Shown here one piece after another: positions 1 to 64,000 of a stretch of 64,000 bases of DNA. The notes under the pieces were generated by a model, which searched no databases, was not told the origin of the DNA, and worked only from the letters and a program-made list of their open reading frames with translations. The position numbers and the translations under genes are program-made. Each line of letters opens with the position of its first letter. The stretch's first letter is position 1. Source of the stretch: Octopus sinensis (Eukaryota); contig NC_042997.1 of NCBI RefSeq assembly GCF_006345805.1, positions 167,028,001-167,092,000 of the forward strand, written 5' to 3'.

Positions 1-310
1 GAAACCGAAACATTTCCAAATATTTTTCACTCCCACCTGTGTTCCCTCAAAAACATAACCTATGGAATTAGATTAAATGTTACTGGGTTCGGTGTTCTCA
101 TTGTATTTTATTCAATGATTGACAATGTGTTTATTTCGGTTGCGTTCGTCATCTTTAACAGGCGCGGTTAATTGTACATGTAGAGCTGACCTTTAACTTT
201 AATATAATAAGTGTTTGTAGTTAAAGGATTTATGCTTATTGTTATTAACTCGAATCGGGTTGGTTTATACACATTGCTTACAGTCGTAGAATCTGCGCAA
301 TTCAAGATGT

Positions 311-360
<50 letters not shown>

Positions 361-375
361 CACACACACACACAA

Positions 376-431
<56 letters not shown>

Positions 432-580
432 CACAACATAAATTCAAATTTAAATACATTATGATAATCTTTTAAAAATAATGATAAAGGGTCCAGCAAA
501 CATAATCCATGCCTTACATGCATACATATAATGTAGGTGGCCAATTACCAATTAAATCTAAAGGCATATATATATATATA

Positions 581-624
<44 letters not shown>

Positions 625-629
<5 letters not shown>

Positions 630-799
630 AGGGCACATAATAGTGCCAGCATTACTAGAAAAAAGAGTCAGAAATGACTTAATTAGCCACAGATCTTTGT
701 CGCTTCCTCTCTTTCGTCAACTTAAGATAGTGTTTTGTGGCTAACTGAGTCATTAATGAATATTGTTTCTGGCAATGCTGGTACTAATTTCTACCCTTA
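625..799. mobile_element. Fold-back insert in (TA)n made of two inverted, diverged element ends
   Basis: TAGTGCCAGCATTACTAGAAA (641-661) vs TTTCTGGCAATGCTGGTACTA (766-786); AATGACTTAATTAGCCACA vs TGTGGCTAACTGAGTCATT; AAGGG/CCCTT termini; TA tracts on both sides. Confidence 0.65.
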
Positions 800-802
800 T
801 AT

Positions 803-856
<54 letters not shown>

Positions 857-929
857 GTGTGTGTGGTGTGTGTGTATGTATGTATGTATGTATGTACGTA
901 TGTATGTATGTATGTATGTAGTATGTATA

Positions 930-1240
930 TCAAAAGTTAGTAGTGTTAGCGGTTGGAATAACCGTCTGAAGGATAAGAATATCCGTTTTATTACCGTATA
1001 AGTTACCTGGGCATACATATGCAGGCATATTACGCTCATAGTATACAGGCGATAACAAGGATTATCGAATTTGAATTAAGCAGAAAATGGAGAAATCTTG
1101 AACAACAACAATTGACTACCATCTGCAGGACATTGGAAGCAGAAACGGCTGTTAGATGAGCCAAAGTTTTGTACCAAAAAAGAATAATCGATGGTAGTCT
1201 ATTGTTGTTAATGAAGATTTCTCCATTTTCTGCTTAATTT
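930..1240 (-). mobile_element. Short non-coding PLE/retrozyme-like insert with inverted end segment
   Basis: Imperfect inverted repeat 1074-1123 vs 1190-1239; motif TCCGTT(TT)ATTACCGTAT...CGATAA shared with the HHR flanks at 43211-43278; embedded in microsatellite. Confidence 0.5.
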
Positions 1241-1304
1241 ATATATATGTATATATATCTATTTTTCTATCCTCCAAGAAATCTAATGCGCTTGGCTTAG
1301 ATTT

Positions 1305-1392
1305 CCCTTGGGGGCTGCCCAGATCGGAGCAATCTCAAGATTAATCAGCCGAAATTGCGAAGATGATCTGGTTCTTGACTGATGACTGAGGG
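1305..1392 (+). ncRNA. Candidate hammerhead ribozyme with reversed strand order (pseudoknotted) and kink-turn
   Basis: CTGATGA 1379-85, GAAA 1351-54, NUH=ATC 1332-34; stem I TCAAGA 1335-40/TCTTGA 1373-78; stem III GCAAT 1329-33/ATTGC 1354-58; stem II GGCTG 1313-17/CAGCC 1346-50; extra helix CCAGATC 1319-25/GATCTGG 1365-71 joined by a k-turn motif. Confidence 0.6.
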
Positions 1393-2079
1393 CTTCGAAT
1401 GACCCGTCCTGTGGTTCTCGTGTCGTCTCCTTGGTGTTTCACGTTCTTGTCCCAGTTTGTATTTATTTTTTACTGTTTACATATATATATATATATATAT
1501 CTGTGTGTGTGTGTATAGTGTGTGTGTCTGGGGGGGACGTGTGCACATGCAAGCATGTCTGCGTATGTATTCATGTAAGTGTGTGTGCTTTGTTGCTGTT
1601 CTTGAGACACAGTTCAGTGACTGAGCAGATTTATGATTACAAAAGCGGTCCAACCATGACAAACCCATCTTTTTTACTTTATACATAGTGCATCAAGGAC
1701 TATATTATACGATTTGTGCTTCCGTTAAATAAAAACGATAGCATATGATTTGAAGATGATTTGGCAAATATTGCCAGCAGGACGAGCTGTTACGAACAGA
1801 CTTTCTTGGATGACGTGAAGAATTTGTGTATGTATATGCGCCAGTCTCTGTGTGCAGTTATGCATGTGCATGTTTATCTTGCTCTGTATCTATGTGTGTG
1901 TATGTGTGCGTGTATCTACTTTATGCGAGATTAAAAAAAAAGCCGAATGTGTTTTGCTATGTGGCTTGAATCATTGTCCCTGCTATGACCTATTTTCACC
2001 ACATAGGTCCATCTACTAACTATATAATGCGGACATGCCTGGCGGTTGCTTTGCTAATCTGTGCAAAACACATCATGAT

Positions 2080-2313
2080 ATATAACACACACACTCACAC
2101 ATATACATATATATATATGCATATATATATATATAAATATATATCTATACACATATATATATACATATATACACACACACACATATATATACACAAATAT
2201 ATACATGTACATGTATATACTTATATATATGCATTTACATATATACATATATGTATATGTATATATATGTATATATATATGTATACATATATATATGCAT
2301 ATATTTATACATG

Positions 2314-2348
<35 letters not shown>

Positions 2349-2385
2349 ACATATACATATACATGCATATATATATGTATAAATA

Positions 2386-2421
<36 letters not shown>

Positions 2422-2840
2422 AATGCTCACACAAATATTCCCACTGTATATTCAAATCAACGACCGAGTTGTATTAATTAATGTTGAAGCTAAACTGCCG
2501 AATATCTTTATCTTACGTAGTACTAGTGTCTTGTGTGAAGAGCATTATGTACATTTCCTGTTATGTAGAAGGCCAGAAGCGTTTTCAATGTTTGTTGCTG
2601 ATTAAACAAGCTTCATGGTGTTTTATTCTTTATTTGTGCAGACAGTGATGTCGTTATTTAGTAAGTCAGAAATAGATCTACGTGGGGGTAAATGACGGGT
2701 GGAGAAATATACTTACAGTTATAAACAAGCTGTACGAGCCTGCGTGCGCGCATACACACACATATATACATGTGTGTGTACATCAATATATATGCATATA
2801 TATATGTATATATGTATGTATCTATATATATATATATATA

Positions 2841-2886
<46 letters not shown>

Positions 2887-2903
2887 CATATATATATATA
2901 TTA

Positions 2904-2938
<35 letters not shown>

Positions 2939-3154
2939 AATATATACATGTGTATATATAGTATGTTTATATATATATAAACACATATATATATATACAT
3001 ACATATATATACTATATGAATACATATGTATATATGAGTGTATCTATTTATCTCTCTCTCTATATATATATGTTTATGCATATATATGTGTGTGTGTTTG
3101 TGTGTGTTTGTGTGTGTGTGTGTGTGTGCGTGCGTGTATGTGTGTGTGTGTGTG
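2080..3154. repeat. Compound (TA)n/(CA)n/(TG)n microsatellite-rich tract with an intervening non-repetitive segment (about 2420-2750)
   Basis: Seen directly; the Y/I/C/V/H/T-rich ORFs here are translations of simple repeats. Confidence 0.9.
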
Positions 3155-3484
3155 TGTTATAAAGCGGTCTTTTGCCACTGTTGTATTTCTCTTTTGATGA
3201 CGATTGTCGCACTGACAGATATTGTTATATTCCGAAGTCGTTGATAGGATGTTTCTGTGTGGCATTGTACAACCCACAGTCGTACAGTATCATTATCCTC
3301 AAAAGGTCGGATTGTTATAACGTCCACTCAATATCACAGTATAATTTATTATATCAGCGAAAACACGACTATCAACATAGTCTACACGTACTCTCCTACT
3401 CTACGTACTCTCCTATTTATAGTGACCCTCATATCATTTGTCACGTGGTTAGGGGTGTACCATTATTACTAATTCCCTACAATA
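3155..3484 (-). repeat. 3' LTR of Gypsy element
   Basis: Aligns along its length with 5757-6069. Confidence 0.85.
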
Positions 3485-3739
3485 GATCTCCTTTTAAGAT
3501 TTTAGTAGGAAGTGTCATTTTATTTAGCAATTATATTTTTATTAATTCCACCTGCCTTTTTGAAGTTTTTAAAATTCGTTTTCAGCAAGAATTCACACTT
3601 CACCTCCACATCAAAGGGAAGCCACTTAAATTTACTGTAAGCCATGATGTGTGCTAATTTTTAACAAATGTGAGAATTTGCGACTAACAAATCGTTCACC
3701 CTTGTTGAAAAATTTTTACAAACTCTTCGTTTGTCATTC

Positions 3740-5684
3740 TTTTTCACGTAAACCGTCGGTGTTGCCCAGTCTGTGTGGTAATTCTTTTCAATTATATCAA
3801 AACTTTCCGTCTTTCCTGTTCTTTGCTAACCTGGTCTGTTGCATTTCTTTTTGGCCTACATACAGGTGTTTCGTGTTCTACTGCAAGTTTTTGTTTTAGT
3901 CCTTCGGCCTCATTTGAACCTTCAACTGAGGCGACTGTATTTTTACACAAAACACTTATAGGTGTATCCTATAAATTAAATAGTTGTATCTACTCTGTGC
4001 CAAATAAATTAAGTGAATATTTTAATACATATATCTTAGCCATTTTAGTTTGACCTCGAAATATTACGTTACATACGTATTCACCGATAAAATATATTTT
4101 CCCCGTAACACCATGTGCTACCTTTTTTTAGATTTAATTAATTTCGGTTTACCGATATGTTTCCATGTTTTTCGTTTATAATAGTGTGTTGCTAACTGTG
4201 ACGAACTTCAATTTTACACTTGTATTTTTAATTTTCACATGTACGAATTTTCTGTTCGTTGCATTACCTTTTTGTTTCGATGACAAACTAATTATTCTTT
4301 TCTTTTGTTCTGACTTTTTGTCATTTTAGTTCTACAGTGCATCTTAATATATCCTATATTACCACAGCGAATAGGCGGCGAGCTAGCAGACACGTTAGCG
4401 CGCAGGGCGAAATGCTTAGCGGTATTTCGTCTGCGTTACGTTGTGAGTTCAAATTCCGCCGAGGTCGACTTTGCCTTTCATCCTTTCGGGGTCGATAAAT
4501 TAAGTACCAGTTACGCACTGGGGTCGATGTAATCGACTTAATACCTATGTCTGTCCTTGTTTGTCCCCTCTGTGTTTAGCCCCTTGTGGGTAATAAAGAA
4601 ATAGGTATTTCGTCTGCGTTACGTTGTGAGTTAAAATTCCGCCGAGGTCGACTTTGCCTTTCATCCTTTCGGGGTCGATAAACAAAGTACCAGTTTCGCA
4701 CTGGGGTCGATGTAATCTCCTTAATCCCTTTGTCTGTCCTTGTTTGTTCCTTTCTATGTTTAGTCCCTTGTGGGTAGTAAAGAAATATATATTACCACAG
4801 CGAAAACACTTAGCTTTTTTTAATGGACAATTTTTCCTCAGGTACATACCATCACATGCAAAACATGGGTTTAAATTCTGATGTTTGTCGTTTTTTTTTT
4901 TAGAAACATATTATCTCTATTCAGACTATTCCACACTGACTTTACTTGGAAACAGTCTTTACGTTCAATTTCCTCTGTGTCGTGTCTTAAGTATCCTTTC
5001 ACATTCTTCAGGTAATTTTTGCAGGGTTACATCCGAGTTTTGCTACAGCTTTCCAAGAATTCTAGTTCTGACTTCTGCGTCCTTTTCGGCAGTTAGTCCC
5101 GGTGTAAAAATCAGGCATTTCCACATATCTGGAGTTAATTTATCCAACTTAAACTGCTCATATTCTCTGTTTACTCTACCAGCATATGTGATAAAGTCTT
5201 CGTTATTGTTTTTCTCTATGTTCAAATACTTCCAACGTCTATTGAACAATAAGCTTTTTTTTACTGAAAATTTTACACAATATATCAATTGTGTTATTAA
5301 AGTTTACGTCCGAAGGTTTTCTTGGGAGTACAAAATTACTGTATCGTTCATGTTCTGTTGGTGCCAGTTTTCTCAAGATTAAGCTAGATTTCATCTCGTC
5401 ACTCCAATCTTTACCTTTAGTTTGGAAGATTTGCTCATATCTTCTGTAGTATGCTCCGAAGATAACTCCTTCGTCAGGTTCGTATTTGAATTCAGTCATT
5501 GAATTCGCGACATAGTCTGGCGGTAACACTTTTTTCTGACTTGTGTAATTTCAGCATTTGTTGTTGTTGCTTCTATTGTTGCTCTTGCAACTGTACCTGT
5601 TGTTGAAGCTGTTTTTGCAATTCGAGCAAGCCTGCCAACAAATTTTCCATACTTTTTCGAATTCTCGTAAAGTTCGTACAACAA
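3740..5684 (-). pseudogene. Frameshifted gag-protease and start of RT of Gypsy element
   Basis: ORFs 5239-5529 (EFKYEPDEGVIFGAYYRRYEQIF...) and 5043-5288 (...KCLIFTPGL...EVRTRILGKL) are gag-like; CPLKKAKCFRCG knuckle near 4800-4860; decayed protease (HGVTGK...NLFG) near 3990-4260; WATPTVYVKK RT start near 3740-3770, then deletion. Confidence 0.8.
4372..4787 (+). mobile_element. Dimeric tRNA-derived Nin/Deu-domain SINE inserted in gag, with 17-bp TSD
   Basis: Head GGCGGCGAGCTAGCAGA...GAGTTCAAATTCC; core GCCTTTCATCCTTTCGGGGTCGATAAATTAAGTACCAG twice; TSD TATATTACCACAGCGAA at 4355-4371 and 4788-4804. Confidence 0.9.
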
Positions 5685-5756
5685 ACTCTGTGAGTTTATT
5701 AACTCCTCTTCGAGATTCTATTAACTCCCCATGAATTGGTTTATCCCCGTCGCCAC

Positions 5757-6063
5757 TGTTATAAAGCGGTATTTTGCCACTGTTGTATCTGTCTTTTGAC
5801 GACAGTTGTCGCTTTGGCAGATATTGTTATAAACCGAAGTCTTCGATAGAATGTTTCTATCTGGCACTGTACGACCCCCAGTCGTACAGTGTTATTATCT
5901 TCAAAAGGTTGGATCGTTATAAGGTCCACTCAGTATCACAGTATAATTACTATATCAGCACAGACACGACTATCAACACAGTCTACACATACTCTCCTGT
6001 TTATAGTGACTAAGTCATACCACTTGTCACGTGGGAGAGGTGTCCCATTATTACTAATTCCTT

Positions 6064-6069
<6 letters not shown>
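5757..6069 (-). repeat. 5' LTR of Gypsy element
   Basis: TGTTATAAAG...TTACAACA, adjacent to the PBS at about 5745-5755. Confidence 0.85.
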
Positions 6070-6116
<47 letters not shown>

Positions 6117-7375
6117 GCGTGATTACACACACACACGCATACACACAAACAATCACGCGATTATATACATATATACATACTTATGCACACTGAGACACTT
6201 ATACAAAATAATTTGATGATGATGAAAATGATGAGTACGACGACAGCGGTGATGATGATTCTTAGGAATATACATCGTTATAACGTAGTTGCAATACAAC
6301 ATATATATGCAGGCATGTTAAGCATGTAGGCCTTTTAAGCAGTATACATTTTTAAAGAATACAAAATGTATATATAGTTTATATAAAAAATAAGAAGGCC
6401 GCAGTAGTGCGACGGAAATTTTTGCATCTCATAGAATAAGTGATAAATGAATTTAACAGATTTTTTGTGGTTTATAAATTGCTAAAACCTCAATTCATTC
6501 GATTTATCCGACTTTACGTAGGTCTCAGTGAACTTATTTGAAAGCATAAAAAGATAATAAACACACCTAAAAACCAATACTGCGCTGGGGAATCAACTAA
6601 AATACATGAGGATTTATTTAAAGACTACTTATTAAAACAAATAAAGTTTTTAATTAGCATTTGTTTCGTGTTACGTCGTTTTTCGAGTTAAGTCGCATGT
6701 CTTAGAACCAGTAACTTGAGGTATGCTTGTATACATGTAAAAAAACCGCCCCTACAGATGATTGAAATAATTCATTACATACATATAAGATAAACATTAT
6801 AAAGCGAGCGAGTCATGTTTCACGAATTTATAGTATTTACTTGATATGTCAGTTTATACAGGATGATAAAATAGATAAAATAACTGCCTGTCATGGCTCG
6901 AAATTACTGCGTTTTAAGAGTTAATCTTATACTTCAAGCTACATTCTCCTCTTGTATCTAACTGCCGTGTTACTGCCAGACAAGAACTCTCCCAACCTTG
7001 GCAAATATTATATACACTCTGACTCGTGACAGTTTTATAAGCAGATGATGTGTGCTCTTAATTTAGGAAGTAAACTGGGTCCGTCTTCTCTAAAGAGTGG
7101 TCAAGAATTTACCTAAGGGACTATGAAACGTACCGTCAGGAGAAACTCGCCGTCGGTGTTTTAGCACAACAATAGTGTAGAAAGAATGTGTTTACATTCT
7201 TATTTAATTCACAGAGAGGTTTTATAATATTTTAATTTATAGACGTTCTCTTTATTTACACCGTGTTGTGCAAACACACTCTTACACACTTTCTCACACA
7301 TACATTCTCATACACACACACACACACACACACACTCACACACACATACACGTACATATATATACATATACATAT

Positions 7376-7536
7376 ATACGACGGGCTTCTTTCAGTTTCC
7401 GTCTACCAAATCCACTCACAAGGCTTTGGTCGGCCCGAGGTTATAGTAGAAGACACTTGCCCAAAGTGCCACGCAGTTGGACTGAACCGGGAACCATGTG
7501 GTTGGTAAACAAGCTACTTACCACACAGTCACTCCT
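7376..7536 (-). mobile_element. tRNA-derived SINE family B (octopus OK/OR-like) 5' part
   Basis: Reverse complement of GGAGTGACTGTGTGGTAAGTAGCTTG...GGTTCAGTCC...TTGGGCAAGTGTCTTCTACTATA; same family as 29320. Confidence 0.8.
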
Positions 7537-7686
7537 TTTGGGATCTGACAACACACCATAAAACTAAACCCTTTATGGACAGGAAACCTAAGGTAATCCT
7601 GTAAACTGGTTTTCCCCATCTTTAATACATACTTCTCTACATCTTTGAGTGTGCTTCTTTTTTCGCAGTTACGTTTTCTTAAAAAT

Positions 7687-7761
<75 letters not shown>

Positions 7762-8992
7762 TTGTGTGTCTGTGTATGTATGTATTTATGTATGGTGGTT
7801 AACATTGAACAAATGAGAAAGATGCGCTCTAATATATGCTTTTGGGGATATGGTATTTTTTATTGAAACAAGCTGAAAATTTGTCTCGCACCTCGAGTTT
7901 CATACAACTCCAATCTTTCGGCGAAACTGTTATGACTCGGTATATATTGTGTATATACATATATGTGTGTATGGGTGTGTGTGTGTGTGTTGATGTATGT
8001 GAGTGGGTCTGGTGCTTGTGTTTGTTATTTTCTTGGTTTTCGTTTATGCTGATTCACTGGAGGCGCGCACATTCACTCATTCACAGAGATAGTGATCAAT
8101 GGAATGACTATGTTCCGTTGCAATGGTGATCACGGTTTTATTACTGATGCTCCTAAGATGTTGCTATAATCAGCAAGTCGCTCCATGAAATATTTACCGT
8201 TAACAGATGACAGAATACCCCATTTCCTGTAATGTGAAAACCAGTGGCAGGAAGCTGAATTTTAAATTAGAACACACGTAGAGGTTGGATAAAATAAAAG
8301 ACGGGATTGTCGTTGCTGGTATGCTTCAAGAATTACAATGATTTATTTTGTTTATCTTAACCGAGTCAACCTTTTGTGGTACGCGAAAACATTAGTTTTG
8401 GATTAACGTCAGCTACAGACTTCAGGCTTTGCGCTTTCCTATTGATTTTAGCATTAATGCGCTGTGCAAATCGGAGTGCAAAATTACTTAGACTAAAGAA
8501 CAGGTCTGGGTCTTTGTGTATTATTCTTTTTTCTCTTGGAACAGACTTCATTTCAGGAAGAGTTATGAATCACTTGACATCAAGAGAGGTATGAAACCGT
8601 ACGCGCCCTTCATTGAGCCATTTATATTGCCTCAACGAAGAATAGTTTTTACCTCAGTTGGTCTAATTATCCGGTGTTTGGAAACCACTGGCAACACTGC
8701 CGATGTTAGATGTAGAGGGTACTAAACAAAAATGCTTGCTATCTGTGTTCAGCTATCTATGGACCAACATGACAGAAGTAAAAAAGCTTGTGGTTCTGTT
8801 GTTCCATCCCATATCAAATTTATTTTTGTATTCTAATTGTCGCCCTTCTTTTGGTTTGATCAAACCCTTTCCCAAAATATTTACCTCCTCCCTATCCAGT
8901 AGTAACAACTGCTTTACAATTTGTATTAGATTATTGTACACGTATGATTTGTAGTTAAGAAATTGCTTCGCAAATATGTGGTATTGGGTTCA

Positions 8993-9979
8993 ATCCAACC
9001 TCACAGTATCTAGGGCAAGTTTCACCTTTTGTAGCCTCAACTCTACGAAATTTCGTAGACAGAGGGTCTGTAGTAGTCAGTCGCAGAGACTGAGAGGTAG
9101 ACTTTGTGGCTAGTTTAGCATATCTTTAACGGACTCTACTCTAAAGCAAACATTAAAAAAAGGCCTCTAGTTTGAAGATAAATTCTTTTCAGCAATGCGA
9201 GGTCTTCGGAAAGGTCATTGGTCGTGGCCTTTTTCTCTTACTACGGCATAAAAAAATCAGCTCTATTCATCTACGAATAATATATCATAGTGACTTTAAG
9301 GCTGGGCAAAAAGGCGTATGGTTTTTATGTCACTTTCAATATAACGAACTGAAAGGTATTGGCGCCAATCGGCTCTGTGGAAAGGTATCTCTAATGCAAG
9401 GCGTCTCCCATATTTCGAATGCATTCATAATGAAAGGCTGCATCTCAGGGTGTGTCTTGAAATACAACGACAAAAACGTGAGAAATAGGAAGGTTCCAGC
9501 TCATTTGATGTAACATAATAGTGTATAGAGGATACACAAAAAACAAATGATTTTAGGCGGTAGTTTATGTTTCTGTAATATAACATGTTATACATTTATG
9601 TAAAAGTAACTTTTTACAAAACTTAGAAATTTTTTTACATAAATTGTAAACGTGTGACAAAATGCAACCAGGCGTATTAAGCGCATAAATATAGGTAATC
9701 TAAACCACGATAAAGACGTTTAGTTTTTACTCAGACTTGTAACTTTTAATTATATAAAAAATATTCAATGATAGCCTGAGTAGATTACAACAAATAATTT
9801 CAGTTAAATTTCTGATTTATAATATGGTATTCGCTACACACATTATCTGAAGAAACCTCTGTAAAATTGTGGCTCACTTTATTTTATTTTAGGCGACAAT
9901 TTGAAAATTGTTTACTCTTGATAGTTACACTAGGGACGCATAAATTAGTGTTGGAAACAACAAAAGTACTTTTTATATA

Positions 9980-10049
<70 letters not shown>

Positions 10050-10367
10050 GCCTTTTTGCCCAGCCTTAAAGTCACTATGATATATATTCGTAGATGAATA
10101 AAGCTGATTTTTTTATGCCGTAGTAAGAGAAAAAGGCCACGACCAATGACCTTTCCGAAGACCTCGCATTGCTGAAAAGAATTTATCTTCAAACTAGAGA
10201 CCTTTTTTGAATGTTTGCTTTAGAGTAGAGTCCGTTAAAGACATGCTAAACTAGCCACAAAGTCTACTTCTCAGTCTCTGCGACTGACTACTACAGACCC
10301 TCTGTCTACGAAATTTCGTAGAGTTGAGGCTACAAAAGGTGAAACTTGCCCTAGATACTGTGAGGTT

Positions 10368-10371
<4 letters not shown>
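8993..10371. repeat. Local ~325-bp inverted duplication (8993-9319 copied to 10046-10371)
   Basis: Near-identical reverse complement with a few substitutions; the second copy sits inside a (TA)n tract. Confidence 0.9.
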
Positions 10372-10423
<52 letters not shown>

Positions 10424-10425
<2 letters not shown>

Positions 10426-10947
10426 TGGCTGCCCCCTCGTTATCGAGTATAGCCATTGCACAAAGCTTAATCGATGTTGTTATCGTGCAATGCCAGTTCA
10501 AGAAGATTTTTTTTTTAAGCGAGGAAAGGCTGTGCACTGAGTCAATCCCACTCACTAAGCAACAACAGCCATAATCCGAAAAAAAGAACAAGTCAACATC
10601 ATCGCTAACCACTGAGCCGCAGGTTTTATGTCGGAGTTATCCCAGTTACCTGAGTTACCTACTCCTAGAAGGATGCTCTAACAAAGGCTAGGAGTCCTTC
10701 ACTCCCAATGGTTTAACTGCGCGATCGGGTATTCAGTCCGATTATTTCTATGTCTCCGCGCATGATATAGCCTTAAGACATTTATTGGATAGCCGCCCAT
10801 TGACGAGTTTTGTTTTTCATCCTGCAGGGTGTCCAATAAACACCCTCCTCACCAAGCAAGCTTGGTGGGGTTGCCGGTTTAGTCGCCGACACCCGGCCAT
10901 GCAACAGGTTGTACTGGCTTACATGTTACCAGTAGCACTTGAAAGCG

Positions 10948-10952
<5 letters not shown>
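10424..10952 (-). mobile_element. Non-autonomous RTE-related element (5'UTR-like plus 3' tail)
   Basis: Minus strand has GGCGACTAAACCGGCAACCCC and GGACTCCTAGCC...GCATCCTTCTAGGAGTAGGTAACTC, resembling RTE 5'UTRs; ends in an RTE-like 3' hairpin at a TA tract; no ORF. Confidence 0.5.
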
Positions 10953-11020
<68 letters not shown>

Positions 11021-11694
11021 ATATATATATATATATAATATACATATATGATCATCATTGCAGTAGTTCCCAAAGGCGGAGTTCCAGTCTTTCTATGAAC
11101 TGCTAGAGAGTATATGTATACTATACTAGTGTCATAGGCGAGCCTGTATAAATGTTTCAATTCCCCGCAGTAGCTGTTTCAACTCAAATGCTTCATTCAA
11201 AAAAATGTTTCTCAATAAAGCATGAATACCAAAGTTCATCCCCTTTCTATACCTATCTGGAGAAGGCAACGTAAGCCTCTTCACCAATAATGCCTCTGTA
11301 ATCTTAACCAGATATCAGTTCTACTTACTAACTATAGATGAAAATACTTATTTTAAAATATAACTACTGTCAATTTATTTAATAACAGATGCTGGTGTTT
11401 GTAAGATTCATAAGTAACATAATTGCTGTCAATGTATTAAAAACAGAAGCTGGTGTGTGTAACATTCTTAAGTAGCTTAATTGCTCTTGGCTAACCTGAT
11501 ATAATTATTTATGAACATCTGGACAAGTTGACTTTGTTACCATCTGTTAACACGAATGACACTGGAATATGTTGATAACTTCTGTTAACCTGGTAATATT
11601 GTCATTTGCGGTTAACATCTGTCAACTGAGTGATGCTATTGTATATAACTAACATATGGAAATTCTGTTCTGATTAAGCTATATTCTGTACACA

Positions 11695-11789
<95 letters not shown>

Positions 11790-12247
11790 TAAAGCTGGTG
11801 GTGACAGTTGTCATTCATATACATTCGTATATCATAAAACTTGTCTTTTAAAGAAACTATCCACTTATAATTCATAAGTATGTGTTTAAAGATAATCCTA
11901 CTAATCTTATAAGTATTTGCCTTAGAATAGCAGTAGGTAAGCAGAATAATAATTGCGTCTTGATTTTGCAGCGTCACTTGTGCCATTTAACCATTCCTAA
12001 TGTGTCTGGAAACAATAGATGCCGTAGATTATTTAGAAATAATTGGCTGAGGTCTATTTGGAAAATAGAGATCGTAAAAAAATGCATGATATGCATAACA
12101 AAAACAACATTGATAGTTTTCTTTGTTGAGTTCGTCAGAAGGCTAGAGTCTGTGACCAGAAGGCGAAGAGCTGGGACAAATAGCGAGAAACTGTACTGGA
12201 TCAGACCGGTCCAACCTATAACAGCATGGAGAAAAACGTACGTAAAC

Positions 12248-12326
<79 letters not shown>

Positions 12327-12333
12327 CATGATG

Positions 12334-12374
<41 letters not shown>

Positions 12375-12422
12375 GGTGGTGTTGGTGTTGGTGTTGATGT
12401 TGGTGTTGATGTTGGTGGTGGT
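12248..12422. repeat. (GAT)n-(CAT)n-(GGT/GTT)n triplet array after an RTE/SINE-type 3' tail
   Basis: CCGGTCCAACCTATAACAGCATGG...AAACTGATGATG tail followed by the array; source of the poly-H/D/M ORFs. Confidence 0.85.
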
Positions 12423-12690
12423 AGAATTTGCATAGACTTAGCGACGGAAATACCATAGAACCTGTTCACTGTAATTCATTTAAAGGGAACTTTCATCTCA
12501 TGACGGCGACGTAAATGATTATAATTTTTCTAAGTTAGGCACAAGACCAGTAATTTTGAGGAAGGGGTTTTGAGGGGTGATGAGGATTTTGATAACCACG
12601 GGGATCCCAAGCGACCACATTTCACCGAATTTACATCTGCATTGAACACTTGCCCATATTGTTACCAAGTAGGTGATTATCATTATTTAA

Positions 12691-13085
12691 GGCGACAAGC
12701 CGGTAGAAACGTTAGCACGCCGGGCGAAATGTGTTGCCGTATTTCGTCTGCCGTTACGTTCTGAGTTCAAATCCGCCGAGGTCGACTTTGCCTTTCATCC
12801 TTTCGGGGTCGATTAAGTAAGTACCAGTTACGCACTGGAGTCGATGTAATCGACTTAATCCGTTTGTCTGTACTTGTTTGTCCTCTCTGTGTTTAGCCCC
12901 TTGCTGGTAGTAAAGAAATAGGTATTTCGCCCGTCGGTACGTTCTGAGTTCAAATTCTGTCGAGGTCGACTTTGATTTTCATCCTTTCGGGGTCAATAAA
13001 TTAAGCACTAGTGAAACACTGGGGTCCATGTAAGCGACTAGTCCCTTCCTCCAAATTTCAGGCGTTGTGCCTATAGTAGAAAGGA
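12691..13085 (+). mobile_element. Dimeric Nin-domain SINE
   Basis: Same head and twice-repeated core as 4372. Confidence 0.85.
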
Positions 13086-13359
13086 ATTATATGTTTAGCT
13101 TTTGCTTTGTACTTGCACAAGTTGACTCCAAATCTCACCCAGAGACCTCAAGAGACAACACGTTAGAAGTTCAAGTCGGTGTTATGACTAAGGTGCCGTA
13201 TTGTTGATTTCGCACAGAGTATTATTCTAGAGAGTCAAAACATAAAAAATTAAAAGTTTGTTCTAAAACTAATTTGATGCTAAGATGATAGTGTGATTTT
13301 AAAAATATGGTAGAAGGCATTTGCTATTATGTACATGTAGAAGTAATTTTGGTGTATTA

Positions 13360-13544
13360 AAATGCTTTGCAGTATTTCTTCCAGCCTTACGCTGAGCTCA
13401 AATTCTATCAAAGTCGACTTTGCCTTTCGTCCTTTCGACGTCGATGAAATAAGTACCGATTGAGCACTAGGGTCGGTGTAATCGACTAAACTCTCCCATC
13501 AAAATTTCAGGCCTTGTGCCTGTTGTAGAAAGGAACAGTAAAAA

Positions 13545-13582
<38 letters not shown>

Positions 13583-13785
13583 AGACGACGAGCTGGCAGA
13601 ATCGTTAGCTCGCTGGACGAAATGCTTAGCAGCATTTCCTCCATCTTAATGTTATGAGTTCAAATTTAACCGAGGTCGACCTTGCTGTTCATCCTTTCGG
13701 GGTCGATAAATTAAGTACCAGTGAAACACTGGGAGTCGATGTAATCGACTCATCACCTCCCCCAAAATGGCTGCCCTTGTGGCAA
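13360..13785 (+). mobile_element. Two Nin-domain SINE copies separated by (TTA)n
   Basis: GTCGACTTTGCCTTTC...GTCGAT core near 13413 and 13675. Confidence 0.75.
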
Positions 13786-13789
13786 ATCA

Positions 13790-13890
<101 letters not shown>

Positions 13891-13897
13891 GGTGGTG

Positions 13898-13932
<35 letters not shown>

Positions 13933-14889
13933 CGTGGGGAGATTCGCTAGAACTTTAATCGGTACAGCTATGACAACACCAGGATACAAATCACTAACAT
14001 TCAGCCAATTTTTCCAAATGCAATTCATTGCAATTAACAAAATCCATTAATATGAACTAAAAGAGTAGCCTTTCAGTAGTCGATTGATCTGATGGAAATA
14101 GCAGCTAAATCTCCCTCAAAATACTTTACTGTATTTGATAATGTTGTCCAAGTTTCTTTCTACCTTAAAAACAAGAAAGGATGAGTACAGCTGAAATAAC
14201 TTTGATCATTTAACTGCTCCAAGAACGCTGACTGGGGCTAAACAACACAACCAACAAAAGATAATTTGATAATTAATTCTGGATATATAGTATATCATCA
14301 TATGTAAAATATTGCTTAAAGAAATTGTAAAATCAAATCTACTGCTTATATATATATATAATTAAGATAAGTTTCTTATTGGTAGACATAGACTGTTTTA
14401 TCAACATCGAAATCGAAACGTAATTAATAGACTTGTGTTTACAATTTTCACCAATTCTGTTTGAAACGATAAAATCTTGTTTCTTTTGATAAGCACGGTT
14501 TATGATTTATTGAATTCAAAGTTTTAATTGCGGAAATAGAAGTTCTAAAAGTTAGCTTACGTTTAGTTAATTGTATATTTACGTTCTTAATAATTAATTT
14601 AGAAGATGTCAGTAAATGAGATGTTAAATATTGTGTTTCCAGTTTGAAATTAATGATAGTGCCACACCATAAACAGTCTTGTTAACTGGAACAGTTGTTA
14701 GCTATTAAAAAACTTGGAAAAGTTACATTTGTTATTCACATACAGAGATATTGCCTCAGATGTCATTTCTTCAAACTCAAACAACATGTTTAAAATGAAG
14801 ACAACATACTCTAAGTTATAATTTCGGAAACTTTACACTAGCGCCTTTAATATTGGCTAAGTATAAATTATTATTAATATATTCCATGT

Positions 14890-15070
14890 GTGGCAAGCTG
14901 GCAGAATCATTAGCACACCTGGCAAAATGCTTTGCGGCATTTCGTCTGTCTTCACGTTCTGCTGCGGTCGACTTTGCCTTTCATCCTTTCGAGGTCGATA
15001 AAATATGTGCCTGTTGAATACCTCCTACCTCTCTCTTGAAATTGCTGGCATTGTAACCGAAATTCGAAGC
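14890..15070 (+). mobile_element. Degenerate Nin-domain SINE
   Basis: GCTGGCAGAATCATTAGCAC head plus core. Confidence 0.7.
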
Positions 15071-15796
15071 CAATATATTCAATATCGTTTTTAAAATTTC
15101 TACTTCCGAAATCATTAATATAGCTGTTCTCTAATTACGATACTTGTTTAATGTAGTAGCCAGATATCTTCCAACAAATTTTATACTGACGTAAAAATAA
15201 GATCACACTTTGTAAATCTTAAGTATTAGGACGATATCCAATAATAAAGATAGAATGACTTAGAATAGAATGAAAAACGAAACGATCAATCCACTACTTG
15301 TGCGTCAAAAATAATCTTACATAATTTCGATTGAAACAATCCAGCAACAACAATGTCTGCTGGAGATATATCGTCACTACAAACAGAGTTGAATGCGCAA
15401 TTTCTCTATATTTTCTCAAGGATATTGAGTAGAACCTTATTTCATGGGTAATTTCCTATGAGGATATAGATACAAATATTGGAAATTGTAAGGTGACACC
15501 GATACTCTAACGTCGGATTTCTGTCATTTGGTACAGTATTTCGATATGGATTTGTTTACGTAAAAGTTGTATTGAATATAGTATCATAATATGAATATGA
15601 GATCAAAGTGTAGCATGATGAACGTGATACTTTAAAGTATCGCAACTAACGTTATATCGCAACTAACAGGCAATATATTACAGTGGTGTAATAGAAAATA
15701 TCATAGTTGCTGATATAGTGACACATAGATAAAAATGAAGAGTACTGTAATAACGATATGCTTATATAAAATAAGCAAGACAATAAAATAAACATA

Positions 15797-16340
15797 GGCG
15801 TATGCGTGACTGTGTGGTGAGAAGATTGCTTCCGAACCACATGGCTCCGGGTTCAGTCCCACTGCGTGGCACCTTGGGCCGACCAAAACCTTGTAAGTGG
15901 ATTTGGTAGACGGAAGCAGAAAGAAACCCGTCGTGTGTGTGTATATATATATATATATTCGCCATGATAGATCGCTAGCCATTAGACACATTTTTTTCTC
16001 CTTGTTTCTCCCCTTGTCTCTTTCTGTGTTCATTTCTGTGGAAGAGCGTAGGCTCGAAACGTTAAAGACTTTTTCAATTCCCGAGCGTTATACTAATACA
16101 TCTGTTTGTTTTCTACACCACCTGTCTCCCCTATATATATATATATAAATAGATATATCGTACCATCGATTGATAAGCGATGTTGGTGTGTTTAAGTCCC
16201 CATAACTTAGCGGTTCGGCAAAAGAGACCAATAAAATAAGTACCAGGCTTACAAAGAATAAGTCCTGGGGTCGATTTGGTCGATTAAAGGCGGTACTTCA
16301 GCATGGCTACTGTGAAATAACTGAAACAAGTAAAAGAATA
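15797..16340 (+). mobile_element. SINE family B interrupted by an HHR insert in its internal TA tract
   Basis: Head 15797-15935; tail 16175-16340 (GGGGTCGATTTG...GAAACAAGTAAAAGA). Confidence 0.75.
15958..16132 (+). mobile_element. Short HHR-bearing insert, family A copy 1
   Basis: CTGTGGA-AGAGCGTAGGCTC-GAAACGTT-AAAGA at 16036-16068; homologous to 35833 and 60040. Confidence 0.75.
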
Positions 16341-17384
16341 TGGACATGGTACTGAAAGAGAATATATATCGGATTACATGGATTGGTTAATAGCAGGCAT
16401 TAATACGAAAACAACGATCATTTTTTATGTTGCTGCTACAGTGTGTAGGCAAAATAACTGTCACCGCTAAACTAATGCTTATAGTTAACAAGAATCTCAA
16501 CAAGATATAGACAACACTAATAAATAAAATTAAATTAAAACCAAAATTCTATTTTCATTTTTAAGAAAGAAAAAAATAGCCCTTTTCTCTTCTTTTAGAC
16601 GTGATCAGAAATATGAAACGAAACAAAACACCATTTTCCTGATTTCCTCACTGGTTTAGACATTAAATATTTCATTAATGGTAGCTTTAAGATAACTTAA
16701 CCGACAGGTTTACAAGTAACATACTCACAAGATATACCACTGTTCTACATACGCTCGCTCACCATCTGGCAAGATGAGAACTTTTGACATGCATAACTTA
16801 AGATTAAGTGTTTAAGTGTTCGCGTGTTTTATAATAATTTTATTTTACTTTTGCATGCATTTTAATCATTGCTAGTTTATGGGTGAAGTTACATAAAGTT
16901 ACAAAAGTATTTCCTTTCATCTAATGTTCTCAAAAGAGATTATATTTTGAATGGGACAGGGTTAATTCTAACATCTAACATTTCCGTTTGCAACAGAACT
17001 AATGGTTGCTATGATGTTTCTGAGAACATCGATCACACATGACAACCTTGTTTTAGGAGAGTGGACGGGTAGTGATTACGTATTATTGATCGTTGACGTG
17101 GGAATCGATAGTATTGTTATTGTTGCTGAAGTTGTTCAGTGTTCCCATTTTTGCGAGCGTTTCTCTACCTCTCTTATATATATCTCTCATACCTTACATA
17201 ACCAGTGTGGCTGCTACATCACATCGTAATATTTATCAAATAACTATACGTAAGGTGCATCCATTCAAAGCAACTGCAACTAAACAAAATTAAACACTTG
17301 TTTAGTTTAATATATTTTTTTGTTGATTAGATAGATGCAAACTGCCCGTCTTGTAAGTTTTTACTGAAGTGCGTTTCACCTAGT

Positions 17385-17555
17385 TTTCTAGCTCTGGCCA
17401 TTTTGTCGTTATTCCAGGTTAGTCTGTTGTGTCTGGGGAGAGTCATTTTCTTTTTGTGCCTTATAATTTAACACACTCACGGGTAAAATTTCCACTTATA
17501 CCTTATTTTTATTTTTCTAAAATTTTCGTTGCGCCTTGCAACCTTTTCAATAGTC
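17385..17555 (+). mobile_element. Possible Helitron-like non-autonomous 3' end
   Basis: Hairpin GTTGC-GCCTT-GCAAC shortly before a CAATAGT terminus; weak evidence. Confidence 0.3.
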
Positions 17556-18849
17556 TTGACTCTGTGCGTTATTTACACTGCGTTCCTTTTTGTTTGTTTA
17601 TGCGCATGTGTGTGTATGTGTGTGTGCGTGTGTGCCTATTCATGCATGCATAGGCACACACAGAGCTTGTAAAATTAATTCAACTAATTGCAAAGATGTG
17701 TTGTCGCAACAAGTTTTCTGACTGGATCAAGAAGCACTTTCGTTACTATGTGAATCTCAATTTGTGTTTTAAATATTGTTTTGGGTTTGTAAATCTCAAA
17801 GTTTTTAAGTTCATGCCAGTGTTGTTTCTATCGTATTTTTTTTTTAATGTTTAATATTAATGAATTTAAATGTGGTGTTCTCGAGTAATTCAGCCACAAA
17901 GTTTCCTATTTTATTAACATCATTGGTTTTCCACCAACATTTCAATATTCTTCTCACCTACAGTTTCTTGTGTGCTGAAAGTTCACAAGGTGTTATTTTC
18001 ATAAACACGTTGGCTATTTCATATAATTATCTGTATCGACTTGGATTTTACTGCCAGTTTCTTCAATTCCTAATTTTTTATTAGGAAGATGGTGAACTGG
18101 CAGAGAAGTAAGTTTTTCTTCCGGCTTTTTACGCACTGAGCTGAAATCTCGCTGAGGACCACTTTGACTTTTACCCTTTCGGAGTCAATAAAATATATTA
18201 CCCGTCAAGTACAAGGGTCAACATCGACTTGTTCCCTTCCCTGAAAATTGCTGACCTGTGCCATAAATAGAAACAATAATTTTCTAGTATGGAATATATT
18301 CAAATTTTTTTCTAAACATTTTCATGTCTTTGGTTCTTTTGCATCGGTGAGGCAAAAGTTCATTGGTTGCTGCAGTAGAAAAGAGTACAACATGTTAATG
18401 ACTTATCTAACCTCAGACAGGAGGCCTGATCCAACTACTAATAACTTGAAATCTCCGCTAGAAAACTCAAAGAACTAGAATGTGGTGTTAAATCGAACTA
18501 CGGGTCAATTAATCCTCCTCCTAAGAACGGGTACAACCCATCAATACACCTTGAATGTACTCAGTTGCACACACAACGCCTGGATGAAACCGAGGTATGG
18601 TTGAAGACACTTGCCGATAGATTGGTGGAGTTGGGAACCACGTCTCTGTGAAGTGAGATTATTAACCATGCAGTCATGTTCTGTTTTATTGTTCTTTGTT
18701 ACTATTATTGTATAATAACATATATTCTGGAGATTGATGTGAAATTTACCCAAGGAAACTGCTTTAAAATTATTATTTAGGCCGTGTGCTAATTTCCATG
18801 ATCTCTTTGAATATAAGTCGCCATTATTTACAGGGAGAGAAACAGGGGC

Positions 18850-19030
18850 ACATTGGGCAAAATATGGCATTTCCTCCGACACTATGTTTTGAGTTCAAAT
18901 TCCGCAGAGATCGATTTTGCTGTTCATCCTTTCGGGGTCGATAAAATAAGTACCAGTAGACTATCGAGTTTGACGTAATCGTCTTGTACCCAACTCCACT
19001 AAATTTGCTGGCCTTGTGTCAAAGTTTGAA
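18850..19030 (+). mobile_element. Degenerate Nin-domain SINE
   Basis: GAGTTCAAATTCCG...CATCCTTTCGGGGTCGATAAAATAAGTACCAG. Confidence 0.7.
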
Positions 19031-19304
19031 AGTGTTATTTACAGAGACATTATAGTATTTGTTCTTTCACTGCTTTTAGTCGCGGAACTCTGACCATACT
19101 AGGGCAACTTTTCAATAGTATCGATTATTTCACCCTAGTACTTCACCGATACTAAATTCATCGACCTAAAAAATGAAAAGTATAATCATACTCGATAGGA
19201 TTTTAATTCTTTTTACAATTTATATTTTTTACAGATAGCAACATTACGCATCTTACAACAATGGCTTTCCTTTTCGTGTGGTTTATATTTATGTGCTCTA
19301 GTAT

Positions 19305-19715
19305 ATATTTCTTCACTGCCCACAAGGGGCTAAACATAGAGGGGACAAACAAGGACAGACAAACGGATTAAGCCGATTACATCGACCCCAGTGCAAAACT
19401 GGTACTTTATCGACCCCGAAAGGATGAAAGGCAAAGTCGACCTCGGCAGAATTTGAACTCAGAACGTAACGACAGACGAAATACTTATTTCTTTATTACT
19501 CACAAGGGGCTAAACACAGAGGAGACAAACAAGGTCAGACAAACGGATTAAGTCGATTGCACCAACCCCAGGGCGCAACTGGTACTTAATTTATCGACCC
19601 CGAAAGGATGAAAGGCAAAGTCAACCTCGGCGGAATTTGAACTCAGAACGTAACGGCAGACGAAATACTGCTAAGCATTTCGCCCAGCGCGCTAACGTTT
19701 CTGCCAGCTCGATGC
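19305..19715 (-). mobile_element. Dimeric Nin-domain SINE
   Basis: Reverse complement of the 4372 family, core twice. Confidence 0.85.
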
Positions 19716-19831
19716 CTTCATATGTGCTCTAGTATAGTCGTCACCACATGTACTATAATCTTTTAAGCCTTACTCTGGCTTTTCTATTTATAACATCTGA
19801 TATATTCTCGGAATATCCTCAGTATATTCTG

Positions 19832-19871
<40 letters not shown>

Positions 19872-20108
19872 GGGTAAAAATTGATATTTATCAATTAGAA
19901 CCAGTGGTCTAGCATATTAAAGAAAGAATCCGAAGATTAAAATATTTATATATACCAATTAAGGACTGAACACGAAAAGTGGACAGTCAACATGCTAGAT
20001 ATAGACGTCAAATCGCCATTCTCCACAAAAAGTCTATGTTCTCAGATCAAACTCAACACCAAACCAAAACAATAAACAAGTGAAAAATATACGAAATAAA
20101 ATATTTAC

Positions 20109-20174
20109 CCATGTACTAAATTTAGTTTCGGCTGTTATTTTCCGCAAGGAAAAGTGCAGCCATCATCAGCATGG
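20109..20174 (-). ncRNA. Type I hammerhead ribozyme
   Basis: Minus strand: CCATG-CTGATGA-T-GGCTG...CAGCC-GAAA-CTAAATTTAG-TA-CATGG; all three stems and the GUA site are intact. Confidence 0.9.
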
Positions 20175-20394
20175 TCCCATATAAAATGTAATTTGCTGTA
20201 CTAAATGCCAACACGATACCGAAATAACGCGTGCATGGAGTACGGCCTATTACATTTGAAATATATATTTCAAATGTCTTTATTTTGGCGCGATGAGACC
20301 CGAGAAAACTAGCCTGCAGCTAATAGTTAGCAGCAGTTAATTTATCGGTTAGAGAACAAATATTTATATAAAATTAAATTAAGGGTAAAAATTG

Positions 20395-20456
20395 ATGCTG
20401 ATGATGGCTGCACTTTTCCTTGCGGAAAATAACAGCCGAAACTAAATTTAGTACAT
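20395..20456 (+). ncRNA. Inverted copy of type I hammerhead (stem I shortened to 3 bp)
   Basis: ATG-CTGATGA(20398-404)...GAAA(20438-41)...GTA-CAT. Confidence 0.75.
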
Positions 20457-20609
20457 GGGTAAATATTTATTTCGTATATCTTTCACTTGTTTATTGTTTT
20501 GGTTTGGTGTTGAGTTTGATCTGAGAACATAGACTTTTTGTGGAGAATGGCGATTTGACGTCTATATCTAACATGTTGACTGTCCACTTTTCGTGTTCAG
20601 TCCTTAATT

Positions 20610-20655
<46 letters not shown>

Positions 20656-21713
20656 TTACAGAATTTTTACACCCGTGATTTTCCATACTTTCTGTATTTA
20701 TATGTTGCCGTAAAACCTTTCTACATTTCACTGTAGCCTTTCAAAGCTGGACTATAAACTTCCTATACTGCACTATGCCTTTTTCTGTTTGCACACGGGA
20801 TATAGTTTCGAAATATCCTCAGTACGTGTCTTGTGAAATTTTTACAAGCATGCTTGTTTGAATATTCCGTAGTTTTCTTTTTATAGTAAAGCTGGCATGT
20901 TCTCTTTCTTATATATATATTAGTGAAGCATTTCTGCCTCTATCAGGTCACTGACAACTTCCGCTTTCTTCTTACATATGCACCACATTTTGTAACCTTT
21001 GTGCATTAGGTCCAAAGTACACATTCCTATATCTAATTCGGGAAGAACAAGAAGTTATTTTTTCCTTTGGTTCTATTTTCCATGTTTATTTCTAGAAAAC
21101 GTGTGTTGTATGGGTATTTCGTTTTGAGTACGTTATGAGTAGTTTTGTATATGTACACGCTTGTTTATATGAGACATAAAGGTTTCAATGTATAACATCT
21201 GCATAAGGTACATGTATACTAGTGAAAGCTTAATAAAGTCTAAAAATAATACATCTATCACTAAAACAAGGATTTTTTTCTTATGCAGAGTCTTATTTTT
21301 GCATCTTCTTTTGCCAGTTTAACATGATGTATCTGACTGTTTGCACCAAGCAGAGAGATAACAGACGACGTCAATCAGACTTTATCGTCATCATCATCAT
21401 CATCATCATCATCATCAACTGAATTCTAGCGCATCGTTTCCTTGGCTTCTAAAATCTAGCATTATCTTTTAATAAGAATGGCAGAATCAATATATCGTCG
21501 ACCAAATTTCTTCACAGTAATTAGAAATAAAACTTTACATTCTAAGTTAAGATCCCACGCATGTCAATTTTTGCCATTCAAGATTCCGAGTTGGTAAAAT
21601 AAAATATTAATGAACAACTAGGGGCAATACTATCGAATATACCCCGACACTTAATTTGCAGTATTGAGCCTACATTCAACACTATTCCTTCTTTAATATG
21701 TCTGTCAGGTAGA

Positions 21714-22135
21714 AGGCGGCGAGCAGGCAGAATCGTTAGCACAGCGGACGAAATGCTTAGCGGCATTTCGTCTGCCGTTACGTTCTGAGTTCAAATTCCG
21801 CCGAGGTTGACTTTGCCTTTCATCCATTCAGAGTCGATAAATTAAGTACCAGTTACGCACTAGGGTCGATATAATCGACGTAATCCGTTTGTCTGCCCTT
21901 GTTTGTCCTCTCTGTGTTTAGCCCCTTGTGGGTAGTAAAGAAATAGGTATTTCGTCTGCCGCTTAGTTCTGAGTTCAAATTCCGCCGAGGTTGACTTTGC
22001 CTTTCATCCTTTCGGGGTCGATAAATTAAGTACCAGTGACACACTGGGGGTCGATATAATCGACGTAATCCGTTTGTCTGCCCTTGCTTGCCCTCTCTGT
22101 GTTTAGCCCGTTGTGGGCAGTAAGGAAATAAGAAA
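21714..22135 (+). mobile_element. Dimeric Nin-domain SINE
   Basis: Same family as 4372. Confidence 0.85.
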
Positions 22136-22175
22136 TAAGGAGAGATCAGCTTGAAGGAAACGCCTAGAGAGATAG

Positions 22176-22292
<117 letters not shown>

Positions 22293-23099
22293 GAGGCAGA
22301 GAAATAGAGAACGTGAGGGAAAGTGACAGAGAGAGATAGAGACAGAGGAAAAGAGAGAGAATCAGGGAAAACTGTTGTAGTTTAAGGACCTTTCTCTCTC
22401 TTCTAGGCGCTCGATATGTTTTGAATGAAATGCATTTGAATAAGAAACATTTGATATTATTTGCAGAAGTTCAGCTTACAATGTTTGCAATCTTTCTGAA
22501 CAAATTAAAGCTAAATAAAGCGTTTCTTTACAGTTCAATTAATCCCCCAGCGTATTATTTCGAAAGGGAACATCAAGGAAAACATTTTACTCGTTAATTG
22601 AAATCAACGAGCGTTTGTAATTAGAAAATAGAAATTTACTGTTTATTGATGTTATTTTTTTTTAATTATCTATTTGATTAAATTTTAATTTCTTTTAGTT
22701 ACATTTTGTTTCCATCTTCATAATAATTTCTACATAAATCTTCTTTGATATGCACGAAAAGACGGTCAACTGCATTCTGTGTCACGAGAGAATTGACGCC
22801 AATAAGAATGTTGCAGCCCCTTAATACTTTTGCTGCTGCTACTACTACTACTACTACTACTGCCACCACTGCCGCTGCAAATGATTATTATGGTATTTAA
22901 TTTAGACACAAGGGTTGAAATTTTGAAAAGCAATTTAGTAGATACCATTTGAGTGGTATTTCATTTTATCGTCCCAGGATAAATGAAAGGTAACATTGTT
23001 TTCGCTTGTATTTGAACTCTAAACGAAAGAAATACTACTCAAAGGATTCCTCCAACTCATCGCCCGTCTGCAAAAGAGAATGGTTTCAAATTTTGCCAC

Positions 23100-23591
23100 A
23101 TGATACTTATTGTATCGACCCCGAAAGGAAGAAAGACAAATTTGACCTCGGCGGAATTTGAACTGGGAATGTAGCGACGGGCGAAATACCTATTTCTTTA
23201 TTTCCCACAAGGGGCTAAACACAGAGAGGACAAACAAGGACAGACAAACAGATTAAGTCGATTATATCGACACCAGTGCGTAACTAGTACTTATATAACC
23301 GACCCCGATAGGATGAAAGGCAAAGTCGACCTCGGCGGAATTTGAACTCAGAACGCACCGGCAATGGAATGCCTATTTCTTTACTACTCACAAGGGGCTA
23401 AACACAGAGGGGACAAACAAGGACAGATAAAGGAATTAAGTCGATTACATCGACCGCAGTGCGTAACTGGTACTTAATTTATCGACCCCGAAAGGATGAA
23501 AGGCAAAGTCGACCTCGGCAGAATTTGAACTCAGACGAAATACCGCTTAGTATTTCGCCTGGTGTGCTAACGATTCTGTCCGCTCGCCGCC

Positions 23592-23592
<1 letters not shown>
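23100..23592 (-). mobile_element. Trimeric Nin-domain SINE array
   Basis: Three GACCCCGAAAGGATGAAAGGCAAAGTCGACC-like cores near 23117, 23301 and 23484. Confidence 0.8.
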
Positions 23593-23658
<66 letters not shown>

Positions 23659-23704
23659 TTCTATATATATTTTATATATGAAGTGGATTGACAAATTTAT
23701 TTTT

Positions 23705-23745
23705 TGAACCAGTTGAAGACACACGAGATGTCGAAATATCGTTCA
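23705..23745 (+). ncRNA. Minimal hammerhead-like motif (variant or decayed core)
   Basis: TGAAC-CAGTTGA-A-GACA.CACGAGA.TGTC-GAAA-TA-TC-GTTCA: 5-bp stem I, 4-bp stem II, palindromic ATAT stem III. Confidence 0.55.
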
Positions 23746-23978
23746 TTAGATAACAATGGCATTCTTCTTGTATATATATATATATATATACAAGTATATA
23801 TATTTATATATATATATAATATCAGTCGTTTAAATTTTTTTAAATTATATAAGCGTTTGTCGATGTCAATAATTGAGGTTTTATGTTCGGGATGTTTTTC
23901 GTTATGTTTATCACGAAATAATGAGATAAGTATTCACTGCACGGAAAAAAAGGCTCCCGAATATATATATGTATATAT

Positions 23979-24071
<93 letters not shown>

Positions 24072-25164
24072 GTGTGTACATATATGTACGTGTGTGTGTA
24101 GCAGAATATGTTAATCGCAACTACTGATTTGAACTCATGATCGACATATAGGGATCAGTCTCGCTTACTCTCCATTTACCACACTAGTGCGTGTGGTAAG
24201 TGCTTATCCCTTTCTTATATATTTATTTGAAAGTATACAATAGGAATACGTATAATATGTGGTTGAATAACAAACTCTATTGAAAGTTGGTTGGTTAACA
24301 TTCTGTTTTACAATGAAGTGCACCGAGAGTTTTTAGTAAACACACAGTAAGCGTGAGATTTGCTGAAATAAAATAAATATTCTCATTTTTGGAAAGACGC
24401 GTCTCTCTCCCCCTCTCTCCCGTTTCTTGTCTTTCCCGTCTCTCTATCTTTCTCTCCTTCTTCCCTGTCTCTTCTCTTCTCTCCCTTTCTCTTTGTTCCT
24501 TTGTCTATCGCTTATATTTTGCCTCTCCGACGCACTTATCACTTTCTCTTTTTCCTTCCTTTCTCACACACACACACATACACACACTTTATCTGACAAG
24601 AAACATATTGTGACTTATTTTACCTATCTCTTCAGAAAGATCACATACATACTGTTGGACTCAGAACTATTTCTATCAAAAGCAGTGTGGTTATTGTCTG
24701 TAGATGCGTGTCTCCCACGCTATAACATCTCATCCATAGTGTGAGACTGACTCTCTGCCAAAGACTGGTTTTCATGTCTCAGTGTTTCAGATAACAACGT
24801 CGACTACAACGACGGAGACACCAACCACGGTGACAACAAAAACAACAACAACAACAATAAACGTTACGACACTAATCTGACACGAAGGATATCATCATCA
24901 TCATCATCATCATCACGTCCCCAACCATGATATGATTATTATTTACAAAGACGGTTTACAAAAACAGTGGTGAGTGGAGGTAATTTCGTGTGAAAAATCA
25001 ACATAGGTATGAGCTGAAAAGAAAAATTACGAAATACAAAAATACATACATATATAGAACAAAGAAATAAGAACCCACAATATGGTAGCAGTCATAGCCA
25101 CTTATAATAAAAAAGAAATACTGGTGGAATGTCCCAGTGAAGACCCCAATAAAATATAAAATAT

Positions 25165-25374
25165 AAGCTAAACACAGAGGGGACAAACAAGGACAGACAA
25201 ACGGATTAAGTCGATTACATCGACCCCAGTGCGTAACTGCTACTTAATTTATGGACCCCGAAAGGAGGAAATGCAAAGTCAACCTCGGCAGAATTTGAAC
25301 TCAGAACGTAACGGCTAACGAAATACCGCTTAGCATTTCGCCTGGCGTGCTAACGATTCTGCCAGCTCGCCGCC

Positions 25375-25375
<1 letters not shown>
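25165..25375 (-). mobile_element. Nin-domain SINE
   Basis: Reverse complement of the 4372 family monomer. Confidence 0.85.
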
Positions 25376-25435
<60 letters not shown>

Positions 25436-25436
<1 letters not shown>

Positions 25437-26024
25437 CCGAACCATCAAGGCCAATAAACCAGATATTGTACCGAACCATCAAGGCCAATAAACCAGATAT
25501 TAATTCCAGTACATACAGACCGAACCATCAAGGCCAATAAACCAGATATTGTTTGAAAGACCAAAACAATAAAGTTTGCTTATTGATCGACATGAGCATC
25601 CCCTGTGATCATAATATCTCAGCGAAAGAGTTTGACAAGCTCAGAAAATATAAAGACCTACTCATTGAAATTGAGAAAATGTGGCATCTCAAGGCGGTTA
25701 CAATACCAGTGATCGTAGGAGCACTAGGAATGATCAAGAAGGGAACCGAAAATTATATGAGAATGATCCCTGGCTTACCATCCCTGCAAGAAGTGCAAAA
25801 GATTGTCTTAACTGGTACATCACACGTATTGAGAAGAACATTGTCGATGTGAGAACTGTTGCTGCTCATGTATTTTAATTTAACTTTAAAAAAAAAAAAA
25901 AAAATTAACGAACTACTGAGTTTGGTTTAATGGCCTACCAATGTATACAATGAGTTTCTTTGCCCTAGGAGTCGGGAAGACACCCGGCAAGAAATGGAAG
26001 CAAATTTGAAAGAAGAAAAAAAAA

Positions 26025-26026
<2 letters not shown>
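25436..26026 (+). mobile_element. 5'-truncated R4/Dong-clade LINE in (TAA)n; restriction-like endonuclease C-terminus
   Basis: NKPDIV...LLIDMSIP...KYKDL...PVIVGALG...LQEVQKIVLTGT (ORF 25553-25852) is a PD-(D/E)xK RLE; (TAA)n on both flanks matches known Dong targeting. Confidence 0.85.
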
Positions 26027-26061
<35 letters not shown>

Positions 26062-26259
26062 GTTCCCAGTTCAAATTCCGCCGAGGTTAACTTTGTCTTT
26101 CATCCTTTCAGGGTCGATACAATAAGTAAGTACCATGTAGCAAAATTTGAAATCATCATTATTATTATTATTATTTCTAATTTTCTCTTTTGCAGACGGG
26201 CGATGGGTTGGGCGAATCCTTTGAGTAGTATTTCTTTTGTTTAGAGTGAAAATAGCCTG

Positions 26260-26880
26260 GTATAATGAGTTGGGATAGAGAAGGGAAAGTGTGCACAATT
26301 ATGGAAATTAGCCGCCTAGCTGATGTTAACATGAAGTTGAAGATCAGTGAAAAAGAGAACATCTATGCTGAACTATTGAGAAATCTGCAGTTACTCTATC
26401 CAGATTTATAGGTTTATAGCTGTTATCATTGAGGCCCTGGGATATATAACACACTGCCTAAATGCCAATCTTGAAAAATTAGGCTTCTCAAAACCAGAAG
26501 GGAGAAAGCTAATTCAAAGACTTCAAATCCAATCCATCACTGGGACTATAAAAGTCTGTAAAACTTTCCAGAAGTTTATCATTTAAATATATATGAGCAT
26601 GTCTAGATATGGAACTATATGCATGAAAATACATACATAAAACATACAAATCTGCACATACATATACACATACATACATACATACATACATACGTACATA
26701 CATACATACATACATACATACATACATACATACATACTACATACATACATACATACATACATACATGCAAAAATACTCTGTTGTTGAAATTCCAATGAAG
26801 GAGCCTTGGATCTAAGTTAGAAACCGGTTCATTCTGTATCGGTAAGAAATCTGAAAATAAACTGAATAATGACTCACATA
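26260..26880 (+). mobile_element. 3' fragment of a second RLE-type LINE family with (CATA)n in its 3'UTR
   Basis: WDREGKVCTIMEIS...KENIYAELLRNLQLLYP...IIEALGY; related to 31940-32070. Confidence 0.7.
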
Positions 26881-26902
26881 GATACATACATATACATACC
26901 TG

Positions 26903-27027
<125 letters not shown>

Positions 27028-27679
27028 CATGCATGCATGTATGTATGTATGTATGTATGTATGCATGTATGTATGCAGGTACACGAGGCAAGAGTGAAAG
27101 GTCTGGCTGGAGGCCCGACCTTCCGAGTTCTTACCTACAGTATATATATTTTTTAATATAAAGTTTTTCACTATAAAGTTTTTCACTTCATCTATTTGTT
27201 TACATATTTCGCGTTGCTGCTAATTCCCATTTCATTCTACTATACTTGCTCAGCTTTAAATGCGTATTCGTTGAATTGTTATCCATAAACACTTATATAT
27301 ACTTAGAGTTTAGAAGGCGCAGTCTCAGCACATGCCTGAGCATCACTGACATAAGCTTAGAGTGCATATTAAGGGAAGATAATAATACCACAAAACGCTG
27401 TATTGAAAGCAAATTAGATTCTCCTATATATTTATATTTTCCTGTTCATTTAAATCAAAGTTACAATGATTTTCTTTTGAAATAGCCTGATGCTGTGTAA
27501 CGGAATAAAACTAGTAATATATTATTTATACAAGATCGATTGACTCTGCTAATTTATTGATATGGCATTAATCCTGATAATCGGTAAATTCGATCTCATT
27601 TGAATTTAATATCATGGAACAGCACGTATAACAAAGGCAATGTAAAATACCTTGAATGTATGTTCATCATTAGCATCTC

Positions 27680-27888
27680 TAAAACTTCTGTTACTGTTCC
27701 CAAGGACCAAACTTTAATTAGCACTATCTTTACGTTCTTTATTTCGCATAGCCGGACTTTTCTGTACTTAAGAGGGTTGTATTTAATCATCATCATCATC
27801 ATCATCGTCGTCGTCGTCGTCGTCGTCGTCGTCATCGTCATCGTCATCATCATCACCATCATCACCACCATCAACATCATCGTCATCG

Positions 27889-27928
<40 letters not shown>

Positions 27929-28460
27929 TATTTCTCTTTATCACAGGTTTTGTTGGCGCTCCTGGAGTCTTCCATGCGTACGGTACCACCTAATCCATAC
28001 TTTTCAGCTACCTGATACTTTCCTGATTATTCTGGCCGTATTAAGGAGGCAATCCTTTTGTAACAGTTCTACTGGGCACTCTATTCCAATTTTCATTATA
28101 TTCTTCTTGTTGCCTTCTGATACTGTCTTCATTTTCCTTAGTCGGCTATTTCGTACTTAAGAGGGTTGTAGCTATCTTTTCGCCTTCCTTCTTGACTATT
28201 CATGGGTCAAAGGGGCTTGCAACTAAGTCCGCTCTGTTATGATCTAGCACGTTATCTGTTTGGATTGGGAAATCCTTGAGGATTTTGCTAGTCTCCGACT
28301 CCACCACTCTCTGCAGTGGTGTTCATACCACGTCCTGCCTCTCTCTAGCCCTGACTTTTCGCACAGTTTTCAGTGTAACACTTTCGCTACCTGGTCGTGT
28401 CGCCACAACTTGTAGTGGTTTTGGGCAAGTCTAGACCATTCGTTCGTGAATTCGGAATTA
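27680..28460 (-). mobile_element. Decayed R4/Dong-like LINE fragments split by (CAT)/(CGT)n
   Basis: RLAQNHYKLWRHDQVAKVLH and FPIQTDNVLDHNRAD-like remnants on the minus strand. Confidence 0.6.
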
Positions 28461-29031
28461 TGCAAATGCGGCACAGCAGAAACACTTATCATTATCATTA
28501 TCCTTATTGTTGTTGTTGTTGTTATTACTGAGTGAGAGAGCAGTGCATGCCATAAAAGTGACACTGGGGTAAAATATACGAAACTCAGTATATCCATCAT
28601 GACTACCCGTTTGATAAGGTTACACTAAGCACATGCATCACAACCATATATGCGCGACATGGTGATCTCATATCAAGATAAACAGCACGTGACCTTGCCG
28701 GTGGGGCCCAGTTAGGATTTTCTTCAGGTCGGGTAATCCATCCCGTTCAAAAGGGCCCTAAATTAGGATTGTTTAAGGATGTTGAACGAAACACCCATGT
28801 TTCCGGAGGTGGATTATTCAAACCCCAAATAATCCTTCTCAACACATGGCTATGATGCTCCCCAACTACTTCTGCTCATGATCAGAGATGCACATATCGT
28901 CAGCCACTAAGGGACATGCTCAACTGGTTAAGGTCAAACGACTGACAAACAAATCTGTAGTATTGAGCAGAATATTTGCTGTAGCCCATCTTTTATACCA
29001 AGACAAAACAAAGTACACGATAACACTTCCA

Positions 29032-29069
<38 letters not shown>

Positions 29070-29099
29070 TATTATTATTATATTATTATTATTATTATT

Positions 29100-29280
29100 A
29101 TTGCTTTTGTACAGTTTCTAATGCTGGAGATGTACTACGCTGTAAGCTGTTCACCACAAGTGAACTAAGGTAACACCACTTATTTTTTTAGCACCTTCCG
29201 GAGTATTCGAGCGGTTCCAAGAAGTGCTGTTTTCTGCAAGTGCTCCACCCTTATTGCAGCCCCTATTTGTTCCCCTATCC
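29100..29280 (-). mobile_element. 3' end of R4/Dong-like LINE with (TAA)n tail
   Basis: Minus strand encodes IRVEHLQKTALLGTARILRKVL followed by TAA repeats. Confidence 0.7.
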
Positions 29281-29319
29281 GACCAAAAAGGGAGTTAAGT
29301 ATGTCTTTAAGATTTTATC

Positions 29320-29685
29320 CGAGTGGCTGTGTGGTAAGTAGCTTGCTTACCAACCACGTAGTTCAGGGTTCAGTCCCACTGCGTGGCACCTTGGACAAGT
29401 GTTTTCTACTATAGACTCGGGCCGACCAAAGCCTTGTGAGTGGATTTGGTAGACGGAAACCGAAATAAGCCCGTCGTATATATGTATATCTGCATGTGTG
29501 TATGTATGTGTGTATATGTTGGTGTGTTTACGTCCCCGTAACTTAGCGGTTCGGCAAAAGAGAACGATAGAATAAGTACTAGGCTTCCAAAGAATAAGTC
29601 CTGGGGTTGATTTGCTCGACTAAAGGCGGTGCTCCAGCATGGCCACAGTCAAATGACTGAAACAAGTAAAAGAGTAAAAGAGTAA
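29320..29685 (+). mobile_element. Near full-length SINE family B
   Basis: tRNA-like head, internal TA/TG tract, tail GGCGGTGCTCCAGCATGGCC...AGTAAAAGAGTAAAAG. Confidence 0.85.
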
Positions 29686-30420
29686 ATGTGGACTGTATCA
29701 TACTAACGTGGAAGATATCACCAATACCAGAAGCAAAGAATGTCTGAGGGAAAGGAGAACATTTATGGAAATCTGAGAAATCTAAATATTTTATATCCAG
29801 TTTATAGATTTTCATATGTACGCACTGTTATTGAGTTACGTTACAATATATCTTCATAAAAGTTCAGAATTGCAAGGAGGTTTCAAGAAAGAAAAAGTAA
29901 ACTTATTCTCATTTCCCAAATACAATCGCTGAGAGAAGATCTATAAAATATTCTTGACATTCTCCATTTAGGCTTCCTGGGCTGAATACACACACGCTAT
30001 CATATATCAATGTGGAATACACATAGACAGACACGCTCACACACATACATATAAAGAAGTAATGAAGTACACACACACTTGCTTAATAAAGTGACATATA
30101 CTAGTATAGGGAACTCATGTTCTACAAGAAAGCTCTCATCAACTTGATGATGATCTCGATGTGCCCGACTAGACGACAGTTGCACAATACTCGTGGCTAT
30201 GAATCTGGAGAATCATTTGGATAAAATACAAGCACATAGTATGTTTCAATGTTATGCACCAACTCTTAGTAGATTGTTTAAACACGTTTCTCCATGATAC
30301 TACGAAACAAATAATTTGATGACTGGTGGGCAGACAAGAATAAATAAAGGGACCAATGGGTGTGGTGGCCAATAGATTTACCCTTAAGGAAACAAAGCAG
30401 CATCCCTAAAGTTTACTGAC

Positions 30421-30632
30421 AGCCGAGCTGGCGGACACGTTAGCGCGCCGGGCGAAATGCTTGGCGGTATTTCGTCTGTCGTTACGTTCTGAGTTCAAAT
30501 TCCGCTGAGGTCGACTTTGCCTTTCATCTTTTCGGGGTCGATAAATAAAGTACCAGTTCGCACTGGGGTCGATGTAATCGACTTAATCCGTTTGTCCCCT
30601 CTATGTTTAGCCCCTTGTAGGCAATAAAGAAA
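30421..30632 (+). mobile_element. Nin-domain SINE
   Basis: Same family as 4372. Confidence 0.85.
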
Positions 30633-30699
30633 TATATATTAAATAGCAAGATGTTGTTTAACACTTGTTACTTACTCATGTCTGCTAAAGCCATTTACC

Positions 30700-32200
30700 A
30701 CGTTCTCTTTGCTATAATCAATAGAATAAAAGGTTGAATCACATGATGATGCATATAGTTATCACTGAGAACTGAAGTAATTACTACAATCACAAAATAG
30801 GTTATGGATGCAACTATTCAGGGTGACAGTTTGCTTGCACTGGCAATGAACTCCATGTCAGTCTTGTTCAGGAAATACCAAGTACGCATATTAGTGTCTG
30901 CAGAAGAGAAGAAAATTAATGTCACCCACGCCTGTTTTTTTAATGATAGCCTGAAGCTGTTTTGCAATAATATGCGGAACACTAAAGAAGCAGTTAATCT
31001 GGTCACAAAGTTCTCATGAGATACAGGAATAATGTTTGGTCAAGATAAGGTTGCAGATTTTGTGATCAATAAAGTAAAGGGGTGTCTTTTTCTTTTGTCT
31101 CTTAGGGAAATTACTGCAAGTATAGGATGCAAAGCAGGGCATTAAGACTAGTAGTTGCCAGTGGTAGTTACGATATCAGCAATAATACTGACAGGATCTA
31201 TGGCACATAGAGATGTCGAAATGGAGAAGTCAGGTGAGTTAAATTGGCCTCTGAGTGGAGGCATTATATCAGAAAATATCTATTGAACAGTAAAAGAAGA
31301 AATGAATTAAAAGGATAAACTCTTGAATGCATGGACACTCAACAGAAAGGAACAAGATCTTTAGTATCGGTGAAGGATTCGCAAATCGTTAGTTTGAGTG
31401 CATGACTGTTTCATGTAAACAAAGGACAGCTGTACTTTGACACAAATTTGGGAAAGGAACGCTTTTTCTACCAGTAGAAGGTTATGCATGAACACATATC
31501 TTGCAAGTTTGAAAATAGTATTGATATGAGGCTTGGCTTCACTCGGACCTGTGGTATATTATATCAAAATGTCGATATTCAGAGACAGGAGGTAACTACG
31601 AAATTCCTTGTTGATAAAAGAGAGAAGGATACCTTCAAAATATTTTATCATTAGAAAATATTTAATGTATGCCAGTGTGAAGGATATCAGCCACATAATC
31701 AGTTTTTCCCTAAAAATTTTCGGAAGCTACTAAACATTTCGTGACACATGACAATGATGCCAACACCATTTGCAGTGATATTCGTATAAAAGATTGCACT
31801 GGTAATTGAACCAAAGACACACCACAAGCAACATTTATCCACACCTCTAAAGATAAATAATGCCGGTATAACATTCTAATAACACTTTTGGAAAGGAATA
31901 TTCCTATAGAAACAAAATCTTGTGCCAACAAAGCAGAACTGTATAACACGTCTAAGGATTTGGGAAACGAGGACATCTATAGTGAACTAATACTTAACTT
32001 ACAGCTCTTGTATCCTGCTTCTAGACTCTTATTTGCACCAACGGTCATAGGTGCACTCGGCTATATATAACAGTACAGTTGTATAACAGTCTGGAAATGC
32101 TGGAAATTTTCGAGGAGTACAAATAAAACTTACTCGTATCCTGATTTCTAATACTGTGAATATTTGTAAATTGTTCTAAAGATTCTTCGTTTCAGTCTTC
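30700..32200 (+). pseudogene. Heavily decayed RLE-type LINE ORF (RT plus endonuclease)
   Basis: IQGDSL and THACFFNDSLKLF RT motifs (30804-31019); ELILNLQLLYP...TVIGALGYI C-terminus (31888-32070). Confidence 0.65.
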
Positions 32201-32295
32201 TAAAAATGAACAAATGCTCACAAGCACATATGTCGTGCATAAAAACCAATCACAAAGGCACTCGTGTACTAAAAATATATATATAAGCACATTAA

Positions 32296-32510
32296 TGAAT
32301 GGGTGCTGAAAAGTTCCTGGTTTGGGTAAAAAAAAATACAGGAGGATCAGTTGTGATTTTATTCAATATATTCCCCTCAGCAGATTTACACAATTTTTGC
32401 AGCGTTCCTTCGGGCTTTCTAAACCTTGTAAAAGAACTGGGAAGGTTGGGCCTCCAATCAGACTTTTCGTGATACCTTTAAAACCATAAACTTTTCAGTA
32501 CTTTCTCGTA
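32296..32510. mobile_element. Mariner-derived MITE
   Basis: Imperfect TIRs GGTGCTGAAAAGTTCCTGGTTT / AAACCATAAACTTTTCAGTACTTTCTCGTA. Confidence 0.6.
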
Positions 32511-32941
32511 TATGAGTGCAAGTACAACCATGTACATATCTGCAAGTATGTGCACATTAATTCACGCATTTACAAATTTCTGAAACTTATATGACACAAA
32601 AAAAAAGTTGTATCATTTTGCAAGGAATTGTTCTGAATTCTGCGAAAGAAAACTTAAGTCAGTAACACGGAGAAATATACAAACTCTCAGCAAACTTCGA
32701 AAGCACATTCTCGAGATATAATCCTTATCCAAATGACATGATATGGTAGCCAGAGCAATCTGCAACGGAAGAAGAAAGAAAAGGGTTCCTTTCTCTTGGA
32801 TTAAGACTTATTAAAACTACATTGGATCTATTTCATATATTAGTATATGTATGTGTATGCGTGTGTGTGCGTATGTATGTGTATGTGCGATTATGTACGT
32901 GTACGCTTGCGTGTGCATGCGTATGTTTTTGTGTACACACA

Positions 32942-33120
<179 letters not shown>

Positions 33121-34731
33121 GAGGGCGAGTCAAAACGTAATGTAACTAAAGATTGCATTACTTTCTGACTTAGCCTCGCAGATAGATAGATGTGTGTTAA
33201 CATGTGTGTGTTTGTATATCCAAACATTCATTATGCATATACAAATACCGTCACTTCCCCTCGTAATCATAAATACATTATGCACCCATGGACATATATG
33301 TATGTTTGCGAATGTATGTGTCTGTCAGTGAGTATGCATTTATTTTTTAGTGTAATTATATTCTCATGCTCTTCGCTCAATACATATTCTCAGTTAAGAA
33401 TTAGCAAGCAAATTTATTCACCCCAAAACCTATAAACTTGTTTATTATTCCAGTTAGTTGCAATATCTAATTAGTATACTAAAGCAGTGATGCATAACAA
33501 ACTATTTATTGAAGTATGCTTTGCCATTTCTGAAATCAGCCATCTCTGTCCTCAACCACCCTCTAAAACGCGCCATCTGTTAGTCCAATATGACCTTTAG
33601 CAAGAAGTGTGAATTAAAGTTGGGTTTCTTGGCGAAAGCCATCTGAAAAGTACCCTATATTAATTATATGGAATTTACTTGTTGCCTTATTCTCAATAAA
33701 TTTCGGTTGTGTACACACATGTGCACATATTCACTGAAACGCATAATCATACAATTACATAAAACACATACACATGCTATGTTATTACTTACATATGAAT
33801 GTTTAATATTGGCGAAAAGCAATTCGTTAATATATGTACATGTCGGGTTAAGGGTAATTTTATAACAGTAAATATTATATTAGATACAAATATTGGTTTC
33901 TCTTTGGCTGCATGCAGCTCAATATGTTTGAATATAGATCATGAGGTGTAGGATGATGTTCATCCATTTCCTAATAGCATTAGGAATGTGAGTAATTTGA
34001 ATGGTTTCTAACGGATTTAAGAATTAGATGGCATCTAGTGGAATTTGAAGTTTCTAATTGGTCTCAGTGAGCTGGAAAATTACCTTTTGCTCAACGCCGT
34101 TCGCTATTCTCTAATTACAATATTATTGGTTTCCATTAGTGATTAATGCAGAACTTCAGAAACTCACATGTATATGTCATAAAGAATGACATACGCACAT
34201 GACTACTTTCAAAAATTCGAATTACTATTGGATCTCATTCCATCTGACTCTTTAATTAGCGAACTACACCGTTCCCTTGACTACAGAATATAAACTACAA
34301 TTATATTTACGTTCAGTTACGAGAAACAGACTTCCGATTTTCGATTAGGCCTTAATAAATGCTTAATAAACAAATCAGGCCGATCTCTTTCTGGCAACAG
34401 AGGCAAAAAAAAAAGAGAAAGGAATGGTTCAATGAAGGCATCTATTTTTACAGGAGAGGCTAATATATCTCTTTCCTTAAAACAAGCTACATTACAAACA
34501 AAAGTTTACCTCACATTTTTATATGAATAATTTATACTTATGTGAAAAGCATATGCTTAAGTAGTGAGCCAAACAAATATTTTGAAAACTTTATCATTCA
34601 TCCTTCATTGAATTAGATATGAGGGCTTTCACTTGATTGCTTCCGCGCGTTTGGGGACATTAACATACATTTTATAATTATTCGTTATATATGTAAATAT
34701 ATATATCTATGTGTGTGTGTGTGTGTATGTG

Positions 34732-34787
<56 letters not shown>

Positions 34788-34923
34788 ACAAACACGCGCG
34801 CACACACACATATACGTACATATATAAATATGTATATATGCATATATATAAGTATATTTGTATACATGTAGCATATGTGTACATAGATATGAGTATGTGT
34901 GTGTATGTATATACATATATATA

Positions 34924-34956
<33 letters not shown>

Positions 34957-35249
34957 CTCGGGGATTAGAGTATTCGGTTCACGCATGTAAGGTATGAATT
35001 CGATTTCTGGCTTGGCGGTGGTGTCTTTTATTTCCCCTTGCTCCAGTTCACTCAACTAGCAGAACTTTGTATTACCTGTAGTTCAAAGGGCCAACCTTGT
35101 CACACTCTGTGTCTCCCTGAGAACTACGTTAAGAGTGCGCATGTCCGTGGAGTGATCAGCTAATTGCATGTAAATTTCGCGAGCAAGCTCTTCTGCTGAT
35201 TCGATCGACTAGAACACTTGTCATTGTAACTGATGGAGTGACAGTTTAT

Positions 35250-35303
<54 letters not shown>

Positions 35304-35489
35304 ACACACACACACAATTTCGTTCGGGTCATTAACGCTAGTGAATACTTTTTTAATCTTATCAACGAGTACAGGTTATCGGATATGGCTGTAAAACGAA
35401 GGTCGAAGCTGTATAGATCAAATTTCCGAAGATCGATAACATCCGTAGAATTAATATGATTATTTACAAGAAGAGTGGAGCGAGCAAAT

Positions 35490-35742
35490 TGTTTTATTAC
35501 ATAAATTTACAATTGTTTCACCGCCATTCGAACACAAGTATTCTACTATATTATTATATAATATACGCAACTACAGACTCAAGATGTCTCATTATATCGA
35601 TAGACTAGTGTTTAACCTCATCGGGATCCTATATAAAATACATTTGCGAATATTTTACAAGTATTTGCATCTGTTATACAATAATATAGCAATACTCTTG
35701 TGTTCGAATGCCCGTGAAACACCTGTAAATTTCTGTAATACA
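35490..35742. mobile_element. Decayed fold-back HHR element (family D-like)
   Basis: Inverted arms at about 35495-35555 and 35680-35740 containing GAAA-CAATTG-TA / GAAA-CACCTG-TA. Confidence 0.5.
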
Positions 35743-35794
35743 TGGTAAATACATACTTACAGACATACATATACACACAAACACACACAAACAC

Positions 35795-35832
<38 letters not shown>

Positions 35833-35836
<4 letters not shown>

Positions 35837-36010
35837 GCCATGATAGACACATTTTTTTCTCTCCTTGTTTTATTCTGTGTCCCTTCTGTAGAAGAGCGTA
35901 GGCTCGAAACGTAAAAGACTTTTTCTATTCCTGAGCGTTATACTAATACATCTGTTTGTTTTGCACATCACCTGTCTACGTCTTTTATTTTTTTCATGAA
36001 CTCTCCCTAT
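35833..36010 (+). mobile_element. Short HHR-bearing insert, family A copy 2
   Basis: CTGTAGA-AGAGCGTAGGCTC-GAAACGTA-AAAGA at 35886-35918; TA tracts on both sides. Confidence 0.75.
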
Positions 36011-36084
36011 ATATATATATATAATATATATATATATATATTATATATATATATATTATATATATATATATACAGACACACACA

Positions 36085-36420
36085 CGGTGCATCAGTTTTC
36101 GTAGGACTCCTCATTCAAGAGTTCTAACTTCCGTCTAACCTTTCTTTACTTTACATTTCAGACAAATAACGTCAGACATCAGGTTAACTCAGCAAATGAA
36201 AACGCATGGTGCAATCGTTGCCTTAAAAGCGCAATATAGTGATACAGAGATAGCTTGCCTCTTGAAATTTGTCCAAACTTTCATTGTCAAGGGTCGAGAG
36301 AACTTGAAGATACTGATGAGGATCCAGCATCAGAAGCTAAACGTAAAAGCATGCACATGGTCCTAATATCATCAGAATCATAGCTTTGTACAAAAGTCTA
36401 AGAAATAATCAATAAAAGCT
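36085..36420 (+). mobile_element. Tc1/mariner-superfamily (maT-like) transposase 5' remnant
   Basis: MKTHGAIVALKAQYSDTEIACLLKFVQTFIVK HTH-like N-terminus, frameshifted. Confidence 0.4.
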
Positions 36421-36427
36421 CTGGAAA

Positions 36428-36735
36428 TACATACACACATACATACATGCATACATACATACATACATACATACATACATGCATACATACACACACACAC
36501 ATATACATACATACATACATACATACATACATACATACATACAAACATACATGCATGCATGCATACATACATACATACATACATACATACATACATACAT
36601 ACATACATACATACATACATACATACATACATACAAACATACATGCATGCATGCATACATACATACATACATACATACATACATACATACATACATACAT
36701 ACATACATACATACATACATACATACATACATAAA
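36428..36735. repeat. (CATA)n tetranucleotide array
   Basis: Seen directly; source of the MYVC/HTYI ORFs. Confidence 0.95.
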
Positions 36736-37499
36736 TACTTACATACTGCAGTATGTGAAATTCATTCAGGAAGAGTTTTCTTTATGATAAAAATACAATC
36801 ACCTTTAAATGACAATTTTGGAACATTCACAGTTCCGGGAATGTATACATGAGCATATTTGAAGAAATATGAGTGCGGTAATAAATAATATTTCAATAAT
36901 GTCGTAGAATAGTACATACTTATCACAAAAGATGATGACGGTGTGCTTTGAGAGATGCATTGGAAACTTCTAGAAGAAAGTAACACCCTATTTTTTGCCC
37001 TGTGGATCATCATCAGTATCTACTTCGTGAGGAAAGTATTTAACTGAAGTTGTATGATTATTTGTAATACCTCGTCCCATTTTTCTTAGCATAGTGTAGG
37101 AATTGAGGTGTTTATGAACTTAACATTTTCATGTTAACTCACGGTAAGGATTGTTAAGAACGACTATAAGGATCCATGCTATAACCATTCAATGTGAAGT
37201 GGGCAGAGTGTCTTTCTTCTAGTCATACAGTGAACTAGCAATTCAACAAGAGGAAGAACACCAATAGAATAAGTAATTGACTGAAAAATATGAACTGGAT
37301 TCAATTTGTTCTACTAAGATCCTTTAAGAGAGTTTCCCAGCATGGCCACAGTGCAGTGACTGAAACAAATAAAAGATAAAGCATTACGACTCGTTCTTTT
37401 TATAACTGCATCAAATCCTCGTTAGATAAATTTCTCTGAACCTTCCTAATGGAATCGTCGAAAAAAATTACATCATTTTCTACAAATTTTTGCAACCCT

Positions 37500-38930
37500 G
37501 ATAGAAACTAGCATCATGCTAAACTCGGAAAACTTGTAAAATGATGCATCCTGTTTCACAATATATTTTACAAACACCATTCATAGCCGAAGCTTTCACC
37601 TTATCCCATGACTCTGTTACGTTATCCATACCACCTATAATACTGAAAATTTTTAAGTAGGTCCTTACTGTAAGATTATTTTCCCATAAATTCCTCTTAT
37701 GAGTTGTTTCAAAACTCTTCTCAGGTAAAATGCCTTGAAGCTACCTACCACATATTGATTCATTGGTTGAAACAAAGACGCTTCGTTCTAAAGTGATACA
37801 GAATCGAATCTTACATCACCAGCAGGTTCATTTATGTTCACATGGTATTTTGGTACATAGTTCAAAAGAGGTGATATTTTGTGGCCCATATTATCTGGCA
37901 CTATTTTTCTACAGCAAAGAAAAAAGTTTGTAAACCAGACTTGGAAACGGCTTGCTCGTAGTCAGCATGTCTTCTTATAATGCCAAATTAAAATTATCGC
38001 ACCCATGTCGTGCATATTTAACCTTTCAAATCAGATTTTACAAGCCAGAAAAGATTTTACCCCAGAAGTTGTACTTTCCTCTTTCTGCAAATCATCTCTA
38101 CAACCTTTTGTTTGAATGTCTACTGTGTTTTTTAGGACCATATTATGTCTAGTGAGGTCGTCGATCCACGCATTCAGGATCCTTTTCATATAAAACATAA
38201 TATCAGATCTGTGACAAAAGGATAAAGAAAAACTGGATGGCTTTCCTGGCTTTAGAATGAGACACATTAAAATGTTTCCGAATGTCAGGGTATATCCCCA
38301 CAGTGTGTGAGAGATTGGCACGCAATGTCTGAGTGTCATGGAAGTGTTTTTGTTTGTATGAAACAAATAGAGGTATTTCCGCACTTGACATATGTGTAGA
38401 AAGCCTCATAAAGAGAAAACGGATAGATTTGGAGGATATATGCTAAGGTTTGTAGTTCGAAGATGGATACTAAGCGGCGAAAAGGAGTGGGGAGCTTTCT
38501 ACATGAGGTACTGTTTATAGAACAATCAGTGTTTAGAAGAGAAAAGTAGGACTCCTTGACATCGGTGTAGATTCCTTTGCCAAGTGACGAGAGGAATCAG
38601 CTGCGATTGGAAGCGAAGAAGTTTTGGAGTCGTGTGATTCATGAAGGCATCCTTTATATACTCGATAGGAGGTCTTATGACAGTTGCGCTGATAGATGGA
38701 TGCCACCCAGCTTGGAGGAGCTGATAAATGCTTTCAGGTATTGTAGGCTTTGTCTTTTCCTGAAACAGCTGTAACGTAGCTATATTTAAACCACCTCGTC
38801 CACCTAGGAGACATGACGTTCCTCCTGTGTAGGGTATGCGAAGAGTCATGGCTAAACAGATAGTTCCAGCCATCCTCCTAGCAATTTCTGATGGGTCAGG
38901 AATGAAGTACATGAGCTATCAGGTATTATG
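37500..38930 (-). pseudogene. Very decayed LINE RT region (Jockey/I-like)
   Basis: ILKPGKPSS RT-domain-0-like motif near 38240-38270; remainder is fragmentary. Confidence 0.35.
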
Positions 38931-39599
38931 GGCATAAAACTAGTGGAGCTCTGACTAGTTAAGTGACAAGAAGTGCCGTTGGGTCCGGGAGTAAAGGGGA
39001 ATTATGTAAAATATAATTGAACGTTAAAATGTTTGAACGAGGCAGAGGACGCACGACGCAATATGTGCAGGGAGAGTAAGGGTTTGGAAGAGTTTAGGTA
39101 GTGAGTGAGAACAATGTCTTATTTTAATACTAGTCAATAGGCTAATGTTACCTTTTCCCCACCACATAACCATGAATTAATGAAAGAATGAATGCTGTAC
39201 ACTCGTTCATGCTGTACTTACTGAATAGTAAGTGCTGTGTGTTTGGAGCATTGTATGTTAAGATTATCGAAAACGTGAGAAAAATTAAAAGTTTAGTCAA
39301 TTGAATTGTTGTTTACATAATAAGGCGGGGATGGAGTAGGCGGATTGTATTTGTGAATAAGATTGTTGCAGGCATTGAAAACCAAGGCGTGACAGAAGGA
39401 TACGAAGGATATAAGTCAATAACAAGAAAAAAAGTTATATATGCTTGTTAGACAAAATGAAAAAAAGAAACTGAAATTATTCAACTGGAAAGCTGTAAAC
39501 AACGGAGAGAAATGACAACAGGAGTGGCCAGAAATAATAAAGTATTACACAATATATTTGTATATAAACACAAACACGAATACATGAATGTATGCGTAC

Positions 39600-39636
<37 letters not shown>

Positions 39637-39650
39637 TTTCAGTAAATTGT

Positions 39651-40218
39651 AATATTTTGTAACTTTAAAGCTTATAAGCGATCACCAGTATTGACCAAAG
39701 AAAACAGTCGAATGCTGAAGCATATAAGTTCTCGACAGAAAAAAAAATAGTGGGGTTTCTTGTATACGTGGGATTCGAACTCCCATCTCTATGCTTTCGC
39801 AACAAGTGTGCTACCATTATACGAACGTACCTCATGGCTTCTTTACGGCAGATTTATGAACTATAATTATTGTGTTGTTTTACTAAACAAATATGTGTGC
39901 ACTTTGTGCGATGATTTGGTAAGCGGTGTCGATTTTACAAATCTGTAAAAAACAATATTTCATAAGTTCAAGGTTTATAAGCGACCACCATTTTTATAAA
40001 AACAAGAGTATTAAATAATAGCTCTTAAATCTGACTGAAGGCATCGAGGGTGTACGTTTGTGTAATACTTGTACACTTGTTGCGAAAGCATAGAGGTGTG
40101 GCTTCGAGTCAAGAAAACATTATTTTTTTCCCGTCGAGGGCTTATATGTCCCAGTATTAGACTAATGTCTTCAGTTAATTGACCGTGATCGCTTTTAAGC
40201 TTTAAGTTTTAAAAATAT
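39651..40218. mobile_element. tRNA-containing element with partial tandem and inverted arms
   Basis: Arms 39651-39870 / 40012-40218 are inverted; TTATAAGCGA repeats at 39672 and 39975; tRNA-like A/B boxes at 39762-39830 (minus). Confidence 0.6.
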
Positions 40219-41045
40219 CGCCTTCGAAGTATTCTCCATTGCAGGCAATGCATCGGTCCAAACATGTTTTCCACTGTTGGAAGCAGTGCTAGAACTGTTG
40301 CGAAGGGATTCCTTTTAATGCTTCCGTCGTTTTTTCTTCACCTCGTTCACATTTGCAAATTCCCTTGGACCAGCTTTCGTCACCAGTGACGACCTTCGAA
40401 AAAAGGTTCGGATCAACGTCCAACTCTTCTTTCAGTTCACGAAACGCATTCAGTCGTGACTGCTTTTGATCTTCCATCAACAAGCGAGGTACAAATTTTA
40501 CTGCAACTCATTTCATTCGCAATTTCTTGCTCAAAATTCGTTGGCAAGTGCTCCAAGGCACAACCAGTGATATCAAGTTCGTCACCTGTTCAGTGACGGT
40601 CCTCCAAGATCATTTCATGAATTTTCATGATGTTTTCATTCGTTTGGGAGGTCAACGGTCGCCCTGAACGAGGTTGGTCCTCAAGCAACAAGTGACCATT
40701 CCTAAAGCATAGAAACCACTCGAAAACGTGTTTTGCTCATGGCAGCAACCTTGTAAGTTGTCTGAAATATGACAACTGTTTTGACTGCCGTTTTCTCCAA
40801 CAGAAAATTGAATTTCACAGAAATACGCTGTTCCTGCGTTTCAGCCATCGCAAAAATCTACGAGCAGAGAAGAAGCGCTGCAAAACAAAGACGGACCACG
40901 TGGCAGTATAACCCCATTAGACAACACCGCTCGGCAGACTAATGCCTGAAGGTCGCATTAAATGGCTTCTAGCGGAGGAAGCTTATATTACAACAGGCTT
41001 GTCCCACAGAGGACATTTCCGGTTACTTTTGAGTACTCCCCCGTA
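40219..41045 (-). mobile_element. Internally deleted mariner transposon
   Basis: TIR-like end 41017-41043 plus TA; MAETQEQRISVKF start; VVTGDESW catalytic motif; CFQQWKTCLDRCIACNGEYFEGD C-terminus. Confidence 0.8.
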
Positions 41046-41349
41046 TATAATCAAATCAAACATAAAAATATCAAAGAACAAAACAATAAAAGGGCGTACA
41101 CATGGAATGTATTAGTTTGACGCTAAGTAAAGGTGAAAAAGAGTGAGTTATATATATTCCTTTACATTTTTCAAATTCTGGAGCACTCTTCCAAGAGTCT
41201 TAGTCGAACAAATTGACCCCGGACTTATTTTTGAAGCCTAGTACTTATTCTATCGGCTTCTTTTGTTTATGAGGACATAAACACACCATCAAGCGGTGAT
41301 GGGGACAAACACAGACCCAAAGACACACACACACACACACCACACATAC

Positions 41350-41396
<47 letters not shown>

Positions 41397-41401
41397 ATAT
41401 A

Positions 41402-42975
41402 TAAACTTAGATAAACTTAGATATGTTTCGACCAAAGATTGGTCCAGGCCATGTCTAACTTAATAGCACCACCTGATAGGATTATTCGAATCTTGTTTAA
41501 GTCAAGTTTTGTTCAAGTAGTGAGTTCTTGTTGGGTGAGTTATATCCAATTATGGGTGGTTTATCTGGTATTCTTTGAAGGAATCTATCCAGACTCTGTT
41601 TAAAGTTGATGGGATCCTTTTCCTCTTTGATCTCTCTCGGGACAATGTTAAATAGGGCAGGGCCTGTTGAGGAAAAGAAATTATGTTGCAGTGTACATGT
41701 ATGTTGTGATCTTGAATTGGGCAGGGGACGTATAGCCCGTGGTCCAAGTCTTGGATGAACCTTGAAGCTAATGTTTAGGTCGTTTGGGCAAAGTTGGCGG
41801 TATATTTTCCACATCGTACAAATGATGTACCGCTCACGGCGACGCTGGAGGGAGTAAAGTTTCAAGGCTTTAAGGCGATCCCAATAATCGAGAGCAGCCA
41901 TGCCTTCAATGCGTTTAGTGAGTGCCCTCTGGGGTGACTCAATTCTGGAGATGTTTTGTCTTGTGTGAGGAGACCACAGTGGGCAGCAGTATTCAAGGTG
42001 TGGCCGTACAAAGGAGAAGAAAAGTGGTATGATGACACCTTGTTCTCTGGACCGGAAAGTTCTTAAGATCCAGGAACTCATCCTACGAGCTATATCGACC
42101 TTCTTGTTGATGTGTGCACTCCAACTGAGATCGTCATCAACAATTACACCCAGGTCTCTGATATTGTTAGAGGCTGTGAGCAGGTCCCCTGAAGGAAGAG
42201 AGTATGGCTGTTTTAGTGAGGAGTTTCTTCCAAAATGCATCAGCTCAAATTTTCCCTCGTTCAGTTGCATTTTGTTTCTGTCTGCCCATTGACTCACAGC
42301 ATATAGATCAGACTGGAGTTGAGTTCGGTCTGCTTCTTCATTGACGATTTGCTGGAGCTTGGTGTCATCAGCAAATATTTTCACTTTGCAGTAATGTACG
42401 ACACTGGAAAGGTCGTTTATGTAGATTATGAAGAGTAGCGGACCCAATAGATTATGAAGAGTAGCGGACCCAAGACAGTCCCCTGGGGGACACCGCTGGT
42501 GACTTTTGCTGGGCTTGAGTGGACTCCATCAACTACAACATGTGTTGTATTCGCCAGGAAATACTTGATCCAGTGTAGAACTTTTCCACGGATTCCAACA
42601 TTTGCCAATTTTGAGAGTAGGATATTATGGTCTACCCTGTCGAACGCTTTACTGAAGTCAAGATATATGACATCAGAGTTCGAACCTGTTCCCAAGGCTT
42701 TGAGTACATCTTCAATGTGGTGTAAGAGCTGTGTTAGACAGTCCCTGCCACAGCGAAAGCCATGCTGATTTGCATTTAGGAGTTTCTGGGTCTCCAGGAA
42801 GTCAGCCATCCTTGATCTTAACACTCTTTCAAACACTTTGATGATGTGGGAGGTGAGTGAGATTGGGCGATAGTTGAGTGCGAGGGATCTGTTTCCCTGT
42901 TTGAAAACCGGGATGACTGACTGGGATAGAAACTGTTTTGGTATATAACCTGCATCTAACGAATTTCTCCAGAAA
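41402..42975 (-). mobile_element. 5'-truncated CR1/L2-clade LINE (young)
   Basis: NYRPISLT, NQHGFR, YLDFSKAFDRV, SGVPQGTVLGPLLF, FADD, RDLGV, RPHLEY motifs; 3' stem-loop and short tandem tail TCTAAGTTTA. Confidence 0.92.
41497..42975 (-). pseudogene. LINE reverse transcriptase (ORF2 C-terminal half) broken by a 26-bp duplication
   Basis: ORFs 42426-43058 and 41497-42447; TAGATTATGAAGAGTAGCGGACCCAA in tandem at 42422-47 and 42448-73. Confidence 0.9.
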
Positions 42976-42997
42976 TATATATATATATATATATATA

Positions 42998-43613
42998 TAA
43001 CTAATGTAGGATAAAAATTTTTTCGGGAAAAAAATTTTATCAATGGCCAGTATATCAAAAAATACCTTTAAAGGTTGAATTTATAAAGAATTTACAAAAT
43101 GTGGGCAAAAGAAAAATTCTAATGCCAAATATGCCGAAAAAAAGACAAAATTGTCAATAACCATTATAATTTATGCGTCTCGAAACAAACCGATAGAAAT
43201 TTCTAAAAAATCCGTTATTACCGTATTGGTCCCAATTTCGGGGTTAATTCATGAGAATTTTCCCCTCTTCAGCGATAAATACGTGAGATATAAGTGAAAT
43301 ACTTACTCATACCCATGGAAAAAGCAAGCACTAAGTCCTGGGCAGACTTAAGTACCCCAAATATATCCAAAATAGAAAATCTTCGGCACATCTCGAGACA
43401 CGTGTGATTCGAACTAGAAACTATCACAGAGTGAGAGAATCCGGAAGTGAAGACTATTAAATTTATAACTAATGTAGGATAAAATTTTTTTTTCGGGAAA
43501 AAAAATGTTATCAATGGCCAGCATATCAAAAATTATAATGGTTATTGACAATTTTGTCTTTGTTTCGGCATATTTGGCATTAGAATTTTTCTTTTGCCCT
43601 CATTTTGTAAATT
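42998..43613 (-). mobile_element. ORF-less retrozyme-like element: 468-nt unit, partial tandem, inverted segment
   Basis: TAACTAATGTAGGATAAAA...ATATCAAAA at 42998 and 43466; 43532-43613 is the reverse complement of about 43090-43172; in a TA tract. Confidence 0.8.
43218..43278 (-). ncRNA. Type I hammerhead ribozyme
   Basis: Minus strand: TTATCG-CTGAAGA-GGGG.AAAATTCTCATGAATTAA.CCCC-GAAA-TTGG.GA.CCAA-TA-CGGTAA. Confidence 0.9.
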
Positions 43614-43664
43614 ATGTATATAATATATATATATATATATATAATATATATTATATATATATAC

Positions 43665-43696
<32 letters not shown>

Positions 43697-44127
43697 TACT
43701 ATTAAGGATTCAGTCATCCAAATATCTTGTCCAATCTTCATTTATGTATTGGGAAAGGGGATTTTCGAATTTTGTGAGTGACTCCTGATATACTGTTAGT
43801 TCCAAATAGCATACTCTAGGGTTGCAAGAACGAGGGCTGTATGGTAAAAGATTTACCTCCCCTTATCTAAGAAATATTATATCCACTGATTATCCATTTA
43901 GCGAAAAGACATCACATTCACTTATTATACCCCTTGAGCTCTACTCCCCTGTACAATCACAAAAATGTATCATACCTGCCTCTACCTAAGATTAAATCAA
44001 AAAACTTACTAAGATTTCATAAAACTGAGTCATGTTTAGCGAAACAATGGATTAAATAATCGTTATGTACACGAACAAGGTATCTGTGCTTTTCACCTTA
44101 CATCTAATTTCGTATGTATATATATGT

Positions 44128-44215
<88 letters not shown>

Positions 44216-44327
44216 ATATATATATATATAATTTTATGTGAAATAGAAAGATGAATAATCTTGTTGTAGATTAATCAAAAGTTAACCGATACCTTAGTAG
44301 CAAAAATCACAGCAGTAAACAGCACGG

Positions 44328-45743
44328 TTGGAGGTACAACCATCTGGCGTTGTAACAGACAATTTGGTTAAAAACATCTCTCTAAGATTGTCTGGCTTGT
44401 CCGCCAGTGCCGATATTTTTATGCAGAAAGCGGAATTTTATAACGCCGCACTGTCCAAGGCCGGTTATAGGCAGAAGGTAATTTATATTGATCCGGCCCT
44501 TCCGATGCCATCATTCGGTCATCAGGATAGGGCCGTATATAATAACATTAACATTTTAAGTAAGGACGGGAGCGCGGCGGATGCCGGGGTAGTCGCTCCC
44601 GCATTTAATTTAGCGAACAAGGATAATTATCGGTCCGGGAGGTCTTACACTAACCCAAGACCCGTTATTTATCCGAGAATCACCCACCAGAGTGCGAGAG
44701 CTGGCGTCCCGACCCATCACACTGATAGGAATAAGCATATATGGTTTGTAATCCCCTTTGGTAAGCAGATTAGAACTAACCTCCCCCTCTTGTTTAGACA
44801 AGCCATCGCCAATAACTTCCCCAGAAATTCCAAATATTACTCCACGGTTAACTCACATAAAGTTAGGATAGCTTTCTCCAACACTAAAAACCTCGCCCAG
44901 ATAATCGCCTCCCATAATAATAGGCTACTTACTAAGACCCTATCACCTTTTTCCGGAGGCACAGCCTCTTCCGCTCCCGGTTTGATGCTCAGTAGGAATA
45001 ATTATAGTAGTAATAATGATATGAGAGCCAGTACAGTGACACATAATCTCAGATCCAGCCAGGGAGTACCCACTAGGGGTATAGTTATAAATAGGGGTGT
45101 TGTGGTTGACGGTAACAATGGGAGTAGGGTAGAGAGCCCCAATAGCAACCCCAGCATCATTTCCCGCAATAGCAGCACCACGGGCACTAGCAATGACAGT
45201 ACTCTGATAGATAGTGGAGAATCAGGGGTTATTCCTATAGTTAATAGTGACGTAGTGGAAAATAGAGTAGGAAGCGGCTGCAGGTCTCGGAACGAATATA
45301 GTGACAGGAACGCAGTTCTAATTTCAGAAACTAATCCTAGCAGATTAAGATTTACGTCGGCGAACTCCAAGATCAAAAACGCCGTCTACCAATGCAAGGT
45401 TTACACGGACTCAGATGTCTTCACTTATGTAGGGGCATCATCCTCAAGATTGTCTTTGTGTGTCTCCAATCATTACGCAACTTTTCGGGACGTGATCAAA
45501 CGCCAGACCACGGGACTCAGTAAGCTAATATGGCGACTGAAGGATACGAACTTAAGCTACAGGCTGGAATGGTCAATTTTGTCGGTGGCCCTCCCATTTG
45601 ATAGGGGCAGAAGACAGTGCAACCTTTGTGTCTCCGAACTCTTCCATATTTTGTTTGCCAGAGGCCGGATGGTAAACGGGCTCTTACAGTCGGCTTTTCG
45701 ATGCCCCCATTGGCGGCGTTACACTTATCTGGCTTTTAAATAG
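44328..45743 (+). CDS. PLE protein C-terminal part: RT thumb, low-complexity linker, GIY-YIG endonuclease (5'-truncated)
   Basis: KNISLRLSGLS...YNAALSKAGY, IWFVIPF...IIASHN, AVYQC...YVGAS...H, LSKLIWRLK...WSIL, CNLCVSE...N...CPH. Confidence 0.8.
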   Translation: MEVQPSGVVTDNLVKNISLRLSGLSASADIFMQKAEFYNAALSKAGYRQKVIYIDPALPMPSFGHQDRAVYNNINILSKDGSAADAGVVAPAFNLANKDNYRSGRSYTNPRPVIYPRITHQSARAGVPTHHTDRNKHIWFVIPFGKQIRTNLPLLFRQAIANNFPRNSKYYSTVNSHKVRIAFSNTKNLAQIIASHNNRLLTKTLSPFSGGTASSAPGLMLSRNNYSSNNDMRASTVTHNLRSSQGVPTRGIVINRGVVVDGNNGSRVESPNSNPSIISRNSSTTGTSNDSTLIDSGESGVIPIVNSDVVENRVGSGCRSRNEYSDRNAVLISETNPSRLRFTSANSKIKNAVYQCKVYTDSDVFTYVGASSSRLSLCVSNHYATFRDVIKRQTTGLSKLIWRLKDTNLSYRLEWSILSVALPFDRGRRQCNLCVSELFHILFARGRMVNGLLQSAFRCPHWRRYTYLAFK

Positions 45744-46337
45744 CGTTTATAAATAATACCGGCACCCATAGCCCTTGGTAACAAATTCTGAAATAGCCTT
45801 TAAGATATCTACGATTATCCACTGCAAGGGGAATTACTCCTGTAAGACAAACGGGGCTTGGTTTTTTCACAGCGGGGGGTTTCCTTGACAAGGCAGGCTT
45901 AGATGAACACACACACACATAAAACATAATATATATATATTTTTTTCTTTCTGCCACCCAACGGTTATCACGGCAGTAGCCACTGACAGCCGAACGATCA
46001 AACGCACACACGTACACAAAAAATGTTTTCTACCCCTACGCCAACACACACAATATAGAACAGTATACACACACACACGTCTCTAAGTAGATTTTTTCTC
46101 GCCCCTTATAAAACATCCAATATTCCTTAAATAGTCAGAACTTTATTCTCGGTCACTAAGAACATCTATACACCCTCACCCACATGATTGACCGATGCCT
46201 GACCTGTAGAATTCTTCAGCCACCGGTTCTCAGCATACACTGATAAACAGTTTCGCCATGGGCTCTTAGGAACATAGTTCGATTTGGTTTTTGCTCCGCC
46301 TCTGTTCTGTTTTTGTTTCTCTAACGGATTTCCTTTT

Positions 46338-46424
46338 TTCTTCCTGAAGAGAAAGACACAATATGGTCCCATTATTCAATCGGATTTTGGTAATTTGTGC
46401 CTTTCGAAACACGTGTAGAATGAA
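46338..46424 (+). ncRNA. Type I hammerhead ribozyme in PLE 3' region
   Basis: TTC-CTGAAGA(46344-50)-GAAAG...CTTTC-GAAA(46406-09)-CACGTG-TA-GAA; long stem II insert; palindromic stem III. Confidence 0.85.
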
Positions 46425-46478
46425 ATAAAACGATTTCTGTTCAATCTGCGTTCAGCTCCATTTCTTCAATTCACCAAT

Positions 46479-46519
<41 letters not shown>

Positions 46520-46520
<1 letters not shown>

Positions 46521-46971
46521 TCTTTTATTTCTTTCGGTCATTTTGAATGCGGTCATGCTGGAGTACCGCATTTAGTTGAAGAAATCGACCCCCGGACTTA
46601 TTCTTTGTAAGCCTAGTACATATTCTATCTGTCCGTTTTGCTGAACCGCTATTACATCAACATCGGTTGTCAAGCGATGGTGATGGTTAAACACAGGCAC
46701 ACAAACATATAAAACACACACACACACATACATACATCTTTTACTCTTTTACTCTTTTACTCTTTTAATTGTTTCAGTCATTTGACTGCGGCCATGCTGG
46801 AGCACCGCCTTTTAATCGAGCAACTCGACCCCGGGACTATTCTTTTTGTAAGCCCAGTACTTATTCTATCGGTCTCTTTTGTCGAACCGCTAAGTAACGG
46901 GGACACAAACATACCAGCATCGGTTGTCAAGCAATGCTAGGTGGACAAACACAGGCACACAAACACACACA

Positions 46972-47025
<54 letters not shown>

Positions 47026-47183
47026 CGGGCTTATTTCAGTTTCCGTCTACCAAATCCACTCACAAGGCTTTGGTCAGCCGAAGGCTATAGTAGCAGAGAC
47101 TTGCCCAAGGTGCCACGCAGTGGATCTGAACCCGGAACCATGTGGTTGGTAAGCAAGCTACTTACCACACAGCCACTCCTGCG

Positions 47184-47231
<48 letters not shown>

Positions 47232-47363
47232 ACGGGCTACTTTCAGTTTCCGTCTACCAAATCCCCACACAAGCATTTCGTCGGTCCGAGGTTATAGTAG
47301 AAGACACTTGCCCAAGGTGGCATGCAGTGAGACTGAACCCGGAAGCACACAGCACTCCTGCGC

Positions 47364-47365
<2 letters not shown>
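46520..47365 (-). mobile_element. Cluster of SINE family B copies (tail fragment, full copy 46740-47186, head fragment)
   Basis: Reverse complement of the 29320 family; another head at 47895-48058. Confidence 0.8.
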
Positions 47366-47453
<88 letters not shown>

Positions 47454-47467
47454 ATATATATATATAA

Positions 47468-47727
47468 TAATCAAATAGCAACAACAAGAATATCTTCGGT
47501 AATATTGTACGATCGTTTCACGCTACATCATTTTATTAAATATTGTAAGTATTACTACAGTTTTAAAATGTTGAGCAATCATCAGACATTCATAGAGGTT
47601 TTCCATTAATGCATAATTTTCATATTAATTGATAACATTATAGAGAAGGCAGATATATAGGCAAAGATGCCGATGTGTGAATTTTAAGAACATAAGGTAG
47701 TAGAGTTTATCTCCTGACTGAAGAATA
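47468..47727 (-). mobile_element. HHR-bearing insert, family D (long stem II)
   Basis: Minus strand: CTGATGA-TTGC...~55 nt hairpin...GCGT-GAAA-CGATCG-TA at about 47502-47585; TA flanks. Confidence 0.65.
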
Positions 47728-47746
47728 TATATATATATACATATAC

Positions 47747-47779
<33 letters not shown>

Positions 47780-48093
47780 ATAATATATATATATAATATA
47801 TCCATTATATATACATAAAATATATATATATAATATATCCATTATATATACATAAAATATATATATATATATATATGTGTGTGTTTGTTTATGTACGACG
47901 TGCTTCTTCAGTTTCCATCTACCAAGTATACTCACAAGGCTCTGGTCGGCCCGAGCTTATAGTAGAAAACACTTCCCCAAGGTGTCACGTAGTGGGACTG
48001 GACCCGGTACCATATAGTTGGGAAGCAAGCTGCTTACCATAGAGCCACGCCTGTGCCTATACATACATACATACATACATACACATACATACA

Positions 48094-48173
<80 letters not shown>

Positions 48174-48306
48174 GACTGAAAACAGAGACAGTGTTGACTG
48201 AACGTGCCTCTTGTAAATAAAAGCTTAGGCGTTTATAAAATATACGTTTCTCGTATACAACCACAATATGTAGGTACATGTGTGTATATGTACGTATATG
48301 TATGTA

Positions 48307-49164
48307 TTGGGTCATCCCCTAAATAAAGCGGTCTTTTTTATACTTCTTTTATTTTTCAAAATTACGATAAGCGAAGTTCTATTCTAATCTAAAATTTTCT
48401 CTCCTTTATTTTCTACAATGCTCTTGCATCTATCTGGTAGACTTGCAAGGCCCTTCTTCCAAACTTCACTTGTCCACGACGAAAAATACTCCTCCAGTAC
48501 TTTTCTGATCTCATATACAGAGTTCATAGTTTTTCTTTACAAATAATTTTGAAGACTTCGGAATAAATGATAATCAGATGGGGCAATGTCCGGCGATTAT
48601 GGTGAGCCCGGCATCGTTTCCCATTCAAAATGCTCCAGCCTTTGGAATGTTATCGTCGCTGTATATAGCAGAGCATTATCCTGATGGAAGGACATCTTTC
48701 GTCTTGAAACCAACGATGGTCGTTCTCCGATGACCAAATCCAAGCTTCTCTGCTAGTTCCTCGACAGTTACAGGTTTGCAGGACATCCTCGTCGAGCTCT
48801 ACAGATCTTCTAGGACGAGGCTCGTCTTCTAGGCTGTGGTGTCCGGCTCGGAATTTCTGGAACCGCCGTTGACACTGGCTTATGCTTATTGTCCGATCCC
48901 CATATACTGCATTAATATTCCTCGCACTTTCCGTTGCGTTGTTGCCTTTATTGAACTCATAAAGTAAAATATACCGAACATGTTCCTTTGTCACTTCCAT
49001 TATAGCTTTGAAAAAATATAAAATCGAACTGCAATCTTCAAAACTTGCATTAAGAATAAGAACAAGGTAAAATTACTGCAGTTGATACAGGTAGTTTATC
49101 CTGTCCCCCTCCGACTTTTAGTTCATGCAACTGAAAAAACCGCTTTATTTATGGGATGACCCAA
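48307..49164 (-). mobile_element. Internally deleted mariner with both TIRs
   Basis: TTGGGTCATCCCCTAAATAAAGCGG / CCGCTTTATTTATGGGATGACCCAA; MEVTKEHVRYILLYEFNKG...LEDEPR transposase N-terminus. Confidence 0.88.
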
Positions 49165-49349
49165 AGCTTACATACATACAAATACACACGCATATACATG
49201 CACGCACATGCTTGTATATATAGTCACTCACAGTCTCACAAACACACCGACACACAGACACACACATATATACATACCATATATATATGTTTTTATTATA
49301 TTATATATATATATTATATATATAGAGATGAGAGAAGAGAGAGAGAGAG

Positions 49350-49426
<77 letters not shown>

Positions 49427-50011
49427 CAAAATTTAGTTAGACAGACTGGCATGCAGGCAGACAAATAGATTGATAGATAGATAAGGGTGTATGCTTCAAC
49501 AACTAGTGAGTCAAAGAGTCACGAAATGTATTAAGAAAACTGGAAATTTGAAACTGGGAAAGACATTGAGTGAATGCGGAACATCAGAGAATGAATAATT
49601 TAGAACTGTATACTGCAGAAAATACGGCTAGCGAAATACAACGCAACTTCATTTCACTGAAATGTCTTTGAAATTTTATACTTTGAAAAAAAAAAAAGAA
49701 AATAGTAATCAAAATTTGACAGTTGAAATATTCAGGTATTAAATTCACTTGTTGAATTTTGATATACTCGCGGCGTTAATTCAATTACATTTTCAACCTT
49801 GAACTATATTACTCTAGATATAATGAAATAAGTAAGAGTAATGCTATGTCAGTATGGAGGTAAAATACCATAGTGGATAAGTTAGTTAATCGACTGGTTG
49901 GTCTTGGATCGAATCTTCTGCCGACAATTTAGTTCGTTGCCTCTTTTTTAATGCATGTCAGATAATTGATTACGTCTGATATTATTTTTTGTTTTCTGAA
50001 AAAAAAAAAAA

Positions 50012-50170
50012 AGACCGGATTCAACGTATAGGTGTGATCTGTGCAAACGGGACTGCCACTCGCATCGGTCTCTACAGCCACAGGAGGCGTTGCAAAAACT
50101 GAACAGACAACTCAACAGACGGATGACATCATCCATGGTCAGCCATGATCGACGGAGGCCCTAGCTAGCT
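50012..50170 (+). mobile_element. RTE LINE 3' end
   Basis: YRCDLCKRDCHS...YSHRRRC Zn-finger C-terminus and CCATGGTC...GACGGAGGCC 3' hairpin. Confidence 0.7.
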
Positions 50171-51217
50171 GATAGTATATATTCATTTGTAGTATGTAAC
50201 ACTTTGCGAACAAAACCGGTTACAGGTTTCCAATATCCCAGGAACACGCCAGGCATTAGTTCTTGAAGCATCCAACGGAGTGTGCCAAAAAAGGAAGTCT
50301 AACACAATACATGTAAAGTGCCAATAACAGACTTTTCGAAAAACACCTTTGTTTTTTGATTTCCTTAACCATGTTTACGCCTTTTGGTGATGTATAGTAT
50401 AAATGATTGTAATTTTGTCAGACAAAGATATGTGATCAGAACAGTAGATAAACAAATAACGTCCGCAGACTGTCGACCAGTCTGACCGCTGGATTTCTAT
50501 TGGGTAATAGCAAGTGATTATAACGTGCGATAACAAATTATGTATCCAGGCAGTTACCTGATTAGAACGTTCAACTATTGTAGAGCAAAAATAGAAACAT
50601 ATTTGAGTAAATAACATATCAAGACCTGAACTTGTGTCTTACGATCTACATATACAAGGTGATATCAGTTTGAAAGACAGCTCCAATTACACATTTAAAC
50701 TATGAAGGCATGCAACAATTAACTAAAAAGTTTTTCGCATACTTAAAAATTTTCAACATGTCTATTCACTGACAAAATTAGTTGCCATGATTCTTATTAC
50801 AGTTTCGAATTTCGATCATGTATTATTGTTATACAATTTGTGGAAGATTTGAACTTCCATCATTTCTTATTGGTGTTGGTCTTCTTGGAAATTTGGAGTT
50901 TCATCATGTAATTTTTTCTATGAAAACTTTTGAACATCTAACTGTTGAGCATGTTTTATCGCTGTTAAAATTTTCCCGTTCGTTCTCTTCATCTTTTTTT
51001 TTTTAAGAATAAAGCAATTATTGAAACTGATAAACTAATAGAAAATTAAACAAGCACAAACGTTCATTTAAGACGACTTTTAGCGTTTAGTGGGTAGGAT
51101 CTGATAATCTTTGTCTTGTATAATCTGGGGAATGCCTGCGGATGAAGATTACAATTATGAAAAGACCTTGAATGTAGTTTTCAAACTACACCCTCAGCAG
51201 TATATATATATATGTAC

Positions 51218-51278
<61 letters not shown>

Positions 51279-52546
51279 CGAGGAGCGTTCAATAAGTAAT
51301 GCCCCTGACCCACTTCCCATAGCAGTAGAGCAACGACACTTGGCACAGTTATTAGTCTTTTCCTACATAGGAACTACTCAGAGTTATGCATTTCTCCCAT
51401 CGTATGATACAGCTCTGGAGACCGTTTTTGTAGAAGACCCCAGCTTGGTCCTCCAACCACGACGTGACTTCAGAAATCAAGGCTGCATCATCTGGGAAAC
51501 GCTTTCCTTTCAAAATCAATTTCATGGCTGGGAAGAGGTGAAAATCAGAGGGTGCAAGGGGAGGAGTTCATAGCTGCACGCCTGTGCTTCTGATCTGGCG
51601 ACACGCGAGTTGTGGACGGGAGCGTTGTCCTGCAGGAGGAGGATGCCTTTGCTGATCTTGCCCCGCCTCTTGATTTTGATAGCTTCTCTTAATTTCCTCA
51701 AAAGTGAAGCATAATAGGCTCCTGTAATGTGGTACCCTTTGCCAGGAAATCTGTCATCACTACTCCGTTCTGGTCCCAGAAGACTGTGAGCATAACCTTG
51801 TCAGCGGAGGGCTGCACCCTTGCCTTCTTTGGGAGGAGTGAGTCACGGTGCTTTCACTGCATTGACTGGGCTTTGGTCTATGGATCATAGTGATGGACCC
51901 AGGTTTTATCCTGTGTGATCAGTCTTTTGAAAAATTTTGACTCATCTTCTTGGCACATCTCCAAATTCATCCTCGAGCACTCAACGCGTTCTTGCTTCTG
52001 GAAAGGTGTGAGCAACCTGGAAATCCATCTGGCAGACACCTTTTGCATATGCAAATGGTCATGAATGATAGTTTCCACAGACCCGGTACTAATGTTGACC
52101 TTATGGGTTATTTGGCGAATAGTTATGCGTTGACCTTCCAAAATGGCAGCCTCAACTTGACGGACAGACGTCTCATCAACGGCAGAAGGGGGCGACCAGA
52201 TCTGGGAGCTGTTTCCACAGAGTTCCGACTATGTTTGAATTCACAATGCCAGCGTTTTACAAGGTCATATGATGGGGCATCATCACCATAAGTTACTTTC
52301 ATTTCATCAAAAGTCTCCCGTGGTGTGCGTCCTTTCAAATACAAAAACCAGATCACTGCTCGACACTCAACAGGCTCCATTTCACACTTGACTCAGTTCA
52401 AACACCTGTAAATCAGAAACCACAATTAGTTCAGAGCTGTAATTCGCCACCTAATCTATAGAGGTATAAATAAGTGCACATGCAAAGTTTCAGCTAGATC
52501 AAACAACTGCAAGGGGGTCAGGGGCATTACTTATTGAACGCCCCTC

Positions 52547-52547
<1 letters not shown>
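51279..52547 (-). mobile_element. Near full-length mariner (irritans/Hsmar2-like), frameshifted transposase
   Basis: TIRs CGAGGAGCGTTCAATAAGTAATGCCCCTGACCC / GGGTCAGGGGCATTACTTATTGAACGCCCCTCG, TA flanks; ORFs 52123-52380 and 51878-52141 (ARWI, ITQDKTWVHHYDP), QDNARP. Confidence 0.92.
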
Positions 52548-52616
<69 letters not shown>

Positions 52617-52628
52617 TATATTATATAT

Positions 52629-52669
<41 letters not shown>

Positions 52670-52685
52670 TGTATGTATATATATA

Positions 52686-53112
52686 AGATCAGTAAAATTA
52701 GATTCAGATGAATATGGTACTTAAGTTAAAGGCACCAGAATTTTGTATGATATTATCCATATAAATCAAATGGGGTGATTATAGTCAAAATAATCCACAA
52801 GAATATCCAAGGTAATGTAGTACAATTGTTTCATGCTACTTCATTTTATTAAACACTGTATTACATCAGTTTTATAATGTCGAGCAATCTGCAGTCACAT
52901 ATAGAATTTTTCAATTAAACGGACAATACACATTCTTATACTTATTTCATTTGCCAATATTACAAAGAGGGTAGATATATATCTACCAATTTGTGACTGA
53001 ATTTTGCTCGACATTTTAAAACTGATGTAATACTTACAGTGTTTAATAAAGTGAAGTATCACAAAACAATTGTACTACACTACCTTGGATATCTTTGTTG
53101 CTTATTTTGATT
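52686..53112. mobile_element. Family D HHR element with inverted copy (decayed cores)
   Basis: Homologous to 47468; the inversion is centred on GGTAGATATATATCTACC (about 52970-52987). Confidence 0.65.
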
Positions 53113-53985
53113 ATATATATATATGCATACATACATACATACATACATACATACATACATACATACATACACATACATACATACATACATATTTGTATGA
53201 GTGTGTGTGTGTGCGCGCGTGCATGCACATGAGTGTATTTTTATGCGTATACCTGTTTCTGTATACATAAGTGTGTATGTATATATATATATATAGATAT
53301 AGATATATATATAGATATATGTGTGTGTGTGTGTGTGTGTGGTAGATTTCATTGGCCATAAATGTGGTTTACTCCCTACAGTCTAAGTTATCCTCTCCTT
53401 GAGATAGATCCAATCTTTTGTCGATGATGCTTATTGAACACCTATTGAGCAAAACCACCTCTCAGCAGCTGTACTCTCAACCTCAGACATTGTGACTATA
53501 TTTTCCTCGATGGCCAATCCACTATGGAAAACTCTTGATTTTTGAGAATATCGCTGCTTCGTATTTGGAATTAGTCGCAATTGCCACCAAGCGACTGTCT
53601 TATTCTCTTTGGTAGTGAAAATATTTTCAATAAATGAATATAGCATTCAACGTATTTTTATTCTATTCTTTGCTCGTCACATACATGACATCTTTTACTT
53701 TGAGTTATTTCTCTTACTTCAGTAACACACACACATACACACGAACACACACACACACACACACATATTAACACGCGCACACACCAGCATACACACAGAC
53801 ATAAGATATGCAATATATATATATATATTTATATAGGTGAGAAAGTTGGAGTGTGAATATATAGAAAATAGTAAAAAGTGAAAAAACTACAGAAGGCTTG
53901 TTTTAAAAGGTTAAAAAATATATATTTGAGTCATTATGTCAGAAGAATGTTATAAATTTTTTCATACAGTGACATAATTTTTGAA

Positions 53986-54020
53986 GAAATTACCGGTTTC
54001 GTTTTAACTTGTCAAATTTC
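53986..54020 (-). ncRNA. Minimal hammerhead, U3-A8 variant
   Basis: Minus strand: GAAAT-TTGACAA-GTTAAAAC-GAAA-CCGG-TA-ATTTC. Confidence 0.7.
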
Positions 54021-54916
54021 TCAAAACATCGTATTATGATTTCGTTATGAAGTGTAACGAAGAGTTCCAGGTAAGGGGAGGTAATAAGTGATTTCTTCCG
54101 GTGTAGGGAGATATCGCTTTATATTTCTGGCCTTTTTAACCTTGGGTGAGGTAATTGGAGGGGAGAGTTTCTGCTGTTAAGTTGTGGTTAGAAGCAATGA
54201 TAGGGGCAGAATGTTTTCTTGTTAAATATTTGTGTTAGTTGTGTAGTGTTCCAATAGCACATTGAGAATGGAAAGATTAAAAATTGTGGTAGTAGTTGCT
54301 TTGCGCATTTAATATGTTCACTAAAGGGTATCATTCTGTATTCTGGGATGCAATCTGTTGTCGATGCAGTGTGCATCTACGTCTCAGTGATAGTCCCGTG
54401 GATCCCACGTAGTTTTGGTGGCAGCCCGAGCATCTTATGACATAAATTATGTTTTCAGAAGCACAAGTAATCTGAAAACATAATTTATGTCATAAGATGA
54501 TGCTCGGGCTGCCACCAAAACTACGTGGGATCCACGGGACTATCACTCAGACGTAGATGCACACTGCATCGATAACAGATTGCATTCCCAGAATACAGAA
54601 TGATACCCTTTAGTGAACATATTGAGAAATGCGCAAAGCAACTACTACCGCAATTTTTAATCTTTCCATTTTATCAATGTGCTATTGGAACACCAACACA
54701 AATTAGACTAAACAAGGAAACATTCTTCATTGGAAAATATAAGCCCAAACGTAACCACTCTAACATCCTTATACAGAGAAACTCACCCCATTAAGTAAAA
54801 AAAGGCCAGAAATATAAAGCGATTATCTCCCTTACACCGAAGAAATCACTTATCACCTCCCCTTACCTGGAAGTCTTCTTTACACTCCATAACGAAATCA
54901 TAACACGATGTTTTGA

Positions 54917-54951
54917 GAAATTTGACAAGTTAAAACGAAACCGGTAATTTC
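54917..54951 (+). ncRNA. Minimal hammerhead, U3-A8 variant
   Basis: GAAAT-TTGACAA-GTTAAAAC-GAAA-CCGG-TA-ATTTC. Confidence 0.7.
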
Positions 54952-55078
54952 TTCAAAAACTATGTCACTCTATGAAAAAATTTATAACATTCTTCTGACA
55001 TAATGACTCAAATATATATTTTTTAACCTTTTAAAACAAGCCTTCTGTAGTTTTTTCACTTTTTACTATTTTCTATAT

Positions 55079-55112
<34 letters not shown>

Positions 55113-55358
55113 CTTTTGGTCGTCGAGCATCCACAACTCAGAATAAAATGTTCACTCGTATATTTGTCAACAGAGTAGGTATATTAATCAAAGTATAGAG
55201 TATCATAGATTCCAGTCGATCTTAACATTAGATTTTGACTGGATATTATATAATTAGGTATTAGATTGCAGCATAGTTAAGTAATACCACGCGGTCTTGT
55301 GAGAAACAGATTAGTAGATCGGTCGAAATGGATCTTTAATACAGTAAAGTTTGTTTAA

Positions 55359-55442
<84 letters not shown>

Positions 55443-55444
55443 TA

Positions 55445-56430
55445 GGTGAGAGAGTTGGTATGTGAAAGCACATTGTTGGATTTATAAAAAACGAAGCTTG
55501 CGTTATATGGTTAAATAATATATTTAAGTCGTTATGTTAGAAAATGTTATAAAATTTTGTGTATAGTAACATAGTCTTTTGAAATATAGCCGGTTTCGTA
55601 ATTTCTTTTCAAATATCTCAAATTTCTTTACGTACATCGTGTCATGTTTTTTCTATGTTGGGAAATATGGAGTTCCAGACAGGGGAAGGTAATCAGGGAT
55701 TTTTTTCTGGTATAAGCGAGATAATCAAACATGTTGGGAACGACTAATTAAGCATGATTTAGTTTAGAAAGAATAGATTGTGGTTAGGTTTTGCTTTATA
55801 TTTTTTCAATGAGGTGAGTTTCCTTATTTAAAAATGTTAGAAATGGTTAAGTTTTGGATTATATTTTTCAATGAAGAATGTTTCCTTGTTTAATCTAACT
55901 TGTGTTGGTGTTTCAATAGCACATGGATAGAATGGAAAGATTATAAGTTGTGGTAGTAGTTGTTTTGCGCATTTCTCAATATGTTCACTAAAGGGTATCA
56001 TTCTGTATTCTGGGAATGCAATCTGTTGTCGATGCAGAGTGCATCTGCGTCTGAGCGATAATCCCGTGGACCCTATGTAGTTTGGGCGGCAGCCCGAGCA
56101 TCTTATGACATAAATTAGGTTTTCTGAAGCACAAGTAAAATTAGATTCGATTTTGAATTTTTGTCCCTCATTGAAGAGGAATTCTGATCTTTCTAGGTTT
56201 GGGCATGTTGCGCAATTTGGTCTACCACATTTCTTCTACTTGTGCATCCGTTATTTCAGAAAATAAAATTGCCTTTGTGAGGACCTTTTTTAGTTATTTC
56301 GGTTGTTTGTAGTTTTTAATGATTTTATGTATGTTTAAAATTTCCTTTAATTTGGGGTCTTTATGTTGCATTGGTAAATTCTGGGTGATGATGTTGAAGG
56401 CTTCTTTGTTTCTGGGGTTTCTTCGGTTTG
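55445..56430 (-). mobile_element. Neptune-like PLE 3' fragment (Cys-rich linker, GIY-YIG, pLTR)
   Basis: NPRNKEAFNII...KCGRPNCATCP...NFTCASENLIYVIRCSGC..YIGSTG; decayed U3-A8 HHR at about 55581-55617. Confidence 0.85.
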
Positions 56431-57009
56431 ATCAAACCTTGTCACAAACAAGAGGTAAGTCAGAACAGTGTAGTATTCTATCAGTAGAGATGTTTCTACT
56501 TCAGGCAGTTGGACTTAAAATTGACACCTAAGTTAATTCCACCATCCGGGCCTTGAGTGCAAAGACAAGAGGACATTTGTTCCATTGAAGATAACTTCTA
56601 GTCTATCCTCTGCTAGTCACACACACCTTGTACAAGGTCATAGGATCCTCTATTCCACCTAAGCCTTACTGAAAAAAAGAAGACATTTCAGTGATCCAAA
56701 TCCTTTGGTGCATATAAGCCAAAGTATTTTTCGTGTCTCAAAAAGATTAATAGGGATCTGAGTTGTATTTAGCTGCTGTTCGTAGCAAATCAAACATCCG
56801 CATATTCGCCTTCCTCGTTGGTTTCGTCGCTGTCACTGTTGTCGAGGTTAAGCGCCAGTTGTAAGAGTAGTGGAACGAACAAAACAACTAAGATATTTAA
56901 ACTATCACCAGATTTCCTCTTTAAACTGAATTTTGTTTGTTATTTTAAGAAAATGAATGAAGCGAAGAAACTAAAAGAAACAGACAACAAAAATTAAACA
57001 CACACACAC

Positions 57010-57056
<47 letters not shown>

Positions 57057-57647
57057 TATATATATATATACATACATACATAAACACATATACATAGACA
57101 TATATCCACAGGAAACAAACATACAACCTTGAAAATATAAAAGAAACTAACAAGTAAACAAAACTTACTAACTATAACAGCACCACTAACAACAGAAACA
57201 GCAACAACAAGAACAATAACAACAACAAATAAAATAAACAACGAGAAGAACAACACTAATAAGGAAGACAAGCAGGAGACTGAAACAAGAAAGCAACGAC
57301 GTTAAATCGACAATTTCTGTAGTTCCTGTGGAATAGATTAGATGCAGAGTTGAACGTTTGGACCGTGTCCTAAATCGGCATTCAAGTATGTTTTTCTCTT
57401 TCAACAGAGAGGACGGCCATCTTGTATTATATTTTGCATCTCTTATTCTCATTCATGTCGTTCAAAAATGATGATGTTGTTCACGTCGTCGTCGTCGTCG
57501 TCGTTGTAGAAGATAATATTGTTGTTTTTTGTTGTAGTAGTTCACGGTGTTGTTATTCATGTAGATTCTTAAAAATTTTCTTGACTTTTGTTTGTCATTT
57601 ATTTTTCATTATATTCTGTAAATATACTGCAAACATACATATATGCT

Positions 57648-57686
<39 letters not shown>

Positions 57687-57972
57687 ATTATATATATGTA
57701 TGTAGTATGTATATATATAGAGAGAGAGAAAGAGGGGGATAGAGATGTATATACAGAGAGATAGGGGAGAGAGACCAGCGCACAAATATGTGTATATGCA
57801 TGTATAGTATATATAATAATTTTGTATATATGTGTATATACATGTACGTGTGTGTGTGTAGGTATTATATATATATATATAATATATATATATGCGCATA
57901 TGGGTGCGTGCCCGTGTATGTATGTAAATGTATATAATATATATCTATATATATATATATAATATATATATC

Positions 57973-58027
<55 letters not shown>

Positions 58028-58645
58028 ATGTATATGTATGTATATGTTTTTTTTCATAAATACATACAGCCACCCACGCACACACTATAATGTAATAAAT
58101 GCATGTGGGTGGAAGTATCTGGATCCAAGTGTGTGAGTGCATGCATATTTCTGTTTGATGCTTTTTTTTTTTTTTTTTGCTTTGGCGTATCTTTGTTTGT
58201 GTTTCATTGGCTTTAATGCGTTTGTAAGAATTTTCGCGCGCGCGAAAATTTGTATATGTTTTTGTGTGAGTGCACGTGTTTGCGTATGTGTGAGTGAGTG
58301 TGTGTGTGTCAGTGTGTGTCAGTGTGTGTTTGTGATTTCTCTTCATCTAAATGTTTACATGTAGTTACATGCCTTTTCACTTTCTTTTCTCCTCTCATTT
58401 CTCATCAGCATAAGTATGATCACTATCAACATCATTGTTAGGAATTCTTTCTTTTCTTACTTTTCTTCTTCTTCTTCTTCATTCTTCTTCTTCTTTCTTT
58501 ATTCTTCTTCTTCTCTTCTTCTTCTCTGGGCTTCTTATTTATTTTCCTCTTCTCTTATCTTCTTCTTCTTCTTCTTCTTCTTCTTCCTCCTCCCCCGCCT
58601 CCACAACTGATACAACTACTACTACAACTACTGCTGCTGACATAG

Positions 58646-58695
<50 letters not shown>

Positions 58696-58890
58696 TATTA
58701 TTATTACTACTACAATAATAATCATAGTATTATCATTCTTATTATATAATAGCTATTTTACTACGTCCATATATCTAAATGAATGTGTGTGTGTATATGC
58801 ATATATATATATATATATCATATGCTGTATACCTTTATATCTAAATATATGTGTACTCACACACACAAACACACACCACATACATACATG

Positions 58891-58938
<48 letters not shown>

Positions 58939-59357
58939 GCATATATATACTTATACATATATGTCTGTGCATGTGTGAGTGATTGCCCGTATGTGTGCTC
59001 CTGTGTGTATGAAACTATATTTACGTGACAAACCTTTTACCAAACTTCAACATGGTGAAATGGCATAAGGGTTATCTGAGTTACAAAGATTGTTTGCAAA
59101 TTCTTATACCATTCTCTGTTTTTCTGGTTAACTTTTAATTTGACTTTACCAAGTATGTGTTGGCGTGGGAACACATTCACTGATTCTGTTATTTTTTTTT
59201 ATCCTGCAGCATATCCTTTCACATAACAAAGGCTAAAAAACAATAGCTGTTCCTTAATTTATACATATATAAACATATGCATTCACAAACAGTTTTTCGT
59301 ACACACACCACCACACACACACACATACACACACAGATATATATACATATATATATG

Positions 59358-59426
<69 letters not shown>

Positions 59427-59676
59427 GCGTATGTATACATGTGTGTGTACGTATATATTTATCTATACATACAAGGATTTATATAAATATGTACATATAT
59501 ACAGTGTCTTGACAACAAAATGTAATTTGAGGGTTTACTTGACAAACGCTATGTTTCCTAGATTACAATTGGTACTACTACATACCCACATGTATGTATA
59601 TGCGCATATGCATACATATATGAATACATATATATGTACATATATATATACATATACATGCATAGGAGATACATGG

Positions 59677-59791
<115 letters not shown>

Positions 59792-59953
59792 GTGATTTTG
59801 GAGAGATATGTTATCTAGGCGGACACCGTATTAGCTCTCAATTAAGTTCCAGTTAACGTCTAACCACAACGGTCTGGATTTAACGTGTGTAACTACACTT
59901 TGTTGTTCGTCACCCCGTGAATGCTTCACATGGGTAGCTCTGTGTATTCTTTC

Positions 59954-59995
<42 letters not shown>

Positions 59996-60039
59996 TAATA
60001 ATAATAATAATGATTAATATATATACATACATATATATA

Positions 60040-60280
60040 TGATCTTTGACTTCTGGCCGGAATCAGATCGCCATGTTGATTCGCTAGCTTCTGCACGCGT
60101 TTTTTTTCTCTCCTTGTTTCTCTCCGTGTTTCTTTTCTGTGTATCTTTCTGTTGAAGAGCGTAGGCTCGAAACGTAAAAGACTTGTTTTATTTATATTCT
60201 TGAGCGCCATACTAATACAATTGTTTGCTGGTATTCCACCTGCCTTCGTCTTTTGTTTATTTTCATAAAGCTTCCCGTTA
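60040..60280 (+). mobile_element. Short HHR-bearing insert, family A copy 3
   Basis: Homologous to 15958 and 35833; TA flanks. Confidence 0.78.
60144..60181 (+). ncRNA. Minimal hammerhead with CUGUUGA (A6U) core
   Basis: TCTTT-CTGTTGA-A-GAGC.GTAG.GCTC-GAAA-CG-TA-AAAGA; 5-bp stem I; palindromic ACGT stem III. Confidence 0.65.
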
Positions 60281-60294
60281 TATATATATATATC

Positions 60295-60356
<62 letters not shown>

Positions 60357-60413
60357 GATACACACACCCACACTAAATAAATATACGTATATATGTGAGT
60401 GTGTATGTATATG

Positions 60414-60483
<70 letters not shown>

Positions 60484-61246
60484 TTGAAAGTTGCCAGTCA
60501 GTAAACGGGTGACTGTTTTCCGACCATTTACTGATCGTTCGGTAGAATTTTACTATTTCACACGTCTCACGTGATGTTTATTTTTAAGCATATACAGACA
60601 CACGCACATGCACACACTCACACTAACACACACATATATATTAATTTATACATACATGCATATATGTATATGTACATTGTTTTTCTTCCAGCAGTGGCAC
60701 CAACAATTCCTCAACAAAACAATCAGCTGTTTCAATAACCCAAAATATGCCAAATTCTATTAACTATACCTTTTGTGTAAAATTGTATATGTAATGCCCA
60801 CAACAAGCTAGATTATACCCGTTGCACACTCATCTAGGAATCTTCAGCCTTATAAGATTTTTCTTTTGAGCCCAGTGGTCTTAATTTAAGTAAAATAACA
60901 CAGTTGTTACAAGAATGACGCGCTTTGGCTCGTTTTCAAGATATATTGCGCAATCTGTCAAGTTTTGGAGAGTAAAGCAGGCACGATACGTTGGCACCTG
61001 CATTCATTGGTGATCCTTGGTAAACACAGGAACGTCATATCCTCCAAAGTGGTTGTGAACATGATATCGAGGTTAGTCGTCCATAATACATCCGGTCAGA
61101 TTTCAGAGATTGTCACATTACATAGTCATTCGACGTTCAGGTTCAGATTGTGTTGTGAATGTTCATAGAGATGTCAGTGTTCATGTGCTGCATGAATCCC
61201 GGCCGGGCACGTCCTGATATGGTGCCAAGCTGTATCAGCCTTTGCA

Positions 61247-61400
61247 TTTCCCTTGGATAAGATCGGTGGCGTGTAGAGGGCAGGCTGGTATGCATGGGCG
61301 ACTGCTAGTCTTCCATAAGCAACCTTGCCTGGACCTGTGCCTCGGAGAGTAACTTTCCAGTTGCAACCCCATGGTCATTCATGACCTAAGAGATCTTTAC
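61247..61400 (+). mobile_element. SINE/RTE-tail repeat; inverted partner at 63194-63342
   Basis: CCTTGGATAAGATCG...GGGCGACTGCTAGTCTTCCATAA...GGTCATTCATGACCTAAGAG present in both orientations. Confidence 0.75.
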
Positions 61401-62082
61401 CCTTTAACAGAACTTACTAAGTAATAGTAATTACTTTGTGATTTCTGACGAAACACTACGTACATGCTTTTACATATTCCATAAACAACCTTACCTGGAC
61501 TTGTGCCTCGGAGACTGAACCCGAAAACATGTGGTTACAAAACAAACTTCTTCACTACAAAACTATGCTTGCGTCGTATATGCGCAAACACAGATAAAAT
61601 CTATTTTCAAATAGTTTCTCAAAGTATTTAAAATTTCAAACTACAAATCACTAAGAAGTACTCACTCACAGTACTAACACACCATCGACTTAGGGGAATA
61701 GGCATCACTTGGAGAGCGAATAAGTTCGGCAGAATTCTTCAATATGCAAATCGAAGAGAGTCAATTACAATATCAATCGTTGAGGTACTTTCGTGTATGG
61801 ATAATAATTTAACTCTTATGAACAAATATTTAGCAAGATCGCGTGTAAACACGAGATACCAAAATTTGGAAAATATTGCCAAAGAAAGATATTCGTAACT
61901 GGGTATACCTAATTTTGTATTAATCCAAACAAACTGAATAATATTATTGGTATTGATAACATATTTCCGTTTGATTTCATACGCCAACTAAAATCACTAA
62001 TTTAATCTAATGTATATTACAAAGATTACATTTACAGTATTGAAAAGCTAATCATTTGCATGATCATGTAAATTGCTGAGAT

Positions 62083-62144
<62 letters not shown>

Positions 62145-62244
62145 TCTCTGGCACTCTCTTTGACTCACACACTCTCTCTCTCTCTCTCTCCCTATCTCTC
62201 TCTCACCCTCTCTCATCTCACTCTCTGGCACTCTCTTTGACTCA

Positions 62245-62297
<53 letters not shown>

Positions 62298-62336
62298 TAT
62301 CTATATATATATATATATATCTATATATATATATTA

Positions 62337-62367
<31 letters not shown>

Positions 62368-62705
62368 ATATAGCGATCGTGAGTGCAATACTCTAACTAC
62401 TGGGCTTCGATATTACAGGTTATTAAAAGGAGAATGGGGAGAGGAATAATTGTGTTGAAACAGACTGGCTAAAAATTCTAAATCTAAAAGAAATTAAAAA
62501 ATAAAATTTGCCAAGGAATCGAAAGTAAATCCAAAAATTACTGAGTATTTGTTTTTAAGTTGATATAATTAAACTTATAACGCTGAATATATGCAATGGA
62601 TTTTAGAAATTTTCCAGTGTTAATAACTAAAGAGGATAAAATAAAGGAAGCATTTTCTTTCTTTAAGGTGTAATGTTAGGTCAATACGTCAGGTAAGGTT
62701 AGTTG

Positions 62706-62742
62706 TGACGTCATCAGAGGGTATGCTGAGGTCATATATAAA
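62706..62742 (+). promoter_or_regulatory. Candidate CRE plus TATA promoter
   Basis: TGACGTCA 62706-13, TGAGGTCA 62727-34, TATATAAA 62735-42, extra half-CREs at 62687 and 62748, in non-repetitive DNA. Confidence 0.4.
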
Positions 62743-62854
62743 TATACTGACGTTTCTGAAGCTTACGTCTTGCAGTTCAGCATTATCTCTAATTGTTATA
62801 CATATTCAATTTTTATTCATCATTTTTTCAAACTTTTACAAACAAAAATCTATA

Positions 62855-63040
62855 ATGCAGGATAAATTGTACAATCGAGGCACTGAGAGAAATGTTGTGG
62901 GTCAAGCCCAGCCTGTAAATGTAAAGTCTCAGTTTCGTCAAAGAGCAAAGTCATTTTGTGCTAACAATGAAATTCTTCCATGGCGACAACAAGCCTCTTC
63001 ACAAAATCCATATACCCAACTTTCTGGAAGATTGTCATGA
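62855..63040 (+). CDS. Candidate 61-aa small ORF of unknown function
   Basis: ATG about 115 nt after the TATA; MQDKLYNRGTERNVVGQAQPVNVKSQFRQRAKSF...GRLS; no homology recognised. Confidence 0.25.
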   Translation: MQDKLYNRGTERNVVGQAQPVNVKSQFRQRAKSFCANNEILPWRQQASSQNPYTQLSGRLS

Positions 63041-63724
63041 TAATCCAGTATTTTGGCTGATATAACTTTCCGATAATATTTCAGAGAAGGCATGAAGTTC
63101 AATGTTAAAGAATATGTAAAGGCATATACGTAGTGTTTCGTCACAAATCACAAAGGGATTACTGTTACTTAGTAAGCTCTGTTAAAGAGTTAAGACCTCT
63201 TAGGTCATGAATGACCACGGGGTTGCACCTGGAAAGTTACTCTCCGAGGCACAAATCCAGGCCATGTTGTTTATGGAAGACTAGCAGTCGCCCATGCATA
63301 CCAGCCTGCCCTCTACACGCCATCGATCTTATCCAAGGGAAAGTAACTTGCACTATGGCCCAGGGACTTGAAACCTCCAGTGATTTGCAAGTGTGTTTGG
63401 TATAGAGAAATTGTGTGGAGAATTGTTATGTGTATATATATATATATATTTACATAAACATATACATCTATTCTTTTGTCCTATCATTCTTTTGTCCTAT
63501 AACAGCACTTTGAAGTGTTTCCTTGCTTAAATGGTTCCAGTGATTACTTTGATTCTGGTAATTAGTGTATTGCCTCCTTTTGCCGACCCGCATGGTTACA
63601 GGGACATAAGCAGACCAACACCAGCTGTCGAATAGTGAGAGATCAACATAAACATGCATTCACAGACTTACACTTATACATGTATGTATGTAAGTATTTC
63701 TGTGTATAAATGTATGTACGTGTG

Positions 63725-63760
<36 letters not shown>

Positions 63761-63770
63761 TTTATATGTA

Positions 63771-63805
<35 letters not shown>

Positions 63806-64000
63806 TGTTTGTGTGTGTGTGGTGTGTGTGTGTGTGTCTGTGTGTGTGTGTATGTGTGTGTGTGTAAATACAGAACATACATACACACGCGCCGCGCGCG
63901 TATGTGTATGTGTGAGAAAGAGAGAAAGATTATATGGTTTTTGTCATATTTCTAGGTAATTTGAAATCAGGAAGATGTCACTGACCGACAACACTGCACT

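What the first reader, a model, noticed from the sequence alone, without database searches (positions are those of the whole stretch)
1271..1410. Hammerhead with reversed strand order, pseudoknotted and braced by a kink-turn: candidate new ribozyme topology
Seen: every hammerhead core element is present and correctly paired, but in an order no type I/II/III permutation gives. Reading 5'->3': GGCTG (stem II) - CCAGATC - GGA - GCAAT-C (stem III plus AUC site) - TCAAGA (stem I) - TTAAT - CAGCC-GAA-ATTGC (stem II', core, stem III') - GAA-GA-T - GATCTGG - T - TCTTGA-CTGATGA (stem I', core). The NUH strand precedes the GAAA strand, which precedes the CUGAUGA strand. The loop between stem III and the CCAGATC/GATCTGG helix (GC-GAA-GA-U-G / C-G-GA-GC) matches the Kt-7 kink-turn consensus (established). 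Inference: the k-turn folds that helix back so its 1-nt linkers reach the distal ends of stems I and II, and the 5-nt linker between stems I and II replaces the usual loop-loop contact. The ends can close at the A9/10.1 position via CCCTTGG 1305-11 with CTGAGGG 1386-92, competing with a 5' hairpin 1271-1314 (possible switch). I know of no described natural HHR of this form, and standard HHR descriptors would miss it. It lies in a ~225-nt insert in (TA)n, like the other HHR elements here.
Basis: partly seen in the sequence, partly recalled or inferred. Interest (0 to 1): 0.92.

Follow-up and report, generated by a model that had tools for sequence, protein, structure and literature searches.

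The report
Split-core permuted hammerhead in animal retroelements
A repeated jumping element in this animal genome carries what looks like a self-cutting hammerhead RNA with its parts in a rearranged order and its catalytic core interrupted by two extra helices; the same design sits at the ends of published Naiad retrotransposons, which were reported to lack a canonical hammerhead.

Summary
The S-G-C strand order is not new: it is type SGC of Eckert et al. 2023. What I found nowhere in print is that the core is opened between A9 and G10.1 and, in full-length copies, closed by a four-way junction (helix P0 plus hairpin H), with a kink-turn in some families. The window holds a 5'-truncated copy of a ~770-nt tandem, ORF-less, (TA)n-targeting Penelope-like element; a core pattern matches 13,100 times against 339 for the control. 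Three families with different stem letters keep the fold. Copy 5' ends step up right at the predicted cut (22 of 92 in 1335-1349, 2-6 per 15 nt upstream), indirect evidence of cleavage in vivo. Published Naiad consensus ends show the same split form (10 of 51 viewed, by eye) or uninterrupted type CSG (6 of 51). Cleavage itself is untested. New variant of a known kind.

The parts
1267..1481 (+). 5'-truncated copy of a ~770-nt tandem, ORF-less Penelope-like element (family 1), inserted in (TA)n
1274..1311 (+). hairpin H, one arm of the four-way junction at A9/G10.1; in this copy extended to 1271-1314 in the MFE, taking G1313-G1314 from stem II
   Evidence: (93.0% paired in 66 copies)
1313..1317 (+). 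stem II 5' strand; G1313 = G10.1
   Evidence: 95.8% paired; 1316/1347 U-A to C-G in 3 copies
1319..1325 (+). helix X 5' strand (counterpart of the stem I-II interaction helix of type SGC/CSG)
   Evidence: 90.5%; 1325/1365 C-G 34, U-A 22
1326..1328 (+). k-turn non-bulged strand (3n G, 2n G, 1n A)
1329..1334 (+). stem III 3' strand and NUH site (U16.1 = 1333, C17 = 1334); predicted cut 1334/1335
   Evidence: (H17 C 60, A 5, T 1, G 0 of 66)
1335..1340 (+). stem I 3' strand
   Evidence: 93.9%; A-U/G-C and A-U/U-A switches
1341..1345 (+). linker from stem I to stem II (3 nt in family 2, 1 nt in family 3)
1346..1358 (+). block G: stem II 3' strand (C11.1 = 1350), G12-A13-A14-A15.1 (1351-54), stem III 5' strand
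1359..1364 (+). k-turn bulged strand: L1-L3 (variable), 1b G, 2b A, 3b U
   Evidence: bulge GAA 26, AAA 19, GAG 13, TAA 7, TAC 1
1365..1371 (+). helix X 3' strand
1373..1385 (+). stem I 5' strand and C3-U4-G5-A6-N7-G8-A9; not followed by stem II
   Evidence: N7 T 27, A 22, G 16, C 1
1388..1402 (+). helix P0 3' strand; its 5' partner (positions 1257-71 in full-length copies) is missing in this copy
   Evidence: (86.5%)

Best explanation
A self-cleaving hammerhead ribozyme of the non-circular (C-S-G circular order) class, opened inside the catalytic core. Shown from sequence: the strand order, four core helices and, in full-length copies, two further helices (P0 starting 0-2 nt after A9; hairpin H ending 0-2 nt before G10.1); the tandem ~770-nt unit without ORF; (TA)n insertion; a step in copy 5' ends at the predicted cut. 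Inferred: P0, H, X and III fold first as a nested scaffold (they are the MFE of a full-length copy and leave the strands of I and II free); the loop of the X/III hairpin then pairs 5'-ward (II) and 3'-ward (I); P0 and H stack on each other as a four-way junction so that G10.1-C11.1 can still stack on A9.G12; the k-turn, where present, bends X back to the distal ends of I and II. The ribozyme cuts tandem transcripts 3' of C1334 into unit-length RNAs. A Penelope-like RT/GIY-YIG protein, most likely of Naiad type, primes at a (TA)n nick on the element's internal UA tract about 145 nt 3' of the cut: cut templates give short copies that begin at or after 1335; uncut or circularised templates give longer and tandem copies.
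For: Chance: 4128 vs 20 control; 13,100 vs 339. Pairs on 66 copies: 91.2% paired vs 88.0 shuffled, 107 both-side changes vs 37.9, slid controls 27-51%. Copies chosen without the core (30 loci): core 8% non-majority letters, N7 48%, flanks 14% and 19% (Fisher p 0.003 and 2e-7). H17 never G. Family 2 (at least 40 copies 100% identical over 221 nt) and family 3 (412 hits vs 0) replace the stem letters and keep II, III, I, H and a P0 directly after A9. 5' ends: 22 of 92 sites begin in 1335-1349 against 3, 3, 6, 2, 4 in the next five 15-nt windows (p 4e-8); 34 of 39 listed junctions in 1324-1340 lie at 1335-1340; reverse-strand junction counts 8 / 270 / 159 for windows 1303-19 / 1324-40 / 1346-62; family 2: 14 of 21 at or 3' of its site, two exactly at it. 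Type SGC and CSG cleave in vitro. PLE RT initiates inside its RNA. Published Naiad ends carry the same design (by eye).
Against: No cleavage assay exists for this form. Eckert et al. state that known alignments have at most 1-2 nt between CUGAnGA and the adjacent stems; two helices there is far beyond that. Within family 1 the compensatory changes are few independent events (1-3 per pair on the tree) and only 2 of the top 25 APC-MI pairs are structural pairs; the rest are subfamily markers. The junction anchors cover different subfamily sets, so the 8/270 ratio overstates the step; the blind set gives about six-fold. About 9 of the 14 family-2 junctions sit on a TAT microhomology. Family 3 shows no pile-up (1 of 32 copies starts 3' of the site). 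In a Poseidon PLE the hammerhead needed protein to cleave, was dispensable for insertion in vitro, and no RNA-seq ends were found at its site. No autonomous partner was found in this genome and families 1, 2 and 3 share no BLAST homology outside the ribozyme. The window copy lacks the P0 5' strand and may be inactive.
Confidence: 0.78

Rival explanations
1. It cleaves only in a tandem or intermolecular, strand-swapped form: stem I 5'-CUGAUGA-P0 of one unit assembles with H, stem II, site and GAAA of the next unit (linear order C-S-G across units), as canonical PLE hammerheads work as dimers.
For: Tandem arrays are common (9 loci with 735-806-nt spacing; 17 loci of family 2); PLE hammerheads are dimer-dependent; the same pairs are possible across units.
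Against: All partner strands lie within about 150 nt in one unit and P0, H, X, III are the local MFE; no palindromic stem III as in dimer-dependent forms; autonomous Naiad consensus ends carry one complete motif.
Confidence: 0.1
2. A structured but non-cleaving or decayed motif (for example an RT-binding element); the step in 5' ends comes from reverse-transcriptase stalling, a transcription start or a host nuclease.
For: Large insertion in the core; low or protein-dependent activity of other PLE hammerheads; no pile-up in family 3.
Against: The step lies at the NUH in two families with unrelated sequence, inside the structure, not at its 3' edge where an RT would first meet it; N7 is free while the core is held and H17 is never G; a family with identical young copies keeps every catalytic residue.
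Confidence: 0.09
3. An ordinary type-SGC ribozyme with an uninterrupted block C, stem II being 1386-89 with 1345-48 and two C bulged before GAAA.
For: The 4 bp can form in the window copy; it would need no core insertion.
Against: 75.7% paired, no covariation above shuffles (2 cells vs 1.9); duplex -2.0 vs -6.8 kcal/mol for the upstream stem II; absent in families 2 and 3, where the letters after A9 pair with P0 instead.
Confidence: 0.03

Closest known systems
Type-SGC hammerhead (HRIMA-1 and variants; Eckert et al. 2023, PMC10085705)
   Same: [quoted passage not shown]
   Different: SGC keeps CUGAnGA joined to stem II; here stem II's 5' strand lies upstream of everything, the A9/G10.1 link is replaced by a four-way junction, helix X is tied to stem III on both strands (k-turn in families 1 and 3). 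SGC was found in metatranscriptomes, none in genomes of known organisms; this is in thousands of copies in an animal genome.
Type-CSG hammerhead (2 metagenomic sequences, same paper)
   Same: Same circular order; joining the ends and re-opening between stem III and helix X gives CSG. Six nematode Naiad ends show uninterrupted CSG by eye.
   Different: Opened at another place; block C is split.
PLE hammerheads (Cervera and de la Pena 2014, PMC4209133)
   Same: In the terminal repeat of a Penelope-like element; G10.1-C11.1 kept; those motifs conserve one extra nucleotide between 9 and 10.1.
   Different: They are type I in canonical order, with minimal palindromic stem III, working as dimers.
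Non-LTR retrozymes (PMC7229834; bioRxiv 10.64898/2026.07.22.740005)
   Same: ORF-less tandem units with one hammerhead per unit, proposed PLE derivatives.
   Different: Defined by type I hammerheads; the units I saw cited are about 225-350 nt; here 735-850 nt with a permuted ribozyme. Circular RNA not shown here.
Naiad PLEs (Craig et al. 2021, PMC8557442)
   Same: (TA)n target, partial tandems and inverted 5' pieces, and by eye the same split ribozyme near the 3' end of 10 consensus sequences; cephalopod Naiads were flagged 'HHR_half_core'.
   Different: The paper reports no canonical HHR in Naiads and did not fold these motifs; family 1 has no ORF and no detectable homology to the Naiad 3' region outside the ribozyme.
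Standard k-turn, Kt-7 type (PMC5061560, PMC4382518; abstract starts only)
   Same: [quoted passage not shown]
   Different: Embedded in a hammerhead; not kept in family 2 or in several Naiad forms.

Membership tests
Hammerhead ribozyme | Core CUGANGA, GAAA, UH with N7 free and H17 not G | tested here: met
Hammerhead ribozyme | Stems I, II, III flanking the core, G10.1-C11.1, A15.1-U16.1 | tested here: met
Hammerhead ribozyme | Site-specific self-cleavage 3' of H17 | not testable with these tools
   indirect only: step in genomic 5' ends at the site
Type I/II/III hammerhead | Circular order C-G-S, no pseudoknot in the core | tested here: not met
   Rfam 0 hits
Type-SGC hammerhead | Linear order S-G-C | tested here: met
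Type-SGC hammerhead | Short stem I-to-II linker and an interaction helix joining the other sides of I and II | tested here: met
   5-nt linker and helix X; 3 and 1 nt in families 2 and 3
Type-SGC hammerhead | Block C uninterrupted (CUGAnGA directly followed by stem II) | tested here: not met
   vs 48; 77; 89
Type-CSG hammerhead | Linear order C-S-G with intact blocks | tested here: not met
   only the circular order agrees
Standard k-turn | C-stem, 3-nt bulge, tandem G.A/A.G, NC-stem | tested here: met
   63 of 66 family-1 copies; majority sequence of family 3; not family 2
Standard k-turn | Kinked fold, L7Ae/15.5K binding | not testable with these tools
   none
Non-LTR retrozyme | ORF-less tandem units, one hammerhead per unit | tested here: met
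Non-LTR retrozyme | Type I hammerhead | tested here: not met
Non-LTR retrozyme | Expressed linear and circular monomer RNA | not testable with these tools
   only assembled contigs were available
Naiad PLE | ORF with N-terminal GIY-YIG and RT | tested here: not met
   no ORF in family 1 units; none upstream of 32 family-3 copies
Naiad PLE (non-autonomous derivative) | (TA)n target, partial tandems, inverted 5' pieces | tested here: met
Naiad PLE (non-autonomous derivative) | Sequence homology to an autonomous Naiad end | tested here: inconclusive
   family 3 matches the published octopus Naiad end; families 1 and 2 share only the ribozyme design, no BLAST hit

The most novel reading that the evidence does not exclude
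Many Naiad retrotransposons, from ctenophores and cnidarians to nematodes, arthropods and cephalopods, and their non-autonomous offspring carry active non-circularly permuted hammerheads of one circular order, opened at different places, including inside the catalytic core, where a four-way junction replaces the A9-G10.1 bond. That would put a non-circular RNA permutation into animal genomes at more than ten thousand copies, break the rule that block C cannot be interrupted, and explain why canonical hammerheads were not found in Naiads.
Probability: 0.68. Interest if true: 0.93.

Novelty: new variant of a known kind. Interest (0 to 1): 0.86.

Why it matters
If it cleaves, it widens the hammerhead fold: the catalytic strand can be opened at A9/G10.1 and closed by a four-way junction, a free port for engineering and a blind spot of all current descriptors. 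It moves non-circular permutations from metatranscriptome contigs into animal genomes. It answers a stated puzzle (Naiads lack canonical hammerheads yet dominate some genomes) with a directly testable motif, and the k-turn offers a way for helix X to reach stem III, the geometry Eckert et al. flagged as unexplained. The step in copy 5' ends is rare genomic evidence that a PLE-type hammerhead cuts the RNA that is reverse-transcribed.

Tried and rejected
Rfam scan of the window: 0 hits. Plain MFE folding does not give the core, as expected for a pseudoknot (z -1.1). A splice-joined block C: considered because family 2 has a 3'-splice-site-like tract before G10.1, dropped because no matching donor follows A9 and family 1 has no AG there. 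Covariance model R1 was built on a mistyped structure and not used; R2 could not be run on this genome. APC-MI gave mostly subfamily markers. The C-terminal-endonuclease PLE of the window (55840-56235, loci L131-L160) gave no BLAST hit to the family-1 ribozyme and has another 3' end. No RT frame upstream of 32 family-3 copies; Naiad 5' and RT remnants (L290-L296) showed no linked ribozyme. Sequencing runs: no RNA holder listed; four runs laid were contigs, which hold relatives under three organism labels but cannot show starts or levels; a (TA)-to-1335 joint in run X19 has only 20 letters on its short side and is not used. The p-value for family 2 used a miscount (15 of 22); the recount is 14 of 21. 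Earlier scan notes: nothing.

Full report
Observation. In hammerhead numbering G10.1 = 1313, U16.1 = 1333, C17 = 1334, C11.1 = 1350, G12-A15.1 = 1351-54, C3-A9 = 1379-85. Stem III and the extra helix X form one hairpin; its loop pairs 5'-ward (stem II) and 3'-ward (stem I), so the core is doubly pseudoknotted. Rfam has no hit in the window. A descriptor for this arrangement hits the window once and 0 times in 150 shuffled windows and 3000 local shuffles.

The element. The stretch is a repeat: 40 best matches at 94-100%, 2400 candidates, in a 2.72-Gb genome. Copies have a fixed 3' end at about 1481 followed by (TA)n and variable 5' truncation. Longer copies are head-to-tail units of 735-806 nt (9 loci; a tenth spacing of 1765 nt is two separate inserts) without a coding frame. 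Inverted 5' pieces occur. This is the habit of non-autonomous Penelope-like elements. The window copy begins at about 1267-1274. A pattern for the 3' half of the core matches 4128 times against 20 for the reversed control, a looser one 13,100 against 339; these include partial copies. By its repeats the animal is an octopus-like cephalopod (inference).

Structure from family 1. I aligned 66 of 75 distinct full-span copies (9 left out for indels, truncation or near-duplication). With helices P0, H, II, X, III and I, 91.2% of cells pair (88.0 shuffled), 19 pairs and 107 cells change on both sides (11.0 and 37.9 shuffled; 0 of 500), and slid controls give 27-51%. Per helix: II 95.8, III 96.1, I 93.9, X 90.5, H 93.0, P0 86.5%. 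P0 is a 15-bp helix between 1388-1402 and a strand upstream of hairpin H (1274-1311) that the window copy has lost. So A9 leads after 2 nt into P0, P0 into H, and H after 1 nt into G10.1: a four-way junction in place of the A9-G10.1 bond. RNAfold alone gives P0, H, X and III for a full-length copy and leaves the strands of I and II free. Caution: these copies are related; on a tree each covarying pair needs only 1-3 switches and APC-MI ranks mostly subfamily markers. Part of this set was picked by a core pattern, so core conservation was tested apart on 30 copies picked by P0/H only: core 26 of 324 cells off-majority, N7 14 of 29, flanks 147 of 1028 and 352 of 1831 (p 0.003 and 2e-7). H17 is C 60, A 5, T 1, never G; the k-turn GA/GA is intact in 63 of 66 and 3b.3n is U.G in 56; the abstract of PMC4382518 says 3n = G permits folding in metal ions.

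Other families, the stronger test. Family 2 (L207-L210, L227-L256) has at least 40 copies 100% identical over 221 nt and tandem units of 822-850 nt. Its letters differ, yet II (6 of 6), III (4 of 4, site GUU), I (4 of 4), P0 (5 of 5, directly after A9) and H (4 of 4, directly before G10.1) pair; its X is looser (the register tried was wrong; by eye 3 + 3 bp around a mismatch) and it has no k-turn. Family 3 (412 hits, control 0) pairs II, X, III, I, H and a 3-bp P0 in most of 31 of 32 copies, with a 1-nt linker, site GUA and a k-turn. More diverged single copies show the same order. BLAST finds no homology among families 1, 2 and 3 outside the motif.

Evidence of cutting. In 92 sites from the first 100 rows, fetched blind to their upstream side, 22 begin in 1335-1349 and 3, 3, 6, 2 and 4 in the five 15-nt windows upstream (p 4e-8). 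Of the 39 distinct (TA)n junctions listed for 1324-1340, 34 lie at 1335-1340 (counted by eye). Reverse-strand junction counts with one left anchor are 8, 270 and 159 for 1303-19, 1324-40 and 1346-62; the right anchors cover different subfamily sets, so only the shape, a step at the site, is used. Family 2 gives 14 of 21 at or 3' of its site, two exactly at it, about nine on a TAT microhomology. Family 3 shows no such excess (1 of 32). A step inside the structure at the NUH fits templates whose 5' end was made by the ribozyme better than an RT stall.

Naiads. Craig et al. 2021 report that Naiads lack canonical hammerheads but flag eight as 'HHR_half_core', two in cephalopods, (TA)n-targeting. 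I viewed the last 300-650 nt of 51 of their 54 Naiad consensus sequences and folded them by eye, not by program. Ten show the split form: Obim, Ovul (identical to family 3), Esco (decayed), Amil, Aacu, Anas (II 6, III 8, I 6, X 10, P0 8 bp directly after A9), Chem-3, Movir-2 (P0 and H not fully in view), Bfor (stem I only about 2 bp) and EuTe. Six nematode ends (Nbra-1, -2, -3, Hcon, Hpol, Asuum) show uninterrupted type CSG. Six arthropod ends (Ptep, Smim, Dst-1 to -4) have GAAA upstream of CUGANGA with stem II unclear. In the other 29 I saw no hammerhead in the stretch shown. Taxa of EuTe, Movir, Hcon, Asuum, Ptep and the corals are inferred from their labels. In this genome I found only Naiad remnants and no frame linked to a ribozyme, so the link of family 3 to a Naiad ORF rests on the published consensus, and that of family 1 on design, target and layout.

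How it most likely works. Tandem or read-through transcripts fold the scaffold, close stems I and II and cut at 1334/1335 (inferred). Unit-length RNAs may be circularised as for retrozymes (not shown here). A PLE protein primes at a (TA)n nick inside the RNA, as shown for a Poseidon element, about 145 nt 3' of the cut; cut templates give the short class, uncut or circular ones the long and tandem classes. Against over-reading: that Poseidon hammerhead needed protein, was dispensable in vitro and left no RNA-seq ends.

Comparison and novelty. The order S-G-C is type SGC; SGC (583 sequences), CSG (2) and GCS (1) were described and cleave at 0.004-0.19 per min; their authors assume block C cannot be interrupted by more than 1-2 nt and found none in genomes of known organisms but GCS-1. 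It works like an SGC/CSG hammerhead; it is not a member of either type because block C is split. Searches for earlier reports and a term search of the Eckert supplement showed no hammerhead with helices at 9/10.1, no hammerhead with a k-turn in a retroelement and no folded Naiad ribozyme. Limits: most subscription papers are not searched; PMC13725137 says variants with additional helices were reported and cites Weinberg 2015, which, like Hammann 2012, was not held, so an earlier helix at 9/10.1 is not excluded; figures were not visible; bioRxiv supplements are closed.

What I saw of each paper. PMC10085705: parts 1-6 of 8 and a supplement term search. PMC8557442: passages, metadata rows and FASTA ends in the supplement. 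PMC4209133: parts 1-2 of 4. bioRxiv 10.64898/2026.07.22.740005: passages and part 1 of 5. PMC11167929, PMC10162972, PMC7229834, PMC6765202: passages. PMC13725137: passages and half the references. PMC4382518, PMC5061560: listing with the start of the abstract. Hammerhead numbering, k-turn nomenclature and four-way-junction stacking are recalled knowledge.

Verdict. Real, non-random, conserved across families and phyla; probably an active ribozyme (0.78); new variant of a known kind; interest 0.86.

Noticed in passing
PMC8557442 supplement, Naiad ends Nbra-1/-2/-3, Hcon, Hpol, Asuum: Uninterrupted type-CSG hammerheads with an interaction helix flanking block C; only two CSG sequences were known. 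By eye only.
   Followed up: partly
PMC8557442 supplement, ends of Ptep, Smim, Dst-1 to -4: S-G-C order with long stems I and III in Ptep and Smim; in Smim a hairpin seems inserted between stem II and GAAA (split block G). Stem II unclear.
   Followed up: no
PMC8557442 supplement, ends of bivalve, hemichordate and Chem-1/-2 Naiads: Other conserved structured motifs stand where the hammerhead stands elsewhere (one with GGGTG ... CTYACTC ... CACCTG; another in Bpla/Mphi/Scon/Mmer and their neighbours); candidates for a further self-cleaving RNA. Chem-4 and Movir-1 have a twister-like motif (resemblance recalled).
   Followed up: no
window 20398 (+) and 20169 (-); 43272 (-): Canonical-order hammerhead-like motifs; the inverted pair at 20169/20398 has a palindromic stem III, one extra nucleotide between A9 and G10.1 and the same stem II letters as the finding.
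   Followed up: no
window 55840-56235 (-), L131-L160: GIY-YIG end of an abundant C-terminal-endonuclease PLE (Pfam PF01541 E 6.5e-4, below cut-off; 150 scored matches) whose 3' end has a palindromic GAAACCGGTC-type half motif.
   Followed up: partly
window 44319-45743 (+); 41497-43067 (-): A second PLE-like RT/endonuclease piece (no Pfam hit) and LINE RT pieces.
   Followed up: no
L207-L210, L227-L256: Family 2 is very young (40 of 40 best hits 100% identical), so an active partner protein should exist although cephalopod Naiads are described as remnants.
   Followed up: partly
family-1 unit, about 250 nt 5' of the ribozyme: A small hairpin with a GAAA tetraloop kept across subfamilies; the unit starts with ATG or a GC-rich motif followed by a splice-donor-like GTAAG and a long pyrimidine tract.
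   Followed up: no
L113, L127: A family-1 subfamily that has lost the k-turn GA on the bulged strand while keeping the helices.
   Followed up: no
L133, L134: The same junction of a C-terminal-endonuclease PLE with a decayed family-1 relative on two chromosomes.
   Followed up: no
L022: A family-1 copy lies beside a homeobox exon of Hox type.
   Followed up: no
L224: A fully palindromic element containing CTGATGA on both strands.
   Followed up: no
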